Source of the DNA: Tubulanus polymorphus
Lineage: Eukaryota > Animalia > Nemertea
DNA: 64,000 nucleotides
Direction: 5' to 3'
Assembly: GCF_964204645.1 (NCBI RefSeq)
Contig: NC_134032.1
Location: 16,108,275 to 16,172,274, forward strand
How positions within the stretch are numbered: position 1 is the first letter of the stretch; each line of letters starts with the position of its first letter. A program made the position numbers and the translations under genes. The notes under the pieces were generated by a model. It was not told the DNA's origin. It saw nothing but the letters and a program-made list of their open reading frames with translations, and made no database searches. Positions 1 to 64,000 of this stretch are shown here, in pieces.

Positions 1-298
1 AACTTCTGTCAAAGAAGAGGTCACCGCATTTCAATGAGAACTCATAATAGATTCCCATGCGCGACTTATCTTATAAACTCGATTCGTGAAGATTTTATTT
101 CTATGAATTTTATGGTACTTATTTCTGCGAATTTTACGGTATTTTTTTTAAAGAATTTTAGGGGAATTCATTTCCGTGAAAATTAAAGCTTTTTACATTC
201 TTGAATTGTTGATATTTATTTATATCCATTTCTGGGAATGTTTTGGGGATTTTATTCGTGAATTTTATTCATTTTTCAGACACAGATCGCTAAGAGAG

Positions 299-3200
299 AT
301 GTCGGTAGACTATCGGAATGGTGGCACCGCATCCTACCAAATGAATCCTGATAAACCTTTCAACAACCATGAATTCGACGAAAAAGGCGCCTCCGATACG
401 CCGGTAGGTGACAGAAAAAATGTTTTTCTCGAAAATGTATAATTGTTATTTTGTTTAGTGAAAAAGTTTAAGAATGTCAGGATCCAGTTCCAGTCTGAGA
501 GGATTTCAACTTTATCAAAAAAGAAAAGAGATTTCAGCTCAAAAGTGAACTCTAACTCTGTGAAGTTGGGTCCTGTTGCTGGAAACACAATTTTGTTTTA
601 AATTCGGGTTAACGGAGTCTAATGTATGATTATCATTATCACGATACTATTATCTTATCATACACAGCCTGGACCGACGGTGGTCGAAGACGATGAAGCT
701 GTGAATTCTAAACGAGGAAGTTGTTATTGTACCGGTATGACAGGAGGATGTTTCCACCAGTGTATTCCCGACCCGGATGAAACTAACACAATCGCATACG
801 ATAAAATCAAGGTTCGTGCAATCAATGAATTGAATTCTACAATGTATTATGATGTTGAAATAATTTATGTAAAACAACCGTCCACACGGGCAGATCTATG
901 ATGTAGTCTCGGGGTCCCCCTTGCCTTCCTGTTGAGGTTGCGCCCTTAGCGTCTCGACGAAGATTGTTAAAATTAGACACTTATCCTTTCGGAAATTAGA
1001 ATTAACTGTGAACTCAGGATCCAGTTTCACAGTTGTGAGAGTTGGAGTTAACTTTGAACTCGGGACCCAGTTCCACAGTTGTTAACTGTGAATTAAAGCC
1101 AGTTTTTTTCCTTAATCAAATCCCATTTGAAAAATGTTTTATCCTTTATATAATTTCTATTTTTAGGACCGGAGTTGTTGGTTCAGGATCCCTAAGTTGA
1201 CGATCCGTCTAAACCCTATAGTTACTATTGCGGCGATCGTCTTCATTTGGGGTTTCGTTATTTTCTGTATGTTAAAACCGGACTTAACTGGAGCCGAGTT
1301 CAAAAGATGGAAAATATTCATCACGAAGACCTTCACATGGCTGTATGTCGGATCGCAGGATATCTGGGCTGTGTTTATCATCATAGTCTATTTCAAGGTA
1401 AGATTACGATTTGAAATATTTCGATGAACCGGGATGAAGATCCCCGGGAACTCTTTCGGCTGAAGATTGTGTTCTAGTCGGAGCCCAAACCATCGCTGAG
1501 ATCCATATCCCGATTTCCGAATCAACCATCCCCTGTTTTGATCCCGGCAGCACGTCCAGATATCCACATTCTCCGGGATCCAGGTGACGATTGTTCGACA
1601 CTATATTTCGACTCTGAACATACCCCGGTAATTAACTTTTATTACAGTACGGTCACGTGAAACTCGGTAAAGATGACGACAAACCCGAATATGGTAACGC
1701 GACCTGGTTCACCATGTTGTTCGCTTGTGGTATCGGAGTCGGGTTGTTCTTCTTCGGAGTGGCCGAACCGGTTTGGCATTACGTCCCGGAAGGAGGTGGT
1801 AATCGTTATATGTCGGATAAATCCATGCCGGACAATACTCTGGCTCAGATAGCTATCAACCTGACTTTATACCATTGGGGTAAGTAGTGTTAAACTATGA
1901 TACAGGGATAACCAACCAGCAGTTTCACGAATAACGGTCTAATACCTTATGAAATGATTCAGGCATTCAAATATTCAAAATAACCGTAGAATACCGTATA
2001 AAATGATTCGAAAGTTCATAATAACGGACAAATGATTAATGAGTTACATTGACGTTGTTATTTTTTGTTTTAACAGGTATTCACGGATGGGTCGTGTATT
2101 GTGTAATGGGAATGTTGATGGGTATCGTCTCTTATCGTATGGGTTTACCAATGACTGTTAAATCATGTTTCTATCCTCTACTCGGTGATAAGATATCCGG
2201 CTGGATGGGAGACGCTATCGACGCTTTGTCCATTATCACTACACTGTTCGGTGTCTGTACCAGTTTAGGTTTGGGCACGATTCAACTAAATACCGGACTC
2301 AACTTGATCAACCCTGACATCCCGATTAGCCGTATTAGTCAGATTATCATAATCTGGTGCATCACACTTCTGGCTACAGCCTCCACACTATCCGGTATCG
2401 GGCTGGGAATTCGTCGATTGAGCGAGTTATGTTTCGGAGTTGGAATGGTGATCATGTTGATCGTACTGTTCTTAGACAACACGTGGTACATCATGAATCT
2501 CTACACGCAGAGTATCGGGTTCTACTTCCAGAATATTTTACAACTCGGGTTTCATTGCGACGCCTTTGAACAGATCGGTAAATCTCACGGTGGAGCTGAT
2601 AGAAATAGAGGTCAGTTATCTTTAACCTACTAAATGTTTGATCGAGGAATGAATTGGTTTTTACTGGTTTGTAAAATGTTTTGTTTTCTGTTGCTATAGG
2701 TTACGCGGATGGTGAAACTGATGGACCAGAAATGTGGATGGATTGGTGGACTATTTTCTACTGGGGATGGTGGATCGCTTGGTCTCCTTTTGTCGGTGAG
2801 TTATTTATTAGTTTTATTAGTTCTATGTGGACTGCAGTATGGGACTGCTTGGGCTGCACTTGAGGGGCGTGGCGTAGGGGTCTTTTGTTAGTAGTTTAGG
2901 GCTCAAGGATGCGATGTGGAGCACTGAACTGCAGTATGGGGCTCTGGGCTCCAATCCAGGGCTATGTGGACTGCAGTATGGGACTTAAGCACTGTCCCAG
3001 CTCTGTGAAATGAAATCGGTTTACTATAACCCACTTTTTGATCGAACTGAAATCTTAATTTCAAAAGTCTTCAACGTTTTCCTTCTCTAAATTCAGGAAT
3101 GTTCATCGCTAAAATCTCCAAAGGTCGAACCGTCCGTGAGTTTGTTAACGGTACAATGACAGCGCCGATTATTTATGGATTTTTCTGGATGGTCATATTC

Positions 3201-4373
3201 GGCGGAATCGGAATCAAAATGGAACGCGAGGCGGCCGGCGCCGGACTGTGCTGCGGACACAATCTTAACGTCAACATCAACACATCCGATCCAAACGTGG
3301 GCCTACCAATCGGAAACTGGCTTTGCGAAAACAGCACTTGTAATCCATGTTCGAATCAGATTATAAACCGTCAGAAGACCATGTACTCAGATTCCTCTCA
3401 GTTCATCGCTCGTTTGAACGCATTGAACAATATCGCAAAACCGCAGGAAATGGGAGTCCAACTGGAAGACAAGAGATTGACTCGTTTATCTTGTCATTCG
3501 AAGGAACAAATGTGGTTCGACGTAATGGATTCTTACGGAAGTATTTCCGGATTTCTACGAATCTTTTCGATTATTGCTATCATTTTGTATTTCGTCACCA
3601 GTTCAGACAGCGGTTCTTACGTCATCGATTGTCTGGCCGCAAACGGCGATAAAGAACCACCGCGTATACAGCGAGTATTCTGGGCGTTTTCCGAAGGAGC
3701 CACGGCGTCTGCGCTGATATGGGTAGGCGGAAAAGATGCCCTGGACGCCCTACAGACCGTATCAGTTGCGGCAGGTTTACCGTTCACTATAGTAATCTGT
3801 TTCGTATGCGTGGCACTGTGGCGCGTTCTAGAAGTCGAAGGTGGTAATCGCGACCCGTACGGACCACAGTTTAAAGTCGGTATGTTCGACACACTTGCCC
3901 GACCTACACTACCCAGACTCGGTTGGATTCTGGCGGACTTTTTCCTAGCTCCGTACATATTCGCCCGAGCTATCGTTCATACTAGCAACACCAAAAGAAG
4001 AACGGCAATGCTGGTATTCTACACTGTCGTGCTCAGTATTTTACTGCTGGCGTTTATTGTCTTGTATATCTGCATAATTTGGGTTCCTGAGATTTATGCC
4101 ATTGCCTGGGTGTGTCTGGTAGCTTTCGGTACGGCCGCCGGTGGCGCTCGTATCGCTATGCGTAGTAAGTATAATATCGATGGTAACATGATTGAAGACA
4201 TCTTCTGCGCGATGTTGTATCCCCTACTTGCTTATCAACTTAACGAAACCGTAAACGACCGCGAGATGGCGGTGGCGTCGTCCCAAAACCAACCGGAACC
4301 GGTAGTGATCGTGAACGGTGCCGTAAATGACGTATATCTCCCGCCGCCTGACTACGAAACGACGAAAATGTAA
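299..4373 (+). CDS. Spliced BCCT-family (betaine/carnitine/choline) transporter, paralog A, ~872 aa, with C-terminal PLAC8-like extension
   Basis: Coding exons 299-403, 668-811, 1167-1397, 1648-1879, 2077-2610, 2700-2795, 3097-4373. All introns are GT-AG, phases are consistent, total 2619 nt in frame. BCCT motifs: [17 protein letters not shown] (TM3), [10 protein letters not shown] (TM4), [44 protein letters not shown] (family signature, TM8), YFVTSSDS. An acceptor at 278-279 implies an upstream UTR exon outside the window. Confidence 0.93.
481..572. mobile_element. Degenerate short MITE (same family as 6171-6278), intronic
   Basis: Ends GATCCAGTTC...GTTGGGTC flanked by CAG/CTG. Internal AACTCTAACTC is the reverse complement of GAGTTAGAGTT in the 6171 copy. 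Further fragments at ~1015-1095. Confidence 0.5.
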
Positions 4374-4589
4374 TGCAAGAAAATACTTATGTTTTGGGAC
4401 TTTAAATTTGACTGGAAATGTAGTTTAAGTATTTGATAATTTATAATATTAGTTTTAAACGTTGGTTTTATATATGTTAAGCTAGAAATTCTTCCATTTT
4501 TAAGGTGCAAACATTCGCGAGACTCGAATCATTTTAAATTTGTGTACCGTTTATTATTTATTTTTATTATTTATTATTATTTTTTAACT

Positions 4590-4595
4590 AATAAA
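4590..4595 (+). terminator. Candidate polyadenylation signal of BCCT paralog A
   Basis: AATAAA ~220 nt after the stop codon in an AT-rich 3' region. Confidence 0.4.
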
Positions 4596-4651
4596 CTATT
4601 TATCTATGACAATATATAGAATGCGTAGTTTCTTTTCGGATTTATATTCAA

Positions 4652-4683
<32 letters not shown>

Positions 4684-5002
4684 AAGTCAAAATAATAATG
4701 AAATTATCCGCTGTAATGTTTTGAGAGGAGCTGAGACCAAGGTGCACTAGTACACACACACATTCACGTCGGCAATGTTACATAATTGGGACAGCATACA
4801 TCGACGTCGGCAATACAACATCTTTGGGACACGCACATCGACGTCGGCAATATGGTATCATCGATTCGTGATGACTCTAGTGGTGCGAGCTGAGACGTGT
4901 TTCTTACTGTTTGTTCTACCAGCGGTACAGATATCTCCATCCTGGCTGAGTGTAGCGATGCCATCAGGTTCGAGTCCCTGCAGAGGGAGGATGAGATATC
5001 TC

Positions 5003-5246
5003 TAACAAGTAAAAAGCCACGGTATAAATTGAAAAAACATTTTTTTTTTATCTTCGAAAGTTTCGCAGTTACTTCTGAACCCCGCATCCAAATTAATACA
5101 ATAACGAATAATCATGGGAAGCAATCTTAGTCAATTAGAATCGTTATTGTATCGTTTTCTGATGATACGGGGGTTAGAAGTAGTCTCCAAACCGTCGTAA
5201 GATAAAAACAAATTTTTCAATATCTACTGTGGGTTTTAACTTGTTA
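5003..5246. mobile_element. Degenerate inverted-repeat element with a decayed hammerhead-like core (Penelope-like remnant)
   Basis: 5003-5090 is an imperfect reverse complement of 5160-5246. Inner stem ATACAATAACGA/TCGTTATTGTAT. The right arm has CTGATGA...CAAAC and the left arm (minus strand) has ...CTGC-GAAAC. Confidence 0.45.
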
Positions 5247-6024
5247 ACTCTTAACTGATATTAATATCACAAATATCGATTTGTACCGATCATCCATTTT
5301 CATATCCAACTCTGTCAACGAAATAAGAATCAAACTGCCTGTTTCGAGCCCTACGTCGGGTGACGTGGTCGGTTTAATGTAAGGTACACTAAACATTTAT
5401 AAGAGATATCCTTTAAAAAAGCTCGAAGTAGCAGCTGCCCCTTGCTCGGGAAGCAACCCCTCACGAATGCTCCTAGAAAGCAATTACAATCGAACTATTT
5501 TGCGAATTAAGATAGATAATTTATTCACGAATAATCAGAATTATTTGTCTTTATTTCTCAAATATAATGCGTATTTTCGATTCCATGAATATTCGATATC
5601 GATATGATTAGGATAAATTACACGAAGAATAAATTAAGATATGCATAAATTAGTTATACGAATAACTGTTACATTTAAGTATTTTATGCATTAACTACCG
5701 CGTGATCACAAGAATTATCACAAAATTGGGATTCGAACCCAATTGAACCGAACTAAAAAGTCAGGAATCCGCCAACTAACAAATTTTACTCTGCATTTTT
5801 TTTCCCAAATAATTAATCCAATAGCCCAAGGAACAAAGTCAACAGTTAATCACTAACCTCTATCTAAAGAAATGAATTCACGAGTGGTTCCTTTACCCGA
5901 AACAACCTCCCCATACTTGATGTATATCACAAGAGTATTTAAAACATAGCATTTCGAGTATATTTGTCTTGAATATAGAATATGATGCAACGATGTTAAA
6001 CTGATAGATAATGCAGGTTGGATG

Positions 6025-6720
6025 GAGTACTCTGGGTTATTCTATACCAGGAGTACTGGGTTATTCTGTGCCAGGAGTACTGGGTTATTTCATACTAGGA
6101 GTACTGGGTTATTCTGTGCCAGGAGTACTGGGTTATTCTGTGCCAGGAGTACTGGGTTATTTCATACCAGGACCCAGTTCCACAGTTGTGAGTTAGAGTT
6201 AACTCTGAGTTAAAGTTAGTTCATTTTCAATGAGTTAACTCAGAGTCAAATCTTAACTCAGAACTGTGGAACTGGACCCAGGAGTACTGGGTTATTCTAT
6301 ACCAGGAGTACTGGGTTATTCTATACCAGGAGTACTGGGTTATTCTATACCAGGAGTACTGGGTTATTATATACCAGGAGTGGTACTGGGTTATTCTATA
6401 CCAGGAGTACTGGGTTATTATATACCAGGAGTACTGGGTTATTATATACCAGGAGTACTGGGTTATTATATACCAGGAGTACTGGGTTATTATATACCAG
6501 GAGTACTGGGTTATTCTATACCAGGAGTACTGGGTTATTCTATACCAGGAGTACTGGGTTATTCTATACCAGGAGTACTGGGTTATTATATACCAGGAGT
6601 ACTGGGTTATTATATACCAGGAGTACTGGGTTATTCTATACCAGGAGTACTGGGTTATTCTATACCAGGAGTACTGGGTTATTCTATACCAGGAGTACTG
6701 GGTTATTATATGCCTAGATA
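6025..6720. repeat. 24-bp minisatellite (GGAGTACTGGGTTATTMTATACCA), ~24 copies, interrupted by a MITE
   Basis: Direct tandem copies 6025-6170 and 6281-6720. Confidence 0.95.
6171..6278. mobile_element. 108-bp MITE with CAG target-site duplication (PIF/Harbinger-like)
   Basis: TIRs CCAGTTCCACAGTT / AACTGTGGAACTGG. CAG occurs at both 6168-6170 and 6279-6281; removing the element and one CAG restores a satellite unit. Confidence 0.75.
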
Positions 6721-7023
6721 GAGTACATAGTTTCGTGGACCGGAGTCGAGGTCGACTGAGTATTAACCGTAGCTAATGGTCATGAAGCCCACCGCGGTGG
6801 AACCCCGTAAGGTTCCAGGTGCAACTCAGAACAGCCTCACACTCAGATGTGGAGAATACAAGCACCTGATAATAGATATCCCGAAACGTCATGACTTCAA
6901 ATTTTCAATTCAATTTCAGATAAATAAATATTACGTTTTCACCCTTTTAAATTTGCTCCAGATTTTGTTTCGTTTTTTCCTCTCTACCTTCCAGTCCACG
7001 ATTCGGAAACATCTAAATATATT

Positions 7024-10000
7024 CTACTTAGATTTCAGTTCGATTTGCTCATCGCCATCATCATTAAACTCACCGGGGAACACAGAACTGCCGTGCTCCT
7101 TCATCGTCTCGGACAACTGGTAGGCCAACATCGGATACATAATCGAACAGAACATGTCCTCGATCATGTTACCGTCGATGCTGTACTTGGTTCGCATTGA
7201 AATACGACTAGCGCCAGCTACCGTACAGAATGCAAACAAAAACACACAGCCTATGGCGTACACCTCGTATATACCTAAACTCTTGATACAACCGAGGATT
7301 ACTAGTATCAGGAACGTCAACATGAACGTCGCCATGAATATGGTATAAGTGATCGTGATGCACTGCTTCTTCGTGCTGTTACTTGTGTGCGCCAGGACTG
7401 TGGCAAATGTGTACGGGGCGATGAATATATTAGCCATTACCCAGATGACATTGTGGGCGTTTGGACGCGCTAGAACATCGAACATACCGACCTTAAACTG
7501 TGGTCCGTACGGGTCGCGATTACCACCTTCGACTTCTAGAACGCGCCACAGTGCCACGCATGCAAAACAGATTACTATAGTGAACGGTAAACCTGCCGCA
7601 ACTGATACGGTCTGTAGGGAAGACAGGGCATCTTTTCCGCCTACCCATATCAGCGCAGACGCGGTGGCTCCTTCGGAAAACGCCCAGAATACTCGCTGTA
7701 TACGCGGTGGTTCTTTATCGCCGTTTGCGGCCAGACAATCGATGACGTAAGAACCGCTGTCTGAACTGGTGACGAAATACAAAATGATAGCAATAATCGA
7801 AAAGATTCGTAGAAATCCGGAAATACTTCCGTAAGAATCCATTACGTCGAACCACATTTGTTCCTTCGAATGACAAGATAAACGAGTCAATCTCTTGTCT
7901 TCCAGTTGGACTCCCATTTCCTGCGGTTTTGCGATATTGTTCAATGCGTTCAAACGAGCGATGAACTGAGAGGAATCTGAGTACATGGTCTTCTGGCGGT
8001 TTATAATCTGATTCGAACATGGATTACAAGTGCTGTTAACGCAAAGCCAGTTTCCGATTGGTTGGCCCACGTTTGGATCGGATGTGGTGATGTTGACGTT
8101 AAGATTGTGTCCGCAGCACAGTCCGGCGCCGGCCGCCTCGCGTTCCATTTTGATTCCGATTCCGCCGAATATGACCATCCAGAAAAAAGCGTAAATAATC
8201 GGCGCTGTCATTGTACCGTTAACAAACTCACGGACGGTTCGACCTTTGGAGATTTTAGCGATGAACATTCCTGAAATTAGAGTAAGAAAAAGTTGAAGAC
8301 TTTTAACTTTCTATGAAATACACAAAGGTCACAGAAAGCGATATTCCCGTATCACAGGGCTGAAGCATCCTTACCTTCCCGGCCACGCCCACATTGCATC
8401 CTTGAGCCCTAAACTACTAACAAAAACCCATACGCCACGCCCCTCAAATGCAGCCCAAGCAGTCCCATACTGCAGTCCACATAGCCCTAATTTAAAACCC
8501 AGTGCCCCATACTGCAGTTCAGTGCTCCACATTGCCGACTCGAAAGAGCCGTACATTACGTTCAGATCAGTTCTATATAAAACTAATAAATAACTCACCG
8601 ACAAAAGGAGACCAAGCGATCCACCATCCCCAATAGAAAATAGTCCACCAATCCATCCACAGTTCTGGTCCATCACTTTCACCGTCCGGGTAACCTATAG
8701 CAACAGAAAACAATACATTTTACAAACCAGTAAAAACCAGTAATCAAAATTAACTGTTTATGTAAAGATAACTGACCTCTATTTCTATCAGCTCCACCGT
8801 GAGATTTACCAGCCAGTTCAAAGGCGTCGCAATGAAACCCGAGTTGTAAAAGCCACTGGAAATAGAACCCGATACTCTGCGTGTAGAGATTCATGATGTA
8901 CCACGTGTTGTCTAAGAACAGTACGATCAACATGATCACCATTCCAACTCCGAAACATAACTCGCTCAATCGACGAATTCCCAGCCCGATACCGGATAGT
9001 GTGGAGGCTGTAGCCAGTAGTGTGATGCCCCAGATTATGATAATCTGACTAATACGGCTAATCGGGATGTCAGGGTTGATCAAGTTGAGTCCGGTATTTA
9101 GTTGAATCGTGCCCAAACCTAAACTGGTACAGACACCGAACAGTGTAGTGATAATGGACAAAGCGTCGATAGCGTCTCCCATCCAGCCGAATATCTTATC
9201 ACCGAGTAGAGGATAGAAACATGATTTAACAGTCATTGGTAAACCCATACGATAAGAGACGATACCCATCAACATTCCCATTACACAATACACGACCCAT
9301 CCGTGAATACCTGTTAAAACAAAAAATAACAACGTCAATGTAACTCATTAATCATTTGTCCGTTATTATGAACTTTCGAATCATTTTATACGGTGTTCTA
9401 CGGTTATTTTGAATATTTGAATGCCTGAATCATTTCATAAGGTATTAGACCGTTATTCGTGAAACTGCTGGTTGGTTATCCCTGTATCATAGTTTAACAC
9501 TACTTACCCCAATGGTATAAAGTCAGGTTGATAGCTATCTGAGCCAGAGTATTGTCCGGCATGGATTTATCCGAAATATAGCGATTACCACCACCTTCCG
9601 GGACGTAATGCCAAACCGGTTCGGCCACTCCGAAGAAGAACAACCCGACTCCGATACCACAAGCAAACAACATGGTGAACCAGGTCGCACTGCCGTATTC
9701 GGGTTCGTCGTCATCTTTACCGAGTTTCACGTGACCGTACTGTAATAAATATTGTATTACATTGCATTACGTAAATTAGGTTTATCAGATACAGAGAATT
9801 CACTGGAATATGAATCCCACAAAAGCTTTTTGAAAATCGAAACTGTTAAAATCTATTGAAATAATCCGAATTTTTTGGTTTTACACTAAAAACCATTTTC
9901 AAGGAGTAGCGAATAAATAAAGTCGAAACGTTGAATAAAATGCACTAGCTCAAGGAATACAGTATTCCTGAAGATGACTATTAGGATAAAGTCGAAACGT

Positions 10001-12758
10001 TGAATAAACTACACTAGCTCAAGGAATACAGTATTCCTGAAGATGACTATTAGGATATAGTCGAAACGTTGAATAAACTACACTAGCTCAAGGAATACAG
10101 TATCCCTGAAGATGACTATTAGGATAAAGTCGAGACGCTGAATAAACTACACTAGCTCAAGGAATACAGTATTCCTGAAGATGACTATTAGGATAAAGTC
10201 GAAACGTTGAATAAACTACACTAGCTCAAGGAATACAGTATTCCTGAAGATGACTATTAGGATAAAGTCGAAACGTTGAATAAACTACACTAGCTCAAGG
10301 AATACAGTATTCCTGAAGATGACCATTAGGATAAAGTCGAAACGTTAAATAAACTACACTAGCTCAAGGAATACAGTATTCCTGAAGATGACCATTATGA
10401 AAAAGTCGAAACGTTGAATAAACTACACTAGCTCAAGGAATACAGTATTCCTGAAGATGACTATTAGGATAAAGTCGAAACGTTGAATAAACTACACTAG
10501 CTCAAGGAATACAGTATTCCTGAAGATGACTATTAGGATAAAGTCGAAACGTTGAATAAACTACACTAGCTCAAGGAATAAAGTATTCCTGAAGATGACT
10601 ATTAGGATAAAGTCGAAACGTTGAATAAATTCCACTAGCTCAAGGAATACAGTATTTCTGAAGATGACTATTTGGATAAAGTCGAAACGTTGAATAAACT
10701 CCACTAGCTCAAGGAATACAGTATTCCTGAAGATGACTATCAGGATAAAGTCGAAACGTTGAATAAACTACACTAGCTCAAGGAATACAGTATTCCTGAA
10801 GATGACTATTAGGATATAGTCGAAACGTTGAATAAACTACACTAGCTCAAGGAATACAGTATTCCTGAAGATGACTATTAGGATATAGTCGAAACGTTGA
10901 ATAAACTACACTAGCTCAAGGAATACAGTATTCCTGAAGATGACTATTAGGATATAGTCGAAACGTTGAATAAACTACACTAGCTCAAGGAATACAGTAT
11001 TCCTGAAGATGACTATTAGGATATAGTCGAAACGTTGAATAAACTACACTAGCTCAAGGAATACAGTATTCCTGAAGATGACTATTAGGATATAGTCGAA
11101 ACGTTGAATAAACTACACTAGCTCAAGGAATACAGTATTCCTGAAGATGACTATTAGGATATAGTCGAAACGTTGAATAAACTACACTAGCTCAAGGAAT
11201 ACAGTATTCCTGAAGATGACTATTAGGATATAGTCGAAACGTTGAATAAACTACACTAGCTCAAGGAATACAGTATTCCTGAAGATGACTATTAAGATAT
11301 AGTCGAAACGTTGAATAAACTACACTAGCTCAAGGAATACAGTATTCCTGAAGATGACTATTAGGATAAAGTCGAAACGTTAAATAAACTACACTAGCTC
11401 AAGGAATACAGTATTCCTGAAGATGACTATTAGGATATAGTCGAAACGTTGAATAAACTACACTAGCTCAAGGAATACAGTATTCCTGAAGATGGCAATT
11501 AGGATAAAGTCGAAACGTTGAATAAACTACACTAGCTCAAGGAATACAGTATTCCTGAAGATGACTATTAGGATAAAGTCGAAACGTTGAATAAACTCCA
11601 CTAGCTCAAGGAATACAGTATTCCTGAAGATGACTATCAGGATAAAGTCGAAACGTTGAATAAACTACACTAGCTCAAGGAATACAGTATTCCTGAAGAT
11701 GACTATTAGGATAAAGTCGAAACGTTGAATAAACTACACTAGCTCAAGGAATACAGTATTCCTGAAGATGACTATTAGGATAAAGTCGAAATGTTGAATA
11801 AACTACACTAGCTCAAGGAATACAGTATTCCTGAAGATGACTATTAGGATAAAGTCGAAACGTTGAATAAACTACACTAGCTCAAGGAATGCAGTATTCC
11901 TGAAGATGGCTATTAGGATAAAATCGAAACGTGAATTAAACATAAGCTCCAGGAAACATTTCAGACTCTTGTTCCTTCTTATTTGTGAGATTTCTCAACC
12001 TACCTTTACATAGACGACAACTATGAATAGAGCCCAGATGTCCTGCGATCCAACATAAAGCCAGGTGAAGGTTTTTGTGATGAATACTTTCCACTTTTTG
12101 AATTCGTCCCCGGTCAATTTTGGCTCCAGCATACAGAAAATGACGAACCCCCAAATGAAAACAATCGCGGCGCAGGTGACAATCGGGTTAAAACGAATCC
12201 ATATCTTCGGAATCCGGAACCAGCAACTTCGATCCTGGGGAAAAAATAATCTCAAAATTGGAAAAATGGTAAATTCCTGAACTGAGACTCAATTATCAAA
12301 TCAGTTTTTTTGTATGACATAGGTTAATTTTACAATCATCGACGCCATCTATGGGAATTGTGAACTAAAATTTTAACTAAAATCTTAGTATTGGCACTGT
12401 TCCAATCTTCAGGTGTCTTGCAATTTTAGTAATCTATTATAATTTATTCATGTTTTATATATATTATGATAATTTTTGAAAATTTATTATAAATTATTCA
12501 TTAACAATTTGAATAAATGAAAATAAGTACGAAATTAATGGTTACCTTAATGCTGTCGTATGCGATGATGTCAGTTTGATCCGGGTCGGGAAAACATGTC
12601 TGAAAACATCCTCCGTACATGCCTTGACACCCGCATGCGTCGTCAAGCGGTTCTTTATCCTCGATCACAACAGGTCCGCCATTTCTCTGCGAGTCATTCT
12701 TGTCGTCGGGGCCTTCGTCGTCAATGACGACGGCGTGGTTGTCATGACCGTGCGACAT
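7024..12758 (-). CDS. Spliced BCCT-family transporter, paralog B, ~850 aa, with C-terminal PLAC8-like extension
   Basis: Coding exons 12758-12546, 12234-12004, 9739-9508, 9310-8777, 8694-8599, 8270-7024. Introns are GT-AG, total 2553 nt in frame. Internal exon sizes (231/232/534/96) and BCCT motifs match paralog A. In-frame TGA upstream of the ATG; UTR acceptor near 12892. Confidence 0.93.
9919..11931 (+). repeat. 69-bp tandem satellite, ~29 copies, inside an intron of BCCT paralog B
   Basis: Unit AAAGTCGAAACGTTGAATAAACTACACTAGCTCAAGGAATACAGTATTCCTGAAGATGACTATTAGGAT; GTCG recurs at 9922, 9991, 10060 and onward. Confidence 0.97.
9963..11870 (+). ncRNA. Tandem array of minimal type I hammerhead ribozyme motifs (one per 69-nt unit)
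   Basis: Example 10860-10903: stem I UAUUC, core CUGAAGA-U, stem II GACUAU/AUAGUC with loop UAGGAU, GAAA, palindromic ACGU stem III, U17, stem I' GAAUA. Activity has not been tested. Confidence 0.8.
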
Positions 12759-13617
12759 GTTTGCGAGCCTCGATTCAGATCAGCCTCTCGCAATCACCCT
12801 CGTTCTTCTATCTCTTGAACCCCTCTGTCTTGAACTCTTGGTTCGGTCTCTCGCTCTTTTCTTTTCCTTTCTCTATCTCTCTCCGTTCCCGCTGAAGAAA
12901 TTGGCAACAGAAGAAGATAATATCAGTAAACCACGCATAATATATGACTCGAACACGGGAAACACTGACTTATCACTAATCTGGACAAAAACGAAATCAT
13001 TTATTGATTTTCTATTATTTTTTCCGATCGTTAAAACTCGGAATGGCTTATCAAATTGGTTTTTTCTAGAATGATAATTTTGACTCACGAATCGACCTGT
13101 TGGGTATTATGATTAGCATTCCCGGGTTACCGGTATGTGAAGGTCAGTCGATGAGGCCAGACCCGGACTCCTTACGGCAAAAACCCACCCGCGTTGTCTG
13201 GAATTAGCTTCCGCGTTCCAGTGCCTTGATTAGTTTTGAATAGAAGTTATCAAGGTTCGGTGATTCATGTATTGCGTAGTTCAAATGATAAAAACGATAT
13301 TTTTCAGAATGAATAAATTCCTGCTAAAGTAACCGTTATCAAAGCCTGGGGCCAAAATGCGCGCAATACAGGAAACCAGTCACACGGTCACGGCTTAGAT
13401 CTACGTAAGACCAGAACTTGAGAAGGTCGAAGTTAACTTTAAATCCGGTCTTGTGATTTGTAAGACCACTTTTCAACTTAACACAAATCGTGACTGATAA
13501 ATTACGCAACTGGCCCCGGAGCAGGTTCCGATAGTCGAGGCGAAATGTGGTCTTAAATCTTTAGACCAGTCTCAAGTTATAGAACGATGACCACACTCAA
13601 ACGTGGTGAACGGATAA

Positions 13618-13789
13618 TAAGATAAAATCCCGCTATTTACAGATTAAAAGAATTTAAAAACAAGAATTTATTTATTAAATCTAAAATATTTAAAAGACAC
13701 GACGTTTCGATCTCACCCTAGAGATCATCGTCAGGTGAAATTCTTGTTTTTAAATTCTTTTAATCTGTAAATAGTGGGATTTTATCTTA
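13618..13789 (-). mobile_element. Penelope-like inverted remnant carrying a minimal hammerhead motif (13698-13737, minus strand)
   Basis: 52-bp inverted arms 13618-13669 / 13738-13789 with 1 mismatch. Minus strand reads CAC-CUGACGA-U-GAUCUC-UAGGGU-GAGAUC-GAAA-CGUC-GUG. 12-bp direct repeat CAGTCTCAAGTT at 13567-13578 and 13790-13801. Confidence 0.7.
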
Positions 13790-14507
13790 CAGTCTCAAGT
13801 TGTGGCTACGTTATGTGCTAGTTCAAGTATAAACTATAGCGCGACTGACACCATCCAGGGGTGGTTGTACATACTCCAAATAGTACGTACATTCTTCCAC
13901 AAAACTTAAGCAAAGATAAAAGAGCTCGACATATTCGTCTGGTTTGAATATATATCTTTTTTTACATAAATCGTGCGATCACGTGTTCACATAATGAACC
14001 TTTTGTATCAAACGCGATGCGCTTCGCTAAATGTCAAGGTCGACCTACTGTTGATCATAAATATTTTTGTAATTACCATAACAATTCAATCGATTTTTTA
14101 CAAAAGATTCAAAGTGTATTTCAATGAATACCTTTCAGGTTTAACATGTGAACGAGAATGTGAATAATTTTAGCGCTGGTTTTGAAGAAAGCCGAACGGA
14201 CGAAAAGATCATTGACGTCGTCGTGTAGAGATCATTTGTTCACGTTCACAAGAAGAAAAATCACCTGATTCAAAATGAAATATGAATTGCCAATTATTGT
14301 GTCACTGCTGTCGAACTTATATTTCTCAAAGTTTTCAAAATGTAATTCTCGATACCTGGACCGCGACTTCTACATTTGTCGGTTACATTTGACTGTATGC
14401 TCGGAGGGAAGGTTCATTTAGTTAATCTAATTTTTAAGTTTGTTCATTTCAAATATTTAAACTGGAGGCAAACTTTTTGTAAGCTATGTGAAACTAGACC
14501 CTAATGG

Positions 14508-14583
14508 GGTTCCGCTGTAACAAGGTTCCGCTGTAACGAGGTTCCGCTGTAACGAGGTTCCGCTGTAACGAGGTTCCGCTGTA
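14508..14583. repeat. 16-bp minisatellite (GGTTCCGCTGTAACGA), ~5 copies
   Basis: Direct tandem copies. Confidence 0.9.
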
Positions 14584-14770
14584 CTTTCGACATTGTACTG
14601 ATATCTTTTTAAACCGATGTTATTCGGTTTAGTTGAAAACAATCACGTGGCCCCCGATAAACCCCAAAAACTAATTTCACCACATTTGCTCGAATAACAA
14701 CAGCACTAGCCCCATTAAGATGTGCATTAGCTGTGACGAATATAGGACAAGCTGTATAACTCTATGCCAG

Positions 14771-14912
14771 GTGGACAGCTGGTCTACTGGCTAACATGCT
14801 TGCTTTCTACGTACGAGACCCGGGTTCGATGCCCGGTCAGTACGCGTTGCGACTTAGCTCAATCACTTTTAGTGCACTGATCGACAAGTTTTGGGAGTTC
14901 GAATCTCGGGGA
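14771..14912 (+). pseudogene. tRNA-derived sequence (SINE head or tRNA pseudogene), probably two degenerate heads in tandem
   Basis: A-box-like TGGTCTACTGG, perfect T-arm CCGGG-TTCGATG-CCCGG, second B-box GTTCGAATC at ~14897. The acceptor stem does not pair. Confidence 0.55.
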
Positions 14913-15034
14913 AACAACTTTTCCTAAACAACTACATTTTCCTTTTTTACAATAGATCTTGACGGACCCGGCCCCGGCGGGCACATTTTATCGGAGGTTA
15001 TCCGCGAGGGCTTGCGTTGGGCTAAGTTGCCCGA

Positions 15035-15160
15035 ACCAGTAGCCAAAAAGTTGGTTAAAGAAAACCAGCGGATAAATACCATAGTTACAATGAAGTTTTA
15101 ATTGTCATTCAGACAACTATCCACTGGTTAACTCTAACTTTTAAGCGACTGCAGCCCCTG
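15035..15160. mobile_element. Short MITE family member (related copies ~28426-28552 and ~30254-30356)
   Basis: Shared internal CAAAAGTT...GGATAAATAYCATAGTWACAATGAAGT...CAACTATCCACTGG; GGGGC/GCCCC-type ends. Confidence 0.55.
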
Positions 15161-15336
15161 ACTGTTAACCTCACACATTTTCATAATTAGTTATCACAAA
15201 CATTTAAACATTAACATTTCCATCCATTATGATTTCAATTCTAAAAATGAAATAAACCAGTGTAATTTCACTTTATACAATTATCACGAAAAATATCAGA
15301 AACTCATTCGAATGATGAAATGAAGTAGGTACTTAC

Positions 15337-15520
15337 AAACAGTTGGCGGAGTTTTTGAAGAAAACTTTCCTTGAAGTTTCAACAGTTTTGAAAGAGCTCA
15401 CTGTTCGAAAGAGCTCACAGTGCTGCAAGAAGGGCGAGTGCTCTACAAAAAACTGTTACCAACTGCGACAATTTCGACAAAGAGTTTCATTATCTAAATA
15501 CGTCAGGGCGCCGCGGCGAA
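15337..15520 (-). other. Candidate non-coding first exon of BCCT paralog B
   Basis: Strong minus-strand donor TTT|GTAAGTA at 15336, a GC-rich patch at ~15505-15525, and an unpaired UTR acceptor at ~12892. Inference only. Confidence 0.3.
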
Positions 15521-15869
15521 CGCTGTTTAAAGAACCGGTTTCGTTTTTTTGGAAAACATTTACAAAGGTTTACGATCGGTTTTTCACTGAATCAAAACCG
15601 ATAAAATACAAACATAAAACTATAAAGATAAATTGTACGCTGCTTTCGTAATGGCCGCGGTTTTAATTGGGGTTTTTTTTGTACGGGTCGGTATGAAGAC
15701 ATAACCTTGAACTGAAATATTTTATTGGTTTTTGTTAATCAAGATCTCAAGCGATCAATGATATATACTTTATACGTCATATGAGGTTAAAAAGTTGTCA
15801 TAGACTTTAACGATATTTTTGTGTTTCATGAAGTCCAAGATTCGTCTCAATGGGCCATTGATCGCGCGG

Positions 15870-15982
15870 ACTCGAGTCCTGCAGGCTGGTCGAGTCCTAC
15901 AGGCTGGTCGAGTCCTGCACGCTGCTCGAGTCCTGCACGCTGCTCGAGTCCTGCAGGCTGGTCGAGTCCTGCAGGCTGGTCG
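15870..15982. repeat. 18-bp minisatellite (TCGAGTCCTGCAGGCTGG), ~6 copies
   Basis: Direct tandem copies. Confidence 0.9.
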
Positions 15983-16627
15983 CTGTCTCCATCATCACTT
16001 CATGTTGCGGATGGTGAACTCCCTCCATAACAGAGTCAAAATCATACGTTCTTGGTTGAACCCGTCTTTGCGCATATTATATACCGGTAATTGAAAGTTG
16101 CCAGCATTTTAGGTTGAAACATCTTACTCTTCTCCTTATGTCGCTGTTGTTTAAGAGCAAAAACCACGTGAACAATAAACCGTTAAGTCCAAGAACAGGT
16201 TCGTATTCAGAAAGTCATGATTGATTTCAGAGTTCGGCGAAAACTTGCTTCAAATGAAAGGAAACTCTTTTCGACAGTAACTTAACCTACATTACTTGTA
16301 TATACAGAATTATACAGTACTAAAAAAGTTGACAACGACAAATCAATAACAGCGTCACAGAATGTGTATCACTACCTCAAATATCACATAATTGAAAAGA
16401 AAATCTTTATGACATTCGAATGATATTTGACTTATTTTTTTCTATTTTGTAATAGTTCCAGGGCTGGATCAATCCGGGGTTATGAAAGGTACTGGAACAA
16501 CGGTGAATGATTACGTCTCCATTTGAAAGGATTTCCGTAAAAACAAAACTGATTACAAAATCAAATGATCTAACTTTCAAAAGACATATTAACAACGCGA
16601 AAGGGTCGGCCTAACATCGATACCAAT

Positions 16628-16900
16628 TCTGGACTCATTTCCACGTCAATTCTGGACTCAGTTCCACAGTTCTGGACTCACAGTTCCACAGTTCTGGACT
16701 CACAGTTCCACAGTTCTGGACTCAGTTCCACCGTTCAGAACTCAGTGCCAGAGTTCCATTTCCACAGTTTTGAATCCAGTTCCACAGTTCTGAATTCAGT
16801 TCCACAGTTCTGGATCCAGTTCCACAGTTCCGAATTCAGTTCCACAGTTCTGGATCCAGTTCCACAGTTCTGTACTCAGTTGCACAGTTCTGGACTCAGT
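16628..16900. repeat. ~21-bp minisatellite (CCAGTTCCACAGTTCTGGAT-like) matching the MITE TIR
   Basis: Tandem copies of the same CAGTTCCACAGTT motif that ends the 6171-6278 MITE. Confidence 0.85.
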
Positions 16901-17172
16901 AACACAACTCTGCCGTCAGTTCTACTGTTCAGACTCTTAACATTTGGTATTTAACTGATTTAAGGTCAAGCTGTTGGCTGGGAACTGGGCGTCCTCGGAT
17001 AGAAAAAGAACCCGGTAAATCAAGTGCGTTCGTTCACCTCTTTTCTCACACAAAGACTGTACTCAACACAACTCAACGGGGATCAATTGAGACAAACACT
17101 TCAAAACCAGTCAAAAAAGTATTCATCGAACATCCACCCCTAAATACGATGTACAGAGGTCCCCGTTTAGTC

Positions 17173-17290
17173 CACAGGGGATTGTCACAATTTGATGGGA
17201 GATGGTTGATACCAGTATCCCTCTAAAGAAAAATTTCTTTTTTATTTTGGGATACTGGTATCATCCATCGAATTGTGACAAGCCCCTGTG
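17173..17290. mobile_element. 118-bp palindromic MITE
   Basis: CACAGGGGATTGTCACAATT...GATACCAGTATCC / GGATACTGGTATC...AATTGTGACAAGCCCCTGTG. Confidence 0.7.
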
Positions 17291-17392
17291 TTTTGGTCTG
17301 GTTAGTAATTAAATAGTGATTACTGGGTTTGAACCCGGGACACCCCCTGTACATCCTCAGCATCTCGCACTCTGCCGGTGTCAGTAGTTATC

Positions 17393-17628
17393 AGTAATTT
17401 TTGTCAAGATATCAATATTTCACCGTACGGTGCTGCCGCTATGCTCATCGTTAGCGGGTTTTTCGTACACTAACTAAAGTCAACTCTGGTAATCGACGTG
17501 CTGTTCAGTTATACTCCCCAACTCTAGCTTGCCAGAGTTGACCTACGATAGTGTATGAAAATCCCGCTAACGATGAGCATAGCGGCAGCACCGTACGGGG
17601 AAATGTTGATATCTTAACAAAAGTTACT
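17393..17628. mobile_element. Full-length ~235-bp MITE with ~80-bp TIRs (family amplified in the 30.7-40.2 kb array)
   Basis: AGTAATTTTTGTCAAGATATCAATATTTCACCGTACGGTGCTGCCGCTATGCTCATCGTTAGCGGG... pairs with ...CCCGCTAACGATGAGCATAGCGGCAGCACCGTACGGGGAAATGTTGATATCTTAACAAAAGTTACT. Confidence 0.85.
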
Positions 17629-17963
17629 TCCACCAGCGGAACGGCTTTAGCGCTATGGATTCGAATCCCTTGACGGGTGAAGATACAGTGTAGTGAATTA
17701 ACTTCACCCGCATGCCACAGTAGAATTATAGAGCAGTTGAGTAAGTTCACGTATTTGCCATCGATGTTATTTCTAGGTGGCAGCACCCAACGGTAAAAAA
17801 AATCTAAATATTCGTATTCGCTAATCTAACTCCAGTCGGTCGCAGCCGATACGACAAACATCTGAACGTCATAACGTAATCTTCTTTGTAAACCATCACA
17901 TTTCTATTTTGACAGCTCCGACGTCATTTCGGATAGCTGGACCGGAATTCGTGGCTCATGGTA

Positions 17964-18065
17964 AGACTGGCTGTCGGTCTCTATCTCTTCGAACGCAAAA
18001 TTCCACAGGCAACCAGTCTAGGGGTAGGGTTAGTCCGATACCGGGTTCTAGGGTTAGGGTTAGTT
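17964..18065. repeat. Small dispersed repeat with internal hairpin and TTAGGG-like tail (related copy ~58690-58740)
   Basis: AGACTGGCTGTCGGTCTCTATCT...ACAGGCAACCAGTCTA is shared with 58692-58738 and is followed here by AGGGTTAGGGTTAG. Confidence 0.45.
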
Positions 18066-18269
18066 GTAGTTACTGTAAGGATGGTGTCCGGCGCTGATTC
18101 CGATATCGGGTCCCGTGATTCGCCATTTTCTCGTGAAAGTGACATCAACGACGTAAATAAACTGTGTGTGACGATAGTTTATTAATTATCTGTGTAGCTG
18201 ATTGATTGATTGTAGCTGCTGCTGCTGCTGCTGCACCTGTCTTTGCTGGTTTAATTGATTCATATAGAC

Positions 18270-21200
18270 ATGGGTTGTATCATTGGATCGGTAAGATATC
18301 AATCCACTTAAATCCCGACCAAATCTCTACTCCTCCGCTCCGGCTCCGTCCACTTTCTTTTTCTTAAATTGCTTCTTCCTTATTTTTTCGAAACTCTGTT
18401 TTTGCGTGATTCAGATCTCAGTTATCCCGTGACTAACAGCAGTTTTTCCAAGTCCAAAAAGCCATGGAAATAACCGTTTATTCTCTGTGGTAAAACGTGT
18501 GGAAAATTAGAAAATGCTGAGCGGTTTCAAAGTGACAGTTTCCTTCAATTATGAAGACTAAGGCCTCAGGTGCCTAATTGTCTTTCTAACTCAGTTCTTA
18601 TAACAACAGGGGGAGTTGTCATTTTCCAAATTAACACATTTACATGAAATGACTACAGTCGCTAACCAACCCTCTATTGTTAGTTTCACTGAGAACCTTA
18701 GTGTCAGTGGTATATCGCTAACGGGACCCCTGACACTAAGTCGCGGAAGCTATATACGCGGTGATTTTAAATTCTTTTTAATTCAACTCTAATTATATCA
18801 TCACTACTCAGCTCTCATTCAACCGATTACACAAAATTAACTATCATTGCAAACCTCTGATCTTTCTTGTTCTTACTGTTGTGTTTATTTAGTCATTTTG
18901 TCATCGTATTTTGTGTATGAAACGATTTTTCATGACTTATCAAATATCCACGAGTCGCGCAAAGCGGTATCTATTGTTGTGTTGCTAAGATATTGATTTT
19001 TTCATGCGGGTGAGTCTCGCGAGGAACCGTTTTTTAGTAAAACAAAAGCGGTACTAAAATATTTCTAGAGGCAATTTCCAGCCACTTGAACTTCAAATAT
19101 ATTCTTTGGAGTGTAAACAATGAAAAGATAACAACATAAGGTCAGTGTAGGTAGTTTATTTATTGAAATCGGATGAGTAGTTGCCGAGTACTGAGTGGTT
19201 AAAGTGCCGACTGAGAGCCAGTCGGCAATTTCGACGTAAAATAACGACTACGTGACTGGGTGGGTGGTTCACGCGAGCTCTTTAGTATTGGCAGTATACG
19301 GAACTCCGCGAACCGGCCATTCTCAGAACTGGGTGAATTGTTAGTGTACATTATAGCAACGCGTGCCGCATAAACTCAATAATGAAGCTGCAGAAATAGT
19401 CGGAATGATACACAGACCCGTCAGCGCCACAAACATCTAAAACTTCTAGTTTATTTAATCAAGCCTAGTCCAATAATCATGGTTAAATGGAGTTTAATTA
19501 TTGATTGTGTATTGTTTTACAGTTAGCGTGTTGTTTCGGCAGTGCTGCGTGCAGTCTCTGTTGTGCCTGTTGCCCGTCATGCGCCAACTCCACGGCTACG
19601 AGAATAGCATACGCGTTCACTCTACTGATCGGTACTATCATCGCTTGTATCACTCTGGCGCCCGGGTTACGGGAAAGTTTAAACAAGGTCGGTATCAATC
19701 TCTGAATAATAGACTGTTCGTTTAACTGTGATTTACACTCAGATTTAGAGAATTGTCGAACTAGGTTCAGAACCTATGGAATTAGGTTCAGAACTATGGA
19801 ACTAGGTTCAGTAACTGTGGAACTGGATGTGGAACTGTGGAACTAGATCCACAACTGTGGAACTGGGTCCAGGACTGTGGCACTGGATCCATGACTGTGG
19901 AACTGGATCCAGAACTGTGGAACTGGATCCATGACTGTGGAACTGGATCCATGACTGTGGAACTGGATCCAGAACTGTGGAACTGGATCCATGACTGTGG
20001 AACTGGATCCAGAACTGTGGAACTGGATCCAGAACTGTGGAACTGGATCCATGACTGTGGAACTGGATGTGGAACTGTAGAACTGGATCCTGAATTGTAG
20101 AACTGGGTCCAGAACTGTGGAACTGGATCCAGAACTGGAACTGGCTTCACGACTGTGGAACTGGCTCCATGACTGTGGAACTGGCTCCATGACTGTGGAA
20201 CTTGGTTTTATGTAATGATGAATTATTGTTTGATTGTTTCAGATCCCGTCATTATGTAATGATAATCTCGTACACGGGAAGCTGATGGATTGTGATAAGA
20301 TCGTCGGTTATATGGCTGTATATCGAATTTGTTTTGCTCTTACTTGTTTCTTCTTCCTGTTCTGTGTTCTAATGATCAGCGTTCGGTCGTCTAAAGATCC
20401 ACGTTCTAAAATTCAAAACGGGTAAGAATTCAATTTCAATCAGGTCATTTTATGAACTTGTTTCTAAAAGTCGATTAATCAGCGATAGATCGAGGAAGCC
20501 CTAAGTCCGTTGAGAGTAGTTGGGGTAGCCCTAAGTCCGTTGAGAGTAGTTGGGGTAGCCCTAAGTCTCTTGAGAGTAGTTTGGGTAGCCCTAAGTCCCT
20601 TGAGAGTAGTTGGGGTAGCCCTAATTCCCTTGAGAGTAGTTGGGGTAGCCCTAAGTCTCTTGAGAGTAGTTGGGGTAGCCCTAAGTCCGTTGAGAGTAGT
20701 TGGGGTAGCCCTAAGTCCCTTGAGAGTAGTTGGGTAGCCCTAAGTCCGTTGAGAGTAGTTGGGGTAGCCCTAAGTCCCTTGAGAATAGTTGGGGTAGCCC
20801 TAAGTCCCTTGAGAGTAGTTGGGTAGCCCTAAGTCTGTTGAGAGTAGTTGGGGTAGCCCTAAGTCCCTTGAGAGTAGTTGGGGTAGCCCTAAGTCCCTTG
20901 AGAGTAGTTTGGGTAGCCCTAAGTCCCTTGAGAGTAGTTTGGGTAGCCCTAAGTCCCTTGAGAGTAGTTGGGTAGCCCTAAGTCCGTTGAGAGTAGTTGG
21001 GGTAGCCCTAAGTCCCTTGAGAGTAGTTGGGGTAGCCCTAAGTCCCTTGAGAGTAGTTGGGGTAGCCCTAAGTCCCTTGAGAGTAGTTGGGTAGCCCTAA
21101 GTCTGTTGAGAGTAGTTGGGGTAGCCCTAAGTCCCTTGAGAGTAGTTGGGGTAGCCCTAAGTCTCTTGAGAGTAGTTGGGGTAGCCCTAAGTCTCTTGAG

Positions 21201-24200
21201 AGTAGTTGGGGTAGCCATAAGTCCCATGAGAGTAATACGGGTAGCCCTCAGTCCATTGAGGAGAGTAGTTCGCGTAGCTCTAAGACCTTTAAGAGTAACC
21301 CAAAGGCCCTTGGGAGTAGTTGGGGTAGCCCTAAGTCCCTTGAGTGTAGTTGGGGTAGCCCTAAGTCTCTCGAGAGTAATAAGGGTAGCCCTAAGTCCAT
21401 TGAGGAGAGTAGTTCGCGTAGCTCTAAGGCCCTTAAGAGTAACCCGAAGGCCCTTGAGAGTAGTTTGGGCAGCCCTAAGTCCGTTGAGAGTAGTTGGGGT
21501 AGCCCTAAGTCTCTTGAGAGTAGTTTGGGCAGCCCTAAGTCCGTTGAGAGTAGTTGGGGTAGCCCTAAGTCTCTTGAGCGTAGTTGGGGTAGCCCTAAGT
21601 CCCTTGAAAGTAATAAGGGTAGCCCTAAGTCCATTGAGGAGAGTAGTTCGCGTAGCTCTAAGGCCCTTAAGAGTAATCCGAAGGCCCTTGAGAGTAGTTT
21701 GGGTAGCCCTAAGTCCCTTGGTTTATATAATTATTCCACCAGCTGATGCTGATAATTGATATATTGTATTTTAGGTTCTGGTTCTTTAAGATATTGATAC
21801 TGATTGGAGTAGTTGTTGGAGCGTTTTTTATTCCGCGCGGTAGTTTCGAGACGGCCTGGATGTATATCGGTTTAATCGGTGGTTTCCTTTTTATTATCAT
21901 TCAACTGATATTGATAGTTGATTTCGCTCACGCCTGGAATGAATCTTGGGTCGGTAATTATGAGGAGACAGAGAATAAAGGCTGGTATTACGGTAAGTTT
22001 ACTGTATCTTACACAATGAGGGGAATCCTGCCTCCGCAGGAATTTGAACCTGATGGCATCTCGCTACATTCAGCCACGGCACGAACCCCTGCCACAGTAG
22101 ACCGAGTGCGCAGGTACATGCGCAGATTTGCCGCACAAAATCTTGCGGCACCAATCAGATTGCTCGTTAATCGCTGAGTTAAATTTCACGGAAGAACTAT
22201 AAATGGGAAAACCCGGGCTGAAATAAAACAGGATTTCTGATTGGGAGTATGATTGAGGGGGTGAGTTAGACCTACCGGAGGAAGGAAGGGGTCAGAATAT
22301 GATGGCTGCTTTATGGCCAGGAATTTGGGGGCTTTAGTTATTTTGATCTCGTAAATACTCGGAAAAACTGAGTAGATGACTATGTGGAGTCAGTTGAACC
22401 GAGTTTGACTGTAGATGACTCTATGTGGAGTCAGTTGAACCGAGTTTGACTGTAGATGACTATGTGGAGTCAGTTGAACCGAGTTTGACTGTAGATGACT
22501 CTATGTGGAGTCAGTTGAACCGAGTTTGACTGTAGATGACTCTTATGTGGAGTCAGTTGAACCGAGTTTGACTGTAGATGACTATGTGGAGTCAGTTGAA
22601 CCGAGTTTGACTGCAGATGACTCTATGTGAAGTCAGTTGAACCGAGTTTGACTGTAGATGACTCTAAGTGGAGAGTCTGATTTGTTATTAATTGTTTATT
22701 TAAGGTTTACTGGTGTTTACCATACTGTTCTATCTGATGTCTATTACTGCTGTTGTTTTGATGTATGTCTACTACACAAAGGTCAGTATCTACCCCCCCC
22801 CTCCCTGCTCCCCCCACTCCCTCCCGAAGAACCCATGTCTCTGATTGAACTCGTTTTTTATTGTAGTCCGATGATTGCTCTTTGAACAAGTTCTTCATCA
22901 GTTTCAACATGATTCTGGTTGTCATAGCGAGCATTGTTTCAATTCTACCAGCTATTCAAGAAGGTCAGGGTCACAGCTGAAATACGAAAATTAAATTGTG
23001 AAATACTTCAGAGATTTGATTGTATTAGTGATATATAGATCACAAGTATTGTATCTGGTTGGTTAACTGTCATTGGTCGGTTAACTGTCATTGGTCGGTT
23101 AACTGTCATTGGTCGGTTAACTGTCATTGGTCGGTTAACTGTCAGTGGTCGGTTAACTGTCAGTGGTCGGTTAACTGTCATTGGTCGGTTAACTGTCAGT
23201 GGTCGGTTAACTGTCAGTGGCTTGGTTAATTTTCAGTGGGTTGGTTAAGTGTCATTAGTTGGTTAACTGTCAGTGCGTTGGTTAACTGTCGGTGTGTTGG
23301 TTAACTGTCATTGGTTGGTTAACTGTCAGTGAGTTGGTTAACTGTCAGTGGGTTGGTTAACTGTCTGTGTTGAATATTTACAGCAAATCCAAGATCTGGT
23401 TTGTTACAATCATCTATCATTGGTTTGTACGTGATGTATTTAACCTGGTCTGCTATGACTAATGATCCAAGTAAGTACTATTTATCATCCACTTCCACAT
23501 TCTCAGCACCCAGTTCCACTCGATCCACATTCCGCTTAATTCTGGATTGAAATTTGATTAAACTGACAATTATTGAATTAGGGCTAGGGGTCGTTTTCTT
23601 AATCATGACTTGATCTTAAAGATCAGTTAGTTCTAAAGCTGCTAATGAACTGATCCGAGGGTTTGGTTTATGGTGGACTCTAAAGATCAGTCAGTTCTAA
23701 AGCTGCTAATGAACTGATCCGAGGGTTTGGTTTATGGTGGACTCTAAACATCAGTTAGTTCTAAAGCTGCTAATGAACTGGTCCGAGGGTTTGGTTTATG
23801 GTGGACTCTAAAGATCAGTTAGTTCTAAAGCTGCTAATGAACTGGTCCGAGGGTTTGGTTTATGGTGGACTCTAAAGATCAGTTAATTCTAAAGCTGCTA
23901 ATGAACTGGTCCGAGGGTTTGGTTTATGGGGGACTCTAAAGATCAGTTACTTCTAAAGCTGCTAATGAACTGGTCCGATGGTTTGGTTTATGGTGGACTC
24001 TAAAGATCAGTCAGTTCTATAGCTGCTAATGAACTGGTCCGAGGGTTTGGTTTATGGTGGACTCTAAACATCAGTTAGTTCTATAACTGCTAATGAACTG
24101 ATCCGAGGGTTTGGTTTATGGTGGACTCTGAAGAATTAATAGATTTTCTCTGATTTTGTTTCAGATGCGAATTGTAAACCGTCAATTTTCAACAGCACTG

Positions 24201-25421
24201 CGACTAGTACAACCCCCGGCGATAACTACTCAGTGAAGTTTGATTGGGTGACGATTCTAGGGCTCGTAATCTGGTTCATCTGCGTACTCTACTCCAGGTA
24301 TGTGTCTCATAGGTGGCGCCGCTATTATTCTACGATTAATGTCTACTATAATTCATGACGTAATCTAAAAAATTTGATTTAATTTATCATGATTGTATGA
24401 TTCTGTGAACTGCCCCACCAGTATACAAATATAAGTGCTAGGAGAAATAAAGATTAATTTTAGACGGTTAAAGAATGATGACAGCAGGCGCCGATCGAGG
24501 ATTCTTTCCAGGAGGAGGTTCATAAAAAATGTTAATGTTAAAATGCTGACTAAAATCTCTAATGATAGGGGGCCTATACGGCAAATTGTTTGACCAAACA
24601 TAAGATGATATGGTACTCGATTAAGGATTTAAAAATTTTTTTGGTAGCAGAGCGGGGGGCCATGACCCCTGAAACCCCCTGGATCCGAGCCTGAACAAAT
24701 AATCTTGCCTTGAGATTTGAGACGTGTTCATACGCTGAAAGGACTTCCATCTCTTGCTCCAAACCTATCGATGCACATTACAGTCAGTAGTTTATTGATG
24801 GCTCAAAATGGAATGAACGTTTGAATTTTATTTCCAGTATCCGTACAAGCAGTCACAGTCAGGTTGGCAAGATTACGATGCAAGGCGCAGAAAAATCTGT
24901 CATCGAAGCTTCATCTTCTGGTGAGTTTTAAATCTTCACTTTACTCACTCCTCAGGGAAGGGTTCTTTCACTGTGCCTCTCAGCAGGGTTCACTGTTACT
25001 CCCAGTGAAGGGTTCTTTCACTGTGCCTCTCAGCAGGGTTCATTGTGACTCCCAGTGAAGGGTTCATTCACTGTGCCTCTCAGCAGGGTTCACTGTTACT
25101 CCCAGATAAGGGTTCATTCACTGTGCCACTTAGCAGGGTTCACCGTGACTCCCAGTGCAGGGTTCTTTCACTGTGCCACTTAGCAGGGTTCACCGTGACT
25201 CCCAGTGAAGGGTTCTTTCACTGTGCCACTCAGCAGGGTTCACCGTGACTCCCAGTGAAGGGTTCTTTCACTGTGCCACTCAGCAGGGTTCACCGTGACT
25301 CCCAGTGAAGGGTTCTTTCACTGTGCCACTAAGCAGGGTTCACTGTTACCGGTTACACTATGATGCTCAGCAGGGTTTCATTTCTAATTCTTGTCTCAGT
25401 TTGTGATATGGTTGTTGATGT

Positions 25422-25456
<35 letters not shown>

Positions 25457-28400
25457 CTGTTTTCTGGGGTGTATTTTCATTCTGGAATCTGATAGATACC
25501 GTCGATTCCTCTTTTGACCTCAAAATGAATGATTTCAAGTTCAATTATCACCGTTTTAGAACCATTGCTACTAAGAAAATGTGGCTTTAATTCCATTAAC
25601 TCCAATTAGAGTTCACTGGAGTCGACTGTATTTAGATCTTGTGGTTGATTAAGAAGCACTTCTCTCTCTCTGTCTCACTGGTTTATTTATAAAATATCGG
25701 ATTCAAATTGATTTTCAGATGATAAACTCGTCTCCAATGGTAAAGTTACTATGATTATTTTATCTCTGAATTATTTTCCCCGGGTGTCTCGGGAAAAACA
25801 GGAATCAGAATCAAATCATTATTATAAATAGATGAATTCACCTATTTTGAAATAAACTGCATATTCTTTGCTTCGTGATAAAGAACACGTTTGCTTGAAC
25901 GCATTTTCATCTCGATATACTTTAAAACTTCCTTTGAAGATTTGGAAAATTAAAAATGACACTTCTGAAAATTATTGAATATTTCAATGAAATTGTTGAA
26001 AGTGATTTGTTTCTGATTTTTCAAGCATGATTTTTACTCCTCTGAGGATGATGGAAGCTTTTGCGTTTTAACAGAAATTCCGAATTTGAAGCAATGAAAT
26101 TAATTTTCATTTGTGCAGCACGGGGAAGGTGTTACCCGGATAAAGTCCTAATCCGTAATTTAGTGATCCTGAATATTCTATTTTGCCGTTTTTTCGCAGC
26201 TGAGGAGATAATTTTGAAGGAGCATTCTCCGATTGTTGAAGGTACCGATTGTGTCCAGCAGGGGGCAGCAGCGCTGAGTTGATAATTAAGATGGCACGCA
26301 GTGCGTTTAAGGGCTGCCTATTGATATTATATTTGTAAACAATTGTGAGTGGGGGCTGCACTGTAAATATTAGTAGACAGTTAGACAGCGGCTCTCTGTC
26401 TAAAGTCCAAACCGGTAGCCCCTCGTTTCACTCAGTCGCAGTCAGTGCTGCCCCCTGGTGTGTATGTTGTATGTCGACCCATTTTGATTCAAATGTAAAT
26501 TATTTTTTGTTGCTTCATTTTCTTTCACCTTTTTAGCCTAACATTCTACATGTATTAGTTTGATCAACCAGTCTCAGTTTGACCTCGAGTATATGACTCA
26601 GTTTGACCTCGAGTATATGACTCAGTTTGACCTCGAGTATATGACTCAGTTTGACCTCGATTGTATGACTCAGTTTGACCTCGATTGTACGAGGACGTTC
26701 AGTTAGTGAATGCACGCTCTCACACACTATACTTGCTACGTACATAGTTTTTCTACCTTGTCTTTTAGAGTAACTATATAAACAGTTCATATATGAAAGA
26801 TCTTTAAGGCCTCCCCCTCCCTACCCACCCCCAGATTTTCTATCATCTACCTAACAATGGATTAATTCAGTAAATCAGAGTTAGAATAACATCTCTCCCT
26901 GCGCAGCATGTATTAGATAAACATCAGTGTCACTAGTTGCATCTTTAGTCATTCATCTCATTTTGCGGTTTTGCATGATATCATTAGAATGATTCATTGA
27001 CTAGATTCGATGATGACCAGTACCTCCCCCTGGTGGTTGTATGTTCAATGACCGGTAACTCCCCCTGGTAAATGTACATTCAATGACCAGTAACTTCCCC
27101 TGGCAGTTGTATATTCAATGACCAGTAACTCCCCCTGGCAGTTGTATATTCAATGACCGGTAACTCCCCCTGGCAGTTGTATATTCAATGACCGGTAACT
27201 TCCCCTGGCAGTTGTATATTCAATGACCAGTAACTTCCCCTGGCAGTTGTATATTCAATGACCAGTAACTTCCCCTGGCAGTTGTATATTCAATGACCAG
27301 CAACTTCCCCTGGCAGTTGTATATTCAATGACCAGTAACTTCCCCTGGCAGTTGTATATTCAATGACCAGCAACTTCCCCTGGCAGTTGTATATTCAATG
27401 ACCAGTAACTTCCCCTGGCAGTTGTATATTCAATGACCAGCAACTTCCCCTGGCAGTTGTATATTCAATGACCAGTAACTTCCCCTGGCAGTTGTACATT
27501 CAATGACCAGTAACTCCCCCTGGCAGTTGTATATTCAATGACCAGTAACTTCCCCTGGCAGTTGTATATTCAATGACCAGCAACTTCCCCTGGCAGTTGT
27601 ATATTCAATGACCAGTAACTTCCCCTGGCAGTTGTATATTCAATGACCAGTAACTTCCCCTGGCAGTTGTACATTCAATGACCAGTAACTTCCCCTGGCA
27701 GTTGTATATTCAATGACCAGTAACTTCCCCTGGCAGTTGTATATTCAATGACCAGTAACTTCCCCTGGCAGTTGTATATTCAATGACCAGTAACTTCCCC
27801 TGGCAGTTGTATATTCAATGACCAGTAACTTCCCCTGGCAGTTGTATATTCAATGACCAGTAACTTCCCCTGGCAGTTGTATATTCAATGACCAGTAACT
27901 TCCCCTGGCAGTTGTATATTCAATGACTAGTAACTTCCCCTGGCAGTTGTATATTCAATGACCAGTAACTTCCCCTGGCAGTTGTATATTCAATGACTAG
28001 TAACTTCCCCTGGCAGTTGTGTATTCAATGACCGGTAACTCCCCTGGTAAATGTATATCCAATGACCAGTAACTCCCCCTGCTGGTTGTATATTGAATAA
28101 TGACTATAGTAACTCCCCCTGGTGGTTGTATTTTTAGGAACCCCAAACGTAGATGTCGAGGATGGTAAGAAGGTGTTTGATGATGAAGAAGATGCGGTCT
28201 CCTATAGTTACAGCTTCTTTCATTTCATGTTTTTCTTGGCTTCGCTTTACGTGATGATGACTCTTACAAACTGGTACAAGTAAGTATAGAAAACCACGCA
28301 GTGACAGCTGCCCACTTCTGTCAGAGTGACAGCTGCTGCCCTTCAACGCCCGCTGTCATCCATGTTACTTCTGAGATCGAATATGCCCAATTTTGAATAA

Positions 28401-29040
28401 TTACCGGTAATTAGAATTAAAAGACCTGGGGCCGGTTGCTCAAAAGTTAGTTGACGATAACTGGTGGATAAATATCATAGTAACAATGAAGTCTTAATTG
28501 TTACTATGTCAACTATCCACTGGTAAACTTTAACTATTGAGAAACCGCATCCTTTGCAGTTCCACAGTTACGAGATTTGACTTACGAGTCGATACGTTGA
28601 AAACGAACTAATTTCAACTCTTTTGAACGACTGCAGCCCCTCTGGATCCTGTAGACTGCTGGTACAATACCCACCGCTGATAAAATGATGGATTATATGA
28701 CGAATTCCATTGCTGCTTCGGTTAATTGAATTCTTGCAAGCCCTGAAGCAAGTGCAGTCAGTGCCTACTTAATATTCAGGCCAAAAGAAATATTAATACA
28801 GTATCAATAATTCAGAATTCACTTAATGAATATTTCTGCTATTTCTGCGATATTGATTCAATGAAATTCAATCTCGTGTTTGCGTCATTTTTTAATTTCA
28901 GACCGAGTTCAGATTTTAAGACGTTGAACAGTAACATGCCGTCTGTTTGGGTGAAGGTCAGCTCTAGTTGGGTTTGTATGGTGATCTATTTGTGGACGCT
29001 CGTCGCTCCTATTGTGCTGAAAGATCGAGAATTCAATTAA
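18270..29040 (+). CDS. SERINC: Serine incorporator (SERINC/TDE/TMS1 family, SERINC1/3-like), 446-467 aa
   Basis: Exons 18270-18290, 19523-19687, 20243-20421, 21775-21992, 22705-22781, 22867-22963, 23384-23470, 24165-24297, 24838-24920, [25719-25739], [26200-26241], 28138-28279, 28902-29040. All introns are GT-AG and phases are consistent. Motifs: [109 protein letters not shown]. Confidence 0.96.
19780..20205. repeat. 21-bp minisatellite (ACTGTGGAACTGGATCCATG/AGA-like) in SERINC intron 2
   Basis: About 20 tandem copies; reverse complement of the 16628-16900 array unit. Confidence 0.92.
20497..21720. repeat. 30-bp minisatellite (GCCCTAAGTCCCTTGAGAGTAGTTGGGGTA), ~40 copies, SERINC intron 3
   Basis: Tandem copies with 29-bp variants; more degenerate 3' half. 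Confidence 0.95.
22372..22672. repeat. 39-42-bp minisatellite, ~7 copies, SERINC intron 4
   Basis: GTAGATGACTCTATGTGGAGTCAGTTGAACCGAGTTTGACT. Confidence 0.92.
23057..23365. repeat. 18-bp minisatellite, ~17 copies, SERINC intron 6
   Basis: GGTTAACTGTCATTGGTC. Confidence 0.92.
23618..24130. repeat. 64-bp minisatellite, ~8 copies, SERINC intron 7
   Basis: AAAGATCAGTTAGTTCTAAAGCTGCTAATGAACTGRTCCGAGGGTTTGGTTTATGGTGGACTCT. Confidence 0.92.
24485..24694. mobile_element. Non-autonomous DNA transposon remnant (hAT-like CAGG ends)
   Basis: CAGGCGCCGATCGAGG ... CCTGGATCCGAGCCTG imperfect TIRs; no clear TSD. Confidence 0.45.
24955..25350. repeat. 50-bp minisatellite, ~8 copies, each with a CAGTGAA/TTCACTG hairpin
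   Basis: GGTTCTTTCA recurs at 24961, 25011 and onward. Confidence 0.92.
26572..26690. repeat. 24-bp minisatellite, ~5 copies
   Basis: CTCAGTTTGACCTCGAGTATATGA. Confidence 0.9.
27012..28131. repeat. 35-bp minisatellite, ~32 copies, abutting a SERINC acceptor
   Basis: CAATGACCAGTAACTTCCCCTGGCAGTTGTATATT. Confidence 0.95.
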
Positions 29041-29336
29041 AATCTCGAGATCCATCTGAGAATGATCCTCCCTGGTATCGATATCAAACAACAGTAAGAG
29101 ACTATCTAATAAATCAGGGGGGGAGGTGCTCAAATGTCTGTCAGAGTTATTCCACTGTATCACTTAATCAACCGCTAGAATTACCAAACTTTTGAACAAA
29201 TGCAGTCATGGGATGATACGTGAGGGGGCGAGTCTTGATTGAGTGTTTCAGTTTGTTATCTCTGCCGGGGAGGTCAGGGACAACCATAGTTCTATCCGTT
29301 AATCTTTTACATACGAGACCTAAAAAACACTAAAAG

Positions 29337-29655
29337 CATGGTTCCCACAGAACAGGGAAATTGGAAAAAACTTGGGAATTTTTAAACTGTTTGGAAATAT
29401 TTGGGAATTTGAAATTTCCCTCAAATCAAGGAAATATTTGGAAAATTCATTTACATTACACGTATTTCATTTGCCAAGGGCAACTTTCTTCAGCGATTTC
29501 CCCTGAGAATCACCTTTATCAACCTGGTTCCACTGAAGTGTTGACTATAACATGATGGTATGCGTTCATTTCCATTTGGGAAAATTGAAATATCACCCAT
29601 GAAATACTTGGGAAAAACCTCGTAATTTTTAATTCATGTAAACGCGGGAACCATG
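29337..29655. mobile_element. ~320-bp non-autonomous DNA transposon in the SERINC 3' region
   Basis: TIRs CATGGTTCCCAC / GCGGGAACCATG with internal GGGAA(A) repeats. Confidence 0.6.
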
Positions 29656-30546
29656 TAAAGGACAAATTATATTCAAAAAGATGATATTGTAAATAGAGTT
29701 GATGTTATATAATGCACTGTGTATGTTTGATGTGCTTTAAACAGCAGGCGGTATTAGAAGCTGTTCTGGAGGTCAAAGTTACCGGTACTAAAACCAATAG
29801 TACCTCTCAGAACAAGAGGCATCCTGACCTAGAGGTACCCTTCTGATGGTCGCAATATCTGGCACTAAACCTGAAGGACCCCAGACATTCTGAATGTACC
29901 TGAAGCTTGGTTGTGTATTGTTCATGAAGGATATGAAATATTCGAGGAATTTTCTGATCTGCTATAAAGAAATTTGTACTGAGATTTTCATGTTTAACTT
30001 ATAGATGTAAAATCTACGTGTTTCAGTGCTGTACATTATAACTCGTGCTAAACCCTGATATATATACGTGAAACTCACTTGCCAGAATGTTTTGTGTCAA
30101 ATTGTATATAACAAAATTGTATTGAATTGAATATTTATCGGATGATGATAATATTCACTCTTCAGACGGACGAAATGTTGTGGAACATTGAAATTCAGAT
30201 ATTTATTTATTTATTTCAAACTTGTTAACAACGAACTATCGGTTATAACGAACGGAGCTGTTGCTCAAAAGTTGACATAATGACCATTAGAATGGCATTG
30301 TTACTATGGTATTTTTCCGCCAGAAATTTTCAGATTTTTGATTCAATCGCCCCCAGAATTGGTGAAAACAATAAACATTAATCAAGTGATAATTAATATA
30401 ACATCAATTATAATTATGATTATTATGATAAATACACACAGAACTATATTGATTTATTGTATATGTAACTGGTAGAGACTATTCTTACTCCTCAACACTT
30501 ATTACAATGTACAATGTTTGTTTGTTTGTTTTTATAATATGCTGTA

Positions 30547-30552
30547 AATAAA
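30547..30552 (+). terminator. Candidate SERINC polyadenylation signal
   Basis: AATAAA at the end of a ~1.5-kb AT-rich UTR-like tract, just before the satellite. Confidence 0.45.
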
Positions 30553-30671
30553 AGTATAATATACATTGTCGTTTATCCGTAGAATCAAGATTTGTCTTAT
30601 CAAGCCCAACAGAAGCCCGGCAAATACAACCCCGCAGTTATAACCCCAGACAGGAACCTAGGACAACTCTA

Positions 30672-33600
30672 ATCAGGACCACTCTGGATCAGTGTCAGTA
30701 ATTACTGGATTCGAACCCGGGTCACCCCTGTACATCCTCTCTTCAGCATCAGGACCACTCTGAATCAGTATCAGTAATTACTGGGCTCGAACCCGCGACA
30801 CCCCTGTACATCCTCTATTCAGCATCAGGACCACTCTGAATCAGTGTCAGTAATTACTGGGTTCGAATCCGGGACACACCCTGTACATCCTCTATTCGGC
30901 ATCAGTACCACACTGAATCAGCATCAGTAATTACTAAGATATCAACATTTTACCGTACGGTGCTGCCGCTATGCTCATTGTTAGCGGGATTTTCATACAC
31001 CAACGAAAGTCTACTCTGGCAAGCTAGGGTTACGGAGTATAAGTGGACAGCACGTCGATTGCCAGAGTTGACTTTAGTTAGTGTATGAAAATCCCGCTAA
31101 CGATGAGCATAGCGGCAGCACCGTACGGTCGTGACACCCCCTGTACATCCTCTTATCAGCATCAGGACCACTCTGAGTCAGTATCAGTAATTACTTCGTT
31201 CGAACCCGGAACACCCCTGTACATCCTCTATTCAGCATCAGGACCACTCTGAATCAGTGTCAGTTATAACTAAGATATCAACATTTTACCGTACGGTGCT
31301 GCCGCTATGCTCATTGTTAGCGGGATTTTCATACACTAACGTAAGTCTACTCTGGCAAGCTAGGGTTACCGAGTATAAGTGGACAGCACGTCGATTGCCA
31401 GAGTTGACTTTAGTTAGTGTACGAAAATTCCGCTAACGATGAGCATAGCGGCAGCACCGTACGGTCGTGACACCCCCTGTACATCCTCTTATCAGCATCA
31501 GGACCACTCTGAATCAGTATCAGTAATTACTGGATTCGAACCCGGGACACCCCTGTACATCCTCTATTCAGCATCAGGACCACTCTGTATCAGTATCAGT
31601 AATTACTTCGTTCGAACCTGGGACACCCCTGTACATCCTCTATTCAGCATCAGGACCACTCTGAATCAGTATCAGTAATTACTGGATTCGAACCCGGGAC
31701 ACCCTGTACATCCTCTATTCAGCATCAGGACCACTCTGTATCAGTATCAGTAATTACTTCGTTCGAACCCGGGACACCCCTGCACATCCTCTATTCAGCA
31801 TCAGGACCACTCTGTATCAGTATCAGTAATTACTTCGTTTGAACCCGGGACACCCCTGTACATCCTCTATTCAGCATCAAGACCACTCTGATTCGGTGCC
31901 AGTAATTACATCCTCTATTCAGCATCAGTACCACTACGAATCAGTGTCAGTAATTACTGGGGTCGAACCCGGGATATCGGCTAAGTTTAATATAATGCTT
32001 TGATCGCCATCTATTGGATTTTGGATGGACTCACTAGATTGCTCTTATTTGTCTCACTGACTCTTCTTTAATTCGTTAAAATCACACTCCCCATCTGGTG
32101 GATTTTTAGGCTACTACAGTCTAATGATAGTTATTTCCACCAGATGGCGAGTGTGATTTTAACAGATTAAAGAAGAGTCAGTGAGACAAGTAAGAGCTAT
32201 CGAGACAGTTCAGCCAAATTCCAATAGATGGCGATCTCGTTGGAAATCTCGATATCCACTCCACGTCGGGCATCAAAGTACATCCTCTATTCAGCATCAG
32301 GACCACTCTGAATCAGTATCAGTAATTACTGGGCTCGAACCCGCGACACCCCTGTACATCATCTATTTAGCATCAGGACCACTCTGAATCAGTATCAGTA
32401 ATTACTGGGCTCGAACCCGCGACACCCCTGTACATCATCTATTCAGCATCAGGACCACTCAGAATCAGTAGCAGTAATTACTGGGCTCGAACCCGGAACA
32501 CCCCTGCACATCCTATATTCAGCATCAGGACCACTCTGAATCAGTAACAGTAATTACTGGGCTCGAACCCGGAACACCCCTGCACATCCTCTATTCAGCA
32601 TCAGGACCACTCTGAATCAGCATCAGTAATTACTGGGCTCGAACCCGGAACACCCCTGTACATTATCTATTCAGCATCAGGACCACTCTGAATCAGTATC
32701 AGTAATTACTGGGCTCGAACCCGCGACACCCCTGTACATCCTCTATTCAGCATCAGGACCACTCTGAATCAGTGTCAGTAATTACTAAGATATCAACATT
32801 TTACCGTACGGTGCTGCCGCTATGCTCATTGTTAGCGGGATTTTCATACACTAACGTAAGTCTACTCTGGCAAGCTAGAGTTACGGAGAATAAGTGGACA
32901 GCACGTCGATTGCCAGAGTTGACTTTAGTTAGTGTACGAAAATTCCGCTAACGATGAGCATAGCGGCAGCACCGTACGGTCGTGACACCCCCTGCACATC
33001 CTCAATTCAGCATCAGGACCACTCTGAATCAGTATCAGTAATTACTGGGCTCGAACCCGCGACACCCCTGTACATCCTCTATTCAGCATCAGGACCACTC
33101 TGAATCAGTGTCAGTAATTACTAAGATATCAACATTTTACCGTACGGTGCTGCCGCTATGCTCATTGTTAGCGGGATTTTCATACACTAACGTAAGTCTA
33201 CTCTGGCAAGCTAGAGTTACGGAGAATAAGTGGACAGCACGTCGATTGCCAGAGTTGACTTTAGTTAGTGTACGAAAATTCCGCTAACGATGAGCATAGC
33301 GGCAGCACCGTACGGTCGTGACACCCCCTGCACATCCTCAATTCAGCATCAGGACCACTCTGAATCAGTATCAGTAATTACTGGGCTCGAACCCGCGACA
33401 CCCCTGTACATCCTCTATTCAGCATCAGGACCACTCTGAATCAGCATCAGTAATTACTGGGCTCGAACCCGGAACACCCCTGTACATCCTCTATTTAGCA
33501 TCAGGACCACTCTGAATCAGTATCAGTAATTACTGGGCTCGAACCCGCGACACCCCTGTACATCCTCTATTCAGCATCAGGACCACTCTGAATCAGTGTC

Positions 33601-36600
33601 AGTAATTACTAAGATATCAACATTTTACCGTACGGTGCTGCCGCTATGCTCATTGTTAGCGGGATTTTCATACACTAACGTAAGTCTACTCTGGCAAGCT
33701 AGAGTTACGGAGAATAAGTGGACAGCACGTCGATTGCCAGAGTTGACTTTAGTTAGTGTACGAAAATTCCGCTAACGATGAGCATAGCGGCAGCACCTTA
33801 CGGTCGTGACACCCCCTGCACATCCTCAATTCAGCATCAGGACCACTCTGAATCAGTATCAGTAATTACTGGGCTCGAACCCGCGACACCCCTGTACATC
33901 CTCTATTCAGCATCAGGACCACTCTGAATCAGTGTCAGTAATTACTAAGATATCAACATTTTACCGTACGGTGCTGCCGCTATGCTCATTGTTAGCGGGA
34001 TTTTCATACACTAACGTAAGTCTACTCTGGCAAGCTAGAGTTACGGAGAATAAGTGGACAGCACGTCGATTGCCAGAGTTGACTTTAGTTAGTGTACGAA
34101 AATTCCGCTAACGATGAGCATAGCGGCAGCACCGTACGGTCGTGACACCCCTGCACATCCTCTATTCAGCATCAGGACCACTCTGAATCAGTATCAGTAA
34201 TTACTGGGCTCGAACCCGCGACACCCCTGTACATCCTCAATTTAGCATCAGGACCACTCTGAATCAGTATCAGTAATTACTGGGCTCGAACCCGCGACAC
34301 CCCTGTACATCCTCAATTTAGCATCAGGACCACTCTGAATCAGTATCAGAAGTTACTAAGATAACAACATTTTACCGTAAGGTGCTGCCGCTATGCTCAT
34401 TGTTAGCGGGATTTTCATACACTAACGTAAGTCTACTCTGGCAAGCTAGGGTTACGGAGTATAACTGGACAGCACGTCGATTGCCAGAGTTGACTTTAGT
34501 TAGTGTACGAAAATTCCGCTAACGATGAGCATAGCGGCAGCACCGTACGGTCGTGACACCCCCTGTACATCCTCTTATCAGCATCAGGACCACTCTGAAT
34601 CAGTATCAGTAATTACTGGATTCGAACCCGGGACACCCCTGTACATCCTCTATTCAGCATCAGGACCACTCTGTATCAGTATCAGTAATTACTTCGTTCG
34701 AACCTGGGACACCCCTGTACATCCTCTATTCAGCATCAGGACCACTCTGAATCAGTATCAGTAATTACTGGATTCGAACCCGGGACACCCTGTACATCCT
34801 CTATTCAGCATCAGGACCACTCTGTATCAGTATCAGTAATTACTTCGTTCGAACCCGGGACACCCCTGCACATCCTCTATTCAGCATCAGGACCACTCTG
34901 TATCAGTATCAGTAATTACTTGGCTCGAACCCGCGACACCCCTGTACATCATCTATTCAGCATCAGGACCACTCAGAATCAGTAGCAGTAATTACTGGGC
35001 TCGAACCCGGAACACCCCTGCACATCCTATATTCAGCATCAGGACCACTCTGAATCAGCATCAGTAATTACTGGGCTCGAACCCGGAACACCCCCTGTAC
35101 ATCCTCTTATCAGCATCAGGACCACTCTGAATCAGTATCAGTAATTACTGGATTCGAACCCGGGACACCCCTGTACATCCTCTATTCAGCATCAGGACCA
35201 CTCTGTATCAGTATCAGTAATTACTTCGTTCGAACCTGGGACACCCCTGTACATCCTCTATTCAGCATCAGGACCACTCTGAATCAGTATCAGTAATTAC
35301 TGGATTCGAACCCGGGACACCCTGTACATCCTCTATTCAGCATCAGGACCACTCTGTATCAGTATCAGTAATTACTTCGTTCGAACCCGGGACACCCCTG
35401 CACATCCTCTATTCAGCATCAGGACCACTCTGTATCAGTATCAGTAATTACTTCGTTTGAACCCGGGACACCCCTGTACATCCTCTATTCAGCATCAAGA
35501 CCACTCTGATTCGGTGCCAGTAATTACATCCTCTATTCAGCATCAGTACCACTACGAATCAGTGTCAGTAATTACTGGGGTCGAACCCGGGATATCGGCT
35601 AAGTTTAATATAATGCTTTGATCGCCATCTATTGGATTTTGGATGGACTCACTAGATTGCTCTTATTTGTCTCACTGACTCTTCTTTAATTCGTTAAAAT
35701 CACACTCCCCATCTGGTGGATTTCTAGGCTACTACAGTCTAATGATAGTTATTTCCACCAGATGGCGAGTGTGATTTTAACAGATTAAAGAAGAGTCAGT
35801 GAGACAAGTAAGAGCTATCGAGACAGTTCAGCCAAATTCCAATAGATGGCGATCTCGTTGGAAATCTCGATATCCACTCCACGTCGGGCATCAAAGTACA
35901 TCCTCTATTCAGCATCAGGACCACTCTGAATCAGTATCAGTAATTACTGGGCTCGAACCCGCGACACCCCTGTACATCATCTATTTAGCATCAGGACCAC
36001 TCTGAATCAGTATCAGTAATTACTGGGCTCGAACCCGCGACACCCCTGTACATCATCTATTCAGCATCAGGACCACTCAGAATCAGTAGCAGTAATTACT
36101 GGGCTCGAACCCGGAACACCCCTGCACATCCTATATTCAGCATCAGGACCACTCTGAATCAGTAACAGTAATTACTGGGCTCGAACCCGGAACACCCCTG
36201 CACATCCTCTATTCAGCATCAGGACCACTCTGAATCAGCATCAGTAATTACTGGGCTCGAACCCGGAACACCCCTGTACATTATCTATTCAGCATCAGGA
36301 CCACTCTGAATCAGTATCAGTAATTACTGGGCTCGAACCCGCGACACCCCTGTACATCCTCTATTCAGCATCAGGACCACTCTGAATCAGTGTCAGTAAT
36401 TACTAAGATATCAACATTTTACCGTACGGTGCTGCCGCTATGCTCATTGTTAGCGGGATTTTCATACACTAACGTAAGTCTACTCTGGCAAGCTAGAGTT
36501 ACGGAGAATAAGTGGACAGCACGTCGATTGCCAGAGTTGACTTTAGTTAGTGTACGAAAATTCCGCTAACGATGAGCATAGCGGCAGCACCGTACGGTCG

Positions 36601-39600
36601 TGACACCCCCTGCACATCCTCAATTCAGCATCAGGACCACTCTGAATCAGTATCAGTAATTACTGGGCTCGAACCCGCGACACCCCTGTACATCCTCTAT
36701 TCAGCATCAGGACCACTCTGAATCAGTGTCAGTAATTACTAAGATATCAACATTTTACCGTACGGTGCTGCCGCTATGCTCATTGTTAGCGGGATTTTCA
36801 TACACTAACGTAAGTCTACTCTGGCAAGCTAGAGTTACGGAGAATAAGTGGACAGCACGTCGATTGCCAGAGTTGACTTTAGTTAGTGTACGAAAATTCC
36901 GCTAACGATGAGCATAGCGGCAGCACCGTACGGTCGTGACACCCCCTGCACATCCTCAATTCAGCATCAGGACCACTCTGAATCAGTATCAGTAATTACT
37001 GGGCTCGAACCCGCGACACCCCTGTACATCCTCTATTCAGCATCAGGACCACTCTGAATCAGCATCAGTAATTACTGGGCTCGAACCCGGAACACCCCTG
37101 TACATCCTCTATTTAGCATCAGGACCACTCTGAATCAGTATCAGTAATTACTGGGCTCGAACCCGCGACACCCCTGTACATCCTCTATTCAGCATCAGGA
37201 CCACTCTGAATCAGTGTCAGTAATTACTAAGATATCAACATTTTACCGTACGGTGCTGCCGCTATGCTCTTTGTTAGCGGGATTTTCATACACTAACGTA
37301 AGTCTACTCTGGCAAGCTAGAGTTACGGAGAATAAGTGGACAGCACGTCGATTGCCAGAGTTGACTTTAGTTAGTGTACGAAAATTCCGCTAACGATGAG
37401 CATAGCGGCAGCACCGTACGGTCGTGACACCCCCTGCACATCCTCAATTCAGCATCAGGACCACTCTTAATCAGCATCAGTAATTACTGGGCTCGAACCC
37501 GGAACACCCCTGTACATCCTCTATTCATCATCAGGACCACTCTGAATCAGCATCAGTAATTACTGGGCTCGAACCCGGAACACCCCTGTACATCCTCTAT
37601 TTAGCATCAGGACCACTCTGAATCAGTATCAGTAATTACTGGGCTCGAACCCGCGACACCCCTGTACATCATCTATTCAGCATCAGGACCACTCTGAATC
37701 AGTATCAGTAATTACTGGGCTCGAACCCGCGACACCCCTGTACATCATCTATTCAGCATCAGGACCACTCAGAATCAGTAACAGTAATTACTGGGCTCGA
37801 ACCCGGAACACCCCTGTACATTCTCTATTCAGCATCAGGTCCCCTCTGAATCAGCATCAGTAATTACTGGGCTCGAACCCGGAACACCCCTGTACATCAT
37901 CTATTCAGCATCAGGACCACTCTGAATCAGTATCAGTAATTACTGGGCTCGAACCCGCGACACCCCTGTACATCATCTATTCAGCATCAGGACCACTCAG
38001 AATTAGTAACAGTAATTACTGGGCTCGAACCCGGAACACCCCTGTACATCCTCTATTCAGCATCAGGACCACTCTGAATCAGTAACAGTAATTACTGGGC
38101 TCGAACCCGGAACACCCCTGCACATCCTCTATTCAGCATCAGGACCACTCTGAATCAGTAACAGTAATTACTGGGCTCGAACCCGGAACACCCCTGCACA
38201 TCCTCTATTCAGCATCAGGACCACTCTGAATCAGCATCAGTAATTACTGGTCTCGAACCCGGAACACCCCTGTACATCCTCTATTCAGCATCAGGACCAC
38301 TCTGAAACAGCATCAGTAATTACTGGGCTCGAACCCGCAACACCCCTGTACATCATCTATTTAGCATCAGGACCACTCTGAATCAGTATCAGTAATTACT
38401 GGGCTCGAACCCGCGACACCCCCTGTACATCATCTATTTAGCATCAGGACCACTCTGAATCAGTATCAGTAATTACTGGGCTCGAACCCGCGACACCCCT
38501 GTACATCCTCTATTCAGCATCAGGACCACTCTGAATCAGTGTCAGTAATTACTAAGATATCAACATTTAACCGTACGGTGCTGCCGCTATGCTCATTGTT
38601 AGCGGGATTTTCATACACTAACGTAAGTCTACTCTGGCAAGCTAGGGTTACCGAGTATAAGTGGACAGCACGTCAATTGCCAGAGTTGACTTTAGTTAGT
38701 GTATGAAAATTCCGCTAACGATGAGCATAGCGGCAGCACCGTACGGTCGTGACACCCCCTGTACATCCTCTTATCAGCGTCAGGACCACTCTGAATCAGT
38801 ATCAGTAATTACTGGATTCGAACCCGGGACACCCCTGTACATCCTCTATTCAGCATCAGGACCACTCTGTATCAGTATCAGTAATTACTTCGTTTGAACC
38901 CGGGACACCCCTGTACATCCTCTATTCAGCATCAAGACCACTCTGATTCGGTGCCAGTAATTACATCCTCTATTCAGCATCAGTACCACTTCGAATCAGT
39001 GTCAGTAATTACTGGGGTCGAACCCGGGATATCGGCTAAGTTTAATATAATGCTTTGATCGCCATCTATTGGATTTTGGATGGACTCACTAGATTGCTCT
39101 TATTTGTCTCACTGACTCTTCTTTAATTCGTTAAAATCACACTCCCCATCTGGCGGATTTCTAGGCTACTACAGTCTAATGATAGTTATTTCCACCAGAT
39201 GGCGAGTGTGATTTTAACAGATTAAAGAAGAGTCAGTGAGACAAGTAAGAGCTATCGAGACAGTTCAGCCAAATTCCAATAGATGGCGATCTCGTTGGAA
39301 ATCTCGATATCCACTCCACGTCGGGCATCAAAGTACATCCTCTATTCAGCATCAGGACCACACTGAATCAGTATCAGTAATTACTGGGCTCGAACCCGCG
39401 ACACCCCTGTACATCCTCTCTTAAGCATCAGGACCACTCTGAATCAGTAACAGTAATTACTGGGCTCGAACCCGGAACACCCTTGTACATCCTCTATTCA
39501 GCATCAGGACCACTCTGAATCAGTATCAGTAATTACTGGGCTCGAACCCGGAACACCCCTGCACATCTTCTATTCAGCATCAGGACCACTCTGAATCAGC

Positions 39601-40220
39601 ATCAGTAATTACTGGGCTCGAACCCGGAACACCCCTGTACATCATCTATTCAGTATCAGGACCACTCAGAATCAGTAACAGTAATTACTGGGCTCGAACC
39701 CGGAACACCCCTGTACATCCTCTATTCAGCATCAGGACCACTCTGAAACAGCATCAGTAATTACTGGGCTCGAACCCGCGACACCCCCTGTACGTCATCT
39801 ATTTAGCATCAGGACCACTCTGAATCAGTATCAGTAATTACTGGGCTCGAACCCGCGACACCCCTGTACATCCTTTATTCAGCATCAGGACCACTCTGAA
39901 TCAGTGTCAGTAATTACTAAGATATCAACATTTTACCGTACGGTGCTGCCGCTATGCTCATTGTTAGCGGGATTTTCATACACTAACGTAAGTCTACTCT
40001 GGCAAGCTAGGGTTACCGAGTATAAGTGGACAGCACGTCGATTGCCAGAGTTGACTTTAGTTAGTGTACGAAAATTCCGCTAACGATGAGCATAGCGGCA
40101 GCACCGTACGGTCTTGACACACCCTGTACATCCGCTAACCAGCATCATAACCACTCAGAAACAGTACCAATGGACTGGGTTCGAACCCGGTATATCCTCT
40201 ATTCAGCATCAGGACCACTT
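30672..40220. repeat. 9.5-kb composite satellite: 76-bp monomer with 12 embedded ~195-bp MITE copies and 3 embedded ~300-bp palindromic elements; ~3.4-3.6 kb higher-order repeat
   Basis: Monomer TCAGCATCAGGACCACTCTGAATCAGTATCAGTAATTACTGGGCTCGAACCCGCGACACCCCTGTACATCCTCTAT. MITE-A starts at ~30936, 31272, 32787, 33123, 33611, 33947, 34358, 36405, 36741, 37229, 38554, 39919. MITE-B starts at ~31975, 35593, 39030. Confidence 0.95.
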
Positions 40221-40640
40221 ATTAGTGTCAGTTTTATTGTTTATGGCTGGTGACTGGTATTGGATCTAAAACAGGGGACGGCTTTAAGAGTTAAGACCAA
40301 CTTAATAGTTTTACAGTCAATCTAATAACTGACTTTGAAAAGGTCCAAGCTAAGAGGGGAGGCAGGATCCAGGCTGAGAGGGGAGGCAGGATCCAGGATG
40401 AGAGGGGGTCGATGGATCCAGGCTGCAGATTGCTCCTGCATTGAAGTGTATACTTGGTACTTATCAGTCTTGAATAGACGGAGCTACGACAACCAACAGG
40501 CGGAAAATATAAAAGCATAGATTTTATTGAACAAGATGCAATCAGCAAACCAGTATTCGACTAAAAACTGGTTTAAAGAAAACTAACAAAAAATAAAAAA
40601 CCCGCAATTTGGTTGGCATATATTATTCAATTTACTGTTC

Positions 40641-40810
40641 GATCAACACAACAAAATACAACACAAAAAATCAACAAAATACAACACAAAAAATCAACAA
40701 AATACAACACAAAAAATCAACAAAATACAAAGATATTTCGATCAACACAAGCTCAACACAACAAAATCAACAAAATACAACACAAAAAATCAACAAAATA
40801 CAAAGATATT
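40641..40810. repeat. AC-rich ~23-bp low-complexity repeat
   Basis: CAACAAAATACAACACAAAAAAT repeated. Confidence 0.75.
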
Positions 40811-42937
40811 TTTTTCGATACTAACTTAGTATACTTAAGCGTTACACCACACAAAACAGTTTTGATACTAGACTCCACCCAACATCCGACCCTCTTAATA
40901 ACAACTACAGACTTAACAAATTCTACTACATAAAACTTTAATAAATTTTCAACTTTAACTTACATCATTTAAAACAGTATTTGATACTAGACTCCGCCCA
41001 AACATCCGACCCTCTTACAACTTATAAAACGTTATATTAAACAAAGATATTTTCAACTAACTTTAATTACTTTGATTATTACAAATTGTTTTGATACTAT
41101 GATATATTATTCTATATTATGATTCACATTAAATACTACTTAAAAAATAGTGTAGCTACAACAATGTCTTTGATTCAGGAAATACCACAAATCTGATATG
41201 AGAAATTTAAGACCAAGAAATGACCTTGTTAATTTTATCATCAATTACTCTCAATTATAAACAAAGTCATCAATCGAGCATTCTATGATATCAATCATTT
41301 ATTTTTGAAGTTGATGGATTTTGTGTTTTTTTGTGTGAGTTTGTGTTTGATTTTATTTGGTTGAGTGTTTTTACTCGTTAATTGAGTCCATAGAATGCTT
41401 ATAACCGATGACGTTTGAAATGATCAAGTCACTGTTTACCGTACGTCCTCCTCAGTCGCCAGAGACTGCTCTTCCAATTCACCAGAAAGCGGTATTTCAT
41501 GAAAAACACTTAACACTTACAATCAATATCAACATAATAATCATTCTCTAACAATATAAGATAATAATGGAGTGATTTTATTAATCCTCTCAGCAATTTC
41601 AATAAATGCGCAAATTAAAAATTACATAGAAAAATATTGTAGCTACAATCGTCAATTTCTGCAAACCCATAAATTACCGAAAATAACAAAATACCTGACT
41701 ATGAAAATAGTATTAGAGGAAACTCGATTATATTGGATAAAGTTATCATCGAGTAAAACTTGATGAAACTTGATTCGCGAAGTACCCAGCATTCTATCCT
41801 ATCAACTGTTTATATATGTGTCATTTTTTTCTATTTTAAGTAGTTGTTTTTATTTAACCCTTTGTATTTTTAGTGGTTTTTGTTTTGTGCGTATTTTTGT
41901 TTTTGAATGTTTTGTTTATGTGTAGTTGAGCTGATAGAATGCTGAAATAACATCGCGGTAAAAGGTTCCTCGACCGACCGGAGGCTCGTACCCTGCAGAC
42001 GACACATCCTCAGTCAATAACAAACTGCTCCTCTATATTTTCCGCAGGATTTTGATTAAATCGGTATTTTATGAGTCGACGAAAAAGACTTTGATACAAA
42101 CATAACTCTATTAAAATTTGCCATGAACGTAAAGCCTAGATACGTCCATGACAAAAACATTGACTCAAAAACCTAAGAGTCTATGGTGTAACACTAAGCC
42201 GGAGACACAAGCGAAGAGTTGAAATATGACTGTTTTCAACTCAGGACTGCCGTGTTCATCCAGCTAAAATCCTCCGAAAGGTTAAGTTCACTCTGGAAAG
42301 CGTAAGGTTCGAAACCTCCGCACTAAAACCAGACATAACCTCGAAGGCAGTAAGGTTAACAATAAAACTTATTTTTTTATCTACATTATTATTATTATTA
42401 CTATTATCATTTTAATATGATTTAAATTCAATTTTTTCATAATTAATACATAATTTTTTTTCATAATTAATACATTTTTTTTTCTTTCTATTCATAATTA
42501 ATACAAGATTTTAGACTTCTATTAACCATCATTCATAAAACGATGAATATTCACATTAAGTGAATGAGAGTGGGGCTATTTTAAAGGAAACTTGATCTTT
42601 CATTCGTTTATTATGCACATCCTATCGTGCTGCCAACACCCGGTTTGTTAGTTAAGAAAAATGAAGTAAAAAGAGGAGAATTGTTGAGGAGAATAAGAAA
42701 GTCAGAGAATGTATTGAATAAACTATCAAAAGATCAAGTAATAAATTAAGTAAAGAGATCGGGCTGTTTTTTTGGAGGCGATGTTTTATGAATGAATGAA
42801 AAAAACCTATTTTTGATTTCACGAGAAAACGATACCAGATGATGTAAATAGGACTCATTCATAACACACAGATTCACACACAGATTCACACACAGATTCA
42901 CACAAGACCAACAAATACACATCAGAATCGCACCTAC

Positions 42938-44170
42938 CTTACACCACCTCCATTTACATCATACTGCATCATTTTCGTCGTGAATTTCGGGCCCCTTTAA
43001 AAAATGTGCACTACACTAAAGGATTGTCCGCCGGTCGCTGCTGCTGCTGCTGCTGCTGCTGCTCAGTCGCTGCTCCTTGAATCATTGTTAATAAACTCGC
43101 TGCTCCTTCGGTTGTTGCTCCTCAGATCATTGTTTGTAAACTCGCTGCTCCTTCGGTTGTTGCTCCTCAGATCATTGTTTGTAAACTCGCTGCTCCTTCG
43201 GTTGTTGCTCCTCGGATCATTGTTTGTAAACTCGCTGCTCCTTCGGTTGTTGCTCCTCGAATCATTGTTTGTAAACTCGCTGCTCCTTCGCTTGTAAACT
43301 CCAGCGTCTCTGCTGTAACTCGGTCGTAGTAAACTCTCAACGTAGTGAACTCTGGAAAATTACAATTCATACAAATCAATGAAGTTTTTGTAAAAGTAAC
43401 GTACAACTTGATGGGAAGTTACTGTTTGGTTGAAATCTAAAATGAATTTTGAAATCTAACTCACCACATAATCACAAAAAACTGTTGTCTTGACTTGAAA
43501 ACTCTAAAACTGTTTCTGCTGCTCCTAAACCATATTCTGCCATCTACTGCTCGTCATCTGTTGCTGGTAAACTCATCTTCAACTCTTTGCTCTCATTTTC
43601 TGGATCTACCTGGCCACAAAAACAATTTATAAGAACGATTCAACGAAAAAAATGTTCCCTAGGACTCGACTTGATGAGATGTGAAAAGGCAATGATTTTA
43701 ATTTTGAAAGCTAACTCACCATACGACAAGTAACTTAATTATTGTCTTCCCTTATCAATTACCGCTGCATAATCGCCTCTGTTGCTACTAAACCAAATTC
43801 TGCAACTCCTGCCCATAATCTGTCTCCGGTAAACTCACTGCTGCTGATGCTGCTCGTATGAGTTGCTCGTAAACTCTTGTTGCTCCTGTCCGATTATTGT
43901 ATGTTAACTTTGTCGCCTCTTGCTGAAGTTCTACTGGTATCATCATCTCTATCAGCTGTAGAACTATGTAAATATATACAGATATATGAAATCATACAGA
44001 TATCTGAGTACAACAAATATCTAAACTCACCTTATATCACAACAAACTGTCGTCTTGCCTTGAAAACTTTCTAAACCAAATACTGCCATCTGCTCATCGT
44101 GCTGTCATTGGTCCTAAACTCATCTTCAACTCTGTTCATATTTCTCTGCACACATTTCAGGATCTTCTGC
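42938..44170 (-). ncRNA. Candidate spliced non-coding transcript (or decayed gene) with paralogous exons
   Basis: Minus-strand exon-like blocks ~44170-44031, 43955-43720, 43609-43465, 43351-42938 with GTGAGT/GTAGGT donors and CAG acceptors. Introns are 75, 110 and 113 nt. No shared open frame across the blocks. Confidence 0.4.
43080..43290. repeat. 45-bp tandem repeat, ~4.7 copies, next to a (GCT)n tract
   Basis: ATCATTGTTTGTAAACTCGCTGCTCCTTCGGTTGTTGCTCCTCAG. Confidence 0.9.
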
Positions 44171-44239
44171 GGTCATCACAGGTACCATTCGGTCACCGAT
44201 TATTCCCCCCCCCCCCCCCATCTTACAGGATAGAGGTCC

Positions 44240-44335
44240 CTGATTGGTTAACTATTGGGTCAACTGGTCATCAGACATTGTCCGCTAACGGGATAAAAGT
44301 TGATGATTGGTAAACATTGGGTCAATTGGTCATCA
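44240..44335 (-). promoter_or_regulatory. Duplicated CCAAT-box cluster (candidate promoter)
   Basis: Two copies of TGATTGG..ATTGGGTCAAYTGGTCATCA, giving five ATTGG/CCAAT boxes immediately upstream of the minus-strand exon-like series. Confidence 0.35.
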
Positions 44336-47300
44336 TCTGTTCGAGTATCTTATAAATTAACATGTTAAAGGTTAAAATCCCTCTTTGTCAATAAACCCCC
44401 GATTGATTAGTATTAGTAGCGTTAGTTAATCACTATTTAACACAGTGATCATTAACGTAGATTTCTCTGATACAAGATCAGTTAACGTTGATTTGACACA
44501 TAGAGTCCACAGAGTCTTTAAAAAGACAGATCTGCGAGCCTACATGACATCATTGTTTGAAGAGTTTTCATGCAAAAAAAGATAGAGATTTTCGTCTATT
44601 TCTAGACAATTTTCATTGATTAGCAGGATTTATCGGGTTTGTTAAGAGTTGGGAGCTAATAGCGAGACTGGTAACGCCACCTATTGCTCAGGCACTACGG
44701 TCTCTGCGCTCTGATAGGAATGAACAGCATTTAAAGAGTATGAATACAAATACACTGATGGTGTATATGGAGGAAAAGATTATTCGTTATTTGCATCATA
44801 TTTACAATAAATATCTAGACCTATTACAATAAATCTAACCCTAGTGCTCTTGATTGTCTCCGCGACTTTACCTGTTGCCCCAGGAGAGATGATTAGATGA
44901 GGGATATTTGGGGTTTGTTAAGAGTTGGGAGCTATAGCGAGGCTGGTAGCGCCACCTATTTCTCAGGCACTATCGTCTTTGCAACTTACCAGAAGCTCTG
45001 ATTTACATAATTGAATTTGCACGATTAAGTGATTTCAAGGGAATTTTTTACAGTTGGGAGCAATAGGAAGGCTGGTAGCGCCACCTATTATCGCTCAGGC
45101 ACCATCGTCTCCGCCCACCTACCCGAAACTCTGATCAAGGTTTAATGTATTTTTAGGGGAGTTTTTGAGATCTAAGAGCTATATGGAGGCTGGTAGCGCC
45201 ACCTATTGCTCAAACACCATCTCCGCTCACCTACCTGAAGCTCTGATTATATTTCATACAGTTTAAGTAATTCAGGGGAGTTAAAAATGTGGCTGGTAGT
45301 GCCACCTATTGCTCAGGAATAGTACTCTCTGCCTCTGATAAATTAAACAGTCATGCATGACTATTACAATAAGTGACTAATGTCTCATCGATGTCACCAA
45401 AGACTTTAATATGACAGAAAACTTTTACTGAATTTTTAAACCAATTGACTAAATGTCAGTAAATCATAAGAAAATATGAACTTGTCATAAAATGAGATGC
45501 CGGATTAAATGAGATCATGAAATGACTCGTTTCAGATTGAGATTTCATTAACAAAGATAGAGATTTCAGTAAGAAAATATTTGAAATATTGCAAATAGTA
45601 TTTGCAATTGATATTCTAGTAACAAAGATTCACTGACTACAATCAATATCTCAATATTATATTAAAAAACCGATAGAAGTGACACAGAAATTAGCAACAA
45701 ACATTTAGAAATTCACATCTGAAGTTTCTCTCAAAGTTCATTATCACGGAAAATATCATCAGCTTTGAAATTTATGATATACTACAGTGATTTTCCGCCA
45801 AAATGGAAAACACGATTTAAAGTTTTTCCATCAAAAAGAAAAACGATTTTATTCCGTTCCGTCAAAAGGAAAGATACAATTTAAGTCTTTCCATCAAAAA
45901 TGAAAACATTTTTTCCCGTCAAAAGGAAAAACGCTATCTTAAGTTTCTGTATCTTGAGTTGCACATGAAATTGCCAACAACCAGTATTCAAGCTTGTTTC
46001 TTTTCAAATTTCATCATTGTCTGGTTTTAAGAATTTTCAAATTTAAAAGCAGCACCAAACAAACATTTATAGAAATTGCCAATAAAATTGAGAAATACTT
46101 GTCAGATATAAACAGATGACATCACGACGTCAATATCATCTTGAGAAAAAATAATTCATCTTCATTTTTAAAGATTACTACATGTCATTTGCTATGGCTG
46201 ATTACAATGATTATGCAAATGAGAGTGGAGAAAGTGCCACAAATGAATCGGGACTTTCATCTAATACGAGGACGCTGAAAATAGAAACATGTGTTAAATT
46301 GAATGAGGCAAACCATTATGTATAAGACATGAATGAGTTCGCGGTGGTCCTTTTTGACCGGTTAAACTGACGTTTAGAAATAAAGAATGGAGAAATTTTG
46401 ACTTGTAAATTTGTACTCGGAGAAGTCCCAAAACGACACCTCACCACTCATTATTTCTCACTCTAAACCGGTGTCAGTAATAAAACTATACACAACATAA
46501 AATTAATTATATCGATGAATTTTAAAATATACCTCAAAATTGTAACTATATTTAGAAATAGTGCCACTGAATGTATTTAAGGACTTCAGTCTAATACGAG
46601 TACAAACAAACAAATAAACAAATGAACAGAATATGTTTAATATCTGAACAAAGTAAAATTGAATAAAAGCAAACCATTTATGCAAAACAAAGTTACTACA
46701 TAAATGAGTTCACACAAGTGGTCATTAAATCAGACCTGATTGAAACTGATAAATCATTAGAATTGTACTCGGAGAAGTCCTGCATTTATTTCCAAAACGG
46801 CACTTCAGTTTTCTAATTGATTCCTAATCTTTCTATAGACACCGGTATCATTGATAAACTTATATTAGGCTAAATTTATATTAGGCTAAATTTGAAGTAA
46901 AGTTTCAAAGCGTCAAAGCTTTTACTCGCAATCACTTTTATTTTCAGTAATTTCTATTTTTGATTGTTTGGTGCAAATTTATCAATTGGAATATTTGAAA
47001 TGACACCAGACGTTTTGGATAAAACCTGAATGTTGCGCAAACACCAAGAATAAACTACTGCATTTCTATTAATGCCAATTATCATTAGACATAAATATAA
47101 ATGTACTTTTCTATTGTAAATCAAACTGAATTGATTTACGATATTTCATTTCAAAAACAATCAGTTTATTTACAAGAAGTCTGTTTGATTCTTCAATCAA
47201 CAAACAGTATTCTATTATTAGACATCGAAATAAGAATAACTGAAATAAAGTGAAAAAATTTGATTGATTTTGAATCCCTTTCAAAGTTGAGATTTCATTT

Positions 47301-50300
47301 ACAAAGATTGAATGAAGATTCCATATTCGGATTGAAATTACATGAACAAAGTGAGGAACTTCAATTGATTCAATTCTACTTTTATAAACTTCACTTCTAA
47401 AAGTATTTTAATAAAATCGATATTGAAATATTGAGATTTCGGGAAGGTGATATTTGATTAATTGCAAATTGAGATTCAGCAACAAAGATGGAACTATCTT
47501 TTTCTTCAGAGGATTTCAATGAGAATTTGATATAATTGTGGCGACCAACATCAACTAAAAATCAAAAACTTTCAAAACTAAATGTCAGTAAGACATCTTG
47601 AAATGAGTCTTTTTGAAATTGAGATTCCACTAAGAAAACATTAGAAATAATCGCAAATCTTTTTTACAATTGAGATTTCACTAACGAACATCCAAGATTC
47701 CAGTAAGAAAACATATTTAATAATTGCAATTCCTTCGGAGATTGCGATTTTAAATAAAAAGCCATAACACCCTAATATTGATATTGATATTTTTTCAGAG
47801 ACAATTTCCTAAAGGAACTATGATATAGTAACTTTGATCACATGATTAAAACAGAGCTTGCGGAGATGATCTATATATGTAATGGTAAAAGACAAGCGTG
47901 CTCACCACTGGACCAGTAGAACTTTAGTCTAATTGACCAGTGGTTAAACAGCGCAAGATTTTATTAAATTTCTTTTATTCATCCTATATTGAGCAGTAAC
48001 TAGCATTAATTATACACCTTTAACAGAGCTTAACGGAGATGATCTTATTATATTTAAAGAGACAAGACAAGCGTGCTAACCACTGGACCAATAGAACTTT
48101 AGTCTAATTGACCAGCGATTAAACAGCGCAGGATTTTTCTAAAAATACAAAATATCACGAGCTAATCCTGTATAGAACTAGCAACGATGATACACCTTTC
48201 ACAGAGCGAACGGAGACTATTTGAACTTTGTTAACAGGATTTGGCGCAGTTTTTGTTATAAACTATTGATGACTTCTTAATATTTTCCATCATTAAAAAG
48301 TAGAATATATCATATATTGAATCAGTTATTCTACTGCAGAGCTTTCACAAAGACGATCTTTACTGGGAATTTGATATTAGATAAAAAATGGGGCCACGGA
48401 GACAGCGATTAGTTAGTGCACGTCATCGAGTGAACTAGCGTCCACTCGGACTAGTGACTAGATAGCTTATTATAGTAATAGTTACCTATATCAGTTTGAA
48501 TCTGCTAATATAATATTTTAACTAATATACAGTAAAATATAACTTACAGCGCCATCTATAACTAACATAATTATCCTTATATAGAATAGATACTAAATCT
48601 AAAATGCAACTTATTTACAAAATTGTATTTACATAAAATAAAACTAAAGCTAATGATTATAAACAATTAATAACTGACTAAGATATAATGATAAAATAGT
48701 AATTACGTATTTACATTAATAACATATATTTACAATTATTTATAATGAGTAAAGATAAGATATTCTAATAAACTATATCGAGTGAAAAGAAATTCCAGCA
48801 CAGAGCTAACAGAGACCAAGGTTTGAGGGTATTTTGTTAGCAAGATTTTGGCCGAAGGTTTTTGTTATGAGGCTAATCTACTAACAAGAGAAAAGTCATT
48901 TTAAGATCTTATCCCAAGTTATCTTATCCTAAGTAATGATTCTAAACTAGTGCGGTGCAGACACAGAACATCGTTTAACGATTTTGTGTCGTTCGGATAT
49001 ATATTTTTTTTTTACTTTCAGTTAAAAGTTATAAAGCGTTAGAAAGTTTTGAGATGAGCTTTTAAAAAAGCTTTTCGACGCCTCATTTATGTGTATTTCT
49101 ACACGTATTTGGTTTTGCGGACTCTCGGCACTCCACACTCTCTCTCTCTCTCTCTTACCCCCCAAATATAGAATGATAAATCAAACTTAGCTTTTTTGTA
49201 TTGCGACCATCATCCGGTGGAAGATCTTGGTTCAACTGATGGATCCACTTCAGCTGGATTCTGCTGGCTGTTTCCATGAACATGAGATCTACGTTGCTGC
49301 AGGATTATCTGTCGTTCTCGCGACTGTGAATTGGTTCTCATCTGTTCGTCTGATCAGCTACATTTGGAATTATTCAACTGGAAAGAAAAGAAATATTTTT
49401 GAGGCGTAAAATCTGTTCGAGCATCTTATAAATTTACATGTTAAAGGTTTAAATCCGTCCTTGTCGTTTACAATTGCAATAATTGTATTATTTGATCAGT
49501 GATTGTCAATAAACCCCCGATTGATTAGTATTAGTAGGGTTAGTTAATCACTATTTAACACAGTGATCATTAACGTAGATTTCTCTGATACAAGATCAGT
49601 TAACGTTGATTTGACACATAGAGTCCACAGAGTCTTTAAAAAGACGGATCTGAGAACCTACTGAACCTACTGAACCTACCCGACCTCGTCATTCGAGGAG
49701 TTTGGATTTTTTCGTGCAGATATACAGCTTTTTGAGGCTGTTATTTCTAGAGGATGTTTGGGAAAAGGACACGTGAGGTTTTTGATAGTTAGGAGCTCTA
49801 GCGAGGCTGGTAGCGCCACCTATTGCTCTGTCACTATCGTCTCTGCGCTCTGATTAGGAATGGATAGTTTTTTTAAAGATGGATGTGTTTGATTTGCGAG
49901 TTCTAGGCGACTGGTAGCGCCACCTATTACTCTTCACCGTCTCCGCAACTTTACCTGTTGCCCCGGAGATTAGATGAGGGATATTTGGGGTTTGTTAAGA
50001 GTTGGGAGCAATAGGAAGGCTGGTAGCGCCACCTATTATCGCTCAGGCACCATCGTCTCCGCGCACTTACCCGAAACTCTGATCAAGGTTTAATGTATTT
50101 TTAAGGGAGTTTTTGAGATCTATAGGAAGGCTGGTAGCGCCACCTATTGCTCGGACACCATCTCCGCGCACTTACCCGAAGCTCTGTTTTTACATAGTAG
50201 GAGAGTTTGAGACGCTGGTAGCGCCACCTATTGCTCAGGCTGAATGCGTGGATTCCACTGAGTATCAAATCATACACGACTAAATTGTAATCAGTGTTTA

Positions 50301-53300
50301 CAATCTCATCTTCTAATAGATGCATTTAATGTGACACAACTTTTATAAGAGGCCACAACTTTTAAACCAGTCGACTTAACATCCAAATTGAAAGAGATGT
50401 TGAACTGACTGTTTTGAAATTGAGATTCTACGAACATAGATTGATTGACTACATCTGATATCTCAATATCAATATCAATATCAAAACACTGATAGAAGTG
50501 ACACAGAAATAAGCAACAAACATTTAGAAATTCACATCTGAAGTTTCTCTCAAAGTTCATTATCACGGAAAATATCATCAGCTTTGAAATTTATGATATA
50601 CTACAGTGATTTTTCGCCAAAATGGAAAACATAATTTTCAGTTTTTCCATCAAAAAGAAAACCAAAATTTTAAGTTTTTCCATCAAAAAGAAAACCAAAA
50701 TTTTAAGTTTTTCCACCAAAAAGAAAAACACAATTTATCTCAAGTTTCAGATGAAATTGCAGACAAGCATTATTACAGCAGGTTTCATCATTGTCTGGTT
50801 TTCAGAATTCAAACTTAAAGAGCAGCAGCAGCAGCACCAAACAAACATTTATAGAAATTGCTAATAAAATTGAGAAATACTTTCAGATTTGAACTGATGA
50901 CATCAAAATGTTATCATCATTTTTGAAGATATAATTGATCTTCATAGAAAAAGATTGAAATTCACAACAATTACAATGATTATGCAAATGAGAGTGGAGA
51001 GAGTGCCACAAATGAATCGGGACTTTCATCTAATACGAGCACGCTGAAAATAGAAACATGTGTTAAATTGAATGAGGCAAACCATTATGTATAAGACATG
51101 AATGAGTCTGCGGTGGTCATTGAAATATGACCGGATAAAACTGACGTTTAGAAATAAAGAAATTGTAAATTTGTACTCGGAGAAGTCCCAAAACGACACC
51201 TCACCACTCATTATTTCTCACTCTTAACCGGTGTCAGTAATAAAACTCTACACAAAAACATAAACATGAATTTAAAATATGAACTTGAAATAAGTGCCAC
51301 TGAATGTATGAAGGACTTGTGTCTATTACGAGTACAAACAAACAAATGAACAGAATATGTGTTTAATTGGAATAAAAGTAAACCATTTATGCACAGAATT
51401 ACGTTACATGACATAAAATAATTACCACATAAATTAGTTCACAGTAGTAGCCTTGAATTAGACCTGATTGAAATGATAAATCATTAGAATTGTACTCGGA
51501 GAAGTCCTGTATTTATTTCCAAAACGACACTGCAGTTTTCTAGTTCCTAATCTTTCTATAGACACCGGCATCACTGATAAACTTATATTAGGCTAAATTT
51601 GAAGTAAAGTTTAAAAGCGTCAAAGCTTTTACTCGCAATCACTTTTATTTTCAGTAATTTCTATTTTTGATTGTTTGGTGCAAATTTAATCAATTAGAAT
51701 ATTTGAAATGACCGGACGTTGTTTATTTCACACTGAAACCTGTTGTAAGTTGCTCATACAATGTACAAATACATTACTTCAATTATTATCACACATAAAT
51801 ATAGATATCTATTGTAAATCAAATAGAATTGATTTATGATATTTATCAGTTCGTACGTTAAGTATTCTGTTTGATTCTTCAATTGACAAACAGTATTCTA
51901 TTATTAGACATCGGAATACTCGCAACCGATGAACAAAATGAAAAATTTCGATTGATTGAGAATCCCTTTCAAAATTGAGATTTCATAAACAAACATTCTC
52001 GAGATTTCAGTAAGAATCCATTTGAAATATCGTAATTTTCAGGCACCTGATTTACGTGAACAAAGTGAGGAACTTCAATAGATTCAATTCAAATTTTATA
52101 AACTTCACTTCTAAAAGTATTCTAACAAAATATTGAAATATCGAGATATCATCAGTAAGATGGTATTTGATCGATCGCGAATCCTTTTCAAAATTGAGAT
52201 TTCAATAACAAATTTGAAATATTATCGATATTTTTGAGATTTCAAATATAAAGACAGAACAGCCCGAGATTGATACGTATTTCTTTATAGAGACGTCTTT
52301 TTAAAGGAATCATGATAGAACTATGATCACATGATTAAAACAGAGTTTGCGGAGATGATCTATTTATGTACAGTCACAAGACAGCATGCTTACCACTGAC
52401 CAATAGAACTTAAGTCTAATTGGTCAGTGGTTAAACAGTGCAGGATTTGCTGATACAAAATATGACCAGCTTTTATTCATCCTATATTGAGCAGTAACTA
52501 GCATTAATTATACACATTAAGCAGAGCTTGCGGAGATTATCTTATTATATTTTAAGACACAAGACAAGCGTGCTCACCACTGGACCAATAGAACTTTAGT
52601 CTAATTGACCAGTGGTTAAACAGCGTGAGATTTTTCTAAAAATACAAAATATCACGAGCTAATCCTGTATAGAACTAGTAACGATGATACACCTTTCACA
52701 GAGCGAACGGAGACTATTTGAACTTTGTTAACAGGATTTGGCGCAGTTTTTGTTATTAACTATTGATGACTTAATATTTTCCTAACATTGTAAAGTAGGA
52801 TATCCTACATTGAGTGAGTTTCAAGAATTTTGGGGCCACGGAGACAGCGATTAGTTAGTGCTAGTCCAAGTGAACTAGTGTCCACTCAGACTAGTGACTA
52901 GATAGCTTATAATAGTAATAGTTACCTATATCAGTTTGACTCTGCTAATATTGTAACTAAAGCACAATTTACAGTCTATTTTCAGATGAGAAAAGCTTGT
53001 TAACTATTAAACCTAATGAACTAATCAACTAGGATAAAATATTCACTTTCTAACAGTAATATATTAACTAACATGATTATCCTATATTAAATAGATATTA
53101 AATTCAAAACAACTTTTTACACAACTGTTTTAAATACAACTGATTCAACACTTAGTGCTATATCGAGTAAAGATATTCTAATACGCTATATCGAGTAAAG
53201 ATATTCTAACACGCTATATCGAGTGAAAAGAAATTCCAGCACAGAGCTAACAGAGACCAAGGTTTGAGGGTATTTTGTTAGCAAGATTTTGGCCCCAGGT

Positions 53301-55171
53301 TTTTGTTATGAAGCTAATCTACTAACAAGAGAAAAGTCATTTTAAGATCTTATCCCAAGTTATCTTATCTTTAGTTATCTTATCCTAAGTAACTTTTCTA
53401 AACTAGTGCGGTGCAGACACAGAACATCGTTTAACGATTTTGTGTCGTTCGGATATATATTTTTTTTTACTTTCAGTTAAAAGTTATAAAGCGTTAGAAA
53501 GTTTTGAGATGAGCTTTTAAAAAAGCTTTTCGACGCCTCATTTATGTGTATTTCTACACGTATTTGGTTTTGCGGACTCTCGGCACTCCACACTCTCTCT
53601 CTCTCTCTTACCCCCCAAATATAGGATGATAAATCAAACTTAGCTTTTTTGTATTGCGACCATCATCCGGTGGAAGATCTTGGTTCAACTGATGGATTCA
53701 CTTCAGCTGGATTCTGCTGGCTGTTTCCATGAACGTGAGATCTACGTTGCTGCAGGATTATCTGTCGTTCTCGCGACTGTGAATTGCTTCTCATCTATTC
53801 GTCCGATCAGCTACATTTGGAAATATTCAACTGGAAGTAAATGATATTTTTGAGGCGTACAATCTGTTCGAACATCTTACAATTTTACATGTTAAATATT
53901 AAAATCAGTCTCGGTCGTTTACAATTGTAATAATTGTATTATTTGATCAGTGATTGTCAATAAACCCCCGATTGATTAGTATTAGTGGCGTTAGTTAATC
54001 ACTATTTAACACAGTGATCATTAACGTAGATTTTTCTGATACAAGATCAGTTAACGTTGATTTGACACATAGAGTCCACAGAGTCTTTAAAAAGACGGAT
54101 CTGAGAACCTACTGAACCTACTGAACCTACCCGACCTCGTCATTCGAGGAGTTTGGATTTTTTCGTGCAGATATACAGCTTTTTGAGGCTGTTATTTCTA
54201 GAGGATGTTTGGGAAAAGGACACGTAAGGTTTTTGATAGTTAGGAGCTCTAGCGAGGCTGGTAGCGCCACCTATTGCTCTGTCACTATCGTCTCTGCGCT
54301 CTGATTAGGAATGGATAGTTTTTTTAAAGATGGATGTGTTTGATTTGCGAGTTCTAGGTGACTGGTAGCGCCACCTATTACTCTTCGCCGTCTCCGCAAC
54401 TTTACCTGTTGCCCCGGAGATGATTAGATGAGGGATATTTGGGGTTTGTTAAGAATTGGGAGCTATAGGAAGGCTGGTAGCGCCACCTATTATCACTCAG
54501 GCACCATCGTCTCCGCCCACTTACCCGAAACTCTGATCAAGGTTTAATGTATTTTTAGGGGAGTTTTTGAGATCTATAGGAAGGCTGGTAGCGCCACCTA
54601 TTGCTCGGACACCATCTCCGCGCACTTACCCGAAGCTCTTTTTTTACATAGTAGGAGAGTTTGAGACGCTGGTAGCGCCACCTATTGCTCAGGCTGAATG
54701 CGTGGATTCCACTGAGTATCAAATCATACACGACTAAATTGTTATCAGTGTCTACAATCTCATCTTCTAATAGATGCATTTAATGTGACAACTTTTATAA
54801 GAGGCCACAACTTTTAAACCAGTCGACTTAACATCCAAATTGAAAGAGATATTGAACTGACTGTTTTGAAATTGAGATTCTACGAACATAGATTGATTGA
54901 CTACATCTGATATCTCAATATCAATATCAATATCAAAACACTGATAGAAGTGACACAGAAATTAGCAACAAACATTTAGAAATTCACATCTGAAGTTTCT
55001 CTCAAAGTTCATTATCACGGAAAATATCATCAGCTTTGAAATTTATGATAAACTACAGAGATTTTCCATCAAAAAGGAAAACACAATTTATCTCAAGTTT
55101 CAGATGAAATTGCAGACAAAGCATTATTACAGCAGGTTTCATCGTTGTCTGGTTTTCAGAATTCAAACTTA

Positions 55172-55202
<31 letters not shown>

Positions 55203-57846
55203 CCAAACAAACATTTATAGAAATTGCTAATAAAATTGAGAAATACTTTCAGATTTGAACTGATGACATCAAAATGTTATTATCATTTTGAAAGAAATAA
55301 TTGATCTTCATAGAAAAAGATTGAAATTCACAACAATTACAATGATTATGCAAATGAGAGTGGAGAGAGTGCCACAAATGAATCGGGACTTTCATCTAAT
55401 ACGAGCACGCTGAAAATAGAAACATGTGTTAAATTGAATGAGGCAAACCATTATGTATAAGACATGAATGAGTCTGCGGTGGTCATTGAAATTTGACCGG
55501 TTAAAACTGACGTTTAGAAATAAAGAAATTGCAAATTTGTACTCGGAGAAGTCCCAAAACGACACCTCACCACTCATTATTTCTCACTCTAAACCGGTGT
55601 CAGTAATAAAACTATACACAACATCAAATTAATTATATCGATGAATTCTGAAATATACCTTAAAATTGTAACTATATTTAGAAATAGTGCCACTGAATGT
55701 ATTTAAGGACTTCAGTCTAATACGAGTACAAACAAACAAACAAACAAATGAACAGAATATGTTTAATATCTGAACAAAGTAAAATTGAATAAAAGCAAAC
55801 CATTTATACAAAACAAAGTTACTACATAAATGAGTTCACACAAGTGGTCATTAAATCAGACCTGATTGAAACTGATAAATCATTAGAATTGTACTCGGAG
55901 AAGTCCTGCATTTATTTCCAAAACGGCACTTAGTTTTCTAATTGATTCCTAATCTTTCTATAGACACCGGTATCACTGATAAACTTATATTATTTGAAGT
56001 AAAGTTTCAAAGCGTCAAAGCTTTTACTCGTAATCACTTTTATTTTCAGTAATTTCTATTTTTGATTGTTTGGTGCAAATTTAATCAATTAGAATATTTG
56101 AAATGACCGGACGTTGTTTATTTCACACTGAAACCTGTTGTAAGTTGCTCATACAATGTACAAATACATTACTTCAATTATTATCACACATCAATATAGA
56201 TATCTATTGTAAATCAAATAGAATTGATTTATGATATTTATCAGTTCGTACGTTAAGTATTCTGTTTGATTCTTCAATTGACAAACAGTATTCTATTATT
56301 AGACATCGGAATACTCGCAACCGATGAACAAAATGAAGAAATTCGATTGATTGAGAATCCCTTTCAAAATTGAGATTTCATAAACAAACGTTCTCAAGAT
56401 TTCAGTAAGAATCCATTTGAAATATTGTAATTTTCAGGCACCGGATTTACGTGAACAAAGTGAGGAACTTCAATTGATTCAATTCAAATTTTATAAACTT
56501 CACTTCTAAAAGTACTTTAATAAAATATTGAAATATCGAGATATCACCAGTAACTTGATATTTGATTGTTCGCGAATTCTTTTCAAAATTGAGATTTCAA
56601 TAACAAATTTGAAATATTATCGATATTTTTGAGATTGAGATTTCAAATATAAAGACAGATTCATATGTATTTTATAAAGCCGTCTTTTTAAAGGAATCAT
56701 GATAGAACTTTGATTAAAGGATTAAAACACAGAGTTTGCAGAGATGATCTATTTATGTACAGTCACGAGACAGCGTGTTTAACACTGGACCAGTAGAACT
56801 TTAGTCTAATTGGTCAGTGGTTAAACAGCGCAGGATTTTTCTAAAAACACAAAATATCACGAGCTAATTCTGTATAGAACTAGTAACGATGATACACCTT
56901 AAACAGAGCGAACGGAGACTATTTGAACTTTGTTAACAGGATTTGGCGCAGGTTTTTGTTATAAACTATTGATGACTTAATGTTTTGCTAACATTGTAAA
57001 GTAGAATATCCTACATTGAGTGAGTTTCAAGAATTTGGGGGCTACGGAGACAGCGATTAGTTAGTGCACGTCATTGAGTGAACTAGCGCCCACTCGGACT
57101 AGTGACTAGATAGCTTATAATAGTAATAGTTACCTATATCAGTTTGAATCTGCTAATATTATAACTAAAACACAATTTACAGTCTATATTCAGATGAGAA
57201 AAGCGTGTTAACTATCAAACCTAGTGAACTAATCAACTAGGATAAAATATTCACTTTCTAACAGTAATATATTAACTAACATGATTATCCTATATTAAAT
57301 AGATATTAAATTCAAAACAACTTTTTACACAACTGTTTTAAATACAACTGATTCAACACTTAGTGCTATATCGAGTAAAGATATTCTAACACGCTATATT
57401 GAGTGAAAAGAAATTCCAGCACAGAGCTAACAGAGACCAAGGTTTGAGGGTATTTTGTTAGCAAGATTTTGGCCGAAGGTTTTTGTTATGAAGCTAATCT
57501 ACTAACAAGAGAAAAGTCATTTTAAGATCTTATCCCAAGTTATCTTATCTTAAGTAATCTTATCCTAAGTAACTATTGTAAACTAGTGCGGTGCAGACAC
57601 AGAACATCGTTTAACGATTTTGTGTCATTTGGATATTCTTTTTTTCACTTTCAGTTAAAAGTTATAAAGCGTTAGAAAGTTTTGAGATGAGCTTTTAAAA
57701 AAGCTTTTCGACGCCTCATTTATGTGTATTTCTACACGTTTTTTGGTTTTGCGGACTCTCAGCACTCCACACTCTCTCTCTCTCTTACCCCCCAAATACA
57801 GGATGATAAATCAAACTTAGCTTTTTGTATTGCGACCATCATCCGG
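44335..57846. repeat. Tandem macro-repeat: three AT-rich units (~44335-49410, 49411-53861, 53862-57846)
   Basis: The landmark ATCTGTTCGA recurs at ~44335, 49411, 53862. Long shared blocks in all units, for example GTCAATAAACCCCCGATTGATTAGTATTAG and GTACTCGGAGAAGTCCCAAAACGACACCTCACC. No credible ORF. Confidence 0.92.
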
Positions 57847-58472
57847 TTGAGGATAGTGTCAGTAGTTCATCTTCTAGAGTTCCAGGTCACATTGTGTCGA
57901 CTGCTCAGTTTGTCTTGCATCCGATGGATAATTTCGACGGTCTCCATGAAAAACATTTCTTACTTTCTGCAGCTGGAAATATAAGAAAATTGTGATAAGT
58001 TTCTTGGAATGAAAACGATAAACATGAAACAAACAAAACATGAATTAATACAACACGAAAAATGACAATTTATGAAAATGATTCTATGAAACTATTTGCA
58101 AAATATACACCCTACAACTCGATGGAATATCACTACATGGGACATAAACCATTAACTTAATTTTGAAATGAAATTCTCACCATTAAAAGGTTAGAAACGG
58201 ATGTTCTTGTCTGGCTGAATTCAGCGGCCGGAGGAGTGTCAGTAGTACAGTCGGTATACAGATAGCGCTCGGTGGTGGTTCAGACACCAGTGCGTCACAA
58301 TGACCCGGCGCAAAATGCTCTTAATAGAACCTATCGATGCGTTAACGGAATATATCGGGAGGCCAACAGGTTTAGCACGCATTCCTACCTCGACCAATCA
58401 GCTGATCAGAAAGAACATCGTCCTTGATTAGATTCATCGCAAAGGTCGAGTTTGACTTAACCGCCGCCGCCG

Positions 58473-58646
58473 CCAGTGCAGCATCCTCGCTTGCCAGGGG
58501 TGCGATATCTCGCTCCCCGAACTCGATTCGGCTTTAGTTTTAATTTTTCCACCCATCAAGAGATTCGAACTTACAGCGCTAGAGCTGCTGGTGGAAGCGA
58601 GTTCGTGGAGCGATACCGGACCCCTGGCAAGCGAGGATGTAACTGG
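58473..58646. mobile_element. ~170-bp GC-rich MITE
   Basis: CATCCTCGCTTGCCAGGGG...CGCTCC / GGAGCG...CCCCTGGCAAGCGAGGATG inverted termini. Confidence 0.7.
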
Positions 58647-59906
58647 TGAGGTCCGGTGTTTATTCCAATGGAGCGCCGGCACCGGTCGGGTAGACTGATT
58701 ACCGGTCTCTATCTTCATGGGACAGGCAACCAGTCTACACCGGAGCAGAACGTTTCATATTGATACAGCGTTTTAATCTATCGGTATTACTTCATTACAT
58801 ATAAACGCGGGAATATGATTGAGTTTATAGCTCCGGGTTTTAAGCTAAAATCCAGTCTATAAAACTAGGCCAAGGTTTTTATCCCTGATCTTTTACAAAT
58901 TTATTCAATATCCATCAGTGTCAATGATGCCTAGTTCTGTTTAGTCTCGGTGATCTGTTCTGTGTCCCTTTTCAGCTCTCTCCCCATTCCCGATAGAATA
59001 TAAACTATCTCTTCCTCTCTCTCCTCGATTAACAGATCTTCCTTTACAAATTTATTCAATATCCATCCATTTCCGTCCTGTTGTCTGCTCTCATCACTAG
59101 GTAAACAAACTAATCGCGCGCAGTAGCAACAAAAGACTCGATTTCTTCGTGTATTATGCGGAATTTTGCAATAACCTTCTCAAACAGGAAGTAGTGAATA
59201 CACCGCAAGCAGACGATTTGGTGGAATAAATCATTGAATCTGACTTCCATTTCAGCTGTGTTACCAGGACAGAGATAACTCTGACTCCCATTTCAGCCGT
59301 GTTACCAGGACAGAAATATAACCCTGACTCCAGATTTTAGCGTATCACAGACTGCTGTTATCAGGACAGCAGTCTGATGACCTTATTTAATCTCAGCCTT
59401 GTTTCAGGATAGAGTAATCTTCTGAATCTTCTCTTGTGGAAGTCGTCATCCACCCACGCACCTACGGGCCCACGCACCCACGGGCCCACGCGTCATAGAA
59501 TCCGTTCAGATTTATATTTAGAAACAACGAACTTTCAGTTTGAAATCTTAATTAGCTCCCGATAGAGACAGCTAGCTGTGAACAGGAATCGGGACAGCGA
59601 AGGAAGGAATAAGTCTATTAATTATCAACTTATCACAGAGAAATTTAGGTGTGTCACATCGAAACACGCTGGTACCGAGACGGGAACCAATCAAAACACA
59701 GCATGGGAGTCGCAGCAGCAGCAGCAGCATCTGCGGGGAGGGAGTGTTACCGAGTAACACAGCTTCCACGCGACCTCATCTCACAACTGCCGAGTTTTAG
59801 TAATTACCGCAATACGCAGAGAAAACCGAGACGGAGATCATCAGGACACTTTCTAGAATATAGCGAATTATTTGAAGATCACTCAGGTTTATTTCAATTT
59901 CTGAAG

Positions 59907-59978
59907 ATGCAGTTATCAATGATGGAATTACGTTATTATTCAGCGTTGATTTGTGCGGCGGCTTTTCTTACGTTTGCG
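59907..59978 (+). CDS. Probable first coding exon (signal-peptide-like) of a gene continuing downstream
   Basis: MQLSMMELRYYSALICAAAFLTFA followed by a strong phase-0 donor GCG|GTAAGC and preceded by a UTR-like (GCA)n tract. No downstream exon identified. Confidence 0.4.
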
Positions 59979-61241
59979 GTAAGCGTTTTTTCTTTGTCAA
60001 TGAAACGTTTCGATATTATATGCATTACTAAATGTATTACATATATTTTTTGCCTTACTTTCTGTCCTAATAAACTAAAGAAGATAAACTATTAGATTGC
60101 AAACAACATTAAAGATAATGTGTTCGCGAAGAGGTTAGAACTTGAAATAAGTCGCGAATAAAGAATAAAGCTACAATATGATTATTTCTATATAAAAAAG
60201 GAGTTTTCTCATAAATAGAATATCGGTTTTCACTATATATCGATGTAATTATAATCCAAACTCAAAATGTCATCCTAGGACCTCAGTATTGTGTTATGTA
60301 TTCCTGTCAAATCTATCTTTACGAAATAAAACTTCTATTAATAGTAAAAAAAGAATAAAGCGGCCACGGGTAGAATATATACCGAACACTTACCGAAATA
60401 TCGTGACACGTTAAATGTATTGTTAGTTCCTCGTCAAGTTTAACTGATCAGACACCAGGGGGGCGGTATCATAAACATAGATTAGTATACCATGGAAATG
60501 GTTGGAGTGTAAATAAATCGTAATCGTAATCGTAAAAAAAAAATTAGTTTCAGACTTTAATCCGGGGGTTATAACTCCGGATTAATTGTTTGATTCCGGT
60601 CCATAAAACTGGGCCCTCCAAAAAAGTCATAAGTAGCGGAATATATTTTCTGGGAAAGCTATGAAATTTCGTCTGGAGAAAAAAACAATTTCACAGACAG
60701 AAGGCTATAAACAATCATGCGTATCAGTTTATATGTATATACATATTTATACATATATTGGATTCTATAAAATTGGAAATTTGCAAACATTTTGCCGGGT
60801 GCTTCTGCAGGTCACGTGATATACTCAAGTAGTGGTGACGTCACACGCCGTATGCCGTATTGTGTGCCTCCACCCAGACAGCTACAGAATGTCATCAGAA
60901 TTTATAAACTATATCAAACACTATGTGTGATATTGGTACTGCATGAAATAGCGTGACAAACGAATATCAAATATAGAATATCAGATATATCGAAAAACAA
61001 ATAAACCACAAATGAATTATTGAAAGGGGTGGATGGATGGCTTCACAACTGGATAGTGAGTTATCGATAGTGGGTATGGGTGGGTGGCTTTACAACTGGG
61101 CAGTAGTTGGGGTGGTTCTACTACTGGGGAAGGGAGGGAAGGGGGTTCCACACTCTCGCATCTCTTACAGGCTATTAGCACTCTTTCTAGAAGTATTATC
61201 ACTTTTATTGTGTGTATATCGGTTACACTGGATACAATCAG

Positions 61242-61748
61242 TACTAATGTCTATTTCAACTTGACCTGAGAGCATTCCGGGTGGCCTAGCTTACTCATTT
61301 TTGGTAGTACATACCTGATAAAGGTCTTGGTAGGACCAGAAAGGACAGGCAGTCGACCTAAATCATCATTTTTTAATCCATTTGAAACTGTATTGAAGGA
61401 TATCCAAAAAGTCTTCACTGAAAGGGGTTAAATGAAGAGAAGTGACTCCATGATTTGAAAGTTTAACAATATGTTTCCATGCCTACATACCAAACTTCAG
61501 TTGGTAGGCATGGAAACATATTGCTAAACTTTCAAATCATGGAGTCACTTCTCTTCATTTAACCCCTTTCAGTGAAGATTTTTTGGATATTCTTCAATAC
61601 AGTTTAAAGTGGATTAAAAAACGATATTTTAGGTCAGCAGCCAATGCATTCTGGCCCTAGTAAGACCTTTATCAGGTATGTACTACCAAAACTGACTGAG
61701 CTAGGCCACCCGGAATGCTCTCAAGTCAGGTTGAAAGAGACATTAGTA
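61242..61748. mobile_element. ~505-bp foldback/palindromic MITE, probable TA TSD
   Basis: TA|CTAATGTCTATTTCAAC... pairs with ...GTTGAAAGAGACATTAG|TA; arms are ~245 bp with a short loop at ~61487-61503. Confidence 0.85.
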
Positions 61749-63660
61749 AGAGCTGTTAGTCTCATCTGTATTACTGCTGTTGCAGATCGTGTTATATTAC
61801 AATCATTGTCACTCGCTTGCCAGAGGTGAACAACTCTGTAACTAATGTCGACTTAGCGCGGTCAAATTCAGCGACAGAGTAAACAATACAATCAGGACTG
61901 ATGTATCGAGGTTTAAGAGTAACCCCTGTTTGCCCAACGACATCTGGCGGGGAAGCCGACGGCTCGATTACGATTACGATTACGATTTTATTTACACTCC
62001 AACCATTTCCACGGTATATGGAGGAAAACTATTTCACATGTATATACAAATATTTACAAAACAACATCGAAGTGATAAAGATTTAGAGAATGAAAACGTA
62101 ACAAAATGTATATACATTAACTCCTACTCCTACTACTAGTCACGCCATCTGGTGGCCCAGCGGGGCCCATTTCCGATAATTGAAAGGCCGGAACTGTACT
62201 GACCCCTGGCGGTGGTTAACGGCACACAAGAATCGGATATCGACGCAGCTCGAGTTGAGGCTTGCTTAAAAGCGCCTCCTCGTTAACAAATAACCGTCGT
62301 AATTAGCGGTAGAAGATGATCGCGAGGTTTATAGTCTGTTGATAAACCGTTTTACCGCCGACGAGTCGTCTGTCACACTATCGCCCAGAGATTTATCGAT
62401 CGTACACGAACCGGATGTGGCCGTCATATAAATCGGCGGGTTATACTTCCGGTTTTGACTTCCGGAACTAATAGGAGCATCCAACGGCCATCAGAGACAG
62501 GGGTCGGACGGTGCAGTGATTTCATGATAAATGGATGCCTCCATAAATCCCACTATGACATCATCAATTTTATAAGAAATCAGTTGAGTAAAATCACAAT
62601 GACGTCATTAGAGGATCCCCAGTCATATATATGATTTATTGCCATGAAAACATTTTTTCCAGCTGCCCCACAAAACGTGATGAATATATATAGATAAAAC
62701 AAAATAGCGGATGGTGAATTTTGTATGTGACTTTGATGTGGGGAATTATGATGTTTTTATTTTTCAATCACGAAAGGCAGACGGCACATGTGTCATCGGT
62801 TCGTATTAACACCACGACACTGCAGTGCGCCGTGTCGAGAGCAGACGAAATTGAAAAATTCCTCCCACCGTCTGGCGCGCTCGGCGACGAGATCGCGAGA
62901 AGAAATACTTTAAATGAGAAATGCGTAAAGCTTCTTAGCCGTCGAAATAACAGAAATGTTTTATTTAGTCACAAGTTGCCGTTTCACATAACTCTAATCA
63001 ACTCTTCTGAAAATTGAGCTCCACATTTCCCAATTCGATCCCATAAAGGAAATGGACGTTGCTGTGATACGACATTTTTTGCACCCGTATTGTTGAGAAT
63101 TTCGCTCAACAATATATACAACGTATCATAGCAACCCCAATTAATTCCCTCGAACGTAGTTCACTAACGGGTCAGTGCGCGAATGAAATTCATCGATTTT
63201 GATTTGAAATTCAAATTCAACCGACAAAACCGTTGGACGGATTAAGTCTTGATGAAAGAAAGAACTGATGAGCCGTCTGCCCGCACGAGTTAACGGATAG
63301 ATACGGGGATATGTCGTCTGGTGACGAAATGAAGTTTATCAAATATTCATCACATTCACACAACCGATAAGGTTTAATGGAAGGTTAATGAAGAAACTAG
63401 AATCGCGGTGTCATCCTATCCCTTCGCTGGGATTCGAACCTCATCGCGTCTAGAATATGCAAATTTGTTGTCTGAACTTCCACCACTTTTGTGACACAAC
63501 ACGCGATTAGGTTCGAATCCCGCTCGTGACCTTTTAAATTTGTTTTTATTCCCAAAACGACAATTATTCCCCCACTCCATCAGACAAAGGCTGGAACAAA
63601 AAATTATTGCCCTAACTATGATAGCCAGTAACCTTAACCCTAGCTCGGCTGTAACCCTAA

Positions 63661-63730
63661 CCCTAGCAGGACTCGAAGCCCACACCTCAGGCTTGCCAGC
63701 CGAGCATGCTAACCACTAGACCATAGACCA
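63661..63730 (-). pseudogene. tRNA-derived SINE head or tRNA pseudogene
   Basis: Minus strand TGGTCTAGTGGTTAGCATGCTCGGCTGGCAAGCCTGAGGTGTGGGCTTCGAGTCC (A and B boxes), followed by GGGTTAGGGTTA. Confidence 0.5.
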
Positions 63731-63790
63731 GTAGTGATTGACGGAGTTTGTAAGTTTGTCTCGTCAGTGTAGTGACTTGTGATCAGCCGA

Positions 63791-64000
63791 GTGGCGACTA
63801 GCGACCAGTCAGGTGTGGCGACTAGGGACCAGTCAGGTGTGGCGACTAGCGACCAGTCAGGTGTGGTGGCTGGCGACCAGTCAGGTGTGGTGACTGGCGA
63901 CCAGTCAGGTGTGGTGACTGGCGACCAGTCAGGTGTGGCGACTAGCGACCAGTCAGGTGTGGTGGCTGGCGACCAGTCAGGTGTGGTGACTGGCGACCAG
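63791..64000. repeat. 24-bp minisatellite running off the window end
   Basis: GTGGCGACTAGCGACCAGTCAGGT, ~8.7 copies. Confidence 0.92.

Follow-up and report, generated by a model that had tools for sequence, protein, structure and literature searches.

Metazoan Penelope-like elements (PLEs) carry minimal hammerhead ribozymes (min-HHRs) in the terminal repeat (pLTR) of an RT + GIY-YIG element (Cervera and de la Pena 2014, PMC4209133); those of Lunse, Weinberg and Breaker (2016/17), as they are represented in PMC6765202, are compared here as the same motif class. The features of these ribozymes, namely a CUGANGA/GAAA/UH core, a G10.1-C11.1 pair, a palindromic 15.2-16.2 without loop 3, a 6-bp helix II and a 5-bp helix I, recur at the locus and in the genome described below, as do inverted pairs 50–1,200 bp apart and direct copies ~3 kb apart. 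Unlike the PLE min-HHRs, however, the motif slice is here trimmed to 69 bp and amplified into arrays of up to ~30 units that lie apart from any ORF. Cleavage by PLE min-HHRs is poor, also when they are dimeric (PMC4209133; PMC6765202), although cleavage assisted by protein was reported for an anole PLE (PMC11167929). Two 3′ ends lying 30–40 nt apart are the signature of a PLE "tail" (PMC11167929).

Metazoan non-LTR retrozymes (Cervera and de la Pena 2020, PMC7229834; Li, Clavereau and Pollet 2026, preprint 10.64898/2026.07.22.740005) are, like the array reported here, tandem repeats that lack ORFs and have a single type I hammerhead in each unit, and they derive from PLE pLTRs (preprint 10.64898/2026.07.22.740005), with multimers enriched towards chromosome ends, again as here. 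Their hammerheads are canonical, with loop-loop contacts, whereas that of our array is of the minimal PLE type; the arrays studied here also differ in bearing a nonrepeated PLE-type 3′ end. Retrozyme units are ~150–450 bp long and their RNAs 170–400 nt. The 69-nt unit falls short of this size, which is reached by the 167-nt parent unit described below, itself just under the lower end of the ~170–400-nt RNA range. An earlier reading of this DNA from its letters (hereafter the sequence-only reading) had regarded 69 nt as unusually minimal; computed retrozyme consensus lengths run from 51 to 972 bp (preprint 10.64898/2026.07.22.740005), so that 69 bp lies inside the described range, although below the experimentally studied RNAs, and that description is not supported.

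A third group comprises the dimer-acting hammerhead satellites, newt satellite 2 and the Schistosoma Sm-alpha/W-elements (PMC8490949), to which the work of Forster et al. (1988), as cited in PMC6765202, also belongs. In these, as in our array, a tandem DNA repeat brings together two hammerheads whose weak helix III allows pairing as a double hammerhead, but the units of those satellites measure a few hundred bp, and both transcripts and cleavage have been demonstrated for them.

Results

The array and its hammerhead motif

Tandem Repeats Finder (TRF), run on the window (the whole 64-kb stretch of DNA analyzed), returned the array as a single tandem repeat with period 69, 29.3 copies, 97% matches and 0 indels (Table 1), in agreement with the ~29 head-to-tail units counted by the sequence-only reading. 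Each unit reads, 5′ to 3′, UAUUC (stem I, 5′ strand), CUGAAGA, an unpaired U, helix II, GAAA, CG, U, U, and GAAUA (stem I, 3′ strand). We wrote a strict min-hammerhead descriptor for the present analysis and applied it to the window, to the reversed sequence and to 200 shuffles. Twenty-two of the 29 complete motifs passed, on the plus strand only, with the core C3-U4-G5-A6-N7-G8-A9, G12-A13-A14, A15.1-U16.1 and H17 present; there were 0 matches elsewhere in the 64 kb, 0 on the minus strand, 0 in the reversed sequence and 0 in the shuffles. Seven units have core or stem mutations, as had been noticed ("a few units"), and the example unit and cleavage site proposed earlier were recovered by the descriptor (Table 1).

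The unit has the traits of PLE min-HHRs: the U after CUGAAGA is unpaired between positions 9 and 10.1, G10.1-C11.1 closes helix II, and 15.2-16.2 is palindromic (ACGU) without loop 3, which agrees with the earlier view that stem III is this palindrome only. Helix I measures 5 bp in the array units, which we counted within the PLE min-HHR range (helix II 6–8 bp, helix I 4–5 bp). Two forms of helix II are present. The ATATAGTC variant, found in 10 units, eight of which are consecutive, has a 6-bp helix II, and the ATAAAGTC variant (17 units) has a helix II of 4 bp followed by an A.A mismatch. Judged from these features, most array units carry a Penelope-type minimal type I hammerhead motif.

The hammerhead search proposed earlier succeeded with the descriptor but not with Rfam: cmscan against the Rfam hammerhead models gave no match at the gathering score or at E <= 10, and only two chance group I intron matches were returned. 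Such an outcome is expected for a motif without a helix III loop, which the Rfam models include, and with an inserted nucleotide. A type III reading, with the upstream hairpin as a closed stem I, was dropped because it would place G at position 17 and A at 16.1.

Table 1 Features of the array and its host intron (window coordinates)
Feature	Position	Strand	Evidence
Host intron, phase 0, GT..AG	9740..12003	-	sequence reading, ORFs, colinear BCCT profile matches
Upstream BCCT exon (ORF part)	12004..12255	-	Pfam PF02028 positions 1-58, E 2.4e-4, 20.2 bits (below the Pfam 27-bit cut-off)
Downstream BCCT exon (ORF part)	9500..9739	-	Pfam PF02028 positions 64-132, E 8e-21, 74.4 bits
Tandem array, 29.3 x 69 nt	9917..11941	+	TRF, unit table, blastn vs. 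PLE
Example hammerhead, spanning both strands of stem I; core at 10865-10898, cleavage predicted 3′ of 10898	10860..10903	+	descriptor scan, sequence
Eight consecutive units (span of cores) with the ancestral PLE-type 6-bp helix II (ATATAGTC)	10796..11312	+	unit table, descriptor; identical form dominant in dispersed PLE copies
Nonrepeated 3′ end of inserted element; homolog of the PLE terminal-repeat 3′ end, short form without the optional 35-nt tail	11942..11997	+	identity comparison, multiple alignment with other arrays' 3′ ends

A parent PLE in the same genome

A search of the genome with a 35-nt pattern of the hammerhead core returned ~2,400 sites, against 0 for a reversed-pattern control. 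The same core lies ~100 nt upstream of an 802-aa RVT_1 + GIY-YIG ORF in 2,858-nt tandem PLE copies, which places it in the terminal repeat of an RT + GIY-YIG element and confirms the Penelope-type assignment made by the sequence-only reading. Each window unit has 54–62 nt in common with the PLE (blastn), mostly at 88–96% identity. The PLE copies stop at two alternative points, +100 or +135 from the core start and 35 nt apart, and the arrays correspondingly finish in a long or a short homologous form, the window array in the short one; this is the PLE "tail" signature. The homology of the satellite to the PLE, its architecture and its genomic distribution are thus directly observed.

One might suppose instead that the satellite is an ordinary one whose monomer happens to fit a small hammerhead consensus, a motif low in information and, as noted, without an Rfam match even at E <= 10. 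This is hardly credible given the same sequence at the canonical pLTR position of an RT + GIY-YIG element, the presence of every family-specific PLE min-HHR trait and the 0 matches in shuffles; homology to the PLE effectively refutes it.

The 6-bp helix II also occurs in the PLE and is the dominant form among dispersed PLE copies. The central block of variant units with an extended stem II, pointed out earlier, therefore stands, now as eight consecutive units, but its polarity is to be reversed: the 6-bp helix is the ancestral PLE form and the 4-bp helix the derived one.

The genome also has a 167-nt tandem family, together with 236-nt (167 + 69) repeats. The 167-nt unit equals one pLTR: it begins ~8 nt before the hammerhead core and extends as far as the 3′ end of the PLE, with which it is colinear at 76% identity. 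The 69-nt unit is the 167-nt unit minus an internal part (~98 nt), which leaves the hammerhead and a 25-nt linker. A pattern specific to the 69-nt junction has 681 + 717 matches in the genome (~1,400). On this comparison, the 69-nt unit is an internal-deletion derivative of the 167-nt PLE pLTR family and most plausibly no stand-alone replicon. The genome-wide search that had been suggested hence yielded both further arrays and a candidate partner, but the ORF-bearing PLE is only 76% identical to the 3′ part of the 167-nt family, and the true autonomous partner may be another lineage. No ORF-bearing PLE with a 167-type 3′ end was present within ~4 kb upstream of six isolated 167-type loci, and the 64-kb window has no PLE ORF.

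Ends, flanks and variants of the arrays

We compared 23 arrays, which are the first exact matches on contigs 1–5 and not a random sample. Their flanks are unrelated in all 23. This bears on the possibility that a single PLE fragment lay in the intron and that slippage and unequal crossing-over made the array locally, without mobilization. DNA-level exchange is indeed visible in the block structure of the window array (eight identical T-variant units, and a double variant recurring 13 units apart), and the preprint 10.64898/2026.07.22.740005 models retrozyme birth as local amplification of a PLE terminus. However, the identical deletion junction of the 69-nt unit recurs ~1,400 times, spread over many arrays whose flanks are unrelated. 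Separate origins at each locus would not produce one and the same junction; the unit therefore existed beforehand, and arrays or, at the least, units have moved. We consider a purely local origin unlikely.

In 16 of the 23 arrays the start falls within the same 11 nt of the 69-nt unit's phase, and ~11 arrays, the window array included, run on into a nonrepeated homolog of the PLE 3′ end. In the window this sequence (11933 to ~12002) matches the consensus of the 167-nt family at 84% identity and the short 3′ end of the PLE at 83%. A 69-nt circle is unable to encode such a nonrepeated end, and this end, taken with the preferred start phase, suggests that the copied molecules were linear [69]n + 3′ end transcripts rather than 69-nt circles. 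The 3′ end of the window array is short (about 55 nt at 84% identity), and no more than about half of the arrays sampled have a recognizable one; a recombination hotspot, instead of an RNA 5′ end, could also account for the clustered 5′ phases.

Array-specific variants common to several units include A14>C (five times) and C11.1>G (four times); variants expected to inactivate the hammerhead have been amplified within arrays. In the genomic copies, conservation of the core does not exceed that of the spacer, and among 152 units from the 23 arrays there was no signal of purifying selection on the catalytic core (1.64 vs. 1.0 distinct events per position, P = 0.13). Some arrays (L008, L021) have alternating two-unit patterns. 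Among contig ends near arrays, a telomere repeat, (CCCTAA)n, is found at the left end of contig 8 but, in the present assembly, neither at its right end nor at the ends of contig 3.

Predicted folding and reads

The double-hammerhead fold has a predicted energy of −12.3 kcal/mol for the T variant and −4.5 kcal/mol for the A variant, against minima of −25.1 and −18.5 kcal/mol, respectively. The dimeric active fold thus lies 13–14 kcal/mol above the predicted minimum, being disfavored by a hairpin from the deletion junction that sequesters the 5′ strand of stem I together with C3 and U4; these nearest-neighbor energies leave out tertiary contacts and protein assistance. In the literature, eight of nine predicted retrozyme dimers showed no cleavage in vitro. 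If the plus strand is transcribed, its cleavage could be no more than weak and would take a dimer or the help of a protein; we infer that self-cleavage of the array RNA would be weak or absent. A search for RNA sequencing runs containing the stretch found none, and the only run that contains it is of unrecorded kind. Over 9400–12400 its contigs cover the unique intron flanks at a depth of 23–60 and the repeat words at up to ~150,000. The run is DNA-like and gives no RNA ends.

The sequence-only reading had proposed a self-standing replicon, an ultra-small retrozyme whose plus strand is transcribed and whose adjacent units, as double hammerheads, release 69-nt monomers that are circularized and reverse-transcribed by rolling circle into new arrays. 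In favor of this, 22 of 29 units have the complete motif, the tandem layout provides the dimer needed by min-HHRs, the alternating patterns of L008 and L021 would suit rolling-circle copying of dimeric circles, and known metazoan retrozymes work in this way at 170–400 nt (PMC7229834). Against this stand the derivation of the unit by deletion from the 167-nt family, the PLE-type 3′ end in which about half of the arrays finish, the amplified variants expected to kill the hammerhead, the energetic cost of the active fold with its deletion-junction hairpin, and the failure of eight of nine predicted dimers in vitro. We regard such a replicon as quite improbable.

Host gene and insertion site

The array is intronic and antisense to its host gene, as the sequence-only reading had it; this is a BCCT transporter gene, minus-strand ORFs of which flank the array. 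The profile match of the upstream exon is weak and is colinear with the stronger match of the next exon (Table 1). The inserted element occupies 92% of the host intron and ends 6 nt from the donor site; no target-site duplication was seen at the insertion. With the element antisense and the 6-nt donor site intact, the insertion looks harmless to the BCCT gene.

Discussion

Our preferred reading, to which we assign a probability of roughly 0.8, is that the array belongs, as a single copy, to a non-autonomous family that arose from a PLE pLTR, with a 167-nt parent and a 69-nt deletion sub-unit, copied as linear transcripts by a PLE enzyme. The parent would have been a tandem 167-nt unit equal to one pLTR; loss of ~98 internal nt would have given the 69-nt sub-unit, which was amplified in tandem, with the hammerhead motif inherited from the PLE. 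Linear [69]n + 3′ end transcripts were most likely copied to new sites by PLE reverse transcriptase/endonuclease, starting near the 3′ end, and one copy would have landed antisense, 6 nt inside the BCCT intron, where its atypical 5′ start suggests truncation. Afterwards the window array was probably remodeled by unequal exchange between DNA copies. Mobilization by the PLE enzyme and DNA-level expansion are what we infer from this pattern. The satellite is PLE-derived and non-LTR retrozyme-like, a kind of element that is already known.

A more speculative reading, which we rate as a long shot, is a "minimized" retrozyme in which the deletion variant, reduced to scarcely more than the hammerhead, out-replicated its 167-nt parent by rolling-circle copying and is processed in vivo, with a PLE protein or a chaperone, into 69-nt linear or circular RNAs. 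If true, it would be the smallest natural hammerhead replicon known.

An origin of retrozymes from PLE pLTRs has been proposed for vertebrates, with invertebrates stated as not examined (preprint 10.64898/2026.07.22.740005). New here are the derivation of 69 from 167 nt and the argument from the 3′ end. The locus offers a clean invertebrate example of a PLE terminal repeat becoming a hammerhead-bearing satellite, and a single genome shows all three stages: the complete PLE, a tandem repeat consisting of the pLTR alone (167 nt) and the sub-repeat of 69 nt. From the nonrepeated 3′ end and the 5′ phase favored by the arrays it can be argued, in a testable way, that arrays of this type spread when the PLE enzyme copies linear multimers of RNA, and not as monomer circles.

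The tandem array and its hammerhead motif

When the array was cut in register, its units read UAUUC (stem I, 5′ strand), CUGAAGA, an unpaired U, helix II as GACU(AU)...(AU)AGUC, GAAA, CG, U, U and GAAUA (stem I, 3′ strand). This register and the Tandem Repeats Finder (TRF) result bear out the unit order and tandem arrangement of the sequence-only reading, whose example hammerhead, with predicted cleavage after 10898, was also placed correctly (see table). Our descriptor, a strict one, follows the definition published for Penelope-type minimal hammerheads (core; optional nucleotide after A9; helix II of ≥4 bp closed by G...C; Watson-Crick 15.2-16.2; U16.1; H17; helix I of ≥4 bp). It was passed by 22 of the 29 complete motifs in the array, every one on the plus strand, with 0 matches in the rest of the 64 kb, on the minus strand, in the reversed sequence, or in 200 shuffles. 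Helix II has 6 bp in 10 units (T variant) and a 4-bp form with an A.A mismatch in 17 (A variant); core or stem mutations, noted earlier in a few units, were found in seven. The hammerhead-bearing tandem array is thus a real observation. Rfam hammerhead models gave no match even at E ≤ 10, which fits a motif without loop 3 and with an inserted nucleotide.

The weaker of the two BCCT transporter matches is colinear with the stronger, and the splice junctions AAG/GTAGGT and TTATTACAG/TAC therefore define an intron, 92% of which is occupied by the repeat and its 3′ end, antisense to the gene. The intronic, antisense placement proposed from sequence accordingly stands on the BCCT ORFs, the junctions and the intron. 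The inserted element leaves exactly 6 intron nucleotides (11998-12003) on the donor side, and the GTAGGT donor is intact; minus the insertion, the intron would measure ~183 nt.

Features of the array and its host gene (window coordinates)
Feature	Position	Strand	Basis or remark
BCCT ORF part, profile positions 64-132	9500-9739	−	Pfam BCCT, 74.4 bits
Host intron, phase 0	9740-12003	−	Read from splice junctions
69-nt tandem array	9917-11941	+	TRF: single array, 29.3 copies, 97% matches, 0 indels
Example hammerhead core	10865-10898	+	Predicted cut after 10898
Array 3′ end, short form	11933 to ~12002	+	84% identity to family consensus; stops 6 nt from splice donor
BCCT ORF part, profile positions 1-58	12004-12255	−	Pfam BCCT, 20.2 bits, under Pfam cut-off
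AT-rich 10-nt microsatellite	12430-12498		6.9 copies, 70%

A Penelope-like element as the source of the motif

Across the 268-Mb genome, a 35-nt core pattern had 1,239 + 1,181 matches and the reversed-pattern control 0. Most matches are isolated sites, members of inverted pairs (50-1,200 bp apart) or direct copies spaced 2,858 bp; the direct copies are tandem Penelope-like elements (PLEs), in which an 802-aa ORF with RVT_1 and GIY-YIG domains begins ~100 nt downstream of the hammerhead. One such locus (L001, contig 2, 15724000-15733999) holds at least three head-to-tail copies spaced 2,858 nt, one 802-aa RT + GIY-YIG ORF being intact and its neighbours interrupted at 621 and 409 aa; at two others (L002, L003), inverted head-to-head PLE 5′ ends meet a few nucleotides upstream of the hammerhead. 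PLE copies end at either of two points 35 nt apart (+100 or +135 from core start), which are the optional "tail" signature that Frangieh et al. connect with reverse transcription starting internally (PMC11167929). Every trait listed by Cervera and de la Peña (PMC4209133) as separating PLE minimal hammerheads from chance matches was present (G10.1-C11.1; palindromic 15.2-16.2; long helix II and short helix I; terminal-repeat location; inverted pairs; copies ~3 kb apart), which makes the motif, by its sequence, a genuine member of that family. Each window unit has 54-62 nt in common with the PLE, mostly at 88-96% identity; no other PLE parts were found in the window.

Derivation of the 69-nt unit from a 167-nt family

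A pattern across the junction specific to the 69-nt unit matched 681 + 717 times genome-wide. On contigs 1 and 2, all listed exact matches fall in the last 1.2 Mb of the contig, and the window lies on contig 8, ~0.5 Mb short of its right end. Nineteen further loci yielded 22 more arrays (23 with the window's), and conserved non-repeated sequence continues on the 3′ side of about half of them. A search with this sequence gave 118 + 84 matches, many at 167- or 236-nt spacing; TRF confirmed a 167-nt tandem family (10.9 copies, 98%, in L026, contig 8, 371500-374500) together with 236-nt repeats that correspond to 167 + 69. From ~8 nt upstream of the core through the tailed 3′ end, the 167-nt consensus runs colinear with the PLE, at an identity of 76% beyond the cleavage site on its downstream side and almost complete over the hammerhead; the unit is therefore one PLE terminal repeat (pLTR) without the ORF. 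No PLE ORF was found within ~4 kb upstream of six isolated 167-type loci, so the family is non-autonomous. The 69-nt unit is the 167-nt unit minus ~98 internal nt, and the composite 236-nt repeats (L027, 598-1690; L030, 587-1278) are intermediates between the two.

The 167-nt units, with one minimal hammerhead each, span 605-2417 of L026 and recur in L027, L028, L029, L031 and L032; they cluster towards the left end of contig 8, within ~2.3 Mb of the (CCCTAA)n telomere that forms this end. A 60-nt tandem repeat unrelated to these units (L027, 1-342; 5.7 copies, 97%) adjoins a 167/236-nt array. The right end of contig 8 (L040) carries 39-40-nt tandem repeats (803-1128 and 2979-3066) and no telomere repeat in the assembly.

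Spread and amplification of the arrays

The sequence-only reading proposed a minimal ribozyme replicon, in which a plus-strand transcript self-processes into 69-nt monomers or circles. Flanks are unrelated in all 23 arrays; 16 of the 23 start inside one 11-nt phase window of the 69-nt unit (~3.7 expected), corresponding to the 5′ beginning of the 167-nt unit, and a PLE-type 3′ end, long or short, terminates ~11. The atypical start phase of the window's array suggests 5′ truncation. Because a 69-nt circle lacks the PLE-type 3′ end, arrays carrying that end would need a linear template. The architecture points to spread by copying of linear [69]n + 3′ end templates, which, in the manner of PLE enzymes, probably began close to the 3′ end. 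Target-site duplications were not observed.

The evidence also says that amplification does not require an active ribozyme, since variants expected to be inactive have been amplified, the core is no more conserved than the spacer, and the window array has a block structure. Array-specific variants are common to several units in several arrays (A14>C in 5/5 units of one, C11.1>G in 4 units of another), and C11.1>G is in the hammerhead of most sampled 167-nt monomers; both changes are expected to inactivate the ribozyme by established hammerhead rules. Independent changes are no fewer per core position than per spacer position (1.64 vs. 1.0, p = 0.13; 152 units, 23 arrays). In the window's array, eight T-variant units are identical and one double variant recurs 13 units apart, a block structure that points to DNA-level exchange.

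The deletion junction yields a 7-bp hairpin (AGGAAUA/UAUUCCU) predicted to tie up C3 and U4 along with the 5′ strand of stem I. Tertiary contacts and proteins left aside, the double-hammerhead fold has −12.3 kcal/mol (T variant) and −4.5 (A variant), with minima of −25.1 and −18.5. These unfavourable predicted energies agree with the literature: PLE minimal hammerheads cleave poorly even as dimers (PMC4209133; PMC6765202), that of an anole PLE required the PLE protein (PMC11167929), and 8/9 predicted Xenopus retrozyme dimers did not cleave. Contigs of the sole public run matching the array stretch also span the unique flanks of the intron, at the depth of single-copy sequence, and the run is therefore DNA-like. 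Given the PLE-type 3′ ends, the amplified variants expected to be inactive and the 167-to-69 derivation, the replicon is not supported, and we put its probability at about 7-8%.

Relation to known elements

The closest known systems are PLE minimal hammerheads and metazoan non-LTR retrozymes; for the latter, a 2026 preprint proposes descent from PLE pLTRs and gives consensus lengths of 51-972 bp (10.64898/2026.07.22.740005). Retrozymes studied experimentally measure 170-400 nt (PMC7229834), a range outside which the 69-nt unit falls; by its architecture, the locus belongs to this kind. New here are the derivation of the 69-nt from the 167-nt unit, the reasoning based on the 3′ end and 5′ phase of the arrays, and the amplification of variants predicted to be dead.
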